DNA of 64,000 nt from Escherichia coli (GTDB lineage: Bacteria > Pseudomonadota > Gammaproteobacteria > Enterobacterales > Enterobacteriaceae), in NCBI RefSeq assembly GCF_003334385.1, contig NZ_QOWN01000011.1. The stretch is one strand, 5' to 3'. The notes beneath the pieces were generated by a model. The model did no database searches. It saw nothing but the letters and a program-made list of their open reading frames with translations, and was not told the DNA's origin. How positions within the stretch are numbered: position 1 is the first letter of the stretch; each line of letters starts with the position of its first letter. Positions 1 to 64,000 of the stretch are shown here, piece after piece. Position numbers and translations under genes: made by a program.

Positions 1-536
1 GCGCTGTTGGTCGCCAGGTAAAGATGCGGGCTTAACCGGATATCCGGCGGCAGCGCCCCCCACAGCCGCGCCAGCGTATGGCCGTCCGGCTGTGCTGCCT
101 TACCACCGCGCACCAGCCACATTGACTCACTGCGGCTGTACACCGCCTCCCCCGGCAGCAGCGGCTCAAAGTGAATGCTCCGCCCGCCGTTGTCGTTGAG
201 TATCAGTCCGTCATCACGTAGCTGTAAGCGGATATCAGAAGGCGCTTTCCAGCCGGGGCCGAAAACGCCCACCGGTGCAGGCGTCTTCGTCCGGTAGCTG
301 CTGTAGGTGCGGGAGAGAATGAACGGCAGCGGGCCGGGCAGCGCAAGGTCCGTCTCGCCGGGCAGCACCTTCGCCCCCAGCAGCGGATTTACCGGGTTGC
401 CCGAAGTCATCCCGCCCGGACACACCGAGCACGCCACGCCGGTGGGCGCGCCAATTCTTACACCTGCCGAACCCTGGACAATGGGACCGCCATACTGAGT
501 CATATCTCCCTGACGCGCCGCTGGTTTTCCGCTCAT
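1..536 (-). CDS. rhsD: Rhs-family polymorphic toxin protein, N-terminal fragment; gene continues past window start
   Basis: ATG at 534-536 on minus strand; translation MSGKPAARQGDMTQYGGPIVQGSAGVRIGAPTGVACSVCPGG... is a typical Rhs N-terminus (PAAR-like). Frame stays open to position 1, so it is absent from the complete-ORF track. Symbol assigned by position next to ybbP. Confidence 0.8.
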   Translation of the reverse strand, partial: MSGKPAARQGDMTQYGGPIVQGSAGVRIGAPTGVACSVCPGGMTSGNPVNPLLGAKVLPGETDLALPGPLPFILSRTYSSYRTKTPAPVGVFGPGWKAPSDIRLQLRDDGLILNDNGGRSIHFEPLLPGEAVYSRSESMWLVRGGKAAQPDGHTLARLWGALPPDIRLSPHLYLATNS

Positions 537-965
537 ATAAAGTGCCCTTTTAGTTATTGTTCATATCCCTGTGTTAGCAACAAAAAAAATAAAATGACAC
601 ACAAGACCAGCTAATGTATTTATATATTTTTCACATAAACTTATTTGTTCTCAATCAACAACAACTGTTATTACAGGTCACTTTCAATATTTTATTAAAC
701 TAACATTTTTAGCACAGATGAATTCATCATCAACAAATTCACTATATGGATAATATCCATTCAACGCATATGATTTATGATTTTATTAGTCTGAGTTATT
801 TTTGTAGGGCTATATTTAAAATCAATAAACTCCACCGATTCAGATTAATATCAGCAATAGAAAGATAGGAAATCACCAATTCAATAACATCATCAATGAA
901 ACATATTGTAGAATTAATTTAAACAAGGCGTTCCATTCAACCAGAACGCCCCTTATTTACTCTCA

Positions 966-3380
966 TCACCCCGCAAACTGCCTGAACAGCGCCTTACCCT
1001 TAACCAGTCGCGCACCCAGCCAGCCGCCGAAAAGCGACAGCAGCAGCGCTCCGCTGCACGGCAGAACAATCCACAATCGCCAGTCTGGCTCCCACGGAAA
1101 ATCAAACACTTTCGCCTGCAACACTGCCAGCGCCGTTTCCGCACCAATTGCGGCCACCAGGCCGGAAACAAACCCAAGCATGGCGAACTCACACCACAAC
1201 GTGGTACGCAGCAGTTTTTTCCCCGCACCGAGTGTGCGCCACACCACCAGCTCCTGATGACGCTGACGCATTCCCACCTGCACCTGTGCCAGCAACAGCA
1301 ACATACCGCAGGCGGTGACCAGTACCACCATCACTTCCAGCGCCCGACTTACCTGCTCCAGCACCTGACCGACCTGTTTTAAAATCGCGCCAATATCTAA
1401 CAGGCTAATGGTCGGGAACTGGCGGTTGAGTTGTGTCAACATGCCGTTGCCATTCTCCCAGCGGAAACTGGTAAGCCAGCTCTGCGGTTGCCCGTCTAAT
1501 GCCCCTTCAGGGAAAATAAAATAGAAATTAGGCCGCAGACTTTCCCAGTCCACTTTGCGCAGGCTGGTCACTTTAGCGCGGAACTCCTGGGTATCGCCCA
1601 TAAAAGTCACGGTATCACCGAGGGCAACGTTTAAGCGTTTCGCCAGCCCCTCTTCCATCGACACTTCATCGGCTTTTGGCGGCCAGTTACCGGCGACAAT
1701 CGGATTATGATCGGGCCGCGTATTTTGCCAGGTAAGATTGAGTTCGCGGTTAAGCGCCTCATCTTCATTACCTTCTGTCGGCTTATCGTTAATCGCCGTC
1801 AGCCGCGCCCGCACCACCGGATAAAACGATTCCGGGACTATCTGATGTTCCGCAAGGAACGCTTTTAGCGGTGCTACCTGTTCTGTGGCGATGTTAATTA
1901 AAAAGTAGTTCGGGCTTTCTGGAGGTAGCTGCTGCTGCCAGCGGTCGAGCAGATCGCCACGCAACACCAGCAGCAGTGCCAGCAGCATAAAGGAGAGCGA
2001 AAATGCCGAAAGCTGACTTAACGTTGACCACGGCTGACGTAACAGGCGGCTAACCGCCAGGCGCAGAGGCAGCGATTTCAGCGTCATGCGGCGAAGTACA
2101 TTCAGCAGCATCCAGCCCAGCACACCGCACAGCAAAGCCAGTACTACCGCGCCCGCCAGCACCGCCCAAAGCAGCATGCTGCCACCCATTAATCCGGCGA
2201 GCAGCAGCACAACCACCACACTGACAATCGGCAGATAAAACTTCAGCGGCCAGACGTTCGCTACCACATCATTACGTAATACGCGTAAAGGCTGCGTTGC
2301 CAGCAACAAGCGATATGGTCGTAGCCCCACCAGCAGCGAGATGACCGTCATGGTGCCAAGCGCCCACAGCCACGGCCAGAGGCTGGCTGGCGGTAGTGCA
2401 GCAGGCAGAACGGGCTTGAGCAGCACCATCAACACGTTTTCGAACAACAGGCCTATGGCCCCACCGGTAACGGCTGAAAGCGTCAGCACCATCAACCACT
2501 GACCGACGATTAGCTTACGCAGTTGCGCTCGCCCTGCCCCCAGCGTTTTGAGGATCGCCACCAGATCGTAGCGACTGCGACAGTAATGATTCATCGCTAC
2601 CGCCACCGCTGCCACTGCCAGCAGCAAGGTCAGAAGCGCCGAAAGCAGCAGGAACTGTTGCGAGCGTTCCATCGATCGCCCCAGCGCGCCTTCGTCCTGT
2701 TCCAGACCGTACCAGCGTTGTTCGGGTTTAAGCTGAGGTAACAACCATTTCTCATAGCCGTCGAGCTGGTTCTCGTTGCCGCCGAATTTATAACGCCAGG
2801 TGACCCGACTCCCCGGCTGCACGGCTCCGGTTTTATCGACATCCGCCAGATTCATCATCAGACGCGGAGCCATCTGGAAGGGGTTAAAACCGGAATCCGG
2901 TTCCTGAATCACTTCTCCGGCAATCCGCAAGGTGGCATCGCCCACGTCAATGGTGTCGCCCGTTTTCAGGTTAAGCAGTGCCATCAGGCGTGGGGCCAGC
3001 AATACGCTGCCCGCCTGCGGTTTCAGGCCAGGGGGATTAGTTTGCAGATCGCCATACATCGGGTAGATATCATCCACCGCTTTGACGTTCGCCAGCTGCG
3101 GTGTGTCGCCTGCAAAGGTCATTGTGGCGAAAGTCAGCTGCTTGCCGACTTTCAGGCCGCGCTTTTGCGCTTCCTCCAGCCACGCTTGCGGCACTTCGCG
3201 TGAACTGCGCAACGCCCGATCGCCCGCCATAAACTCACGGCTTTGCTGGCTTAAGCCCTTCTCCATGCGATCGCTGATATTGCCCAGCGCCAGCACGCAG
3301 GCCACCGCCAGGCTTAGCGCCAGCCAGACAATTAATAGCGACGGCGAACGCCATTCGCGCCAGAACCAACGTGCAATCAT
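966..3380 (-). CDS. ybbP: ABC transporter permease with two FtsX-type domains (MacB/LolCE-like), 804 aa
   Basis: 804-aa ORF; multiple hydrophobic segments with large extracytoplasmic loops; start overlaps ybbA stop by 4 bp (operon). Confidence 0.9.
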   Translation of the reverse strand: MIARWFWREWRSPSLLIVWLALSLAVACVLALGNISDRMEKGLSQQSREFMAGDRALRSSREVPQAWLEEAQKRGLKVGKQLTFATMTFAGDTPQLANVKAVDDIYPMYGDLQTNPPGLKPQAGSVLLAPRLMALLNLKTGDTIDVGDATLRIAGEVIQEPDSGFNPFQMAPRLMMNLADVDKTGAVQPGSRVTWRYKFGGNENQLDGYEKWLLPQLKPEQRWYGLEQDEGALGRSMERSQQFLLLSALLTLLLAVAAVAVAMNHYCRSRYDLVAILKTLGAGRAQLRKLIVGQWLMVLTLSAVTGGAIGLLFENVLMVLLKPVLPAALPPASLWPWLWALGTMTVISLLVGLRPYRLLLATQPLRVLRNDVVANVWPLKFYLPIVSVVVVLLLAGLMGGSMLLWAVLAGAVVLALLCGVLGWMLLNVLRRMTLKSLPLRLAVSRLLRQPWSTLSQLSAFSLSFMLLALLLVLRGDLLDRWQQQLPPESPNYFLINIATEQVAPLKAFLAEHQIVPESFYPVVRARLTAINDKPTEGNEDEALNRELNLTWQNTRPDHNPIVAGNWPPKADEVSMEEGLAKRLNVALGDTVTFMGDTQEFRAKVTSLRKVDWESLRPNFYFIFPEGALDGQPQSWLTSFRWENGNGMLTQLNRQFPTISLLDIGAILKQVGQVLEQVSRALEVMVVLVTACGMLLLLAQVQVGMRQRHQELVVWRTLGAGKKLLRTTLWCEFAMLGFVSGLVAAIGAETALAVLQAKVFDFPWEPDWRLWIVLPCSGALLLSLFGGWLGARLVKGKALFRQFAG

Positions 3381-4063
3381 GCTTCCTCCTGCAACTGCCC
3401 GTTCACCAGCCGTAAGCAGCGGTCGCAGCGTGCCGCCAGTTGCAGGTCGTGGGTCACCATAATCAACGTGGTGCCATGTTCACGGTTGAGGGAAAACAGC
3501 AGGTCGGCAATTTTATCGCCCGTCTGGCGGTCAAGGTTGCCGGTGGGTTCGTCGGCAAACAGCACATCAGGTCGACCATTAAAGGCTCGTGCCAGCGCCA
3601 CTCGTTGCTGTTCACCGCCGGAAAGCTGTGCCGGAAGATGATCCAGACGTTTACCCAGCCCTAACTGTTCGAGCAACGCTTTCGCCCCGTTACGACTTTC
3701 CGCGCTACTCTCACCGCGCAGCAGAGCCGGAAGCTCGACGTTTTCCAGCGCGTTAAGGGTAGGAATTAACATAAATGACTGAAAAACAAAGCCGACGTGC
3801 TTCGCGCGCAACTTTGCCCGCGCTTCTTCGTCCATATTATGTAGCGGTTGTCCCACCAGACTCACTTCGCCACTGCTGCCGTCATCAAGCCCGGCGAGGA
3901 TCGCCAGCAAGGTTGACTTACCCGATCCCGACTCGCCCACCAGTGCGATGGTCTCGCCACGTTTGACAACCAGCTCAACTCCGGTGAGGATGGAGAGTTC
4001 ATGCTCCCCCTGACCGACGGACTTCTTAAGATGATGAACTTCAACAATGTTTTCCGCTGGCAT
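3377..4063 (-). CDS. ybbA: ABC transporter ATP-binding protein, 228 aa
   Basis: Walker A GESGSGKST, ABC signature LSGGEQQR, Walker B LFADEPTGNLD; 5' end overlaps tesA 5' end divergently. Confidence 0.92.
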   Translation of the reverse strand: MPAENIVEVHHLKKSVGQGEHELSILTGVELVVKRGETIALVGESGSGKSTLLAILAGLDDGSSGEVSLVGQPLHNMDEEARAKLRAKHVGFVFQSFMLIPTLNALENVELPALLRGESSAESRNGAKALLEQLGLGKRLDHLPAQLSGGEQQRVALARAFNGRPDVLFADEPTGNLDRQTGDKIADLLFSLNREHGTTLIMVTHDLQLAARCDRCLRLVNGQLQEEA

Positions 4064-4657
4064 TTGCCCTTCCTGTTCCTGGTCCTGTTAACCTTCCGTG
4101 CCGCCGCAGCGGACACGTTATTGATTCTGGGTGATAGCCTGAGCGCCGGGTATCGAATGTCTGCCAGCGCGGCCTGGCCTGCCTTGTTGAATGATAAGTG
4201 GCAGAGTAAAACGTCGGTAGTTAATGCCAGCATCAGCGGCGACACCTCGCAACAAGGACTGGCGCGCCTTCCGGCTCTGCTGAAACAGCATCAGCCGCGT
4301 TGGGTGCTGGTTGAACTGGGCGGCAATGACGGTTTGCGTGGTTTTCAGCCACAGCAAACCGAGCAAACGCTGCGCCAGATTTTGCAGGATGTCAAAGCCG
4401 CCAACGCTGAACCATTGTTAATGCAAATACGTCTGCCTGCAAACTATGGTCGCCGTTATAATGAAGCCTTTAGCGCCATTTACCCCAAACTCGCCAAAGA
4501 GTTTGATGTTCCGCTGCTGCCCTTTTTTATGGAAGAGGTCTACCTCAAGCCACAATGGATGCAGGATGACGGTATTCATCCCAACCGCGACGCCCAGCCG
4601 TTTATTGCCGACTGGATGGCGAAGCAGTTGCAGCCTTTAGTAAATCATGACTCATAA
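4031..4657 (+). CDS. tesA: Periplasmic acyl-CoA thioesterase I / lysophospholipase L1 (SGNH hydrolase), 208 aa
   Basis: Start taken at MMNFNNVFRWHLPFLFLVLL (signal peptide) within track ORF 4001..4657; GDSLSAGY SGNH motif. Confidence 0.9.
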   Translation: MMNFNNVFRWHLPFLFLVLLTFRAAAADTLLILGDSLSAGYRMSASAAWPALLNDKWQSKTSVVNASISGDTSQQGLARLPALLKQHQPRWVLVELGGNDGLRGFQPQQTEQTLRQILQDVKAANAEPLLMQIRLPANYGRRYNEAFSAIYPKLAKEFDVPLLPFFMEEVYLKPQWMQDDGIHPNRDAQPFIADWMAKQLQPLVNHDS

Positions 4658-5456
4658 AGCAACGGAGATCCTGACAGGTAAAGTTATGCAAAAATCGGTC
4701 TTAATTACCGGATGTTCCAGTGGAATTGGCCTGGAAAGCGCGCTCGAATTAAAACGCCAGGGTTTTCATGTGCTGGCAGGTTGCCGGAAACCGGATGATG
4801 TTGAGCGCATGAACAGCATGGGATTTACCGGCGTGTTGATCGATCTGGATTCACCAGAAAGTGTTGATCGCGCAGCCGACGAGGTGATCGCCCTGACCGA
4901 TAATTGTCTGTATGGGATCTTTAACAATGCCGGATTCGGCATGTATGGCCCCCTTTCCACCATCAGCCGTGCGCAGATGGAACAGCAGTTTTCCGCCAAC
5001 TTTTTCGGCGCACACCAGCTCACCATGCGCCTGTTACCCGCGATGTTACCGCACGGTGAAGGGCGTATTGTGATGACATCATCGGTGATGGGATTAATCT
5101 CCACGCCGGGTCGTGGCGCTTACGCGGCCAGTAAATATGCGCTGGAGGCGTGGTCAGACGCACTGCGCATGGAGCTGCGCCACAGCGGAATTAAAGTCAG
5201 CCTGATCGAACCCGGTCCCATTCGTACTCGCTTCACCGACAACGTCAACCAGACGCAAAGTGATAAACCAGTCGAAAATCCCGGCATCGCCGCCCGCTTT
5301 ACGTTGGGACCGGAAGCGGTGGTGGACAAAGTACGCCATGCTTTTATTAGCGAGAAGCCGAAGATGCGCTATCCGGTGACGCTGGTGACCTGGGCGGTAA
5401 TGGTGCTTAAGCGCCTGCTGCCGGGGCGCGTGATGGACAAAATATTGCAGGGGTGA
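4647..5456 (+). CDS. ybbO: Short-chain dehydrogenase/reductase (NAD(P)-dependent), 269 aa
   Basis: ORF with TGCSSGIG Rossmann motif and YxxxK catalytic motif (YAASK); overlaps tesA 3' end by 11 bp. Confidence 0.9.
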   Translation: MTHKATEILTGKVMQKSVLITGCSSGIGLESALELKRQGFHVLAGCRKPDDVERMNSMGFTGVLIDLDSPESVDRAADEVIALTDNCLYGIFNNAGFGMYGPLSTISRAQMEQQFSANFFGAHQLTMRLLPAMLPHGEGRIVMTSSVMGLISTPGRGAYAASKYALEAWSDALRMELRHSGIKVSLIEPGPIRTRFTDNVNQTQSDKPVENPGIAARFTLGPEAVVDKVRHAFISEKPKMRYPVTLVTWAVMVLKRLLPGRVMDKILQG

Positions 5457-5474
5457 GTTGAAGCGCGCGCTTAA

Positions 5475-6371
<897 letters not shown>

Positions 6372-6402
6372 TATTCCGTTGATCGGCACATGAACCACAA
6401 CG

Positions 6403-6428
6403 CCGGATGCGATGCTGCGCATCCGGCA
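6403..6428. terminator. REP-like GC-rich hairpin between convergent cnoX and fetB
   Basis: gccggatgcgatgctgcgcatccggc inverted repeat in the 62-bp gap between convergent stop codons. Confidence 0.6.
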
Positions 6429-6433
6429 TCGCA

Positions 6434-7213
6434 TCATTTCTTCTTCAATTGCGTCACCACCAACTGGTGGCGCGAATTATAAAACTTACGATAGGTTAAA
6501 TAGCAGGCAATAATGGTCGACAAGCTGGCGGTTGAGAGCAGCATAAAGGTCACCATAATCTGATATTTAATCGCCTTCACCGGATCAATCCCGGCAAATA
6601 TCAGCCCGGACATCATTCCTGGTAAACTCACTAAGCCAACCGTTTTTGCTGAATCGACCGTCGGAATTAAAGCCGCGCGAATACTGTCGCGAATCAATAT
6701 CGCTGAAGCCTGCTTCGGCGTCGCACCAAGACTCAGTTTCTCCTGAATCTGTTGCTGTTCGCTAATGACCCGTTGCCCTAAATTGTTGTAACACAACCCC
6801 ACCGCTACCATGGCGTTACCGGCAATCATCCCGGCGATAGGGATCACCTGCATCGGGATAAATTCAATCGACCCTGAGAGAATCAGCACCGCCAGGGTAA
6901 TTCCCGCCCCGACCGTAATGGCAATAAACGATGAGATAAAAGCTTTAGCAATATATTTACTGCGTTTTTGCGCGTTCCACGCCGCATTAAAGCAGATAAA
7001 TAACACCATCAATAATGTCAGGCTGGCATCATCCACGCTGAAAATATACTTCAGCACATAGCCGACAATAATCAGCTGAATTATCGCTCGCCCGACGCTC
7101 CAGAGAATATCTTTCTCCAGCGCCAGTTTTTCTTTATGGCTAATTAAGATTGCCACCACCACCAGCATTAATGCCAGTGCTAATGATTCGTTAGTAATAT
7201 TATGCGAGTTCAT
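6434..7213 (-). CDS. fetB: Iron-export ABC transporter permease (UPF0014 family), 259 aa
   Basis: Start taken at MNSHNITNESLALALMLVV within track ORF 6434..7240; hydrophobic throughout; overlaps fetA 3' end by 14 bp. Confidence 0.88.
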   Translation of the reverse strand: MNSHNITNESLALALMLVVVAILISHKEKLALEKDILWSVGRAIIQLIIVGYVLKYIFSVDDASLTLLMVLFICFNAAWNAQKRSKYIAKAFISSFIAITVGAGITLAVLILSGSIEFIPMQVIPIAGMIAGNAMVAVGLCYNNLGQRVISEQQQIQEKLSLGATPKQASAILIRDSIRAALIPTVDSAKTVGLVSLPGMMSGLIFAGIDPVKAIKYQIMVTFMLLSTASLSTIIACYLTYRKFYNSRHQLVVTQLKKK

Positions 7214-7877
7214 AGCGTGCTTCCTGCATTTCTCCGGCATGCGGTTGCAGTGTAATCACTTTATCCGCATGATTAATTTCGTCTTTATCGTGTGTCACCC
7301 ACAGCACGGCAATATTTTGCTCGCGCACATAACGATGGATCATCTCATTGACGTTATGTTTATTACTTTCATCCAGCGCACTGGTTATTTCATCCAGCAA
7401 TAAAACCTTCGGCATAAATTGCAGGTTACGAATCAATGAGATGCGTTGTTTTTCACCACCAGATAGCTCGGCGATATTCTTCGTCAAAATGCTGTCCGGC
7501 AAGGCGAAGCGTTCGAGAAAATCGAGAAAAATGGCTGGGTCAGGCTGCCGGTTACGGATCTGCCAGGGAAAGATCAGATTATCGTATACCGTATCGCCAA
7601 ACAGCGTCGGTGTCTGGGCGCAGTAAGAGACTTGTTGGCGGTAGATTTCTGGCTTTAGTGTGCTGACATCCTCACCTTCAAACAGTAACGTTCCGCTGGT
7701 TGGGCTGATCAATGAAGCAACTATTTTTAGCAGCGTACTTTTGCCACAACCAGAAGGACCGGTAATTAACTTAAATTCGCCAGCACGCAGCGAAAAATTG
7801 ATGTTATTAAGAATCTTCGCATCACCCGCCAGATATCCTACGTTTTGTAGCTGAAGCAAAGGACTATTTTCCTGCAT
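7200..7877 (-). CDS. fetA: Iron-export ABC transporter ATP-binding protein, 225 aa
   Basis: Walker A GPSGCGKST, signature LSGGEKQR, Walker B LLLDEITSALD. Confidence 0.9.
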   Translation of the reverse strand: MQENSPLLQLQNVGYLAGDAKILNNINFSLRAGEFKLITGPSGCGKSTLLKIVASLISPTSGTLLFEGEDVSTLKPEIYRQQVSYCAQTPTLFGDTVYDNLIFPWQIRNRQPDPAIFLDFLERFALPDSILTKNIAELSGGEKQRISLIRNLQFMPKVLLLDEITSALDESNKHNVNEMIHRYVREQNIAVLWVTHDKDEINHADKVITLQPHAGEMQEARYELA

Positions 7878-8022
7878 CGCTGTTCCCTTTTTCTGATTTT
7901 TACTAAAAACAGTTTATCCTTCGCAGGAATAAGGGGGAACTCTCTTTCAGTAATCAGGTATAATTTGTTTAATCAAGCAGCAATTTTGCTGATTATGGAC
8001 GGTACAACAGGAGGTTTTTCCG

Positions 8023-8940
8023 ATGCTTATCTTTATCCCGATTCTCATTTTTGTCGCGCTGGTCATTGTCGGCGCGGGTGTCAAAATCGTACCGCAGGGC
8101 TATCAGTGGACAGTAGAACGCTTTGGTCGCTATACCAAAACGTTACAGCCGGGGCTCAGTCTGGTGGTGCCGTTTATGGATCGCATTGGTCGCAAGATCA
8201 ATATGATGGAGCAAGTGCTCGATATCCCTTCCCAGGAAGTTATCTCGAAAGATAACGCCAACGTTACCATCGACGCCGTGTGCTTTATTCAGGTGATTGA
8301 CGCGCCGCGCGCGGCTTATGAAGTCAGCAATCTGGAGCTGGCGATCATCAACCTGACCATGACTAACATCCGTACCGTGCTGGGTTCAATGGAACTTGAC
8401 GAAATGCTCTCTCAGCGCGACAGCATCAACTCACGCCTGCTGCGTATTGTCGATGAAGCCACCAACCCGTGGGGGATTAAAGTCACCCGTATTGAAATTC
8501 GCGACGTGCGCCCACCGGCAGAGCTTATCTCTTCAATGAACGCGCAGATGAAAGCGGAACGTACCAAACGCGCTTACATTCTTGAAGCGGAAGGGATCCG
8601 TCAGGCGGAAATCCTCAAAGCCGAAGGTGAAAAACAGTCGCAAATCCTGAAAGCGGAAGGCGAACGTCAGTCGGCGTTTTTACAGGCTGAAGCGCGTGAA
8701 CGTTCCGCCGAAGCAGAAGCCCGCGCCACCAAAATGGTGTCTGAAGCTATCGCCTCCGGTGATATTCAGGCGGTGAACTACTTCGTAGCGCAGAAATACA
8801 CCGAAGCGTTACAGCAGATCGGTTCCTCCAGTAACAGCAAAGTAGTGATGATGCCATTAGAGGCCAGCAGCCTGATGGGGTCGATTGCCGGGATTGCCGA
8901 GCTGGTGAAAGACAGCGCCAACAAACGGACTCAGCCATGA
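8023..8940 (+). CDS. qmcA: SPFH/stomatin-family membrane protein, 305 aa
   Basis: N-terminal TM helix followed by stomatin/band-7 domain and coiled-coil EAEG/KAEG repeats. Confidence 0.9.
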
Positions 8941-9395
8941 TGGAGTTAATGGTCGTTCATCCACATATTTTCTGGCTCAGTCTCGGCGGTTTGCTGCTGG
9001 CAGCCGAGATGCTGGGCGGAAATGGTTATTTGTTGTGGAGCGGCGTGGCAGCGGTGATTACCGGCCTGGTGGTCTGGCTGGTGCCGCTGGGTTGGGAGTG
9101 GCAAGGGGTAATGTTTGCCATCCTGACGCTGCTCGCCGCCTGGCTGTGGTGGAAATGGTTGTCGCGGCGGGTGCGCGAACAAAAGCACAGCGATAGTCAT
9201 TTAAACCAGCGCGGGCAGCAGCTGATTGGCCGACGTTTTGTGCTGGAATCTCCGCTGGTCAACGGGCGCGGTCATATGCGCGTCGGTGACAGTTCATGGC
9301 CTGTCAGCGCCAGCGAGGATCTCGGTGCAGGTACGCATGTTGAAGTCATTGCGATAGAAGGGATAACCCTACATATCCGAGCCGTCTCGTCTTAA
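8937..9395 (+). CDS. ybbJ: NfeD-like membrane protein partner of the SPFH protein, 152 aa
   Basis: Overlaps qmcA stop by 4 bp (ATGA); hydrophobic N-terminal two-thirds plus C-terminal beta-rich domain, as expected for NfeD. Confidence 0.85.
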
Positions 9396-9803
9396 TCACC
9401 CTGCCCGATGATGACAGCAGCCGGAGAGATTTTCGATAATCGGGCAGTCGGCGCTGTCATCGCCAGGGCAGGCATTCGCCAGTGCCAGCAGCTGGTCGCG
9501 CATGGATTGCAGCTCCTCAATGTGTCGTTCGATCTCCGCCACCTTCTCCAGCGTGCGCCGTTTGACGTCGGCGCTGTGCCGCTGCGGGTCGTTAAACAGA
9601 TTCACCAGCTCGCCGCTCTCTTCCAGGTTAAAGCCCACCTGCCGTGCCTGGCGCAGTAAGGTCAGTTCGTTGAGATGCTGCTGCGTGTAGGTGCGATAAC
9701 CGTTTTCGCTGCGCATCGGCGGCGTCACCAGCCCCTTCTCTTCATAGAAGCGAATGGCTTTGCTGGTCAGGCCGGTAATTTTTGCTACATCGCTGATGTT
9801 CAT
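9396..9803 (-). CDS. cueR: MerR-family copper-responsive transcriptional activator, 135 aa
   Basis: [28 protein letters not shown]; C-terminal [10 protein letters not shown] metal-binding loop; stop codon directly abuts ybbJ stop. Confidence 0.93.
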
Positions 9804-9927
9804 CGTTCGCGCAACGCCTCCTGTGCTTTGTTAAAGGGTTTCAACAGATATTCAAGCACGTTTTTTTGCCAGTGCGAATATCGACCGCCACCACAATAAT
9901 ACAGGAAGTACTGCGCACAGAGAGATG

Positions 9928-20557: not shown

Positions 20558-22234
20558 ATGCATCACGCCACCCCGCTTATCACCACCATTGTTGGCGGCC
20601 TTGTGCTCGCCTTTATCCTCGGCATGCTGGCCAATAAACTACGTATTTCTCCTCTGGTGGGATATCTGTTAGCGGGTGTGCTGGCAGGACCATTCACTCC
20701 GGGCTTTGTTGCCGATACCAAGCTTGCCCCGGAACTGGCTGAACTGGGCGTCATTCTGTTGATGTTTGGCGTCGGTTTGCACTTTTCGCTGAAGGATTTG
20801 ATGGCGGTAAAGGCCATCGCCATTCCCGGTGCGATCGCCCAGATAGCCGTGGCGACGCTGCTGGGTATGGCGCTCTCTGCCGTGCTGGGCTGGTCGTTAA
20901 TGACCGGTATCGTGTTCGGTTTATGTCTTTCCACCGCCAGTACCGTGGTGTTACTGCGCGCACTTGAAGAACGGCAATTAATTGACAGTCAGCGTGGGCA
21001 AATCGCCATCGGTTGGTTGATTGTGGAAGACCTGGTAATGGTTCTGACGCTGGTGTTGCTGCCCGCAGTGGCAGGAATGATGGAACAGGGCGATGTGGGC
21101 TTTGCCACTCTTGCAGTCGATATGGGGATCACCATCGGCAAAGTGATCGCATTTATCGCCATTATGATGCTGGTAGGTCGCCGTCTGGTGCCGTGGATTA
21201 TGGCACGCAGCGCGGCAACCGGTTCTCGCGAGCTGTTTACCCTGTCGGTGCTGGCGCTGGCGTTAGGGGTTGCCTTTGGTGCGGTAGAGCTGTTTGATGT
21301 CTCCTTTGCACTCGGTGCGTTCTTTGCCGGGATGGTACTGAACGAGTCTGAACTGAGTCACCGTGCCGCCCACGATACGCTGCCATTGCGCGACGCGTTT
21401 GCGGTGCTGTTTTTTGTCTCCGTCGGGATGTTGTTTGATCCGTTAATTCTGATTCAGCAACCGCTGGCAGTGCTGGCGACGCTGGCGATTATTCTGTTTG
21501 GTAAGTCGTTAGCCGCATTTTTCCTGGTGCGACTGTTTGGTCACTCCCAACGTACGGCATTAACCATCGCCGCCAGCCTGGCGCAGATTGGTGAGTTCGC
21601 GTTTATCCTGGCGGGACTGGGAATGGCATTGAATTTACTGCCGCAGGCCGGACAAAACCTGGTACTGGCAGGGGCGATCCTGTCGATTATGCTCAACCCG
21701 GTACTGTTCGCACTACTGGAGAAATATCTGGCGAAGACCGAAACGCTGGAAGAGCAGACGCTGGAAGAGGCAATCGAAGAAGAGAAGCAGATCCCAGTGG
21801 ATATTTGCAACCATGCGCTACTGGTGGGTTACGGTCGTGTAGGCAGCCTGCTGGGGGAGAAATTGCTCGCCTCTGATATTCCGCTGGTGGTGATTGAGAC
21901 GTCACGAACCCGTGTTGATGAGCTGCGAGAGCGCGGGGTCCGCGCAGTATTGGGCAATGCGGCGAACGAAGAAATTATGCAACTGGCGCATCTGGAATGT
22001 GCAAAATGGCTGATCCTGACGATTCCCAACGGTTATGAAGCGGGTGAGATTGTGGCATCTGCCCGCGCGAAAAATCCGGATATTGAGATTATTGCCCGCG
22101 CCCATTATGACGATGAAGTGGCGTATATCACCGAACGTGGTGCGAATCAGGTAGTGATGGGCGAGCGTGAAATCGCCCGTACCATGCTGGAACTGCTGGA
22201 AACGCCACCGGCGGGTGAGGTGGTGACGGGGTAA
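20558..22234 (+). CDS. ybaL: CPA2-family cation/proton antiporter with C-terminal RCK/TrkA-N domain, 558 aa
   Basis: KefB/KefC-like membrane domain plus Rossmann-like RCK domain (LLVGYGRVG). Confidence 0.9.
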   Translation: MHHATPLITTIVGGLVLAFILGMLANKLRISPLVGYLLAGVLAGPFTPGFVADTKLAPELAELGVILLMFGVGLHFSLKDLMAVKAIAIPGAIAQIAVATLLGMALSAVLGWSLMTGIVFGLCLSTASTVVLLRALEERQLIDSQRGQIAIGWLIVEDLVMVLTLVLLPAVAGMMEQGDVGFATLAVDMGITIGKVIAFIAIMMLVGRRLVPWIMARSAATGSRELFTLSVLALALGVAFGAVELFDVSFALGAFFAGMVLNESELSHRAAHDTLPLRDAFAVLFFVSVGMLFDPLILIQQPLAVLATLAIILFGKSLAAFFLVRLFGHSQRTALTIAASLAQIGEFAFILAGLGMALNLLPQAGQNLVLAGAILSIMLNPVLFALLEKYLAKTETLEEQTLEEAIEEEKQIPVDICNHALLVGYGRVGSLLGEKLLASDIPLVVIETSRTRVDELRERGVRAVLGNAANEEIMQLAHLECAKWLILTIPNGYEAGEIVASARAKNPDIEIIARAHYDDEVAYITERGANQVVMGEREIARTMLELLETPPAGEVVTG

Positions 22235-22261
22235 ACGGTGGTTGCCGGATGTAAAATATGA

Positions 22262-22353
22262 AAAATATGTAGGCATGATAAGACGCGCCAGCGTCGCATC
22301 AGGCATCGAGAGCCAAATGCCAGATGCGGCGTGAACGCCTTATCTGGCCTACG
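22262..22353. repeat. REP element pair between convergent ybaL and gsk
   Basis: gcctgatgcgacgctggcgcgtcttatcatgcctaca and gccagatgcggcgtgaacgccttatctggcctacg palindromic units. Confidence 0.85.
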
Positions 22354-22366
22354 AACCGACGATAAC

Positions 22367-23671
22367 TTAACGATCCCAGTAAGACTCTTCCAGGCTGTCT
22401 TCACGCTCCGGCAAGCCGCGCGTTAAACGAGGTGAATGCTGGTTCAGTACCTGATAGCTCACACGGTTAGCATATTTACACACCTGCGCTAACGATGAAT
22501 AAGTTAACCAGGTGAATTTATGTTTGCTGGAGTTTGGTACGTTGCTACGATGGTAGCTGTTGGCGGTAATGTCATGCAGCAACGCTGCCAATGCGCCATC
22601 CCCCGCTCCATTAGTGTTCATGATTTTTTCCGGCCCGCCCATGTACGGCGCAATGTGCGAATATACACGCAGCGGATTCTGGCAATCCTTGTGGCGCATG
22701 GCGCGGCTAAACTCATACTGGTTGAATTCCGCTATAGCGCCCGGCAGCAGCGGATGCTGGGTTTTACGTTTCGCTTCGTCTTCGGTAAAGCCCGCCATAT
22801 ACAAGCCGATTGGCCCGGCGGTGCACAGCACCAGATCTACCCAGTCCAGCGCCTTGTCAGATGCCAACAACGGATCGCTTTCTCCGGTCAACGCTTCGGC
22901 TTCATCTTCGTTCATCGCAAGGATAGAGACGTGATCTTTGAGGAATTGCTGCCACCACTGCGGATTCTCGGCAATGACAAACTTGGTGCCCAGCGTCAGC
23001 ACCACCGGTACGTTATATTTCTTCGCGTACTCAATGGCTTTCATGGTTGCTTCCGGCATGGGTTCACCCGGCTTGCAACGCACCAGATATGAGGTGAGAA
23101 CCAGTGCCGAGGCTCCGGCAATCACATCTTCCGGAATGCTTTCAGCCCGCAGCTGGTTCATGTGGCCTGGACTGATAGCAAAGGTACGTTCCCCGGACTC
23201 GCCAATCAGCGTAAAGCAACGACCAATCGGGCCATCCACGCCTTGTAGATAGTTAAGATCGGTACGGCTGGAAGTGTTACACAGGTAACGATAGGCATAA
23301 CTGCCAATTTCAATATTGCTGCACATGACGCCCAGCAGCACCGAACGGTCGTCCGCGAGCACCGAGTAGTTGTGCATGGTGTTACCAATGGTGCCACCCG
23401 CAAACTGATGGGTAATCAGGTTTTTCTGTTTTAGTTCCTGATAAAGCGCTTCGGCTACATCATCCTCAATCACCAGTGAATGCCCGGCGCTTAATCCATA
23501 ACGCTCAATAAATTCATCATCCACTTTCGCTTCAATATCGACCAGCGTTTGATCGATACCCACTACCCAGGCAGCGCTGGTTTCGTTTTCTGGCTGGAAT
23601 TGCTGAAGCAGCGGATCGCGTGCGTTTACGGGGAAGTAATGTTTGGATTTACGTTTACCGGGAAATTTCAT
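22367..23671 (-). CDS. gsk: Inosine-guanosine kinase, 434 aa
   Basis: PfkB-family sugar-kinase fold; recognised sequence MKFPGKRKSKHYFPVNARDPLLQQ. Confidence 0.92.
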   Translation of the reverse strand: MKFPGKRKSKHYFPVNARDPLLQQFQPENETSAAWVVGIDQTLVDIEAKVDDEFIERYGLSAGHSLVIEDDVAEALYQELKQKNLITHQFAGGTIGNTMHNYSVLADDRSVLLGVMCSNIEIGSYAYRYLCNTSSRTDLNYLQGVDGPIGRCFTLIGESGERTFAISPGHMNQLRAESIPEDVIAGASALVLTSYLVRCKPGEPMPEATMKAIEYAKKYNVPVVLTLGTKFVIAENPQWWQQFLKDHVSILAMNEDEAEALTGESDPLLASDKALDWVDLVLCTAGPIGLYMAGFTEDEAKRKTQHPLLPGAIAEFNQYEFSRAMRHKDCQNPLRVYSHIAPYMGGPEKIMNTNGAGDGALAALLHDITANSYHRSNVPNSSKHKFTWLTYSSLAQVCKYANRVSYQVLNQHSPRLTRGLPEREDSLEESYWDR

Positions 23672-23822
23672 GGTTGTTTTTACGGGTGGTTAACTGAGCG
23701 GCGAATGTTAACACAATCTGACGGGAGCGCGCGAGACGCAGCCAGTTTCAATATCAGCAGGCGGGATCGCATTTTCATGGCAGTGGTTCCTTACAATGAC
23801 GTAATTTGAAAGGAGTTTTTGT

Positions 23823-24782
23823 ATGAAGCCGGAAAACAAACTACCTGTTCTGGACCTTATTTCTGCTGAAATGAAGACCGTTGTGAATACTCTTCAGCCG
23901 GATTTACCGCCCTGGCCCGCAACGGGAACGATTGCTGAGCAACGACAGTATTACACGCTTGAGCGCCGATTCTGGAATGCGGGCGCTCCAGAAATGGCAA
24001 CCAGAGCTTACATGGTTCCAACAAAATATGGGCAGGTGGAAACACGTCTCTTTTGTCCGCAGCCAGATAGCCCAGCGACGCTATTTTATTTGCATGGAGG
24101 CGGTTTTATTCTCGGCAATCTCGATACCCACGATCGCATCATGCGCCTGCTGGCAAGCTACAGCCAATGTACGGTGATTGGTATTGATTACACCCTTTCA
24201 CCTGAAGCGCGTTTTCCGCAAGCGATAGAGGAAATTGTGGCTGCTTGTTGTTATTTCCACCAGCAGGCGGAGGATTATCAAATCAATATGTCCCGCATTG
24301 GCTTTGCCGGTGATTCCGCAGGTGCCATGCTGGCGCTCGCCAGTGCGTTGTGGTTGCGTGATAAACAGATCGATTGCGGTAAAGTTGCGGGCGTTTTGCT
24401 GTGGTATGGGCTTTACGGATTACGGGATTCCGTGACTCGTCGTCTGTTGGGCGGTGTCTGGGATGGCTTAACGCAACAGGATTTGCAGATGTACGAAGAG
24501 GCATATTTAAGCAACGACGCGGACCGCGAGTCGCCGTATTACTGTCTGTTTAATAATGATCTCACTCGCGAAGTTCCGCCCTGTTTTATTGCCGGGGCGG
24601 AGTTCGATCCGCTGCTGGATGACAGCCGTCTGCTTTACCAGACGTTAGCGGCGCATCAGCAGCCCTGTGAGTTCAAACTCTACCCAGGCACGCTGCACGC
24701 CTTTTTGCATTATTCACGGATGATGAAAACCGCCGACGAGGCTCTTCGCGACGGCGCTCAGTTCTTTACCGCTCAGCTTTAG
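23823..24782 (+). CDS. aes: Acetyl esterase (alpha/beta hydrolase, HSL family), 319 aa
   Basis: HGGGF oxyanion-hole motif and GDSAG nucleophile elbow. Confidence 0.93.
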
Positions 24783-25741
24783 CGATACGCGGCAACAAGA
24801 TTAGCCATCATTTCGATATGTTCCGGCGTGGCATTAAGCGCCGGAATATATTCATATTTTTTCCCGCCGGCACCGAGGAAGACCTCACGGTTTTGCTCGG
24901 CAATCTCTTCCAGCGTCTCCAGACAATCCGCAGCAAAGCCCGGGCACATCACCTGAATATGACCTACGCCTTTTTCTCCGAGCATTTTCAGCGTTTCGTC
25001 GGTATAAGGCATCAGCCAGGGTTCCCGACCAAAGCGCGACTGAAAGGTCATCATCACTTTTTCCGGTGCCATCCCCAATGCGGAAGCCAGTTCACGAGTC
25101 GTTGTGCGGCAACGTTGCGGGTAATCATCGCCTTCATCTGCATAACGCTGGGGAATGCCATGATAAGAGAGCAGTAGCAGATCCGGTTCGCCATGTTTGG
25201 CAAAAGAAGCGCGTACGCTGTTCGCCAGTGCATTAATGTAATCGTGGTTATCGGCGTAATCACGTATAAACGATATCCCCGGAATGCTACGTTTGCGCGC
25301 CAGAATGCGTGCCAGTTCATCCCATACCGCACCGACCGTAGAACAGGAGAATTGCGGATAAAGCGGCAGCACCACAATATGATCTACATGCTCTGCCAGG
25401 AGTTCATCTACGGCGCTTTCCAGTGATGGCGAGCCGTAGCTCATTCCCAGCGCTACGGGCATCTCCGGTAAACGTTGTGCCAGCGCCTGCTGTTGCTGGC
25501 GGCTGTAAACCATCAGCGGCGAGCCACCTTCCATCCAGACAGAGGCATACAGCTTCGCCACACGCGGCGAGCGCAGCGGCAAAATCACGCCGCGCAGCAA
25601 TGGCCACCATAACAACCGTGAGGTATCAACCACGCGTCTGTCGCTTAAAAATTGTTTCAGATAGCGTTTTACCGCTTCAGGTGTGGGGGCATCGGGCGTA
25701 CCCAGGTTTGCCAGCAGGATACCGGTTTTAGTCTGACGCAT
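24779..25741 (-). CDS. hemH: Ferrochelatase, 320 aa
   Basis: Ferrochelatase-family sequence; 3' end overlaps aes 3' end by 4 bp. Confidence 0.93.
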
Positions 25742-25906
25742 TACCGCCTCTTATCGATTCAACTTGTTGATAATTGTAGCGGAAAAGTGAGGAAGAAGAA
25801 CTAATTGCTGTGAGAGGTCAAATCAGAAAAAGGAATAGCGCAGATTGAGGTTTTTGTAAAAGGCCGAATGAATATCCGGCCTGAGATTGCTGATAAGTTT
25901 GCTTGT

Positions 25907-25969
25907 GCGGGCCTGTTCCCCTCACCCTAACCCTCTCCCCGAGGGGGCGAGGGGACTGTCCGTGCGCGC
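25907..25969. repeat. GC-rich palindromic intergenic repeat (boxC-like) downstream of adk
   Basis: tcccctcaccctaaccctctccccgagggggcgagggga: imperfect palindrome; shares the 12-mer ctaaccctctcc with the hairpin after atl. Confidence 0.6.
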
Positions 25970-25976
25970 TTTCGAA

Positions 25977-26693
<717 letters not shown>

Positions 26694-26754
26694 TCAAGAA
26701 AGGCACCTGGGGCTGAAACGGTTAATGGCGAGATAATTTGCGGAAAGTGCAGAT

Positions 26755-26797
26755 GATGAAAAGAAAAATGCCGGATGACACGAAGGTCATCCGGCAT
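26755..26797 (-). terminator. Rho-independent terminator of htpG
   Basis: Minus-strand hairpin atgccggatgacc-ttcgtg-tcatccggcat followed by a T-rich tract, immediately after the htpG stop. Confidence 0.75.
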
Positions 26798-26801
26798 TAC
26801 A

Positions 26802-28676
26802 TCAGGAAACCAGCAGCTGGTTCATACGACGAATAAACAGGTTCGGATCTTCCAGCGTGCCGCGTTCTGCCAGCAGCGCCTGATCCAGCAGCAGTTCTAC
26901 CCACTCGCTGAACTTCGCTTCATCTTCAGTATCTGCCGCACGTTTCACCAGTACGTGATCCGGGTTCAGTTCGAAGATGTATTTCACTTCTGGCACTTTC
27001 TGGCCCGCCGCAGCGAACAGTTTCGCCATCTGAGTGCTCATTTCGTCCGCGTCGGTCGAAACGATCGCTGGCGTATCGGTCAGACGGTGAGTCAGACGGA
27101 CATCTTTCACGCGCTCGCCGAGCAGGGCTTTCACACGGTCGATGAACGGAGTCAGTGCTTTCTCCGCTTCTTTCGCGCTCTCATCAACTTCGTCAGCCAG
27201 TTTTTCAAGCGACTCGTCAACTTTAGACACCGACTGGAACGGTTTACCGTCGAACTCAGTCAGATAGTTCATCATCCACTCATCGATGCGGTCGGAAAGC
27301 AGCAGAACTTCGATGCCTTTCTTACGCAGCAGTTCCAGGTGCGGGCTGCTCTTCGCTGCCGCATAGCTGTCTGCGGTGATGTAGTAGATTTTCTCCTGCC
27401 CTTCTTTCATGCGGGAAACGTAGTCTTCCAGAGATACGGTCTGCGCAGAAGAATCGGTATGGGTAGAAGCAAAACGCAGCAGTTTGGCGATCGCTTCCTG
27501 GTTAGCGAAATCTTCCGCCGGACCTTCTTTCAGTACCAGGCCAAACTGTTGCCAGAAGGTCTGGTATTTTTCCGCGTCGTCTTTCGCCAGTTTTTCCAGC
27601 ATTTGCAGCACACGCTTGGTCAGCGCATTGCGCAGGTTACGCGTTACCGTGCTGTCCTGGAGGATTTCACGGGAAACGTTCAGCGGCAGATCGCTGGAGT
27701 CAATCAGACCACGCACGAAGCGCAGATAGTTCGGCATGAACTGTTCTGCGTCGTCCATGATGAACACACGCTGAACATACAGTTTCAGGCCGTGTTTATG
27801 ATCGCGGTTCCACATATCCCACGGAGCCTGGGACGGGATGTACAGCAGGCTGGTGTACTCCTGCTTACCTTCAACACGGTTGTGGCTCCAGGTCAGCGGA
27901 TCATTAAAGTCGTGGGCGATGTGTTTGTAGAACTCTTTGTACTCTTCATCGGTGATTTCCGACTTGTTACGAGTCCACAGCGCCTGCGCTTTGTTGATTT
28001 TCTCCCAGGAGATAACGGTTTCGCCGTCTTTCTCTTCGCGTTTTTCGATCTCTACCGGCAGCGCGATATGGTCGGAGTATTTGCTGATGATGGAACGCAC
28101 GCGCCAGTCATCGAGGAACTCGTCTTCGCCTTCACGCAGATGCAGGGTGATTTCAGTACCACGATCTTCTTTGGTGATGTCGGCAACGGTGTATTCACCT
28201 TCGCCAGCCGATTCCCAGAAGACGCCATTTTCTGGTTTTTCGCCTGCCGCGCGAGTACGCACGGTCACTTTGTCGGCCACGATAAACGCAGAGTAGAAAC
28301 CAACACCAAACTGACCGATCAGCTGGCTGTCTTTCGCCTGGTCAGAACCCAGGGATTCGAGGAATGATTTGGTACCGGATTTAGCGATAGTCCCCAGATG
28401 GTCAATCACTTCGTCGCGGGTCATCCCCACGCCGTTATCGGAGATGGTCAGCGTACGCTTGTCTTTATCGAAAGAGACACGAACGCGTAGTTCGCCATCA
28501 CCTTCGTACAGGTCCGGGTTAGAGAGCGCACGGAAACGCAGCTTGTCCGCCGCATCGGAGGCGTTAGAGATAAGCTCACGCAGGAAGATTTCTTTATTGG
28601 AATAGAGAGAATGGATCATCAGGTGCAGAAGCTGTTTCACTTCTGACTGAAAACCACGAGTTTCTTGTCCTTTCAT
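26802..28676 (-). CDS. htpG: Hsp90-family molecular chaperone, 624 aa
   Basis: GHKL ATPase N-domain (…[16 protein letters not shown]…) and full-length Hsp90 architecture. Confidence 0.96.
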
Positions 28677-28727
28677 GTAGGTCTACCTCAATAATGCCAT
28701 TTTAAGGTTAAAAACAGGATGTGGGAG

Positions 28728-28756
28728 AGATGGGGACAAGGGAGAATAATTTCAAG
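28728..28756 (-). promoter_or_regulatory. sigma-32 heat-shock promoter of htpG
   Basis: Minus strand reads CTTGAAA-(14 nt)-CCCCATCT, a match to the sigma-32 -35/-10 consensus, about 50 nt upstream of the htpG ATG. Confidence 0.75.
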
Positions 28757-28785
28757 CGAGAGCAGGTGATCCTGCTCTCGTTTGC

Positions 28786-29390
28786 TTAAAAACGAATCTT
28801 ATGACGCCCGGCAAGGGAGTGTGACAACGTGGTGCCGTCGACCATTTCCAGCTCGCCGCCAACCGGAACGCCATGAGCGATTCGGCTGGCTTCCACGTCA
28901 TATTGCGCGCAAAGCTCGGCAATGTAGTTAGCGGTAGCTTCACCTTCAACCGTGGGGTTGGTGGCGAGGATCACTTCAGTGATTTTTTCCTCTGCCAGAC
29001 GCTGTTCCAGACGATCAAGCCCGATATCATCCGGACCGATGCCGTCCAGCGGTGACAGATGCCCCATCAACACAAAATAACGACCTGAAAACTGCCCCGT
29101 CTGCTCAATGGCGTAGATGTCCGCCGGACTCTCCACCACGCAGATTTGACCGTTTTCCTGACGACGCGGATTCGAACAGATGTTACAGACTTCCTGTTCG
29201 GTGAAAGTGCGGCAATCGGCGCAGTGGCCGATTTCCGACATCGCCCGGGTGAGCGCCTGCGCCAGACGCATCCCGCCGCTACGATCGCGCTGAAGCAGCG
29301 TGAACGCCATACGCTGCGCCGACTTCGGGCCAACGCCCGGCAGACAGCGCAGTGCTTCCATAAGCTGTGTTAACAGCGGGCTGGTTTGCA

Positions 29391-29391
<1 letters not shown>
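28786..29391 (-). CDS. recR: Recombination protein RecR, 201 aa
   Basis: C4 zinc finger (CxxC…CxxC), Toprim domain; start overlaps ybaB stop (ATGA). Confidence 0.95.
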
Positions 29392-29735
<344 letters not shown>

Positions 29736-29772
29736 TCACGTTAAGGATGACGAACGTAAGCTGTGCTTACGA

Positions 29773-31704
29773 TCAAATGGGGCGGATACTTTCTTCATCC
29801 AGCTCCGCATCGAAGAACCGACGCAGGGTCTGAATATTATTATCCGCAATAATGGACTCGCGCGCCTGCGCAAGTTTTTCTTCGTATATCGCCTGACGCC
29901 ACTCCAGCGGCGTACGCACCGCGGGATTATCATCTTCAACGATAGTCAGTTCAACCGTTGAACCTTTTAACATGCTCAACGCTTCAGCCAGTTTTTGCTG
30001 TGCACCGCGGTTGTTCAAATGCCGCTGAGAGGAGCGCAAATGCAGACATACTGCGTTGTCGCTCTCCTCTTTCCAGGCATTTAACGCCACCTGTTCGACC
30101 AGTTTTGGTAGCGAAAGTTGGCTCACCTGTGCCGCCCACGGGTCGCGCTCAATGGCTTCTGCCGCTAGCTTCGCCGCCAGTTCCGGCGTTTTTTCATGTT
30201 CCAGCGCTTTTTTCAGCGCCTTCGGCGTGGCGACCACTTCTTTTTGCTGCATCACCGGAGTGGTCGCCTTCCAGCGATACGCTTCTTTTTTGGCTGGCGC
30301 TTTTTCCAGCGCCGATGGCACCGGACGCGCCTGAACGCGATCGGTGACCGAAGCCAGTCTTTCCAGCGCAGCGTTATTCACCGGCCGCGCGCGGGTAGCG
30401 GCTGCCGGTTCACTCTTTTTTGCTTTGGTTGCTCCCTGCACGCGCTGCAACTGCTGGCGCGCCGCCAGCACCTGGCTGGTGGTTTCCGGGAGCGGTACAG
30501 TCGGTGCCTGCTGCGGCGCTGATTGCGGTTGCGGCGGCACCTGGGTTGGCGTCATTACTGCCGTTGGCGCGACGGGTGCAAAGGACTGTCGTGGCACTTC
30601 TGGCTCAGGCAGCGGCATACGCGGATGGAATGCCAGCGCGCGCAGCAGCGTCATCTCAACGCCCATGCGACGGTCCGGCGCATACGGTAATTCTTTGCGA
30701 CCAATCAACAGCGTCTGATAGTAAAGCTGAATATCCGTCGGCGGTATGGTGCGCGCCAGTTCACGCATCCGCAGCTCGATGGCGGCCATGTCGTTGCCAA
30801 GTGCAGCAGGCGAAAGTTGTACCATCGCAATACGATGCAACAGGCCGAGCATTTCCACCAGCAACGCTTCCCACTCGATACCACGGGCAGCGGCTTCATT
30901 AATCAGCGCCATTACGCGCTCGCCGTTGGCCTCGACCATCGCTTCAACCAGCGACAGCGCCTGATCGTCGTCAAGCGTACCCAGCATCGCACTGACCGCC
31001 TGGGTTGAAACCTGGCCGTCACCGCTGGCAATCGCCTGGTCGGTCAGACTTAAGGCATCTCGCAGGCTGCCTTCAGCGGCGCGTGCCAGCAATTGCAGCG
31101 CCCGCGGCTCGTGAGCGATATGTTCTTCGTTGAGGATGTGCTCAAGCTGATGGCGAATTTGCTCGACATCCAGCGCCTTGAGATGAAATTGCAGACAGCG
31201 TGACAAAATCGTCACCGGCAATTTCTGTGGATCGGTCGTCGCCAGCAGAAACTTAACGTGCTCCGGCGGCTCTTCAAGGGTTTTTAACAGTGCGTTAAAG
31301 CTGTGGCGCGACAGCATATGCACTTCGTCGATCAGATAAACTTTGAAACGACCACGCGCCGGAGCGTACTGGACGTTATCCAGCAGGTCGCGGGTATCTT
31401 CAACTTTGGTGCGCGAGGCGGCGTCGATTTCAATCAGATCGACAAAGCGCCCCTGCTCGATTTCACGACAGTTATCGCACACGCCGCACGGCGTCGCGGT
31501 AATGCCGGTTTCGCAGTTTAGCCCCTTCGCCAGCAGTCGGGCGATAGAGGTTTTTCCGACGCCACGGGTGCCGGAAAAAAGATAAGCATGATGAATACGC
31601 CCTAACGACAAGCCGTTCGCCAGTGCGGTCAGCACATGTTCCTGGCCGACGACGTCAGCAAAGGTTTGTGGGCGCCATTTTCGGGCTAAGACCTGATAAC
31701 TCAT
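29773..31704 (-). CDS. dnaX: DNA polymerase III tau subunit (gamma produced by frameshift), 643 aa
   Basis: AAA+ clamp-loader motifs (GTRGVGKTS P-loop, SRC motif) plus tau-specific C-terminal domains. Confidence 0.96.
   Translation of the reverse strand: MSYQVLARKWRPQTFADVVGQEHVLTALANGLSLGRIHHAYLFSGTRGVGKTSIARLLAKGLNCETGITATPCGVCDNCREIEQGRFVDLIEIDAASRTKVEDTRDLLDNVQYAPARGRFKVYLIDEVHMLSRHSFNALLKTLEEPPEHVKFLLATTDPQKLPVTILSRCLQFHLKALDVEQIRHQLEHILNEEHIAHEPRALQLLARAAEGSLRDALSLTDQAIASGDGQVSTQAVSAMLGTLDDDQALSLVEAMVEANGERVMALINEAAARGIEWEALLVEMLGLLHRIAMVQLSPAALGNDMAAIELRMRELARTIPPTDIQLYYQTLLIGRKELPYAPDRRMGVEMTLLRALAFHPRMPLPEPEVPRQSFAPVAPTAVMTPTQVPPQPQSAPQQAPTVPLPETTSQVLAARQQLQRVQGATKAKKSEPAAATRARPVNNAALERLASVTDRVQARPVPSALEKAPAKKEAYRWKATTPVMQQKEVVATPKALKKALEHEKTPELAAKLAAEAIERDPWAAQVSQLSLPKLVEQVALNAWKEESDNAVCLHLRSSQRHLNNRGAQQKLAEALSMLKGSTVELTIVEDDNPAVRTPLEWRQAIYEEKLAQARESIIADNNIQTLRRFFDAELDEESIRPI
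30410..30421 (-). other. dnaX: dnaX programmed -1 frameshift site (A AAA AAG, then GAG TGA in -1 frame) producing the gamma subunit
   Basis: Plus strand shows CTTTTTT at 30415-30421, the reverse complement of AAAAAAG; on the mRNA the -1 frame reads AAA AAA GAG TGA; a GC-rich stem-loop (CCGGCAGCCGC…GCGGCCGG) follows. Confidence 0.85.
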
Positions 31705-31832
31705 TGGCAGGCTCTGAAACGCTGGAAGGTGGATTCACGAAGGGGTAATGCTAACACAGCCCCGTCAGAACGGCGAGGCTGAATGCACATCTTGTGCTGT
31801 CCGTAGCGTGGGCAGCACAAGACTGGCGATAA

Positions 31833-32384
31833 TTAATGGCCCGGGAACGGGACAAGGCTGTAGCTGGTAATGCCCTGTTTTTCGAGACGCTGTTCGCCGC
31901 CGAGATCGAACAGGTTGATAATGAACGCAGCGTCAGCCACTTCACCACCCAGACGACGGATCAGTTTAACGGTCGCTTCGATAGTGCCGCCGGTTGCCAG
32001 CAGGTCGTCCACCACCAGAACTTTGTCGCCCGGTTTGATGGCATCAACGTGGATCTCCAGCTGATCGGTGCCGTATTCCAGGTCGTAAGTTTCACTGATG
32101 GTTTCACGCGGCAGTTTGCCCGGTTTACGGACCGGTACAAAGCCAACGCCCAGACCCAGAGCTACCGGAGCGCCAAACAAGAAGCCACGCGCTTCGGTGC
32201 CGACAACTTTGGTAATGCCCGCATTTTTGTAACGCTCAACCAGCAAGTCGATGCTGAGAGCGTAAGCTTTCGGGTCTTCCAGTAAGCTGGTGACATCGCG
32301 GAAAAGAATGCCGGGTTTTGGGTAGTCCTGAATGCTTTTGATGCTATTTTTGAGATACTCAAGCTGCTGTGCAGTCGCGGTCAT
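31833..32384 (-). CDS. apt: Adenine phosphoribosyltransferase, 183 aa
   Basis: Start at [17 protein letters not shown] inside track ORF 31833..32438; PRPP-binding motif [13 protein letters not shown]. Confidence 0.93.
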
Positions 32385-32536
32385 AAGTGTATGCCTGCTT
32401 GTTACGGTGGTACTCACGGCGCGTTTTAAACGTATCAAAAGTAACAGTTGTTTAACCTTTGACCGCCTGCGCCTGTGCTCGAAAACGCCAGAATGTACTG
32501 GCTGTACGCAATAATTGCAACTGCGATTGTTGTGCT

Positions 32537-32914
32537 TCAGTGCTTTTCTTGCTTTTCATCAATCACCGGAATTCGCCACATATAGAAAAGCAAACAGGCG
32601 AGAATTACCAGCAACATGATGCGCACCCATGGCATCTGGACGAACCACAGAGAAATGGCAAACGTGAGCAAAATAAGCAAAATCGCCCGCGGTTTGACGC
32701 CGCGCGGCATCGCATGATGTTTCTGCCAGAAACGTAGATAGCTGCCAAACCATGAGCGGTACAGCAACCAGGCGTGAAAGCGCGGGGAAGAACGGGCAAA
32801 GCACCAGGCCGCCAGCAGGATAAACGGCGTCGTCGGTAATACCGGTAATACCACGCCCAGCGTACCCAGCACTACCGCCAGCCAGCCAATGATGATTAAA
32901 ATGATTCGTTGCAT
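32537..32914 (-). CDS. ybaN: DUF454-family inner-membrane protein, 125 aa
   Basis: Small hydrophobic ORF; recognised sequence. Confidence 0.85.
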
Positions 32915-32983
32915 ATTGAGTGTTGTCAGCTTACAGAGTGGCTACTTTAGCATAACAATTATCATTTTCATTGAGGTCTTATC

Positions 32984-33511
32984 GTGAAAACCGCCCTGCT
33001 GCTGGAAAAACTGGAAGGACAGCTCGCTACGCTGCGTCAGCGTTGTGCCCCGGTGTCACAGTTCGCCACGCTAAGTGCTCGTTTCGACAGGCATCTTTTT
33101 CAGACTCGTGCGACAACACTACAGGCTTGTCTCGACGAGGCGGGCGATAATCTGGCTGCGCTTCGTCATGCAGTTGAGCAGCAACAGCTGCCGCAAGTGG
33201 CCTGGCTGGCGGAACATCTGGCGGCACAACTGGAAGCCATCGCGCGTGAAGCCTCCGCCTGGTCATTGCGCGAGTGGGACAGTGCACCACCGAAAATTGC
33301 CCGCTGGCAGCGTAAACGTATTCAGCATCAGGATTTTGAGCGGCGGCTACGTGAGATGGTTGCCGAACGCAGAGCCCGTCTGGCGCGGGTGACCGATCTC
33401 GTGGAACAGCAAACGCTGCATCGTGAAGTGGAAGCCTATGAAGCGCGCCTGGCACGCTGCCGCCATGCGCTGGAAAAAATCGAAAACAGGTTAGCGCGTT
33501 TAACCCGCTAG
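32984..33511 (+). CDS. priC: Primosomal replication protein N'' (PriC), 175 aa
   Basis: Basic helical protein; recognised sequence [20 protein letters not shown]. Confidence 0.88.
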
Positions 33512-33524
33512 CAATGGAGAGAAT

Positions 33525-33686
33525 ATGTCACTGGAAAATGCCCCTGACGATGTCAAACTGGCTGTCGATTTGATTGTGCTGCTGGAGGAAAATCAGATCC
33601 CTGCCAGTACCGTGCTGCGCGCGCTGGATATTGTAAAGCGTGATTATGAAAAGAAATTAACGCGCGATGATGAGGCGGAAAAGTGA
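33525..33686 (+). CDS. ybaM: Small DUF2496-family protein, 53 aa (below the ORF-track size cut-off)
   Basis: ATG at 33525 preceded by GGAGAG; translation [53 protein letters not shown]; stop TGA at 33684-33686; 14 bp after priC. Confidence 0.8.
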
Positions 33687-33739
33687 GAAATAAATGGGGT
33701 CGCTAAATGTCCCCTAAGGTTGCGGGCAAACGCAAAACT

Positions 33740-33837
33740 GCCTGATGCGCTACGCTTATCAGGCCTACACCGCTCCTGCAATATATTGAATTCTTGCGGT
33801 TTCGTAGGCCGGATAAGGCGGTCACGCCGCATCCGGC
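33740..33837. repeat. REP element pair between ybaM and mscK
   Basis: gcctgatgcgctacgcttatcaggcctac and cgtaggccggataaggcggtcacgccgcatccggc palindromic units. Confidence 0.85.
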
Positions 33838-33897
33838 ATGAACAACGCGCACTTTGTTAGCAATCTCGGGGCAACTAAATGTTGCCCCCTTTCGTTT

Positions 33898-36800
33898 TTA
33901 CCCTACCGCTGGCGTCGGGTCATCGCCTTTGTAGTCGCGTTTTACTTCCGTCACCTCATCGCCCTTCTCGTTGTGCAGATGCACTTCAAGCTGGTTAAAG
34001 GCAATGTTGATGTCGTTTTCACGGCACAGCTGATCGATAGTACGGTTCAGCTCATCGACAGTACGACTACGGTCACGCAGTTCACGCACATACAGACGCA
34101 GCTCATGATCCAACGTGCTGGCACCAAATGCCGTAAAGAAGACTTCCGGCATTGGTTCGTGCATCACCCTTGGGTGCTCAGTCGCCGCCTTCAGTAACAC
34201 TTTACGCACTTTTTCCAGATCGGAGCCATAGGCCACGCCGAGACGGATCACCAGACGCGTAGTAGTGTCAGTCAACGACCAGTTGATCAGACGCTCGGTA
34301 ACAAACGCTTTGTTCGGGATGATCACTTCTTTGCGATCGAAATCGGTAATCGTTGTCGCACGAATACGGATCTTACTTACCGTCCCCGAGAAGCTACCAA
34401 TGGTTACCGTATCGCCAATACGCACCGGACGTTCGAATAGAATGATCAAACCGGAGACGAAGTTACCGAAAATTTCTTGTAAACCAAAACCAAGACCTAC
34501 GGATAATGCTGCGGCCAGCCACTGGAGTTTATCCCAAGAGACGCCCAGCGATCCGAACACCGTCATCGCACCAACAGCAATAATGATGTAGTTAAGGATG
34601 GTAGTAATGGCATACGACGCGCCCTGGCGCATATTCAGTCGCGAGAGCACCAGCACTTCCAGTAAACCAGGCAGGTTGCGAATCAACGCCCAGGCCACCA
34701 TTGAGGCGATAATCGCAAACAACAGACTGCCCATGGTGACGTTTTTCACCACCGCAGCGCCAGCTTCAGTGCCGTTGTAATGCCAGAGCGTGATGCTGTC
34801 GAGATAGCTGAACACGGTGATCAAATCGGACCAAATTGCCCAGAACATGACACCGAACAGCGCAAACATCAGCAACATGGTAATACGCAGCGTCTGCTGG
34901 TTAACTTGCTCCAGTGCAATGGTGGGTTCTTCCGGCGGTTCAGCACCTTCTGCGCCCTCTTTCACCAGATTCTGCCGACGCGCCAGCGCACGACGCCAGG
35001 CGATACGCCGCGCCGCTACGCTTAAGCCACGCAGTACCGTCTGGTACAGCAGGTTCCAGATGATCACCAGATAAACGGTTTCAATCCAGCGTCCTGCCAG
35101 ACGCAGCGTAGTGTAGAAGTAGCCTGTAGCAGTCAGCACCATCAGCGCAATCGGGATTATCGACAGCACGGTAATGGTGACCAGTCGCATGGTGTGCGAC
35201 TCTTTATCACGCCAGCTTTCGCGGCACATCGGCCATACCAGGAAGGCAATCAGCAGCAGGTTGAAGAAAATCATCGCTTGCCCCAGCACATCATCCATCA
35301 GATGCAGCGGGGAAAGTTCTGCCACCACAGACCAGAAATGGATAGGCAGCAATGCGAGACTGATGCGGACAATTTGCCGACGCCAGTGGCTGGTCTGCTG
35401 TTCCGGCATGCCGAAGTGACGTACGGCAACGCCGTTTTTCTCCAGTACCTTCCAGCACAGGCCAAACACCAGCCAGAATATCGCCAGTTTTTTGCTGAAC
35501 GACCATAGCAGTTCGCTGATGTTGAGCTGCATGGTCAACAGAATCAGGCCAACCGCGAGAATAATCAGGCACACCGGCAGCGCACGGATCAGGTCGATAA
35601 GGATCGCTTTTGGTGTGTTGAGCTGGCTGTCGTTACGCAGGGAACCCACAGCGGAAGCCAGTTTTTGTTGATACGCTTTCAGCCAGCCCAGACGCCAGTG
35701 GATCAGCCCGGCAATCAACAGCAGCGGCAAACCAGCGAGGAAAGCGATAAAAACGGCGGGCCAGGCTTTTTGCCAGTTCACCGTGATTTTCATCGACTTA
35801 AATTCATCTTTCAGGCTTTGCGGGAACGCTTTGATCCAGTCCCAGTCCATTGGACGGTTACTGTTCACCCAAAAGATTTGCTGAGTCAGGATGGATTTCA
35901 GGTTTTTCGACACACTCATTAACTGCTGCTGGTTGATTTGCAGGTTAATGGCCATCATCAGCTGGTTACCCAACTGTTTGTTGAGTTGATCCAGCAATTC
36001 GCGACGCATATCAACCACTTGCAATAACGCATCGTGAACTTCGCTGTTGACTTCGTTGGTGTGACCTTCTTCCAGTTTGTTGACGAACGCATCGCTCTGG
36101 AAGAGTGCATCACGCTGCTGGTTAACTTCAAACTGTTCGAGACGCAAATCCGCGATGCGGTTGGTCATGTTTTCCAGTTCATCCGCCGAGGGCAGCGTTT
36201 GTTGTTGCTGGTAAAGGATACGAGACAACAGCAGGCTGCCCTTCAGGACGGCAATCTGCTCTTTAATATTGCGTTCCGATTGCAGCGCCCGCTCCAGCCA
36301 GTTTTTGACTTTAATGTTTTGCTGCATCAACTGATTACCGTTTTCAGTCGCGGTAATCAGACGCTGACTTAACTGCTGGTTAATTTCCAGTTCCTGCTTC
36401 ACCAGCGGATTAGCCTGAATACGCGCGGCTTCATCCGGGGAGACGGCTTCCTGCGCCGTTTTTTCGGTTAAAGTCAGGCGCTTGCTGTTTACCGCTTCTT
36501 GCAACAGTTGTAACTGGTGCTCCAGACGAGCGCTGTTCGCCGTCACGTAATCACGTTGCTTTTGCAAGGTATCCTGCAAGACGGTGTTCCCTTCCAGGCT
36601 TTTACGCTGCTGGTCAATCTCCGCATTCAGCAACGCCTGCTGGGCCTGCATTAACACTTTCTGGCTGGGACGTAAGGCTGTCTCGCCGACATCAGTCCCA
36701 TCCAGACGACTGCGAATTTGTTGCAGCTGCTGCGAAGCGTTATACATCGCATTTTGCACGCGTTCGGGCTGCGTCTGTAACGAAACCAGCTGGCTGTTAT

Positions 36801-37260
36801 AAGACGCCAGATCGTTTTGTGCGTTTTGCAAATCGTCCAGCGCCTGGGCAACGCGAGTTTCCAGCTGGCGCAACGACAGCGTGCTCAGAATTTTGCGCGT
36901 TTCTTCGTCGTTATCGACATCGCTAAGTGCTGTTAACGCCGCGGTCGCCTGGCGCATTTTTTCCGGCGCTTCAGCGACTTTTTGCCGTAGCTGAACTGTC
37001 TCTTCTTTTATGCGATCGATTTTATCGAGGGTGGCTAATGTATCTGTCAGATCCTGCTGCACCAGTTTGTCCTGAGCAGAAAGATCTTTTTGTTTATTTA
37101 GTGAGTCAAGTTGCGCCTGCAGGTCCGCTTTTGTCGGCAGATCACCATTCGATGACGCCCGCGCAAACGCCGTGTTCTGGCATAACAAGACAAAAACAAA
37201 AGCAATAAATGCTGAAAAAACAAAATGCCGTGATCGTTTGTAATACTGGAACATAGTCAT
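33898..37260 (-). CDS. mscK: Potassium-dependent mechanosensitive channel (MscS family with large periplasmic coiled-coil domain), 1120 aa
   Basis: Signal peptide, long Q/L-rich coiled-coil region, multiple TM helices, C-terminal MscS-type channel domain. Confidence 0.95.
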   Translation of the reverse strand: MTMFQYYKRSRHFVFSAFIAFVFVLLCQNTAFARASSNGDLPTKADLQAQLDSLNKQKDLSAQDKLVQQDLTDTLATLDKIDRIKEETVQLRQKVAEAPEKMRQATAALTALSDVDNDEETRKILSTLSLRQLETRVAQALDDLQNAQNDLASYNSQLVSLQTQPERVQNAMYNASQQLQQIRSRLDGTDVGETALRPSQKVLMQAQQALLNAEIDQQRKSLEGNTVLQDTLQKQRDYVTANSARLEHQLQLLQEAVNSKRLTLTEKTAQEAVSPDEAARIQANPLVKQELEINQQLSQRLITATENGNQLMQQNIKVKNWLERALQSERNIKEQIAVLKGSLLLSRILYQQQQTLPSADELENMTNRIADLRLEQFEVNQQRDALFQSDAFVNKLEEGHTNEVNSEVHDALLQVVDMRRELLDQLNKQLGNQLMMAINLQINQQQLMSVSKNLKSILTQQIFWVNSNRPMDWDWIKAFPQSLKDEFKSMKITVNWQKAWPAVFIAFLAGLPLLLIAGLIHWRLGWLKAYQQKLASAVGSLRNDSQLNTPKAILIDLIRALPVCLIILAVGLILLTMQLNISELLWSFSKKLAIFWLVFGLCWKVLEKNGVAVRHFGMPEQQTSHWRRQIVRISLALLPIHFWSVVAELSPLHLMDDVLGQAMIFFNLLLIAFLVWPMCRESWRDKESHTMRLVTITVLSIIPIALMVLTATGYFYTTLRLAGRWIETVYLVIIWNLLYQTVLRGLSVAARRIAWRRALARRQNLVKEGAEGAEPPEEPTIALEQVNQQTLRITMLLMFALFGVMFWAIWSDLITVFSYLDSITLWHYNGTEAGAAVVKNVTMGSLLFAIIASMVAWALIRNLPGLLEVLVLSRLNMRQGASYAITTILNYIIIAVGAMTVFGSLGVSWDKLQWLAAALSVGLGFGLQEIFGNFVSGLIILFERPVRIGDTVTIGSFSGTVSKIRIRATTITDFDRKEVIIPNKAFVTERLINWSLTDTTTRLVIRLGVAYGSDLEKVRKVLLKAATEHPRVMHEPMPEVFFTAFGASTLDHELRLYVRELRDRSRTVDELNRTIDQLCRENDINIAFNQLEVHLHNEKGDEVTEVKRDYKGDDPTPAVG

Positions 37261-37387
37261 GATGAATGAAGGTTTCTGAACCTGAAGAACGACCTGAAAA
37301 AGTCAAACCGCAAGAATATCACGACGCAGTGAACCAGAATAGCAACGACGAAAATGTCCAGGAAAAATCCTGGAGTCAGATTCAGGG

Positions 37388-38035
37388 TTATTCGTTAGTG
37401 GCAGGATTACGAAGCGTGGGGCACAGGAGATACATCTCCAGTAAGATGGCAACGTAATCGCGGGCTTCTTTTTTAAGATCAAAAGATTGCGGGGCAAAGA
37501 GCCAGTTTTCCATCAGGCCGGAAATATAGCCGCGCATAATAATTGCTGCGCGACGCGTCATTAAATCCGCAGGCAACATTTTCGCTTCAATACAATGTTT
37601 TAACGTTTGTTCTATACGGTCATAACTTTCCAGACAGAGATTACGTTGTGCCTGTTGCACAACAGCCATTTCTCCGACAAATTCGCATTTGTGGAATATA
37701 ATCTCCATCAATAATCGACGCCGTTCTTCTGTCACCGTGGATTCAAGAACATGAATTAATATCTCTCTTAATACTGAGAGTGGATCGCCAGGGAATTTTG
37801 CCTGATACTCAAGCTCTAGTTCACCAATATTGGATTCTGACAGTTCCCAGATCTCACTGAACAAATCCGACTTGTCTTTAAAATGCCAGTAGATTGCACC
37901 GCGCGTAACGCCAGCTGCTTTTGCAATCTCGCCCAGCGAGGTGGATGATACCCCCTGCTGTGAGAAAAGACGTAGAGCCACATCGAGGATGTGTTGGCGC
38001 GTTTCTTGCGCTTCTTGTTTGGTTTTTCGTGCCAT
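37388..38035 (-). CDS. acrR: TetR-family repressor of acrAB, 215 aa
   Basis: TetR HTH (…[22 protein letters not shown]…); divergent from acrA. Confidence 0.95.
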
Positions 38036-38063
38036 ATGTTCGTGAATTTACAGGCGTTAGATT

Positions 38064-38087
38064 TACATACATTTGTGAATGTATGTA
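38064..38087. promoter_or_regulatory. 24-bp palindromic operator in the acrR-acrA divergent promoter region (AcrR site)
   Basis: TACATACATTTGTGAATGTATGTA: near-perfect 10-bp inverted arms around a 4-bp centre, between the two divergent start codons. Confidence 0.8.
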
Positions 38088-38176
38088 CCATAGCACGACG
38101 ATAATATAAACGCAGCAATGGGTTTATTAACTTTTGACCATTGACCAATTTGAAATCGGACACTCGAGGTTTACAT

Positions 38177-39370
38177 ATGAACAAAAACAGAGGGTTTACG
38201 CCTCTGGCGGTCGTTCTGATGCTCTCAGGCAGCTTAGCCCTAACAGGATGTGACGACAAACAGGCCCAACAAGGTGGCCAGCAGATGCCCGCCGTTGGCG
38301 TAGTAACAGTCAAAACTGAACCTCTGCAGATCACAACCGAGCTTCCGGGTCGCACCAGTGCCTACCGGATCGCAGAAGTTCGTCCTCAAGTTAGCGGGAT
38401 TATCCTGAAGCGTAATTTCAAAGAAGGTAGCGACATCGAAGCAGGTGTCTCTCTCTATCAGATTGATCCTGCGACCTATCAGGCGACATACGACAGTGCG
38501 AAAGGTGATCTGGCGAAAGCCCAGGCTGCAGCCAATATCGCGCAATTGACGGTGAATCGTTATCAGAAACTGCTCGGTACTCAGTACATCAGTAAGCAAG
38601 AGTACGATCAGGCTCTGGCTGATGCGCAACAGGCGAATGCTGCGGTAACTGCGGCGAAAGCTGCCGTTGAAACTGCGCGGATCAATCTGGCTTACACCAA
38701 AGTCACCTCTCCGATTAGCGGTCGCATTGGTAAGTCGAACGTGACGGAAGGCGCATTGGTACAGAACGGTCAGGCGACTGCGCTGGCAACCGTGCAGCAA
38801 CTTGATCCGATCTACGTTGATGTGACCCAGTCCAGCAACGACTTCCTGCGCCTGAAACAGGAACTGGCGAATGGCACGCTGAAACAAGAGAACGGCAAAG
38901 CCAAAGTGTCACTGATCACCAGTGACGGCATTAAGTTCCCGCAGGACGGTACGCTGGAATTCTCTGACGTTACCGTTGATCAGACCACTGGGTCTATCAC
39001 CCTACGCGCTATCTTCCCGAACCCGGATCACACTCTGCTGCCGGGTATGTTCGTGCGCGCACGTCTGGAAGAAGGGCTTAATCCAAACGCTATTTTAGTC
39101 CCGCAACAGGGCGTAACCCGTACGCCGCGTGGCGATGCCACCGTACTGGTAGTTGGCGCGGATGACAAAGTGGAAACCCGTCCGATCGTTGCAAGCCAGG
39201 CTATTGGCGATAAGTGGCTGGTGACAGAAGGTCTGAAAGCAGGCGATCGCGTAGTAATAAGTGGGCTGCAGAAAGTGCGTCCTGGTGTCCAGGTAAAAGC
39301 ACAAGAAGTTACCGCTGATAATAACCAGCAAGCCGCAAGCGGTGCTCAGCCTGAACAGTCCAAGTCTTAA
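38177..39370 (+). CDS. acrA: RND multidrug efflux periplasmic adaptor lipoprotein, 397 aa
   Basis: Start at MNKNRGFTPLAVVLMLSGSLALTGC (lipobox) inside track ORF 38141..39370. Confidence 0.96.
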   Translation: MNKNRGFTPLAVVLMLSGSLALTGCDDKQAQQGGQQMPAVGVVTVKTEPLQITTELPGRTSAYRIAEVRPQVSGIILKRNFKEGSDIEAGVSLYQIDPATYQATYDSAKGDLAKAQAAANIAQLTVNRYQKLLGTQYISKQEYDQALADAQQANAAVTAAKAAVETARINLAYTKVTSPISGRIGKSNVTEGALVQNGQATALATVQQLDPIYVDVTQSSNDFLRLKQELANGTLKQENGKAKVSLITSDGIKFPQDGTLEFSDVTVDQTTGSITLRAIFPNPDHTLLPGMFVRARLEEGLNPNAILVPQQGVTRTPRGDATVLVVGADDKVETRPIVASQAIGDKWLVTEGLKAGDRVVISGLQKVRPGVQVKAQEVTADNNQQAASGAQPEQSKS

Positions 39371-39389
39371 CTTAAACAGGAGCCGTTAA

Positions 39390-42542
<3,153 letters not shown>

Positions 42543-42559
42543 TACAACGTGTAATCACT

Positions 42560-42585
42560 AAGGCCGCGTAAGCGGCCTTTTTTAT
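42560..42585 (+). terminator. Rho-independent terminator of acrAB
   Basis: aaggccgc-gtaa-gcggcctt hairpin followed by TTTTTT, 18 bp after the acrB stop. Confidence 0.85.
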
Positions 42586-43087
42586 GCATAACCTACGAAC
42601 ATTAAGGAGTAATTGAACCACCAACTCAGGATCTCATACGAAAACCAGTATTAACCACGGATAAAATTCATAAAAAATACTGATTGTTAGTTAATTTATA
42701 TTAAGTAGCGCTAATAGATTTAATAATCCATAATCATTTAGAGGCTATTCTTAATTATTTGCGGTAATTCTTTATTCATTCCTCGGTTATTACGTCATAT
42801 TCAGAGCAATCCTGGTATTAGTGTCACCAATTTCATCTGGCGATAATCCTGAAATGTTATGAATAGTTCGAGCAAACTGCTTTTACCTGCTGCGGGTTAG
42901 TGCTAGTATGAAAAAGTGAGTCCTGTCCCGCTTCCTTCCTAATTGTAATTTTTCGTAATAATGCGATGAAAACCTGCAAAGAGTGGCTTATAGTTAAGCT
43001 AACAAACGAGAGGGCAAGTCCAGGTCAGTAAGTTTTTTCCATCCCGAAAGGTGTCCGTTAGTTCAACCGCTAAGAAGGGGACGCGTT

Positions 43088-43462
43088 ATGGATGAATACT
43101 CACCCAAAAGACATGATATCGCACAGCTTAAGTTTCTCTGTGAAACCCTGTATCATGACTGCCTTGCAAACCTTGAAGAAAGCAATCATGGCTGGGTAAA
43201 CGACCCAACCTCGGCGATCAACCTCCAGTTGAATGAACTGATTGAGCATATTGCGACCTTCGCACTTAATTACAAAATTAAGTATAATGAAGACAATAAG
43301 CTCATTGAGCAGATCGACGAATATCTGGATGACACCTTTATGTTGTTCAGTAGTTATGGTATTAATATGCAGGATCTTCAGAAATGGCGGAAGTCAGGTA
43401 ATCGACTATTCCGTTGTTTTGTCAATGCGACGAAAGAGAATCCTGCGAGTTTATCTTGTTAG
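43088..43462 (+). CDS. tomB: Hha toxicity modulator TomB (YmoB family), 124 aa
   Basis: Recognised sequence [31 protein letters not shown]; immediately upstream of hha. Confidence 0.92.
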
Positions 43463-43487
43463 AATTATTACAACCATAGGTAGAAGT

Positions 43488-43706
43488 ATGTCCGAAAAAC
43501 CTTTAACGAAAACCGATTATTTAATGCGTTTACGTCGTTGCCAGACAATTGACACGCTGGAGCGTGTTATCGAGAAAAATAAATACGAATTATCAGATAA
43601 TGAACTGGCGGTATTTTACTCAGCCGCAGATCACCGCCTCGCCGAATTGACCATGAATAAACTGTACGACAAGATCCCTTCCTCAGTATGGAAATTTATT
43701 CGCTAA
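43488..43706 (+). CDS. hha: Haemolysin expression modulator Hha (H-NS co-regulator), 72 aa
   Basis: ATG at 43488; [72 protein letters not shown]; embedded in a longer, spurious track ORF 43242..43706. Confidence 0.93.
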
Positions 43707-43877
43707 TAAATAATTCGCTTTCGGAGCTATAACCGGCTGTTTATTAAGAATTTTATACTTTTTCGCCATGAAGACATACCCTATGTGATCTTTATCACAC
43801 AGATGTAATGGGAACGTTCTCTTCACTGACTTTTCGTCTTACTGTGTTGCCGCATTTTCAGCAACCGGAGGTCAGTA

Positions 43878-44429
43878 ATGAGCACAGAAAAAGAAAAGAT
43901 GATTGCTGGTGAGTTGTATCGCTCGGCAGATGAGACGTTATCTCGCGATCGCCTGCGCGCTCGTCAGCTTATTCACCGATACAATCATTCCCTGGCGGAA
44001 GAGCACACATTACGCCAGCAAATTCTCGCTGATCTATTCGGTCAGGTGACAGAGGCTTATATTGAGCCAACGTTTCGCTGTGACTATGGCTATAACATTT
44101 TTCTCGGTAATAATTTTTTCGCCAACTTCGATTGCGTGATGCTTGATGTCTGCCCTATTCGCATCGGTGATAACTGTATGTTGGCACCAGGCGTTCATAT
44201 CTACACGGCAACACATCCCATCGACCCTGTAGCACGTAATAGCGGTGCTGAACTGGGGAAACCCGTCACCATCGGTAATAACGTCTGGATTGGCGGACGC
44301 GCGGTCATTAACCCTGGTGTGACCATTGGTGATAACGTCGTGGTAGCCTCAGGTGCAGTTGTCACAAAAGATGTCCCGGACAACGTTGTCGTGGGCGGTA
44401 ATCCAGCCAGAATAATTAAAAAATTGTAA
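43878..44429 (+). CDS. maa: Maltose O-acetyltransferase (left-handed beta-helix hexapeptide acyltransferase), 183 aa
   Basis: Hexapeptide-repeat region ([14 protein letters not shown]…[31 protein letters not shown]). Confidence 0.93.
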
Positions 44430-44544
44430 TCGGTTTTTCGCAACTGTTATGCAAAATTGTGGTAGATCTGTTACTTCCCCTCTACTATTCCCACGTTAAA
44501 ATAGGGTGTTCCCTGGAAAGTTGCAGATACCACGAAGGCAAACG

Positions 44545-45015
44545 ATGACCGAAATACAACGCCTGCTGACCGAAACGATTGAGTCTCTGAATACCCGCGA
44601 AAAACGCGACAACAAACCCCGCTTTAGTATCAGTTTTATCCGTAAACATCCGGGGCTGTTTATCGGTATGTACGTTGCTTTTTTTGCCACCCTGGCGGTG
44701 ATGTTGCAGTCCGAAACGCTGTCAGGCTCTGTCTGGCTACTGGTTGTATTATTTATCCTGCTTAATGGTTTCTTCTTTTTCGATGTCTACCCACGCTACC
44801 GCTATGAAGATATCGACGTGCTGGATTTCCGCGTTTGCTATAACGGCGAATGGTACAACACGCGCTTTGTACCTGCCGCGCTGGTTGAAGCCATCTTGAA
44901 CTCTCCGCGTGTCGCGGATGTTCATAAGGAACAACTGCAAAAAATGATCGTCCGTAAAGGTGAACTGTCTTTTTACGATATTTTTACCCTCGCTCGCGCC
45001 GAATCAACATCTTAA
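44545..45015 (+). CDS. ylaC: Inner-membrane protein of unknown function, 156 aa
   Basis: Start at [16 protein letters not shown] inside track ORF 44506..45015; two predicted TM helices. Confidence 0.8.
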
Positions 45016-45172
45016 GTTAGGGTTACATACCAGGCGTAAAGCTCTGCGCCTGGTCAAATGACAATGATCGTTTCCACCCATCACTTCATGAAATACCAGC
45101 TCTACCTCCTTATCTCCAGCCAGCCTTTTTCCACAATCAGATATACTTTCCCTACACTGTGTTAATAAGGAT

Positions 45173-46729
45173 ATGCTGGTGAGAACACGACATCTGGTCG
45201 GCCTTATTTCGGGAGTACTGATTCTTTCAGTATTGCTGCCTGTCGGCTTAAGCATCTGGCTGGCCCATCAGCAGGTAGAAACATCGTTTATTGAAGAGCT
45301 GGATACCTATTCCTCCCGCGTCGCTATTCGAGCCAATAAGGTGGCGACACAAGGGAAAGATGCGCTGCAGGAGCTGGAAAGATGGCAAGGCGCTGCCTGT
45401 AGCGAAGCCCATCTCATGGAAATGCGTCGGGTATCTTACAGTTATCGCTATATTCAGGAAGTGGCTTATATCGATAACAACGTTCCCCAGTGTTCGTCTC
45501 TGGAGCATGAAAGTCCGCCCGATACCTTCCCCGAGCCAGGTAAAATTTCGAAAGATGGTTATCGTGTCTGGTTAACATCGCATAACGATTTAGGCATTAT
45601 CCGTTACATGGTCGCCATGGGAACGGCACATTATGTCGTCATGATCGACCCCGCTTCCTTTATTGATGTCATTCCCTATAGCTCATGGCAAATTGATGCC
45701 GCCATTATTGGCAATGCCCATAACGTTGTCATAACCAGCAGCGATGAAATTGCTCAGGGAATTATTACCAGGCTACAAAAAACACCCGGTGAGCATATCG
45801 AAAATAATGGAATCATTTACGATATCCTGCCCTTACCGGAGATGAATATTTCGATCATCACATGGGCTTCAACGAAAATGTTGCAGAAAGGCTGGCATCG
45901 GCAAGTCTTTATTTGGTTACCGCTCGGGTTGGTGATTGGCCTGCTGGCAGCGATGTTTGTGCTGCGTATTTTGCGCCGTATTCAGTCACCGCATCATCGG
46001 CTGCAGGATGCTATCGAAAATCGTGATATTTGCGTGCACTATCAGCCGATTGTCTCCTTAGCCAATGGCAAAATTGTCGGTGCTGAGGCACTGGCGCGCT
46101 GGCCGCAGACAGACGGTAGTTGGTTGTCACCAGATAGTTTTATTCCGCTGGCACAGCAAACGGGCCTTTCTGAGCCATTGACGCTACTGATTATAAGAAG
46201 CGTCTTTGAAGATATGGGCGACTGGCTGCGTCAGCATCCACAGCAGCATATTTCGATCAATCTTGAATCCCCCGTGCTCACCTCGGAAAAAATCCCGCAA
46301 TTGCTGCGTGACATGATCAATCACTATCAGGTTAATCCCAGACAGATCGCGCTTGAACTCACTGAACGCGAGTTTGCCGATCCGAAAACCAGCGCCCCGA
46401 TAATTTCTCGCTACCGGGAGGCGGGCCATGAAATTTATCTTGATGATTTTGGTACGGGGTATTCAAGTTTAAGTTATTTACAGGATCTGGATGTCGACAT
46501 TCTGAAGCTCGATAAATCTTTCGTTGATGCGCTGGAATATAAAAATGTCACGCCGCATATCATCGAAATGGCAAAAACACTGAAACTGAAAATGGTAGCG
46601 GAGGGAATCGAAACCAGTAAACAAGAAGAGTGGTTACGCCAGCATGGCGTGCACTACGGTCAGGGCTGGCTCTACAGCAAGGCATTACCGAAAGAAGATT
46701 TCTTACGCTGGGCCGAGCAACATTTGTGA
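45173..46729 (+). CDS. pdeB: c-di-GMP phosphodiesterase (N-terminal TM/periplasmic sensor region + EAL domain)
   Basis: EAL-domain C-terminus (…QPIVSL…EALARW…DDFGTGYSSLSYL…); true start may be the GTG at 45179 rather than ATG 45173. Confidence 0.88.
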   Translation: MLVRTRHLVGLISGVLILSVLLPVGLSIWLAHQQVETSFIEELDTYSSRVAIRANKVATQGKDALQELERWQGAACSEAHLMEMRRVSYSYRYIQEVAYIDNNVPQCSSLEHESPPDTFPEPGKISKDGYRVWLTSHNDLGIIRYMVAMGTAHYVVMIDPASFIDVIPYSSWQIDAAIIGNAHNVVITSSDEIAQGIITRLQKTPGEHIENNGIIYDILPLPEMNISIITWASTKMLQKGWHRQVFIWLPLGLVIGLLAAMFVLRILRRIQSPHHRLQDAIENRDICVHYQPIVSLANGKIVGAEALARWPQTDGSWLSPDSFIPLAQQTGLSEPLTLLIIRSVFEDMGDWLRQHPQQHISINLESPVLTSEKIPQLLRDMINHYQVNPRQIALELTEREFADPKTSAPIISRYREAGHEIYLDDFGTGYSSLSYLQDLDVDILKLDKSFVDALEYKNVTPHIIEMAKTLKLKMVAEGIETSKQEEWLRQHGVHYGQGWLYSKALPKEDFLRWAEQHL

Positions 46730-46770
46730 ATTTTTGGGCTGACGGCACGCCGCACAGCCCGTCACGCTAC

Positions 46771-47124
46771 CTATTCGTCGATGATTGACTCGAATCCGCC
46801 ATAGATCATTCGCTTGCCGTCAAACGGCATGGACTCGCCGAACTCTTTCATCCGTGGGTCCGACATCATCTTTTGATTAGCAGCGTCGCGGACCTCTTTT
46901 GAAGGGTATTCAATCCAGCTAAAGACAACCTCTTCATTCTCTTCCGCTTTCACCGCCATACGAAAATCGGTCACTTTGCCATCCGGTACATCGCTGGCCC
47001 AGCATTCGACAATACGAAGCGCGCCAAACTCTTTAAACAATGGCGCAGCCTTAGCGGCCATTTCCCGATAGGCATCCTTTTTATCGGCAGGAACGGCAAC
47101 CACAAAACCATCAACATACTTCAT
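46771..47124 (-). CDS. ybaA: DUF1428-family protein, 117 aa
   Basis: Recognised sequence MKYVDGFVVAVPADKKDAYREMAAKAAPLFKEFGA. Confidence 0.88.
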   Translation of the reverse strand: MKYVDGFVVAVPADKKDAYREMAAKAAPLFKEFGALRIVECWASDVPDGKVTDFRMAVKAEENEEVVFSWIEYPSKEVRDAANQKMMSDPRMKEFGESMPFDGKRMIYGGFESIIDE

Positions 47125-47234
47125 CAGACATACCTCCGAAGCGTACTGCGCAGCCAGACAATTCTTGCGACGTCAGTTGTGGTTAAAGTTTAGCCATGTT
47201 GGGATTTTTTGACGAAACGGTGGGAGGCAGAAAT

Positions 47235-47348
47235 GGGTGGGGGCCCTGCCAGCTACATCCCGGCACACGCGTCATCTGCCTTGGCTGCTTCCTTCCGGAC
47301 CTGACCTGGTAAACAGAGTAGCGTTGCGGGAGAACCAACAGAGCCCCC
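47235..47348 (-). ncRNA. ffs: 4.5S RNA (signal recognition particle RNA), 114 nt
   Basis: Minus strand reads GGGGGCTCTGTTGGTTCTCCCGCAACGCTACTCTGTTTACCAGGTCAGGTCCGGAAGGAAGCAGCCAAGGCAGATGACGCGTGTGCCGGGATGTAGCTGGCAGGGCCCCCACCC, the 4.5S RNA sequence including the conserved SRP domain IV GGAA tetraloop region. Confidence 0.93.
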
Positions 47349-47424
47349 ATTGAGAGCGTTGAGAACCAACGCGCAGGCGCATTATCACTGCTGCCCCGGC
47401 TAATTGCAACCCATCGCGTGCCAG

Positions 47425-47814
47425 ATGCTGGTTTCTTGCGCAATGCGACTTCACTCGGGCGTTTTTCCAGATTATGCTGAAAAATTACCTCAGGAAGAAA
47501 AGATGGAAAAAGAAGATTCATTTCCCCAACGCGTCTGGCAAATCGTCGCCGCTATTCCCGAAGGCTATGTCACCACTTACGGTGATGTGGCGAAACTGGC
47601 GGGATCGCCCCGCGCCGCGCGCCAGGTGGGCGGTGTGTTAAAGCGTCTCCCTGAAGGCAGCACCTTACCCTGGCACCGGGTGGTTAATCGCCACGGCACA
47701 ATTTCGCTAACCGGACCGGATTTACAGCGTCAGCGACAGGCATTACTGGCAGAAGGTGTGATGGTATCGGGAAGCGGGCAAATCGACTTGCAGCGTTATC
47801 GCTGGAACTACTAA
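47425..47814 (+). CDS. atl: Alkyltransferase-like protein (DNA alkylation damage sensor), 129 aa
   Basis: Start at MLVSCAMRLHSG… inside track ORF 47404..47814; MGMT-like DNA-binding fold lacking the catalytic cysteine context. Confidence 0.85.
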   Translation: MLVSCAMRLHSGVFPDYAEKLPQEEKMEKEDSFPQRVWQIVAAIPEGYVTTYGDVAKLAGSPRAARQVGGVLKRLPEGSTLPWHRVVNRHGTISLTGPDLQRQRQALLAEGVMVSGSGQIDLQRYRWNY

Positions 47815-47836
47815 CCCTCTCCGGGCGGAGAGGGTT
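47813..47836. terminator. Bidirectional hairpin between convergent atl and ybaY
   Basis: aaccctctcc-gggc-ggagagggtt perfect 10-bp stem overlapping the atl stop codon. Confidence 0.65.
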
Positions 47837-47844
47837 AACGTCGC

Positions 47845-48417
47845 TTAATATTGCGTAGGAGCTGGAACTGCCGAAGACGGATTCACCTGAGTTGGTGAAG
47901 TCGAAGGTACGGTAGTCGTTGCGCCACCGCTGGCCTGAACCGGCACGGCGGTTTGCTGTACCGGCACCAATGTCAGGTCGGCTTTAGTTCCGCCCTGGTT
48001 GATCACCGGCTGAACGGTATCGGTGATAAATACCAGTTTGTCATTCACGGTAATCGCCGCACTCAACAGAATACGCGCGTTCGGCTGAACATCTGCCGGG
48101 TTAAATGGCAGAACAAAGCTGAATGGTGACTGTTTACCTTCAGTACGCACCGCTTTCTGCGCCAGCACTTTTGACGGTGCATCGGCTAACGACGCGTCAG
48201 AAAGTGTCACGGTCAGCACAGCATCAGGCGGCAGTGCGACTTTCTGACGGATCCAGACGGTACCGGAGACATTCGGTTGCTGGATAGCTGGTTGTTGTGT
48301 TGCTGAAATAGACGTATTTGCAGCCGGTGCTGGCGTCTGAATATCCGCGCTTTTATCTGCGCAAGCCGCCAACGCAATCGCAACCGCTAAACCACTGGCC
48401 ATGTGCACGAGTTTCAT
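47845..48417 (-). CDS. ybaY: Outer-membrane lipoprotein of unknown function, 190 aa
   Basis: Lipoprotein signal MKLVHMASGLAVAIALAAC (lipobox LAAC). Confidence 0.9.
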   Translation of the reverse strand: MKLVHMASGLAVAIALAACADKSADIQTPAPAANTSISATQQPAIQQPNVSGTVWIRQKVALPPDAVLTVTLSDASLADAPSKVLAQKAVRTEGKQSPFSFVLPFNPADVQPNARILLSAAITVNDKLVFITDTVQPVINQGGTKADLTLVPVQQTAVPVQASGGATTTVPSTSPTQVNPSSAVPAPTQY

Positions 48418-48634
48418 TCATTTCTCCTTATTATCAATGCACCAGCGGGCTAACTTTCCTCGCCGGAAGAGTGGTTAACAAAATAGTAACGTCAACAAGT
48501 GTGGCACACATCACGCATTTCTGCCTGTAATTAGCCCGTAATTCAGACCATTGCACCCATCGGACCAGTAGCAAATTTGCGTTATACTCAACTCACTTTG
48601 GCTTGCTGCGGCAGCTTTGTTACTGGAGAGTTAT

Positions 48635-49495
48635 ATGAGTCAGGCGCTAAAAAATTTACTGACATTGTTAAATCTGGAAAAAATTGAGGAAGGACTCTTT
48701 CGCGGCCAGAGTGAAGATTTAGGTTTACGCCAGGTGTTTGGCGGCCAGGTCGTGGGTCAGGCCTTGTATGCTGCAAAAGAGACCGTCCCTGAAGAGCGGC
48801 TGGTACATTCGTTTCACAGCTACTTTCTTCGCCCTGGCGATAGTAAGAAGCCGATTATTTATGATGTCGAAACGCTGCGTGACGGTAACAGCTTCAGCGC
48901 CCGCCGGGTTGCTGCTATTCAAAACGGCAAACCGATTTTTTATATGACTGCCTCTTTCCAGGCACCAGAAGCGGGTTTCGAACATCAAAAAACAATGCCG
49001 TCCGCGCCAGCGCCTGATGGCCTACCTTCGGAAACGCAAATCGCCCAATCGCTGGCGCACCTGCTGCCGCCAGTGCTGAAAGATAAATTCATCTGCGATC
49101 GTCCGCTGGAAGTCCGTCCGGTGGAGTTTCATAACCCACTGAAAGGTCACGTCGCAGAACCACATCGTCAGGTGTGGATCCGCGCAAATGGTAGCGTGCC
49201 GGATGACCTGCGCGTTCATCAGTATCTGCTCGGTTACGCTTCTGATCTTAACTTCCTGCCGGTAGCTCTACAGCCGCACGGCATCGGTTTTCTCGAACCG
49301 GGGATTCAGATTGCCACCATTGACCATTCCATGTGGTTCCATCGCCCGTTTAATTTGAATGAATGGCTGCTGTATAGCGTGGAGAGCACCTCGGCGTCCA
49401 GCGCACGTGGCTTTGTGCGCGGTGAGTTTTATACCCAAGACGGCGTACTGGTTGCCTCGACCGTTCAGGAAGGGGTGATGCGTAATCACAATTAA
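48635..49495 (+). CDS. tesB: Acyl-CoA thioesterase II, 286 aa
   Basis: Start at [20 protein letters not shown] inside track ORF 48617..49495; double hot-dog fold protein. Confidence 0.93.
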
Positions 49496-49543
49496 AAAAA
49501 TAGCCGGAGGTGAAAACCGTCCGGCTGTTTTTTGCAGTGCTTG

Positions 49544-50830
49544 TTACGCGTTATAGGCATTCTCGCCGTGGCTGTTGACATCCAGCCCTTCTCGCTCCTG
49601 CTCTTCCGGTACACGCAGACCAACCGTCAGATCCGCCAATTTGTAGCCGATAAATGCCACAACACCGGACCAGACGATCGTAATGGCGATGCTTTCCAGC
49701 TGTACCAGCAACTGATGGCCCATCGTCACACCTTCAGCGAAGCCCACGCCGCCCAGCGAGCTGGCGGCAAAAATCCCGGTCATGATACAGCCGACAATGC
49801 CACAAACGCCGTGCACACCGAAGACATCGCAGGGATCATCCACCCGCAGCAAGCGTTTGAGCATGGTAACGCCCCACAAGCCCGCCAGACCAGCTACCAC
49901 GCCGATAATCAACGCGCCGCCAACCCCAATGTAGCCGCAGGCTGGCGTCACGCCGACCAGACCGGCAATCGCGCCAGAACACGCCCCCAGCAGTGAAGGC
50001 TTACCACGCAGCGCCCATTCACCGAAGATCCAGCCAAGAATTGCCGCCGCCGTTGCGACCACAGTATTCACAAATGCCAGTGCCGCGATTTCATTCGCCG
50101 TGCCCGCTGACCCGGCGTTAAAGCCAAACCAACCGATATAGAGAATGGCAGTCCCGGTGAAGACCATCGGCAGGTTGTGCGGTTTAAACGCCTCTTTACC
50201 GAAGCCCACGCGTTTTCCTATCAGATACGCGCCCACCAGACCGGCGATTGCGGCGTTAATGTGCACCACGGTGCCACCCGCGAAATCCAGCGCACCGTGA
50301 GAAGCCAGCAAACCACCGCCCCACACCATATGCGCAATCGGAATGTAAGAGAGCGTCAGCCATACCACCACGAAAATCAACACAGCTGAGAAGCGGATTC
50401 GTTCCGCCAGCGCCCCAACTATCAAGCCGACGGTAATGCAGGCAAACGATCCCTGAAACGCCACGTGGATATACTGATAAATGCTGCCCATCACCGCCGT
50501 CAGTTCGATGTTTTTCAGCATCAACCAGTTAATGTTGCCGAAGAAGTTGTTGCCCTCACCAAACGCCAGCGAGTAACCGTAAACCACCCAGAGAATACAG
50601 ACCAGTGCAAATGTCACCGTCACCTGCGTCAGCATCGACAGCACGTTTTTGCCGCGAATCAACCCACCGTAAAACAGGGCAATCCCCGGAATAGTCATAA
50701 ACAGCACCAGCGCAGTACAAATCATCATAAACGCATTGTCGGCTTTATCGGCCACCGCAGGTGCAGCCATTACCAGTCCCGGAAGCATCGCCAGTGAAGC
50801 AAGCCCAGTTTTTATCGTCGCTATCTTCAT
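49544..50830 (-). CDS. amtB: Ammonium transporter (Amt/Rh family), 428 aa
   Basis: Signal peptide plus 11-TM Amt channel; 29 bp downstream of glnK. Confidence 0.96.
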   Translation of the reverse strand: MKIATIKTGLASLAMLPGLVMAAPAVADKADNAFMMICTALVLFMTIPGIALFYGGLIRGKNVLSMLTQVTVTFALVCILWVVYGYSLAFGEGNNFFGNINWLMLKNIELTAVMGSIYQYIHVAFQGSFACITVGLIVGALAERIRFSAVLIFVVVWLTLSYIPIAHMVWGGGLLASHGALDFAGGTVVHINAAIAGLVGAYLIGKRVGFGKEAFKPHNLPMVFTGTAILYIGWFGFNAGSAGTANEIAALAFVNTVVATAAAILGWIFGEWALRGKPSLLGACSGAIAGLVGVTPACGYIGVGGALIIGVVAGLAGLWGVTMLKRLLRVDDPCDVFGVHGVCGIVGCIMTGIFAASSLGGVGFAEGVTMGHQLLVQLESIAITIVWSGVVAFIGYKLADLTVGLRVPEEQEREGLDVNSHGENAYNA

Positions 50831-50859
50831 TTTTCGTTCCTGTTGCTGTGTGCCAGAGA

Positions 50860-51198
50860 TTACAGCGCCGCTTCGTCGGCTTCGCCGGTACGAATACGAA
50901 TGACGCGTTGCAATTCAGCGACGAAGATTTTGCCGTCGCCAATTTTTCCGGTGTAAGCCGCCTTACTGACGATATCGATCACTTCATCGAGTTGGTCATC
51001 AGCAATCGCCACATCAATTTTTACTTTTGGCAGGAAATTGACGCTGTATTCCGCCCCCCGGTACAGCTCGGCATGCCCTTTCTGACGCCCGAAACCTTTC
51101 ACTTCGGTGACGGTCAGGCCCTGAATACCAATGGAAGATAACGCTTCACGAACGTCTTCCAGCTTGAATGGTTTGATTATCACGGTCACCAGCTTCAT
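50860..51198 (-). CDS. glnK: PII-family nitrogen regulatory protein GlnK, 112 aa
   Basis: Start at MKLVTVIIKPFKLEDVREAL inside track ORF 50860..51336; T-loop RGAEY with the uridylylation tyrosine. Confidence 0.96.
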   Translation of the reverse strand: MKLVTVIIKPFKLEDVREALSSIGIQGLTVTEVKGFGRQKGHAELYRGAEYSVNFLPKVKIDVAIADDQLDEVIDIVSKAAYTGKIGDGKIFVAELQRVIRIRTGEADEAAL

Positions 51199-51250
51199 AG
51201 ATCCCCTCCGGTCAGAATTCGGTAATGGTTCTGCTACACGAAGAAGGTAT

Positions 51251-51266
51251 TGCAAGCGGTGTGCCA
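51251..51266 (-). promoter_or_regulatory. sigma-54 (-24/-12) promoter of glnK-amtB, with upstream NtrC-type dyad(s)
   Basis: Minus strand reads TGGCAC-ACCGC-TTGCA; further upstream (plus-strand 51322-51336) GCAC-TATGACA-GTGC resembles an NtrC site. Confidence 0.75.
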
Positions 51267-51378
51267 GAAATGAAAAACGAGAAAGAGAGCAGGAAGTTAA
51301 GAAGTTTGAAAATGAAAACGCACTATGACAGTGCACAGTGCGTTACATTTTTGCACCAACGATGAAATATTGCGCTAT

Positions 51379-54925
<3,547 letters not shown>

Positions 54926-54954
54926 GCGTTGTGTCCTGACCTGATTCTGGATAT

Positions 54955-55413
54955 TTATTCGATGGGTAAAGAAGTGGTGTATTTAATCTGTTCCATCGCG
55001 AAGCTGGAAGTGACGTCCGACAGCCCCGGCACGCTGTTTACCAGACGCTTATAAAACTCGTCGTAGCGTTTCATGTCGGCAACCTGGACGCGCATCAGAT
55101 AATCGTATTCACCAGCCATGCGCCAGAACCCCAGCACTTCTGGCATTTCGGTAACCACCGTGACAAAGCGGCAATACCATTCGCTGCTGTGATGTTGCGT
55201 TTTTATCAGCACAAAAGCGGTCAGGCCGAGGCCTATTTTTTCCGGATCCAGCAGGGCGACTTTGCCGATAAGGATACCGTCGTCCTCCAGCCGTTTCAGG
55301 CGCTTCCAGCAAGGGGTGGTTGTCAGATTAACGGCTTCAGCCAGTGCCTGCAAAGAGAGGGTGCAATCCTGCTGCAGTAAGGCCAGCAGCTTACGGTCAA
55401 TTTTATCTAACAT
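54955..55413 (-). CDS. decR: Lrp/AsnC-family transcriptional regulator, 152 aa
   Basis: Start at [17 protein letters not shown] inside the longer track ORF 54955..55641; HTH plus RAM domain. Confidence 0.88.
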
Positions 55414-55565
55414 AGCCCTTCCACAGAGAATTTTTTTCTCTTTTAATTTTATTTTAAAGGTGAAATCACGACAATTTATTCTGTGCGGTTTAAACACCAC
55501 GGCACAAAATGACAAATTCAACGCAAAAAAAACCGGGCAATTGCCCGGTGCTGGAAGGGATCTCG

Positions 55566-56384
55566 TTATTCGGGGGAATAAGGTAGATGTGGATAGTCCA
55601 GCCAGTGCGTCAAATAGTGAGAGACAGCCTGATTTCGGCAATGTCCAATCACCGGTAAATGCGGGAGCTCCGCGCGCAGTTGCGGCATCGCATTGCCCAT
55701 AATAAATCCGCTACCGACGCTGACTAACATTTCGCGATCGTTCATCGCATCACCAAAGGCCATGCAATCGCGCAACGATAAACCTAAATGTTGGGTCAGC
55801 ACCGTCAATGCAGCGCCTTTATTGCAGCCCACCGGCAGCACTTCGAGGCAATCCGTGGCGGAAAAACACAAATGTGCACGCTCGCCTAATGCTTCGTATA
55901 GCTGGATCTGCAAGCGTGTAAGATCGTCGTGATCGCCACAGAAGCAGATCTTGGTGACGCTGCCGAGTGGCATTTTTTTGACATCGATTATCTGATAACG
56001 AAAACCGCTATAGACAAATGCCTGCAACAACGCAGGGATCTCTTTCCCGGTAAACCAACCGTCGTCATTGAAGATATGCATGCTGGCTCGGGTATCCCAT
56101 TGCTGATACAGCACCAGCTCCGCGACATCCGCAGGTAAATCATCACGATGTAAAAGTTCACCTTCCAGAGAATGCACGCGCGTTCCGTTGCCGGTAATCA
56201 AATACGCATCCAGCGATAGCGCCCCGAGAATATGCTGCATCTCCAGCGCATGACGCCCCGTGGCAAAAGTGAGGGTAATGTCGCGTTCACGCAGTCGCGC
56301 CAAAGTAGAGAGGGTTTTCTCACCTAAATGATGGTCAGGCATCAATAAAGTGCCATCCATATCAAATGCTGCCAGACGAGCCAT
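55566..56384 (-). CDS. cof: HAD-superfamily phosphatase (Cof-type), 272 aa
   Basis: Start at [14 protein letters not shown] (HAD motif I DxDGT) inside track ORF 55566..56396. Confidence 0.92.
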
Positions 56385-56483
56385 TTCTTTCTCCACTCTG
56401 TGACACGGTTAATGGTGATTGAGTATCACCTGATATATACGGAAGTAATAGTGAATAGTTAAATAATATTGTTCCGGGTTTAT

Positions 56484-58184
56484 ATGCGATTGCTCAACCG
56501 TCTTAACCAGTATCAACGTCTGTGGCAACCTTCCGCCGGAAAGCCGCAAACCGTCACCGTCAGCGAACTGGCCGAACGCTGTTTTTGCAGCGAACGCCAT
56601 GTTCGTACGCTGTTGCGTCAGGCACAGGAGGCGGGATGGCTGGAGTGGCAGGCGCAGTCAGGACGCGGAAAGCGCGGACAATTACGCTTTCTGGTCACGC
56701 CGGAATCGCTACGCAATGCGATGATGGAACAGGCACTGGAAACCGGAAAGCAGCAAGATGTGCTGGAGCTGGCGCAACTGGCCCCAGGTGAGCTGCGCAC
56801 TCTGTTACAGCCGTTTATGGGCGGACAATGGCAAAACGATACACCCACGTTGCGTATTCCCTACTATCGCCCGCTCGAACCGCTACAACCAGGCTTTTTG
56901 CCCGGCCGTGCCGAGCAGCATCTCGCCGGGCAGATATTTTCCGGCCTGACCCGCTTCGATAATAATACTCAGCGCCCGATTGGCGATTTAGCGCATCACT
57001 GGGAAACCTCTACTGACGGGTTACGCTGGGACTTTTATCTTCGTTCAACCCTACACTGGCATAACGGCGATGCAGTAAAAGCCTCACACTTACACCAGCG
57101 ATTATTGATGCTGTTACAACTGCCAGCACTGGATCAATTATTTATTAGCGTGAAGCGTATTGAAGTCACCCATCCGCAGTGTCTGACCTTCTTTTTACAT
57201 CGCCCTGATTACTGGCTTGCGCACCGGCTGGCGAGCTATTGCAGCCATCTGGCGCATCCGCAATTCCCACTGATCGGCACGGGTCCTTTTCGCTTAACAC
57301 AATTCACAGCAGAGCTGGTGCGCCTGGAAAGCCATGATTATTACCATTTACGTCATCCGCTGCTTAAAGCGGTTGAGTACTGGATAACTCCGCCGCTTTT
57401 CGAAAAAGATTTGGGAACCAGTTGTCGGCATCCCGTGCAAATCACCATCGGCAAACCGGAGGAGCTGCAACGGGTCAGCCAGGTCAGTAGCGGCATCAGT
57501 TTAGGTTTTTGCTATTTGACGTTGCGCAAAAGTCCCCGACTCTCCCTCTGGCAGGCGCGAAAAGTGATCTCCATTATTCATCAATCCGGTTTATTACAAA
57601 CGTTAGAAGTCGGAGAAAACCTGATCACCGCCAGTCATGCATTACTGCCAGGCTGGACTATTCCGCATTGGCAGGTACCGGATGAAGTCAAACTACCGAA
57701 AACCTTGACGCTGGTTTATCACCTACCGATAGAACTTCATACCATGGCAGAACGCCTACAGGCGACACTGGCAGCGGAAGGCTGTGAACTCACAATTATT
57801 TTTCATAACGCAAAAAACTGGGACGACACGACCCTACAGGCACACGCAGACCTCATGATGGGCGACAGATTAATTGGCGAAGCACCGGAATATACTCTGG
57901 AGCAATGGCTGCGCTGCGATCCGCTGTGGCCACATGTTTTCGACGCTCCAGCATACGCACATCTACAATCGACACTGGATGCCGTGCAAATAATGCCTGA
58001 TGAAGAAAACCGATTTAATGCCCTGAAAGCGGTTTTTAGCCAGTTAATGACAGATGCGACGCTGACGCCGCTGTTCAACTATCACTATCGCATTAGTGCC
58101 CCTCCCGGCGTGAACGGTGTGCGACTGACACCGCGCGGCTGGTTTGAATTTACCGAAGCCTGGCTTCCCGCGCCATCGCAATGA
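56484..58184 (+). CDS. ybaE: SgrR-like protein: N-terminal winged-helix DNA-binding region fused to a family-5 solute-binding domain, 566 aa
   Basis: Start at MRLLNRLNQYQRLWQ inside track ORF 56469..58184; no signal peptide; N-terminal region resembles the SgrR N-domain as I recall it. Confidence 0.8.
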   Translation: MRLLNRLNQYQRLWQPSAGKPQTVTVSELAERCFCSERHVRTLLRQAQEAGWLEWQAQSGRGKRGQLRFLVTPESLRNAMMEQALETGKQQDVLELAQLAPGELRTLLQPFMGGQWQNDTPTLRIPYYRPLEPLQPGFLPGRAEQHLAGQIFSGLTRFDNNTQRPIGDLAHHWETSTDGLRWDFYLRSTLHWHNGDAVKASHLHQRLLMLLQLPALDQLFISVKRIEVTHPQCLTFFLHRPDYWLAHRLASYCSHLAHPQFPLIGTGPFRLTQFTAELVRLESHDYYHLRHPLLKAVEYWITPPLFEKDLGTSCRHPVQITIGKPEELQRVSQVSSGISLGFCYLTLRKSPRLSLWQARKVISIIHQSGLLQTLEVGENLITASHALLPGWTIPHWQVPDEVKLPKTLTLVYHLPIELHTMAERLQATLAAEGCELTIIFHNAKNWDDTTLQAHADLMMGDRLIGEAPEYTLEQWLRCDPLWPHVFDAPAYAHLQSTLDAVQIMPDEENRFNALKAVFSQLMTDATLTPLFNYHYRISAPPGVNGVRLTPRGWFEFTEAWLPAPSQ

Positions 58185-58248
58185 ATAGCTGGTCCGGGTT
58201 AATCGCAGGCGTTACCATAACGCTTTTATTGTTCAAGCAGGATTATCT

Positions 58249-58944
58249 ATGAAACGTGCTGTCGTTGTGTTCAGTGGAGGTCAGGATTCCACCACCTGTC
58301 TGGTGCAGGCATTACAACAATATGATGAAGTCCATTGCGTGACGTTCGATTACGGTCAGCGGCATCGCGCAGAAATCGACGTGGCACGCGAACTGGCGCT
58401 GAAACTGGGGGCACGCGCGCATAAGGTGCTGGATGTCACCCTGCTCAACGAGCTGGCGGTCAGTAGCCTGACGCGTGACAGCATTCCGGTGCCTGATTAT
58501 GAACCTGAAGCCGATGGTATCCCGAATACGTTTGTCCCAGGGCGTAATATTTTGTTCCTGACGCTGGCGGCAATATATGCGTATCAGGTAAAAGCAGAAG
58601 CCGTAATTACTGGCGTCTGCGAAACGGATTTCTCCGGCTACCCGGATTGCCGCGATGAGTTTGTGAAAGCACTAAACCATGCCGTCAGTTTGGGCATGGC
58701 GAAAGATATTCGTTTTGAAACGCCGCTGATGTGGATTGATAAAGCGGAAACCTGGGCGCTGGCAGATTATTACGGCAAACTGGATTTAGTCCGTAACGAA
58801 ACGTTGACCTGCTATAACGGCTTTAAAGGCGACGGTTGCGGTCATTGTGCGGCATGTAATTTACGCGCCAACGGTTTGAATCATTATCTGGCCGATAAAC
58901 CGACGGTGATGGCAGCGATGAAGCAGAAAACCGGGTTGAGGTAA
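58249..58944 (+). CDS. queC: 7-cyano-7-deazaguanine synthase, 231 aa
   Basis: PP-loop SGGQDS at the N-terminus; C-terminal Cys cluster CGHCAAC. Confidence 0.95.
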
Positions 58945-58995
58945 TTATTCCGGGTGTCGCCGGATGCGGCTTGAGCATCCGGCACCACAAAACGT

Positions 58996-59394
58996 TTACT
59001 TAACCATCTGCTCCAGCTTTTCGCGCAATTCCCCTTCCAGAGCTAATGCTTTCTGCGTTTTAAGATCAATACAAACAAACGTAATAAGCGCATCCGCTAC
59101 CACCTGCCCTTCCGGCTCCAGTGTAATGACCTGGCTTAAGATGCCGCTTTTACCGTTTAATTGCTGCAACTGACTGGTAATAGTTAACAGGTCACTTAAT
59201 ACCGCTGGGCGACGATAGTTAATATTGATATTGACCACGACGAAGGCGATGTTATGGGCCGTCATCCACTGAAAACTGTCGCTATTTTCCAACCCATCCC
59301 AGCGGGCTTCTTCGAGAAATTCAAGGTAGCGGGCGTTGTTGACGTGCTGGTAAACGTCGAGATGATATCCACGAACTTTGATTTGTGTTTGCAT
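58996..59394 (-). CDS. fadM: Long-chain acyl-CoA thioesterase (hot-dog fold), 132 aa
   Basis: Recognised sequence MQTQIKVRGYHLDVYQHVNNARYLEFLEEARW. Confidence 0.92.
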   Translation of the reverse strand: MQTQIKVRGYHLDVYQHVNNARYLEFLEEARWDGLENSDSFQWMTAHNIAFVVVNININYRRPAVLSDLLTITSQLQQLNGKSGILSQVITLEPEGQVVADALITFVCIDLKTQKALALEGELREKLEQMVK

Positions 59395-59435
59395 AGCGCA
59401 ATAACCTTACGTTGTTGTTATAAGTACAGAGGTCA

Positions 59436-61881
<2,446 letters not shown>

Positions 61882-62072
61882 GGTGTAACAACACTCCGCT
61901 GTAGATGACTGTGTACCTCACGCAACGTATCGATGCGCGCAAAGGCCTATTGTGACAAGAAACGGGGGCAATTGTCAGCCCACAAGACGCAGAAAGTCAC
62001 CGAATACAAATAAAAAAGGCACATCAGTAGATGCGCCCTTGAACTTCGTCACATCCCCACTGGGGACAACGC

Positions 62073-62345
62073 TTAGTTTACCGCGTCTTTCAGTGCTTTA
62101 CCTGCACGGAAGCTCGGTACTTTAGCAGCAGCGATGGTGATCTCTTTACCGGTCTGCGGGTTGCGGCCAGTACGGGCAGCACGCTCTTTAACGGCAAAAG
62201 TACCAAAACCTACCAGTGCTACATCATCCCCTTCTTTCAGAGATTCAGTTACGGAAGCAATAATAGCATCTAACGCACGGCCAGCCGCAGCTTTAGAGAT
62301 ATCAGCCCCTGCAGCAATCTTGTCGATCAATTGAGATTTATTCAC
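62073..62345 (-). CDS. hupB: Nucleoid protein HU beta subunit, 90 aa
   Basis: [90 protein letters not shown]. Confidence 0.97.
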
Positions 62346-62483
62346 TCTTCTCTTCCTCTTTATAATTTATATCGCACTTGAATCCTTCAAGGTACGAACG
62401 CGCAGCAGTTATATCAGGCCAGCCATCCCCTTACAACACCCCTTAATAAGGGCAAGCCCGATCCGCCATCTAACTTAGCGAGA

Positions 62484-62521
62484 CAAAAAAAGGCTGGCAA
62501 GCCCGAATTAGCCTGCCAGCC
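62484..62521 (-). terminator. Rho-independent terminator of lon
   Basis: Stem GGCTGGCA…TGCCAGCC flanked by an A-run and a T-run, about 35 bp after the lon stop. Confidence 0.8.
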
Positions 62522-62553
62522 CTGTTTTTATTAGTGCATTTTGCGCGAGGTCA

Positions 62554-64000: not shown

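Follow-up and report, generated by a model that had tools for sequence, protein, structure and literature searches.

The region between acrB (39393–42542) and tomB (from 43088) covers positions 42543–43087 of the window, i.e., the 64-kb stretch of E. coli DNA analysed here, and these limits correspond to the exact 545-bp gap between the two genes. The window is E. coli K-12-like and reads in the reverse orientation of MG1655; NC_000913.3 coordinates are obtained as 523796 minus the window position. In MG1655, the spacer therefore occupies NC_000913.3 480709–481253, an interval with zero annotated features in the current RefSeq record of this strain. The spacer has a GC content of 0.29–0.40, as compared with 0.52 for the whole window, and the AT enrichment relative to the surroundings extends over 400 bp (GC 0.34 versus 0.52). 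Positions 42661–42760 (GC 0.19) represent the most AT-rich 100 bp in the window, and the spacer also contains the segments that rank second in AT content at lengths of 200 bp and 400 bp. When only ORFs of 90 aa or more are considered, the spacer ranks among the four longest inter-ORF gaps of the window and is the most AT-rich of such gaps exceeding 300 bp. Of 5426 complete E. coli genomes, 5424 contain it. A first description of this DNA, made from its letters only and referred to below as the sequence-only reading, had pointed to a gene-free AT-rich tract that acts as the regulatory region of tomB-hha. The length, the composition and the empty RefSeq annotation agree with the first part of this description, and the analysis presented below bears out the second.

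We scanned one genome per species for the corresponding locus and recovered 80 loci, 71 of which showed acrB-tomB synteny. Across these 71 syntenic Enterobacteriaceae genomes, the spacer measured 435–559 bp with a GC content of 0.35–0.40. As a baseline we used the fourfold degenerate sites of the flanking genes, which have a mean identity to E. coli of 0.57. Mean identity to E. coli reached 0.85 for the acrB terminator, 0.89 for a nearly invariant element at 42941–42962, 0.72 for the core promoter and 0.67 for the leader, whereas values of 0.27–0.38 were obtained for three of the other four segments upstream. As judged from these alignments, length and composition of the spacer are retained, most of its sequence is drifting and constraint is confined to a few islands. 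The islands consist of the terminator, an AT block, a palindrome resembling the RcsAB box, a GTAAT repeat, the core promoter and the leader. The features of the region are listed in Table 1.

Table 1. Features located in the acrB-tomB spacer (window positions).
Feature	Position	Strand	Details
acrB intrinsic terminator	42560–42585	+	AAGGCCGCG-TAAG-CGCGGCCTT followed by T run; terminator scan
Lineage-specific unconserved segment	42586–42662	+	C > G; holds Shine-Dalgarno and TTG ORF of 13 codons (42613–42654)
Conserved AT block	42663–42730		GC about 0.19; TATAAT-like box 42722–42727
RcsAB-box-like palindrome	42801–42814		TCAGAGCAATCCTG in E. coli; 9/14, weak
Conserved motif (G/C)CTAAC-N3-ATGAA	42850–42865		Degenerate in E. 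coli (TGTTATGAAT)
CpxR box GTAAT-TTTTC-GTAAT	42945–42959	+	−56 to −42 from TSS; predicted in E. coli
Sigma-70 promoter	42966–42994	+	−35 ATGAAA 42966–42971; 17-bp spacer; −10 TATAGT 42989–42994
tomB-hha TSS and 87-nt 5′ UTR	43001–43087	+	CCAUCCC 43039–43045; Shine-Dalgarno GGGGA 43077–43081

The terminator scan returned a terminator-like hairpin at 42560–42579 followed by a T run. The acrB transcript end determined by SMRT-Cappable-seq is located at 481212, which corresponds to window position 42584, and an acrAB-tomB read-through operon is absent from the same listing (PMC6131387). The clean acrB terminator proposed by the sequence-only reading is thus confirmed by both the hairpin with its T run and a published 3′ end. 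The segment directly behind it (residual identity 0.05 with other genera) is unalignable outside Escherichia and has already diverged in E. albertii and in the Escherichia-clade loci L002, L003 and L005. At the end of this segment, a weak Rho-termination region has been reported with its peak at 481133 on the minus strand of MG1655 (window position 42663) and a score of 2.08 (PMC7815308). This score is computed over 800-nt windows and, because the downstream window takes in tomB-hha, the signal is ambiguous: it may stem from read-through transcripts of acrB being terminated or from a tomB promoter that is derepressed by bicyclomycin.

At the other end of the spacer, our promoter scan identified a single plus-strand site, ATGAAA-17-TATAGT. 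The tomB-hha promoter predicted in a genomic SELEX study of the RpoD holoenzyme features identical hexamers, and the holoenzyme bound to the spacer in this in vitro assay (PMC3946193). By SMRT-Cappable-seq, tomB belongs to a lone operon (b0461/b0460) whose TSS maps to reverse-strand position 480795, i.e., window position 43001, and no additional TSS was listed at 4808xx–4811xx (PMC6131387). This start is located exactly 7 nt past TATAGT; both this distance and the spacing of the hexamers fall within the values of a sigma-70 promoter (primary 5′ end 5–9 nt after the −10, hexamers 16–18 bp apart). Both the −35 and −10 hexamers are kept in all genera compared. A ChIP-seq peak of sigma-S RNA polymerase for tomB spans 479920–480115 in published coordinates, which would presumably place it over the promoter, at about 42903–43098 of the window, if these are U00096.2 coordinates (offset 778). 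Other candidate promoters, namely TTTACC-16-TAGTAT near 42882–42909, TTAACT-16-TATGAA on the minus strand of the AT block and a GATAAT box at 42842, were neither conserved nor supported by a TSS and were rejected. We also set aside a PdhR gSELEX peak near tomB; its 8/14 box was judged too weak.

With the start at 43001, the tomB leader is 87 nt long. Folding of this leader showed no surplus stability over shuffled sequences (z = 0.02). RNAalifold analysis of 67 distinct leaders yielded a consensus of nine pairs, in which the leader contributes only a short pairing between CCAUCCC and the Shine-Dalgarno, and the sole covarying pair is located inside the tomB coding sequence. The corresponding 6-bp pairing, CAUCCC:GGGAUG, resembles an anti-Shine-Dalgarno helix and can form in 95% of cells, with no compensatory change; all departures break the pairing. 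A second helix, GUGUYC:GGAYGC, was noticed by eye in Escherichia and dropped, as the pairing is disrupted in both Klebsiella and Enterobacter.

The most conserved element of the region lies just upstream of the promoter. It contains tandem GTAAT pentamers within the nearly invariant sequence TAATTGTAATTTTTCGTAATA (42940–42960), and the repeat is nearly invariant, at a constant offset of −56, among 72 aligned Enterobacteriaceae sequences. The copies of this element in Cronobacter, Erwinia, Pantoea, Serratia and Yersinia read TGTAATTTTTCGTAAT, TGTAATTTTTAGTAAG, TGTAATTTTTGGTAAT, TTGTAAGTTTACGTAATA and TTGTAAGATTAAGTAATA, respectively. The CpxR box consensus is GTAAA-N5-GTAAA, which the E. coli repeat matches at eight of ten positions (two mismatches) with exact spacing, a score that 62% of shuffled spacers attain equally well. 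The consensus has also been cited as TTTAC-N4-8-TTTAC (PMC13353760). Because such a match is common by chance, the assignment to CpxR rests on the invariance of the element together with experiments in Yersinia. There, a 2026 study described a CpxR motif that is conserved and precedes ymoB by 162 bp, and a TSS (TSS2) at −106; phosphorylated CpxR bound the ymoBA promoter in an EMSA, which located binding to a 200-bp fragment rather than to a footprint, and constitutively active CpxR led to higher ymoBA promoter activity in a reporter assay (PMC13353760). In the Yersinia sequence, the first pentamer of the element likewise starts 162 bp from the ATG of ymoB, and a TATATT −10 ends 7 nt before −106. 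The distance from motif to TSS is accordingly 56 bp in E. coli and Yersinia alike. In E. coli itself, tomB is a member of the CpxR iModulon and both tomB and hha are included in the RegulonDB list of CpxR targets, whereas tomB is not among the direct CpxR targets identified by ChIP-exo (PMC7657598). We infer that the E. coli GTAAT-N5-GTAAT repeat is bound by CpxR. This CpxR-related part of the region is therefore not new.

The AT block is another of the conserved islands. Its identity to E. coli is 0.55–0.65, as compared with 0.27–0.38 for neighbouring spacer DNA, and SMRT-Cappable-seq reported no TSS within it (PMC6131387). The spacer was flagged for H-NS binding sites by genomic SELEX in vitro (PMC3946193). 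In Yersinia, ymoB is up 81-fold in a ymoA mutant, i.e., in the absence of YmoA/Hha (PMC8369931). The high-affinity H-NS motif TCGATAAATT has a single match in the spacer (8/10), and the motif count is uninformative. Given the extreme AT content, the genomic SELEX flag and the derepression of ymoB, the resemblance of the tract to an H-NS-type target noted by the sequence-only reading holds up. The AT block is probably the main platform for H-NS binding, and we infer that H-NS/Hha silences tomB-hha through this block in E. coli. In Erwiniaceae and Yersiniaceae, the promoter is preceded by merely about 150 bp of non-coding DNA; since this suffices in these families, the long AT-rich part is not indispensable. 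The long AT tract is thus a feature of Enterobacteriaceae that the promoter does not require.

Taken together, we consider it likely that the spacer is an intergenic control region in which the acrB terminator and AT-rich DNA bound by H-NS are followed by a CpxR box, the sigma-70 promoter and the 87-nt leader. The proposed sequence of events would be as follows. The intrinsic terminator, the end of which is mapped, would stop acrAB transcripts at about 42584, with Rho as a possible back-up. It is followed by approximately 350 bp of AT-rich, mostly freely drifting DNA that includes the one conserved AT block. H-NS, for which in vitro binding is documented, would occupy this DNA together with Hha, in which case the operon’s own product would damp the tomB-hha promoter. 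Phosphorylated CpxR positioned at −56 to −42 would activate the adjacent sigma-70 promoter, which features a weak −35; box and promoter are conserved and RNA polymerase binds the spacer in vitro. Transcription starting at the mapped position 43001 would then produce the 87-nt leader with its ordinary Shine-Dalgarno. It is in the Yersinia orthologue that phosphorylated CpxR has been shown to bind the promoter fragment, that promoter activity depends on Cpx and that loss of YmoA/Hha leads to derepression. The tract is an ordinary, mostly already-described control region of tomB-hha, and almost all its parts (TSS, promoter, CpxR target status and H-NS binding) are already present in the literature or in RegulonDB.

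The palindrome in the middle of the spacer raises the question of an additional input. RcsAB boxes act as operators at wza/cps, rcsA, Klebsiella galF and Erwinia amsG, and the consensus reportedly published by Wehland and Bernhard in 2000 is the 14-bp sequence TaAGaatatTCctA. In most other genera, the tomB palindrome reads TAAGAATATTCCTR; a perfect TAAGAATATTCCTA occurs in one genome, that of Kluyvera ascorbata, while the Yokenella copy is ACCAGGAATATTCCTGGT. Several genomes carry perfect palindromes. The palindrome is mostly located 215–237 bp before the TSS (141 bp in three short spacers of the Pseudescherichia type). It is followed in most genera, 64–72 bp downstream, by the conserved motif (G/C)CTAAC-N3-ATGAA, which is positioned 157–169 bp before the TSS. 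We tentatively suggest, as a possibility rather than an expectation, that the palindrome is an operator for RcsAB or RcsB which, along with TAAC-N3-ATGAA, would put tomB-hha under control of the Rcs phosphorelay, and that this input is strong in most Enterobacteriaceae but has been weakened in Escherichia. Consistent with this, 49 of 72 spacers deviate from TAAGAATATTCCTA at no more than two positions (at least 12/14) as compared with 1.1% of shuffles, almost all of these sites share one position relative to the TSS, and the distance that separates them from the second motif varies little in most cases. Furthermore, these copies fit the consensus better than the best matches that our scan returned upstream of rcsA and wza in E. 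coli (TAAGGATTATCCGA and TAAAGAAACTCCTA, respectively), which we take to be the published RcsAB boxes and which show four mismatches each (10/14). Going by the capitalisation of the consensus, the E. coli tomB copy presumably keeps five of the six strongly conserved positions. However, this copy, with five mismatches, is poorer than the candidate boxes of rcsA and wza. The palindrome is also far from the mapped promoter, and other regulators of the NarL/FixJ type could bind such a sequence. The assignment to RcsB is a prediction from sequence, in which the consensus was compared solely with the sites from our own scan upstream of rcsA and wza. A literature search for a link between Rcs and tomB/ybaJ returned no paper. 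It is rather doubtful, if conceivable, that the fixed order of palindrome, approximately 54 bp, TAAC-N3-ATGAA, approximately 95 bp and CpxR box in most Enterobacteriaceae would serve to integrate Rcs, Cpx and H-NS/Hha, with the Rcs part decaying in Escherichia.

A different question is where the AT-rich part came from. The tomB/ymoB gene of Yersinia, Serratia, Erwinia and Pantoea is directly preceded by a conserved ORF of 117 aa (354 bp) that ends inside the CpxR box. The motif AATTGTAA at the end of this ORF is common to both groups, and in E. coli the acrB terminator and the box lie about 360 bp apart, which is close to 354 bp. These correspondences would fit an origin of the AT-rich part as the decayed remnant, now persisting without coding function, of the 117-aa gene found in Yersiniaceae and Erwiniaceae. 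Against this, tblastn searches with five of the 117-aa proteins against the 72 spacers gave scattered matches on both strands with E values of at least 0.2, and nhmmer with a spacer profile found nothing in the Yersiniaceae and Erwiniaceae loci, so that we regard this origin as unlikely. A search of NCBIfam with the 117-aa ORF of Yersinia and Erwinia gave no family, and no Pfam domain is recorded for it. An origin of this kind is compatible with the spacer being a control region.

The sequence-only reading had also seen room for an unannotated small RNA or micro-ORF, and such a gene, on either strand of 42586–43000, is in our estimation very improbable. The spacer contains ten ORFs of 8–40 codons, among which only the TTG ORF at 42613–42654 has a Shine-Dalgarno, a strong AAGGAG; the TATAAT-like box at 42722–42727 and an ATGAA at 42859 are conserved and could be taken as traces of a gene. 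The TTG ORF, however, is located in DNA that is not conserved even inside Escherichia, and the ORFs that begin at the conserved ATG 42859 have no Shine-Dalgarno and vary from 4 to 46 codons among relatives, with unrelated peptides. More generally, our small-ORF screen found no conserved ORF among those compared with relatives, and the others lie in unconserved DNA. The tract also contains no RefSeq feature and no further TSS. Curated 3′ ends from Term-seq under three conditions include none at 480700–481199 on either strand (PMC7815308), and the data sets used revealed no small RNA with its own TSS, 3′ end and conservation at 480709–481199. Folding of 42586–43000 showed no excess over shuffles on either strand (z = 0.11 and 0.06). 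An Rfam scan of 42000–44000 at E values up to 10 gave merely sub-threshold noise over the terminator, and a scan of seven orthologous loci at the gathering threshold produced no match in the spacer. The one match above the gathering threshold in these loci was the SRP RNA elsewhere in the Erwinia locus.

Finally, the proposal of the sequence-only reading that tomB-hha has a long structured leader, i.e., a transcript starting near the acrB terminator with roughly 500 nt of untranslated RNA carrying a regulatory fold, can hardly hold: the spacer length kept across genomes, the weak Rho call at 42663, a box and −10 about 310 nt from the ymoB ATG in Serratia rubidaea and a second Yersinia TSS at −188 (PMC13353760) would speak for it, but the sole mapped tomB-hha TSS at 43001 and the unlisted acrAB-tomB transcript (PMC6131387), the shuffle-like folding (z = 0.11) and missing Rfam match of 42586–43000, most of which drifts faster than fourfold degenerate sites, and a leader that is short, lacks a covarying fold and belongs to no Rfam family mean that this proposal is largely refuted. 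The same reading had contrasted its long leader with a start within about 50 bp of the ATG in a tract free of other transcripts or binding; the mapped start, at 87 nt from the ATG, is not that close, and protein binding in the tract has been reported.

Returning to the control region composed of terminator, H-NS-bound DNA, CpxR box and promoter, Hha tunes the silencing by H-NS of virulence and horizontally acquired genes, and control of tomB-hha is therefore relevant to biofilms, to persistence and to how virulence is regulated. In the case of E. coli, the present analysis only joins the known pieces in one coordinate map and does away with the proposed long leader, small RNA and micro-ORF. 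It also provides modest new leads, namely the RcsAB-like operator, which is well conserved in other genera, and two further conserved islands. These leads are weakest in E. coli itself, and among the elements with a proposed function the Rcs-like box is possibly the sole new item. If the Rcs reading is true, the operon of an H-NS co-repressor would integrate the Rcs and Cpx envelope-stress systems over its autoregulation.

Among the closest known systems is ymoBA of Y. pseudotuberculosis. It is the orthologous operon, with GTAA(T/G)-N5-GTAAT located 56 bp before a TSS that follows a TATA(G/T)T −10 by 7 nt, and the Yersinia data add the binding of phosphorylated CpxR to the promoter fragment, the raised activity and the strong derepression without YmoA/Hha. 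It differs in that a further TSS is present at −188, the leader measures 106 nt and the upstream gene encodes 117 aa and is not acrB; in addition, the long AT-rich spacer is absent and upstream non-coding DNA amounts to only about 150 bp. As in CpxR promoters of the cpxP type, the tomB-hha pentamers are arranged in tandem with a 10-bp period just upstream of a weak −35, but unlike the consensus of this type, both end in T rather than A. With RcsAB operators, tomB-hha would share a 14-bp palindrome that reaches up to 14/14 in related genera and, as in several cps-type promoters, is located far upstream of the start codon, whereas the E. coli copy scores 9/14 and is placed about 200 bp from the sole mapped TSS. 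AT-rich promoter regions silenced by H-NS/Hha include those of hly, proU and bgl. The tomB-hha spacer resembles H-NS/Hha-silenced promoters in its strongly AT-rich flank, in vitro H-NS binding and BCM-sensitive transcription nearby. In contrast to the hly/proU/bgl type, tomB-hha belongs to the core genome and its own product is the co-repressor of H-NS, and the effect would therefore be autoregulation and not xenogeneic silencing.

The upstream side of tomB/ymoB carries a conserved ORF of 117 aa in Yersinia, Serratia, Erwinia and Pantoea, where it adjoins the gene and ends in the C-terminal sequence (S/T/P/A)A(D/N)EL. This ORF had no match in Pfam or NCBIfam, and it is absent from the acrB-tomB spacer of Enterobacteriaceae. 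Its stop codon lies within the candidate CpxR box. The Serratia rubidaea locus (L087 1139-1501) places the ymoB ATG approximately 310 nt downstream of a CpxR-like box and a TTATATT -10 element, an arrangement that may reflect either a long leader or an insertion that separated the promoter from the gene. In addition, several database proteins of approximately 185-205 aa (P0005, P0008, P0010, P0026, P0027 and others) combine a TomB domain (PF10757) with an Hha domain (PF05321); they look like fusions of tomB to hha, or else like products of frameshift calls or of faulty assembly.

Within tomB-hha, SMRT-Cappable-seq mapped the start of a transcript spanning hha-maa, which the data set counts as a novel operon, to a position internal to tomB (window 43372, NC_000913.3 480424) (PMC6131387). 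Term-seq identified two 3′ ends, one 72 nt into the tomB ORF (window 43160, NC_000913.3 480636), which was marked as inside a significant Rho-termination region, and the other at the first codon of hha (window 43489, NC_000913.3 480307) (PMC7815308). These ends suggest termination before the end of the operon, or processing, inside tomB-hha. The tomB gene also contains a strong promoter-like site, TTCGCA-18-TATAAT (window 43259-43288), and the start predicted from it, at approximately 43295, differs from the mapped hha-maa start.

The acrB-tomB spacer (window 42543-43087) is a repeated target of insertion sequences in E. coli strains, as identified in NZ_CP025048.1, NZ_AP027436.1 and NZ_CM132638.1. 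Among the 5424 E. coli genomes with a spacer match, 34 lacked a single place with at least 80% query coverage. Elsewhere in the window, the 400 bp with the highest AT content (525-924, GC 0.27) exceed the tomB spacer in this respect, and three other long stretches that lack an ORF of at least 90 aa may contain RNA genes or small genes because of their GC content.

Positions of the conserved ORF, insertion sequences and ORF-poor stretches
Feature	Locus	Position	Length	GC
117-aa ORF	L085	989-1342
117-aa ORF	L086	990-1343
117-aa ORF	L087	791-1144
117-aa ORF	L082	1004-1357
117-aa ORF	L084	995-1348
IS1B	E. coli spacer	adjoins tomB 5′ end on upstream side, or cuts into it
IS200C	E. coli spacer	~120 bp downstream of acrB stop
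ISKpn26 (IS5-like)	E. coli spacer	~280 bp downstream of acrB stop
No ORF of at least 90 aa	window	4064-4646	583 bp	~0.50-0.54
No ORF of at least 90 aa	window	53275-53737	463 bp	~0.50-0.54
No ORF of at least 90 aa	window	54597-55565	969 bp	~0.50-0.54

Alignment of the leader (43001-43087) with orthologous leaders revealed that in Escherichia U has changed to C in both GGUGUYC and GGAYGC, and that the two changes are linked. In most genera, CAGGA is present near the leader 5′ end and GGA inside the Shine-Dalgarno sequence (AAGGGGAUG); the E. coli leader lacks CAGGA, the first of these two elements. The spacing of CAGGA and the Shine-Dalgarno GGA in most genera resembles that of a CsrA site pair.

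Follow-up and report, generated by a model that had tools for sequence, protein, structure and literature searches.

Introduction

In Escherichia coli the signal recognition particle (SRP) consists of the 4.5S RNA and the protein Ffh, whose M domain holds the RNA with picomolar affinity (PMC4737761; PMC5499578). The RNA speeds both the assembly of Ffh with FtsY and GTPase activation, and in the 'early' state of this complex the NG domain of FtsY docks first at the RNA tetraloop (PMC4737761; PMC5499578). 4.5S RNA is essential, and 5′-extended forms of it still work (PMC5499578; PMC7049720). Its leader, for which lengths of 22 to 26 nt have been published (PMC5499578), is cleaved by RNase P (PMC5499578; PMC7049720), and RNase T leaves a 4-nt ACCC overhang at the other end (PMC3439924). 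RNA-seq puts most 5′ ends of the precursor (pre-4.5S RNA) at −26 and minor ones near −127 and −153, and promoters have been predicted at −26, −130 and −160 (PMC5499578).

The large bacterial SRP RNA, represented by the 271-nt scRNA of Bacillus subtilis, and the eukaryotic and archaeal 7S RNA have the helix 8/domain IV core GTCAGGNCCGGAAGGNAGCAGC in common with the E. coli molecule. These RNAs have in addition an Alu domain and further helices, and scRNA is processed by RNase III (PMC1935012); none of this applies to the E. coli RNA. SRP RNA genes have also entered the literature as integration sites: insertion into ffs, the gene for 4.5S RNA, was called novel for the Enterococcus phage phiEf11 in 2025 and has been predicted for Streptococcus pneumoniae (PMC12540744).

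Here we analyse a 64-kb stretch of E. coli DNA (the window), in which an earlier reading of the sequence (the original prediction) had placed a 114-nt 4.5S RNA gene on the minus strand between ybaA and atl, underneath two open reading frames that it took to be spurious.

Results

The ybaA–atl gap contains the E. coli ffs gene

The gap lies where it had been placed. Its downstream border is ybaA, which encodes a DUF1428 protein at 46771..47124 on the minus strand (as an open reading frame and in RefSeq), 110 nt past the 3′ end of ffs. The divergent upstream neighbour on the plus strand is atl (ybaZ), for an alkyltransferase-like protein of the MGMT family; its open reading frame runs over 47425..47814, beginning at the ATG of an older 129-aa model, evidently the one behind the original prediction, and the RefSeq coding sequence covers 47503..47814. 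Within the gap, the reverse complement of 47235..47348 reads GGGGGCUCUGUUGGUUCUCCCGCAACGCUACUCUGUUUACCAGGUCAGGUCCGGAAGGAAGCAGCCAAGGCAGAUGACGCGUGUGCCGGGAUGUAGCUGGCAGGGCCCCCACCC, 114 nt in length. By sequence and by identity to K-12 this is mature 4.5S RNA, GGGGGCUCUG...CCCCCACCC, the ends of which are also read GGGGGCUCUG...GGGCCCCCACCC.

A scan of the whole window with Rfam 15 matched the Bacteria_small_SRP model (RF00169) at 47244..47340 on the minus strand, over model positions 1-97 of 97 and with 68.1 bits (gathering score 40; E = 5.5e-13 for the 64-kb window). A covariance-model score below threshold had been named as evidence that would speak against a 4.5S RNA; the score we obtained is 28 bits above it. 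A permissive local search (E ≤ 1, both strands of 47100..47520) returned the same match with an E-value of 3.6e-15 and no second RNA family, and the Rfam 15 scan revealed no second SRP match in the 64-kb window. The 22-nt domain IV motif GTCAGGNCCGGAAGGNAGCAGC likewise occurs once in the window, 0.00 occurrences being expected in shuffles. RefSeq gives its SRP_RNA feature the bounds of the shorter, 97-nt Rfam match, and the 114-nt limits of the original prediction are the published mature ends.

Over the 379 nt of the intergenic stretch, the window is 100% identical to E. coli K-12 MG1655 and to many other strains. In MG1655, RefSeq labels the equivalent of 47244..47340 'SRP_RNA ffs, signal recognition particle sRNA small type', in the company of ybaA (the DUF1428 protein), the gene for the MGMT-family protein (atl), ybaY, tesB, amtB and pdeB, and an SRP_RNA is annotated by RefSeq at ffs in essentially every complete E. 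coli genome. Comparing our locus with K-12 ffs, we found no difference: the 379-nt sequence, the neighbours (ybaA, atl, ybaY, tesB and pdeB), the fold and the promoter are the same.

A match to an SRP model could also mark a degenerate, non-functional copy of the RNA or an SRP RNA from elsewhere in the clan, for instance the large type with its Alu domain; other families of clan CL00003 did in fact give three overlapping matches at the locus, which were suppressed. These scored lower, however; the best-scoring clan member at the locus is the small-type model, aligned over its full length. Moreover, ffs is the sole copy per genome and identical to the functional K-12 gene, and its promoter is intact. 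The RNA has no Alu domain, nor would one fit between transcription start and 3′ end: the mature 5′ end follows the promoter at a distance of 26-33 nt, and both ends of the 114-nt RNA are closed by the hairpin. We consider a degenerate copy or a different clan member extremely improbable, and treat the locus below as an intact, small-type SRP RNA gene.

The 4.5S RNA hairpin is maintained by compensatory substitutions

The minimum free energy (MFE) structure of the 114-nt RNA is a single hairpin of 42 pairs, with −57 kcal/mol and a z-score of −3.15 relative to dinucleotide shuffles. Its tip, 47281..47311 on the minus strand, is domain IV (helix 8), the region of contact with the Ffh M domain and FtsY (PMC4737761). 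Coordinate checks placed the GGAA tetraloop, which is of the GNRA type, at 47293..47296, the 4×4 symmetric loop CAGG/AGCA at 47300..47303 and 47286..47289, and the 4×1 asymmetric loop ACCA/A at 47307..47310 and 47282, all on the minus strand.

As a test of the fold that does not depend on thermodynamics, we searched a single genome of each species for the domain IV motif, which yielded 120 loci from many phyla and a MAFFT alignment of 117 sequences; the core GTCAGGNCCGGAAGGNAGCAGC was found across Bacillota, Actinomycetota and Cyanobacteria and in a MAG of one DPANN archaeon. Part of this set was picked by the domain IV pattern, and invariance inside the 22-nt pattern therefore holds by construction; A39 of the asymmetric loop, which is invariant in the 117 sequences, and C41, which is conserved in at least 90% of them, both lie outside it. 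In RNAalifold, pairs around the tetraloop and the symmetric loop covary strongly (e.g. CG:48, UA:35, GC:20, AU:7), the recovered structure of this broad alignment comprising only the domain IV tip and one further segment of four pairs. Because the outer stems of distant phyla align poorly by sequence alone, the full hairpin was tested on the collinear gammaproteobacterial subset.

This subset contained ten homologues, from Aeromonas, Pseudomonas, Vibrio, Haemophilus, Thiobaca, Aliidiomarina, Methylophaga and three MAGs, each of which independently scored 53-79 bits on RF00169. When the E. coli structure was projected onto the 11 Gammaproteobacteria, 89.4% of the alignment cells were standard pairs, as compared with 33-51% when the 3′ partners were slid by 1-3 columns; the percentage paired is somewhat inflated by the structure having been taken from the E. 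coli row, an effect that does not bear in the same way on the counts of compensatory changes. Double-sided changes occurred in 25 of the 42 pairs, and none of 500 shuffles of this alignment matched the observed values. The single extended hairpin, comprising helices 5 and 8, is maintained by compensatory substitutions.

The gammaproteobacterial 4.5S RNAs (Aeromonas, Pseudomonas, Vibrio, Haemophilus and others) resemble the E. coli RNA in being collinear with it, about 114 nt long, folded as a single hairpin and above the RF00169 threshold, with a domain IV that is identical or nearly so. They differ from it in overall sequence (64-75% identity), with compensatory change at many stem positions. 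The domain IV fold, which had been proposed as a check on the assignment, is present in the MFE structure and backed by covariation in these independent homologues; together with the RF00169 match and the identity to K-12, it bears out the claim that 47235..47348 on the minus strand is the 4.5S RNA.

Promoter, leader and 3′ end of the ffs transcript

A σ70-type promoter is found at 47381..47409 on the minus strand, with a −35 hexamer TTGCAA (47404..47409) and a −10 hexamer GATAAT (47381..47386) separated by a 17-nt spacer; the hexamers and the spacer were verified. No other promoter-like site was detected in 46700..47900, a scan result that on its own is not significant (1 found versus 0.7 expected). 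The published start at −26 corresponds to the G at 47374, 7 nt downstream of the −10 hexamer, and the position of the promoter fits this start with the expected geometry. The pre-4.5S leader, 47349..47374 on the minus strand, which according to the literature is removed by RNase P (PMC5499578), contains a small hairpin, GCGUUGGUUCUCAACGC, that precedes the main helix in the predicted fold.

At the other end, the four nucleotides ACCC (47235..47238, minus strand) are unpaired in the MFE structure, and the overhang reported for RNase T (PMC3439924) agrees both with this tail and with the 3′ coordinate of the original prediction. Scanning 46700..47900, we found no canonical intrinsic terminator in the 110 nt between ffs and ybaA (47125..47234). 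The sole hit of the scan, 47357..47343, straddles the junction of leader and mature 5′ end, and one such hit compares with 1.4 expected. The initial 3′ end may come from termination at the GC-rich 4.5S helix and the ACCCAUUUCU (AUUUCU) stretch behind it, or the transcript might read through into ybaA, with partial co-transcription of the two genes. A literature search found no paper that names both ffs and ybaA.

On the atl side, two translation starts are in use, the ATG at 47425 (129 aa) and the ATG at 47503 (103 aa, RefSeq). The protein matches TIGR00589 of the ogt superfamily with 53.2 bits; because this methyltransferase-family match begins at residue 32 of the long form, homology does not discriminate between the two starts. 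The long form would start 16 bp from the −35 hexamer of ffs. Projected onto the window, the minor 5′ ends published for pre-4.5S RNA near −127 and −153 fall at ~47475 and ~47501, inside the 47425-47503 start region of atl.

Elsewhere in the window, Rfam matches above threshold were obtained for the programmed-frameshift element of dnaX (30376..30440, minus strand, 96.8 bits) and the sRNA sroB (16509..16592, minus strand, 82.1 bits), and for three elements of the naRNA4/REP type, which match on both strands (15033..15211 and 22272..22349). All of these are expected for a K-12-like region. No tRNA or tmRNA was detected when the window was scanned for them.

The overlapping open reading frames are chance frames

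Two minus-strand open reading frames overlie ffs, and the mechanical ORF list contains both at exactly the coordinates originally given: a 112-aa frame at 47183..47521, which extends over ffs, its promoter and the start of atl, and a 60-aa frame at 47272..47454, which extends over the 5′ part of ffs and the promoter. The statement that they run through the 114-nt RNA is correct for the 112-aa frame, which contains the RNA entirely; the 60-aa frame covers only 47272..47348, i.e. 77 of the 114 nt.

Could either frame encode a real protein, alone or overlapping the RNA gene? Both frames do exist, with ATG and GTG starts, and the exact 112-aa sequence has been deposited as a 'hypothetical protein' in several genomes, among them E. 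coli P12b (AFG39350.1), S88 (CAR01799.1) and O25b:H4, and Shigella dysenteriae. These deposits come from a few older annotations, however, and the cluster to which the sequence belongs has only nine members, whereas more than 5400 complete genomes contain the underlying DNA. RefSeq PGAP calls neither frame, and the exact 60-aa sequence is absent from a collection of 15 billion proteins. Neither product matched NCBIfam, and the 112-aa product, the one searched against Pfam, gave no match there even at E ≤ 10. In the homologues the reading frames are not kept open: the 112-aa frame meets stop codons inside the stretch equivalent to the RNA in 93 of 116 homologues, Aeromonas, Pseudomonas and Vibrio among them, and the 60-aa frame does so inside the 114-nt equivalent in 61 of the 116. 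Substitutions at the locus preserve base pairs instead, and a gene for the 112-aa protein would have to cross the ffs promoter and run antisense over the start of atl. On this evidence a genuine protein in either frame is hardly credible, and we regard both as frames that stand open by chance in GC-rich, structured RNA and in intergenic DNA. A dual-function gene giving rise to RNA and peptide was also considered and rejected, there being no conservation of the frame.

The warning in the original prediction that any protein call here would be an annotation error is supported by the lack of family matches and by the broken 112-aa frame; because the 112-aa frame has been deposited as a hypothetical protein, the error foreseen has already occurred. 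At 90% identity, the cluster of this protein also includes short partial entries labelled Staphylococcus aureus (from a 551-bp contig) and Klebsiella pneumoniae (from a 373-bp contig), which look like E. coli contamination.

Conservation of ffs across complete E. coli genomes

Of 5426 complete E. coli genomes, 5425 contain the 114-nt RNA at a single place, and in 5421 its identity is at least 99%. The 379-nt intergenic region is present in the same number of genomes (5425/5426), with 95-99% identity in 1355. Because the RNA reaches ≥ 99% identity in 5421 genomes, as against 95-99% for the whole intergenic region in 1355, the 4.5S RNA is under tighter constraint than the flanking intergenic DNA.

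A few records depart from this pattern. One of the 5426 genomes has no ffs match, two matches are on records labelled as plasmids, and identity falls below 99% in four genomes, including NZ_CP196708.1, in which the match of 117 nt implies a 3-nt insertion in the RNA. The genome without ffs, the matches on plasmid records and the copies below 99% may reflect errors of assembly or labelling, or else rare variants.

The 3′ end of ffs as an attachment site

The intergenic query was split in about 1% of the E. coli genomes. In strain GDSC2227PM (NZ_CP135595.1), ffs and ybaA are separated by an island of 8,502 bp, bordered on both sides by a perfect copy of the 22-bp direct repeat GAAATGGGTGGGGGCCCTGCCA (16619-16640 and 25121-25142 of L123). 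Besides a tyrosine integrase (PHROG 1, E = 5e-37), the island encodes a recombinase-family protein, a subunit of a type III restriction enzyme and others. In our window the same 22-bp core is present as an empty site at 47230..47251, made up of the last 17 nt of the 4.5S RNA and the 5 nt downstream. A junction of integrase and ffs was detected in 62 of the 5426 complete genomes, being at least 99% identical in eight and 90-95% identical in 52; at least two sequence variants of the junction exist, and ffs is annotated under the junction match in all 25 records listed.

We think it likely, if short of certain, that 47230..47251 is a live attB, here unoccupied, of a tyrosine-integrase island family whose target in E. 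coli is the SRP RNA gene, much as tRNA and tmRNA genes are the targets of other islands. As at those targets, the 3′ end of ffs is doubled as the 22-bp repeat and the gene is regenerated, here in ~1% of E. coli genomes. The elements at E. coli ffs are small islands (8.5 kb in our example), in contrast to phiEf11, a characterised phage whose attB lies in the ffs gene of Enterococcus faecalis (PMC12540744). Whereas phiEf11 alters the terminal 17 nt of ffs (PMC12540744), the island of GDSC2227PM leaves the 4.5S sequence unchanged, because its 22-bp repeats are identical. No description of integration into E. coli ffs was found in the literature that we searched, which is not proof of absence, and the TIGER/Islander paper makes no mention of SRP or 4.5S RNA; the ffs-targeting islands of E. 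coli may be undescribed, or only catalogued in databases.

Discussion

Because the full-length RF00169 match, the identity to K-12, the covarying fold, the geometry of the promoter and the ACCC overhang all agree, we identify 47235..47348 on the minus strand as ffs; none of our results speaks against this. All testable defining features of RF00169 were found, and beyond its membership of the family the locus is the already known gene itself. We put the probability at about 98% that this single-copy gene encodes 4.5S RNA, the RNA component of the E. coli SRP, that it is expressed and folded as described, and that the 112-aa and 60-aa frames are chance frames and not genes.

Expression, processing and Ffh binding of this copy are predicted from published work on an identical RNA. 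The promoter at 47409..47381 would give rise to a short transcript starting ~26 nt upstream of the mature 5′ end. RNase P would then take off the leader, and RNase T would trim the 3′ end to the four nucleotides ACCC. The mature 114-nt RNA forms one long hairpin that presents, at its domain IV tip, the GGAA tetraloop with the symmetric and asymmetric loops. The Ffh M domain would bind these loops (ffh itself lies outside the 64-kb window), and the tetraloop would bring in the receptor FtsY, leading to the early Ffh–FtsY complex.

Sequence, fold, promoter and neighbours are all as in E. coli K-12, and the locus adds no new biology of ffs. It is a textbook case for applying structured-RNA models before ORF calling, in that a 112-aa frame lying over an essential RNA gene has entered the protein databases. 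A mild by-product of the analysis concerns the species more widely: small integrase-bearing islands use the 3′ end of ffs as their integration site in ~1% of complete E. coli genomes.

Follow-up and report, generated by a model that had tools for sequence, protein, structure and literature searches.

The 180-bp spacer between mdlB and glnK in the DNA analyzed here is, with a probability that we put at about 95%, the region that natively controls the glnK-amtB operon of E. coli, known as glnKp. The finding is already known, and it is correct but ordinary since the promoter that drives glnK-amtB during nitrogen starvation is well known; van Heeswijk et al. 1996 and Atkinson et al. 2002 reportedly described glnKp as the sigma-54/NtrC promoter of this operon. 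The window, that is the whole stretch of 64,000 nucleotides under analysis, carries on its minus strand the genes mdlA and mdlB, the spacer, glnK and amtB in that order, with mdlB and glnK co-directional. On the basis of the list of open reading frames and the RefSeq annotation, which for mdlB was that of the identical K-12 sequence, the mdlB coding sequence was placed at 51379..53160 on the minus strand, where its stop codon bounds the control region. The same sources placed glnK, encoding a PII-family nitrogen regulator of 112 amino acids, at 50860..51198 and amtB, encoding an ammonium transporter of 428 amino acids, at 49544..50830, both on the minus strand. The gap between glnK and amtB is 29 nt and the two genes form one operon. 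Beyond amtB lies the convergent gene tesB, followed by ybaY, which is co-directional with glnK.

The identity of the locus was established by sequence comparison. A 1-kb query was 100% identical to E. coli K-12 MG1655, where the RefSeq gene names at the match are mdlB, glnK and amtB, and it was found in 5424 of the 5426 complete E. coli genomes. The 180-bp spacer alone was recovered from the same 5424 genomes at an identity of at least 95%, with no annotated feature underlying it. The window therefore carries the K-12 glnKp sequence itself and no variant of it, and its 17-mer is identical to the published ChIP-seq site OS03. An initial annotation, made from the sequence by a reader without database access, had proposed nitrogen-limitation control of glnK-amtB for the interval 51199-51378. 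This interval is exactly the minus-strand spacer between the mdlB stop codon (51379) and the glnK start codon (ATG at 51198), and the proposed mode of control is borne out by the locus identity and by published sigma-54 and NtrC data on the identical sequence.

The core of the control region is a sigma-54 promoter, TGGCAC-N5-TTGCA (TGGCACACCGCTTGCA), at 51266-51251 on the minus strand, an assignment that draws on the sequence, its uniqueness, published ChIP-seq and gSELEX data, and conservation. In promoter numbering TGGCAC occupies -26 to -21 and, after five nucleotides, TTGCA occupies -15 to -11. The GG doublet (-25/-24) and the GC doublet (-13/-12) are exactly 10 bp apart. The element had been picked out in the initial annotation and proved to be the only exact match in the 64-kb window, with a chance expectation of 0.06 per window and a match in 6 of 100 shuffled sequences. 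Its distance to glnK, estimated there as about 50 bp, was measured as a gap of 52 nt between the end of TTGCA (51251) and the ATG (51198). The perfect sigma-54 consensus at glnKp has been remarked on in published work. In sigma-54 ChIP-seq the element corresponds to site OS03, with the motif CTGGCACACCGCTTGCA centered at U00096.2 471761 and a FAT value of 18, and the start was predicted 19 bp past the motif center, 42 nt before glnK (PMC4591121). An RpoN-holoenzyme gSELEX peak also falls within the mdlB>glnK spacer (PMC8743547). Applying the prediction rule and the 'Distance 42' entry of PMC4591121 to the window, we infer that the start nucleotide is C51240, 12 nt downstream of the C in the GC element, which gives a predicted 5' UTR of 42 nt at 51199..51240 on the minus strand. 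The Shine-Dalgarno (SD) sequence of glnK, GGAGGGG, lies within it at 51209-51203. A consensus scan of 49400-51700 detected no sigma-70-like promoter, and a by-eye search of the spacer for an IHF site (WATCAA-N4-TTR) gave no good match.

The mapping of window coordinates to the published genome coordinates was checked with the sole one-mismatch match to the promoter, at 10475-10490, which maps to 512538 and hence to site IS02. This sequence (TGGCACTGGTTTTGCT, minus strand) is located inside ybaT, and IS02 is an intragenic ChIP-seq site at U00096.2 512538, 679 bp upstream of cueR, with a PSSM score of 12.1 (PMC4591121).

Nitrogen control of glnKp is documented by several lines of published work. 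NtrC ChIP-seq with nitrogen-starved cells gave a peak at glnK-amtB with 39.7-fold enrichment (peak 1 of a table arranged in genome order), and glnK mRNA was induced on nitrogen run-out, was undetected in a delta-glnG strain and was restored by complementation (PMC4066584). NtrC gSELEX likewise gave a peak within the mdlB>glnK spacer (PMC8743547). The NtrC-specific activity at glnKp, expressed as transcript per NtrC molecule, was 400-fold higher under ammonium starvation than under ammonium-rich conditions, and the promoter is regarded as exclusively NtrC~P-dependent (PMC3870243). The Salmonella glnK promoter (TGGCACATCCTTTGCAAT) displayed sigma-54-dependent activity, with 1.1 Miller units in standard medium versus 1778 under nitrogen limitation (PMC3844500). 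On the identical sequence, published work demonstrates that sigma-54 and NtrC occupy the spacer in vivo and that glnK expression depends on NtrC. Relative to site B, the better of the two candidate NtrC sites described below, the ChIP-seq peak interval (U00096.2 471741-471821) is displaced by about 50-130 bp in the downstream direction. Since the resolution of ChIP-seq and gSELEX is about 100 bp, these data by themselves fall short of proving that NtrC contacts precisely sites A and B.

Upstream of the promoter two putative NtrC sites were recognized on the minus strand. Site B (TGCACTGTCATAGTGCG, 51335-51319) is centered at -87 and harbors the one exact GCAC-N7-GTGC found upstream of glnK (51334-51320); its assignment draws on this exact match, on conservation and on the ChIP-seq and gSELEX peaks at the spacer. 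Site A (TGCAAAAATGTAACGCA, 51355-51339) is centered at -107, 20 bp upstream of site B, and is degenerate. The initial annotation had reported GCAC-N7-GTGC dyads in the plural; one exact dyad was indeed present, but the second site lacks GCAC-N7-GTGC. When scored against the consensus TGCACCAnnnTGGTGCA (TGCACCA-N3-TGGTGCA, as quoted in PMC8743547), which allows a maximum of 14, site B reached 10/14 and site A 9/14. Site A furthermore fits the core GCAnnA-N3-TnnTGC (PMC8743547) with one mismatch.

Judged on consensus score only, neither site stands out from background. The exact dyad occurs once in the window compared to 1.9 expected, and sites scoring at least 10/14 numbered 35 compared to 33 expected by chance. 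No other pair in the window combines the quality of A and B with a 20-bp spacing, and 0.19 such pairs would be expected by chance. Because the motif scans were at chance level, we rejected sequence statistics as proof of NtrC sites: sequence alone establishes the sigma-54 element and not the NtrC sites. The dyads become convincing only through cross-species conservation together with the published binding data, from which we infer the precise contacts of NtrC with the two sites. A further sequence, AGCACCAGAATGGTGTC at 51521-51537, scored 11/14, above both intergenic sites. It is situated within the 3' end of mdlB, some 290 bp upstream of the predicted glnK start, where coding constraint confounds conservation tests.

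Conservation was examined using a GlnK scan with one genome per species, which gave 79 loci, 15 from Enterobacterales/Orbaceae and 64 from outside these groups. E. coli and the 15 other Enterobacterales/Orbaceae loci were aligned (alignment A1, 16 sequences). The pattern TGGYAY-N5-YTGC was present upstream of glnK in all 15 other loci, starting 59-104 nt before the ATG, and TGGCA and TTGC were invariant in all 16 sequences of A1, with most of the spacer unalignable. The core columns of site B were invariant in A1 as well, again with an unalignable flanking spacer. As YGCAC-N7-GTGCG, site B was found in 14 of the 15 other loci, the Orbaceae locus being without a recognizable site. In most relatives site B reads ATGGTGCG, which is nearer to the consensus than the E. 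coli sequence ATAGTGCG. Of the 14 other species with site B, 11 have a 17-mer resembling site A exactly 20 bp upstream of it, measured from center to center, examples being TGCACTTCTGTGACGCG in Yersinia and TGCACTATAAAGCGGCG in Rahnella; among these 14 species it was unrecognizable in the Klebsiella isolate and in two Photorhabdus. At the level of sequence comparison, this is a clean phylogenetic footprint of a putative two-site enhancer combined with a -24/-12 promoter.

The distance between enhancer and promoter varies between lineages. Site B is centered at -87 in both E. coli and E. albertii, at -97 in Citrobacter, at -118 in Superficieibacter and at -130 to -142 elsewhere. The shorter enhancer-promoter spacer of E. 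coli and E. albertii (51267-51318 in the window) suggests a lineage-specific deletion. Eight Enterobacterales carry a third NtrC-like site of the form YGCACC-N5-CAGGCA, such as TGCACCAAAATCAGGCG, at a distance of 42 bp upstream from site A. It is positioned just past the upstream stop codon (about 2250-2266 in locus L004, with equivalents in L003, L005, L006 and L009-L012); E. coli, E. albertii and Citrobacter lack it. The loss of the third site and the shorter Escherichia spacer are minor refinements of a known system. The 64 glnK loci outside the Enterobacterales/Orbaceae set (L016-L080) come from Pseudomonas, Marinobacter, betaproteobacteria and others, and only 15 of them have a match to the strict pattern TGGYAY-N5-YTGC in the 400 nt upstream of the gene. 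For three Stutzerimonas/Pseudomonas loci the -24/-12 match is about 195-203 nt upstream of glnK, a distance that suggests a long leader or a small upstream open reading frame.

The DNA that carries the dyads also encodes the putative intrinsic terminator of mdlB (51308..51344, minus strand), a feature supported by a terminator-like scan match, its fold energy, a published RNA 3' end and conservation of the stem. The hairpin has an 11-bp stem in which 51344-51334 pairs with 51327-51317, a 6-nt loop, and is followed by TTTTCATTTT; the U-tract (UUUUCAUUUU) is interrupted. The right half of site A, the whole of site B and the 3 bp between the two sites make up the stem. Folding of the 86 nt after the mdlB stop codon as RNA gave -23 kcal/mol with a z-score of -2.6. 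In re-analyzed RNAtag-seq/Term-seq data a 'Primary' mdlB RNA 3' terminus is listed at U00096.3 472487, 70 nt past the stop codon, and the source table shows the same hairpin, with significance in three LB libraries (PMC10687069 and its supplements). The terminus corresponds to window position 51309, 8 nt beyond the stem. It is listed in this TRS data set; among the entries listed in three other data sets there was no mdlB or glnK match. An Rfam scan of 50700-51600 with E-values up to 1 gave no match, and neither the hairpin nor the leader can therefore be ascribed to a known RNA family.

In a comparison of nine Enterobacteriaceae, pairing of the stem held in 92.9% of cells, with a single pair alternating between C-G and U-A. 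This switch probably represents a single evolutionary event and, with nine related sequences only, gives modest support. Enterobacteriaceae, in which the mdlB stop codon lies 43-73 nt upstream of site B, have an invariant T-run after this site. No T-run follows site B in Yersinia, Rahnella and Acerihabitans, whose upstream stop codon lies at a distance of 120-174 nt, nor in Photorhabdus, in which this distance is only 7 nt. The hairpin, the mapped 3' end, the pairing of the stem and the distribution of the T-run together make it very likely that the dyad has a dual use, acting as an NtrC enhancer in DNA and as the mdlAB terminator in RNA. The reading of the dyads in the initial annotation was therefore incomplete: NtrC control stands, but the terminator hairpin encoded by the same DNA was missed. 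The hairpin shares with Rho-independent terminators an 11-bp stem, a 6-nt loop, a U-tract and an RNA 3' end 8 nt past the stem, and differs from them in that the stem consists of activator half-sites of the enhancer of the next operon and in that the U-tract is interrupted. That NtrC occupancy would alter mdlAB termination or read-through is doubtful.

If the dyad at 51317-51344 were only the mdlAB terminator, its NtrC likeness would result from hairpin symmetry and NtrC would act from elsewhere. The terminator-like hairpin and U-tract, the mdlB RNA 3' end at 51309, the one compensatory base-pair change and an NtrC consensus score no higher than chance are all consistent with this explanation, but it is very improbable because YGCAC-N7-GTGCG has been kept in Yersinia, Rahnella, Acerihabitans and Photorhabdus, where no T-run follows. 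Furthermore, the symmetry axis of the NtrC site is at 51327 while that of the hairpin is at 51330.5. In 11 of 14 species there is also a second 17-mer at exactly 20 bp upstream, with a third one 42 bp further upstream in eight, and NtrC occupies the spacer both in vivo and in vitro (PMC4066584, PMC8743547).

A second element directed against RNA arriving from upstream is the anti-SD 'insulator' CCTTCTT at 51247-51241 on the minus strand (-7 to -1), which is present only in read-through RNA and is supported by a published mutational analysis and by RNA folds. In a mutational library, a 7-nt CT-rich block centered at -4 of glnKp was identified as an anti-SD insulator that silences only RNA arriving from upstream (bioRxiv 10.1101/086108). 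Of the published sigma-54 insulators glnKp is the founding example, and the CT-rich block at -4 is CCTTCTT in the window. The published tests used a reporter ribosome-binding site, whereas in the window pairing is predicted with the native glnK SD. When the native sequence was folded, the SD (51209-51203) of read-through RNA was paired with 51246-51240, and the mean probability that the SD is unpaired is 0.006 in this RNA versus 0.36 in the transcript starting at 51240. An anti-SD action on the native glnK ribosome-binding site is what these folds predict. Strong pairing (SD P(unpaired) of at most 0.03) was obtained in only 4 of 16 species, namely E. coli, E. albertii, one Enterobacter and one Photorhabdus; the native pairing is thus not strongly conserved outside Escherichia and the anti-SD layer is not general.

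The segment between enhancer and promoter (51267..51318, minus strand) is T- and pyrimidine-rich, as seen from its sequence and from a direct repeat. An exact 9-nt repeat, TTTTCATTT, occurs at 51318-51310 and 51276-51268, 42 bp or about four helical turns apart, one copy flanking the terminator U-tract and the other abutting the -24 element. The T-runs after site B and just upstream of the -24 element are conserved in Enterobacteriaceae. The two copies may possibly serve as in-phase T-tracts, and a role of such tracts in intrinsic bending of the DNA over the unusually short loop is conceivable.

It is even less probable than the terminator-only explanation that TGGCAC-N5-TTGCA is a non-productive sigma-54 site and that glnK is expressed from another promoter or by read-through from mdlAB: two thirds of 135 sigma-54 binding sites are intragenic, with promoter activity for only three of the intragenic ones, and glnKp, whose start position is a predicted one, carries a 'predicted' mark in the EcoCyc column (PMC4591121), but the element is intergenic and correctly oriented with its predicted start 42 nt from glnK and has no sigma-70-like promoter near it (49400-51700), a -24/-12 element is present upstream of glnK in 15 of 15 other species, glnK mRNA requires NtrC (PMC4066584), the orthologous Salmonella promoter fragment is sigma-54-dependent (PMC3844500), and the terminator and the anti-SD block both oppose expression by read-through.

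With glnKp as a productive sigma-54 promoter, transcription of glnK-amtB would follow the textbook mechanism, which we regard as very probable. The sigma-54 RNA polymerase would reside in a silent closed complex on TGGCAC-N5-TTGCA (51266-51251) until, under nitrogen limitation, NtrB phosphorylates NtrC. NtrC~P dimers would occupy both sites, whose centers at -87 and -107 are separated by two helical turns, and would build up the active oligomer. This oligomer would loop across the short T-rich spacer to the closed complex and open the promoter using ATP, and transcription from about position 51240 would yield a glnK-amtB mRNA with a 42-nt leader. Expression from upstream would be silenced in two layers. 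The mdlAB RNA copied from sites A and B would form the hairpin and U-tract that end the mdlB transcript at 51309, and in any read-through RNA the CCTTCTT block would pair with the glnK SD, with a predicted block of translation.

The promoter glnAp2 is the textbook NtrC/sigma-54 system, with a -24/-12 promoter, upstream 17-bp dyads, NtrC~P oligomers and DNA looping. It resembles glnKp in its -24/-12 promoter, in having 17-bp NtrC dyads upstream that share one helical face, and in looping by NtrC~P. The two differ in the arrangement of the enhancer: in glnAp2 two strong sites near -108 and -140 are accompanied by weaker 'governor' sites, whereas the pair in glnKp (-87 and -107) is spaced by 20 bp and includes a degenerate site. 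In addition, glnKp has no overlapping sigma-70 promoter. According to Atkinson et al. 2002, glnKp reportedly needs more NtrC~P and fires later in starvation, a point to which PMC3870243 also refers.

The promoter glnKp is a standard reporter of NtrC activity and among the best-documented sigma-54 promoters. Its recovery from raw sequence by a reader without tools makes it a positive control, as a real regulatory element was found. The pairing of the native SD with the pyrimidine block at -7 to -1 is a minor refinement for those who reuse glnKp, and the doubling of the enhancer as the mdlB terminator is another minor refinement, useful to those who reuse the promoter as a genetic part.

For the organism itself, we lean towards the view that the approximately 28 bp at 51317-51344 are under double selection, as glnK-amtB enhancer at the level of DNA and as mdlAB terminator hairpin at the level of RNA. 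If true, double selection could explain why the end of site B has an invariant G instead of A in Enterobacteriaceae and why the right half of site A has C instead of T, this G and C forming a pair of the stem. It could also explain the conserved T-run, and possibly the weakness of the enhancer and its shortened spacing in E. coli.
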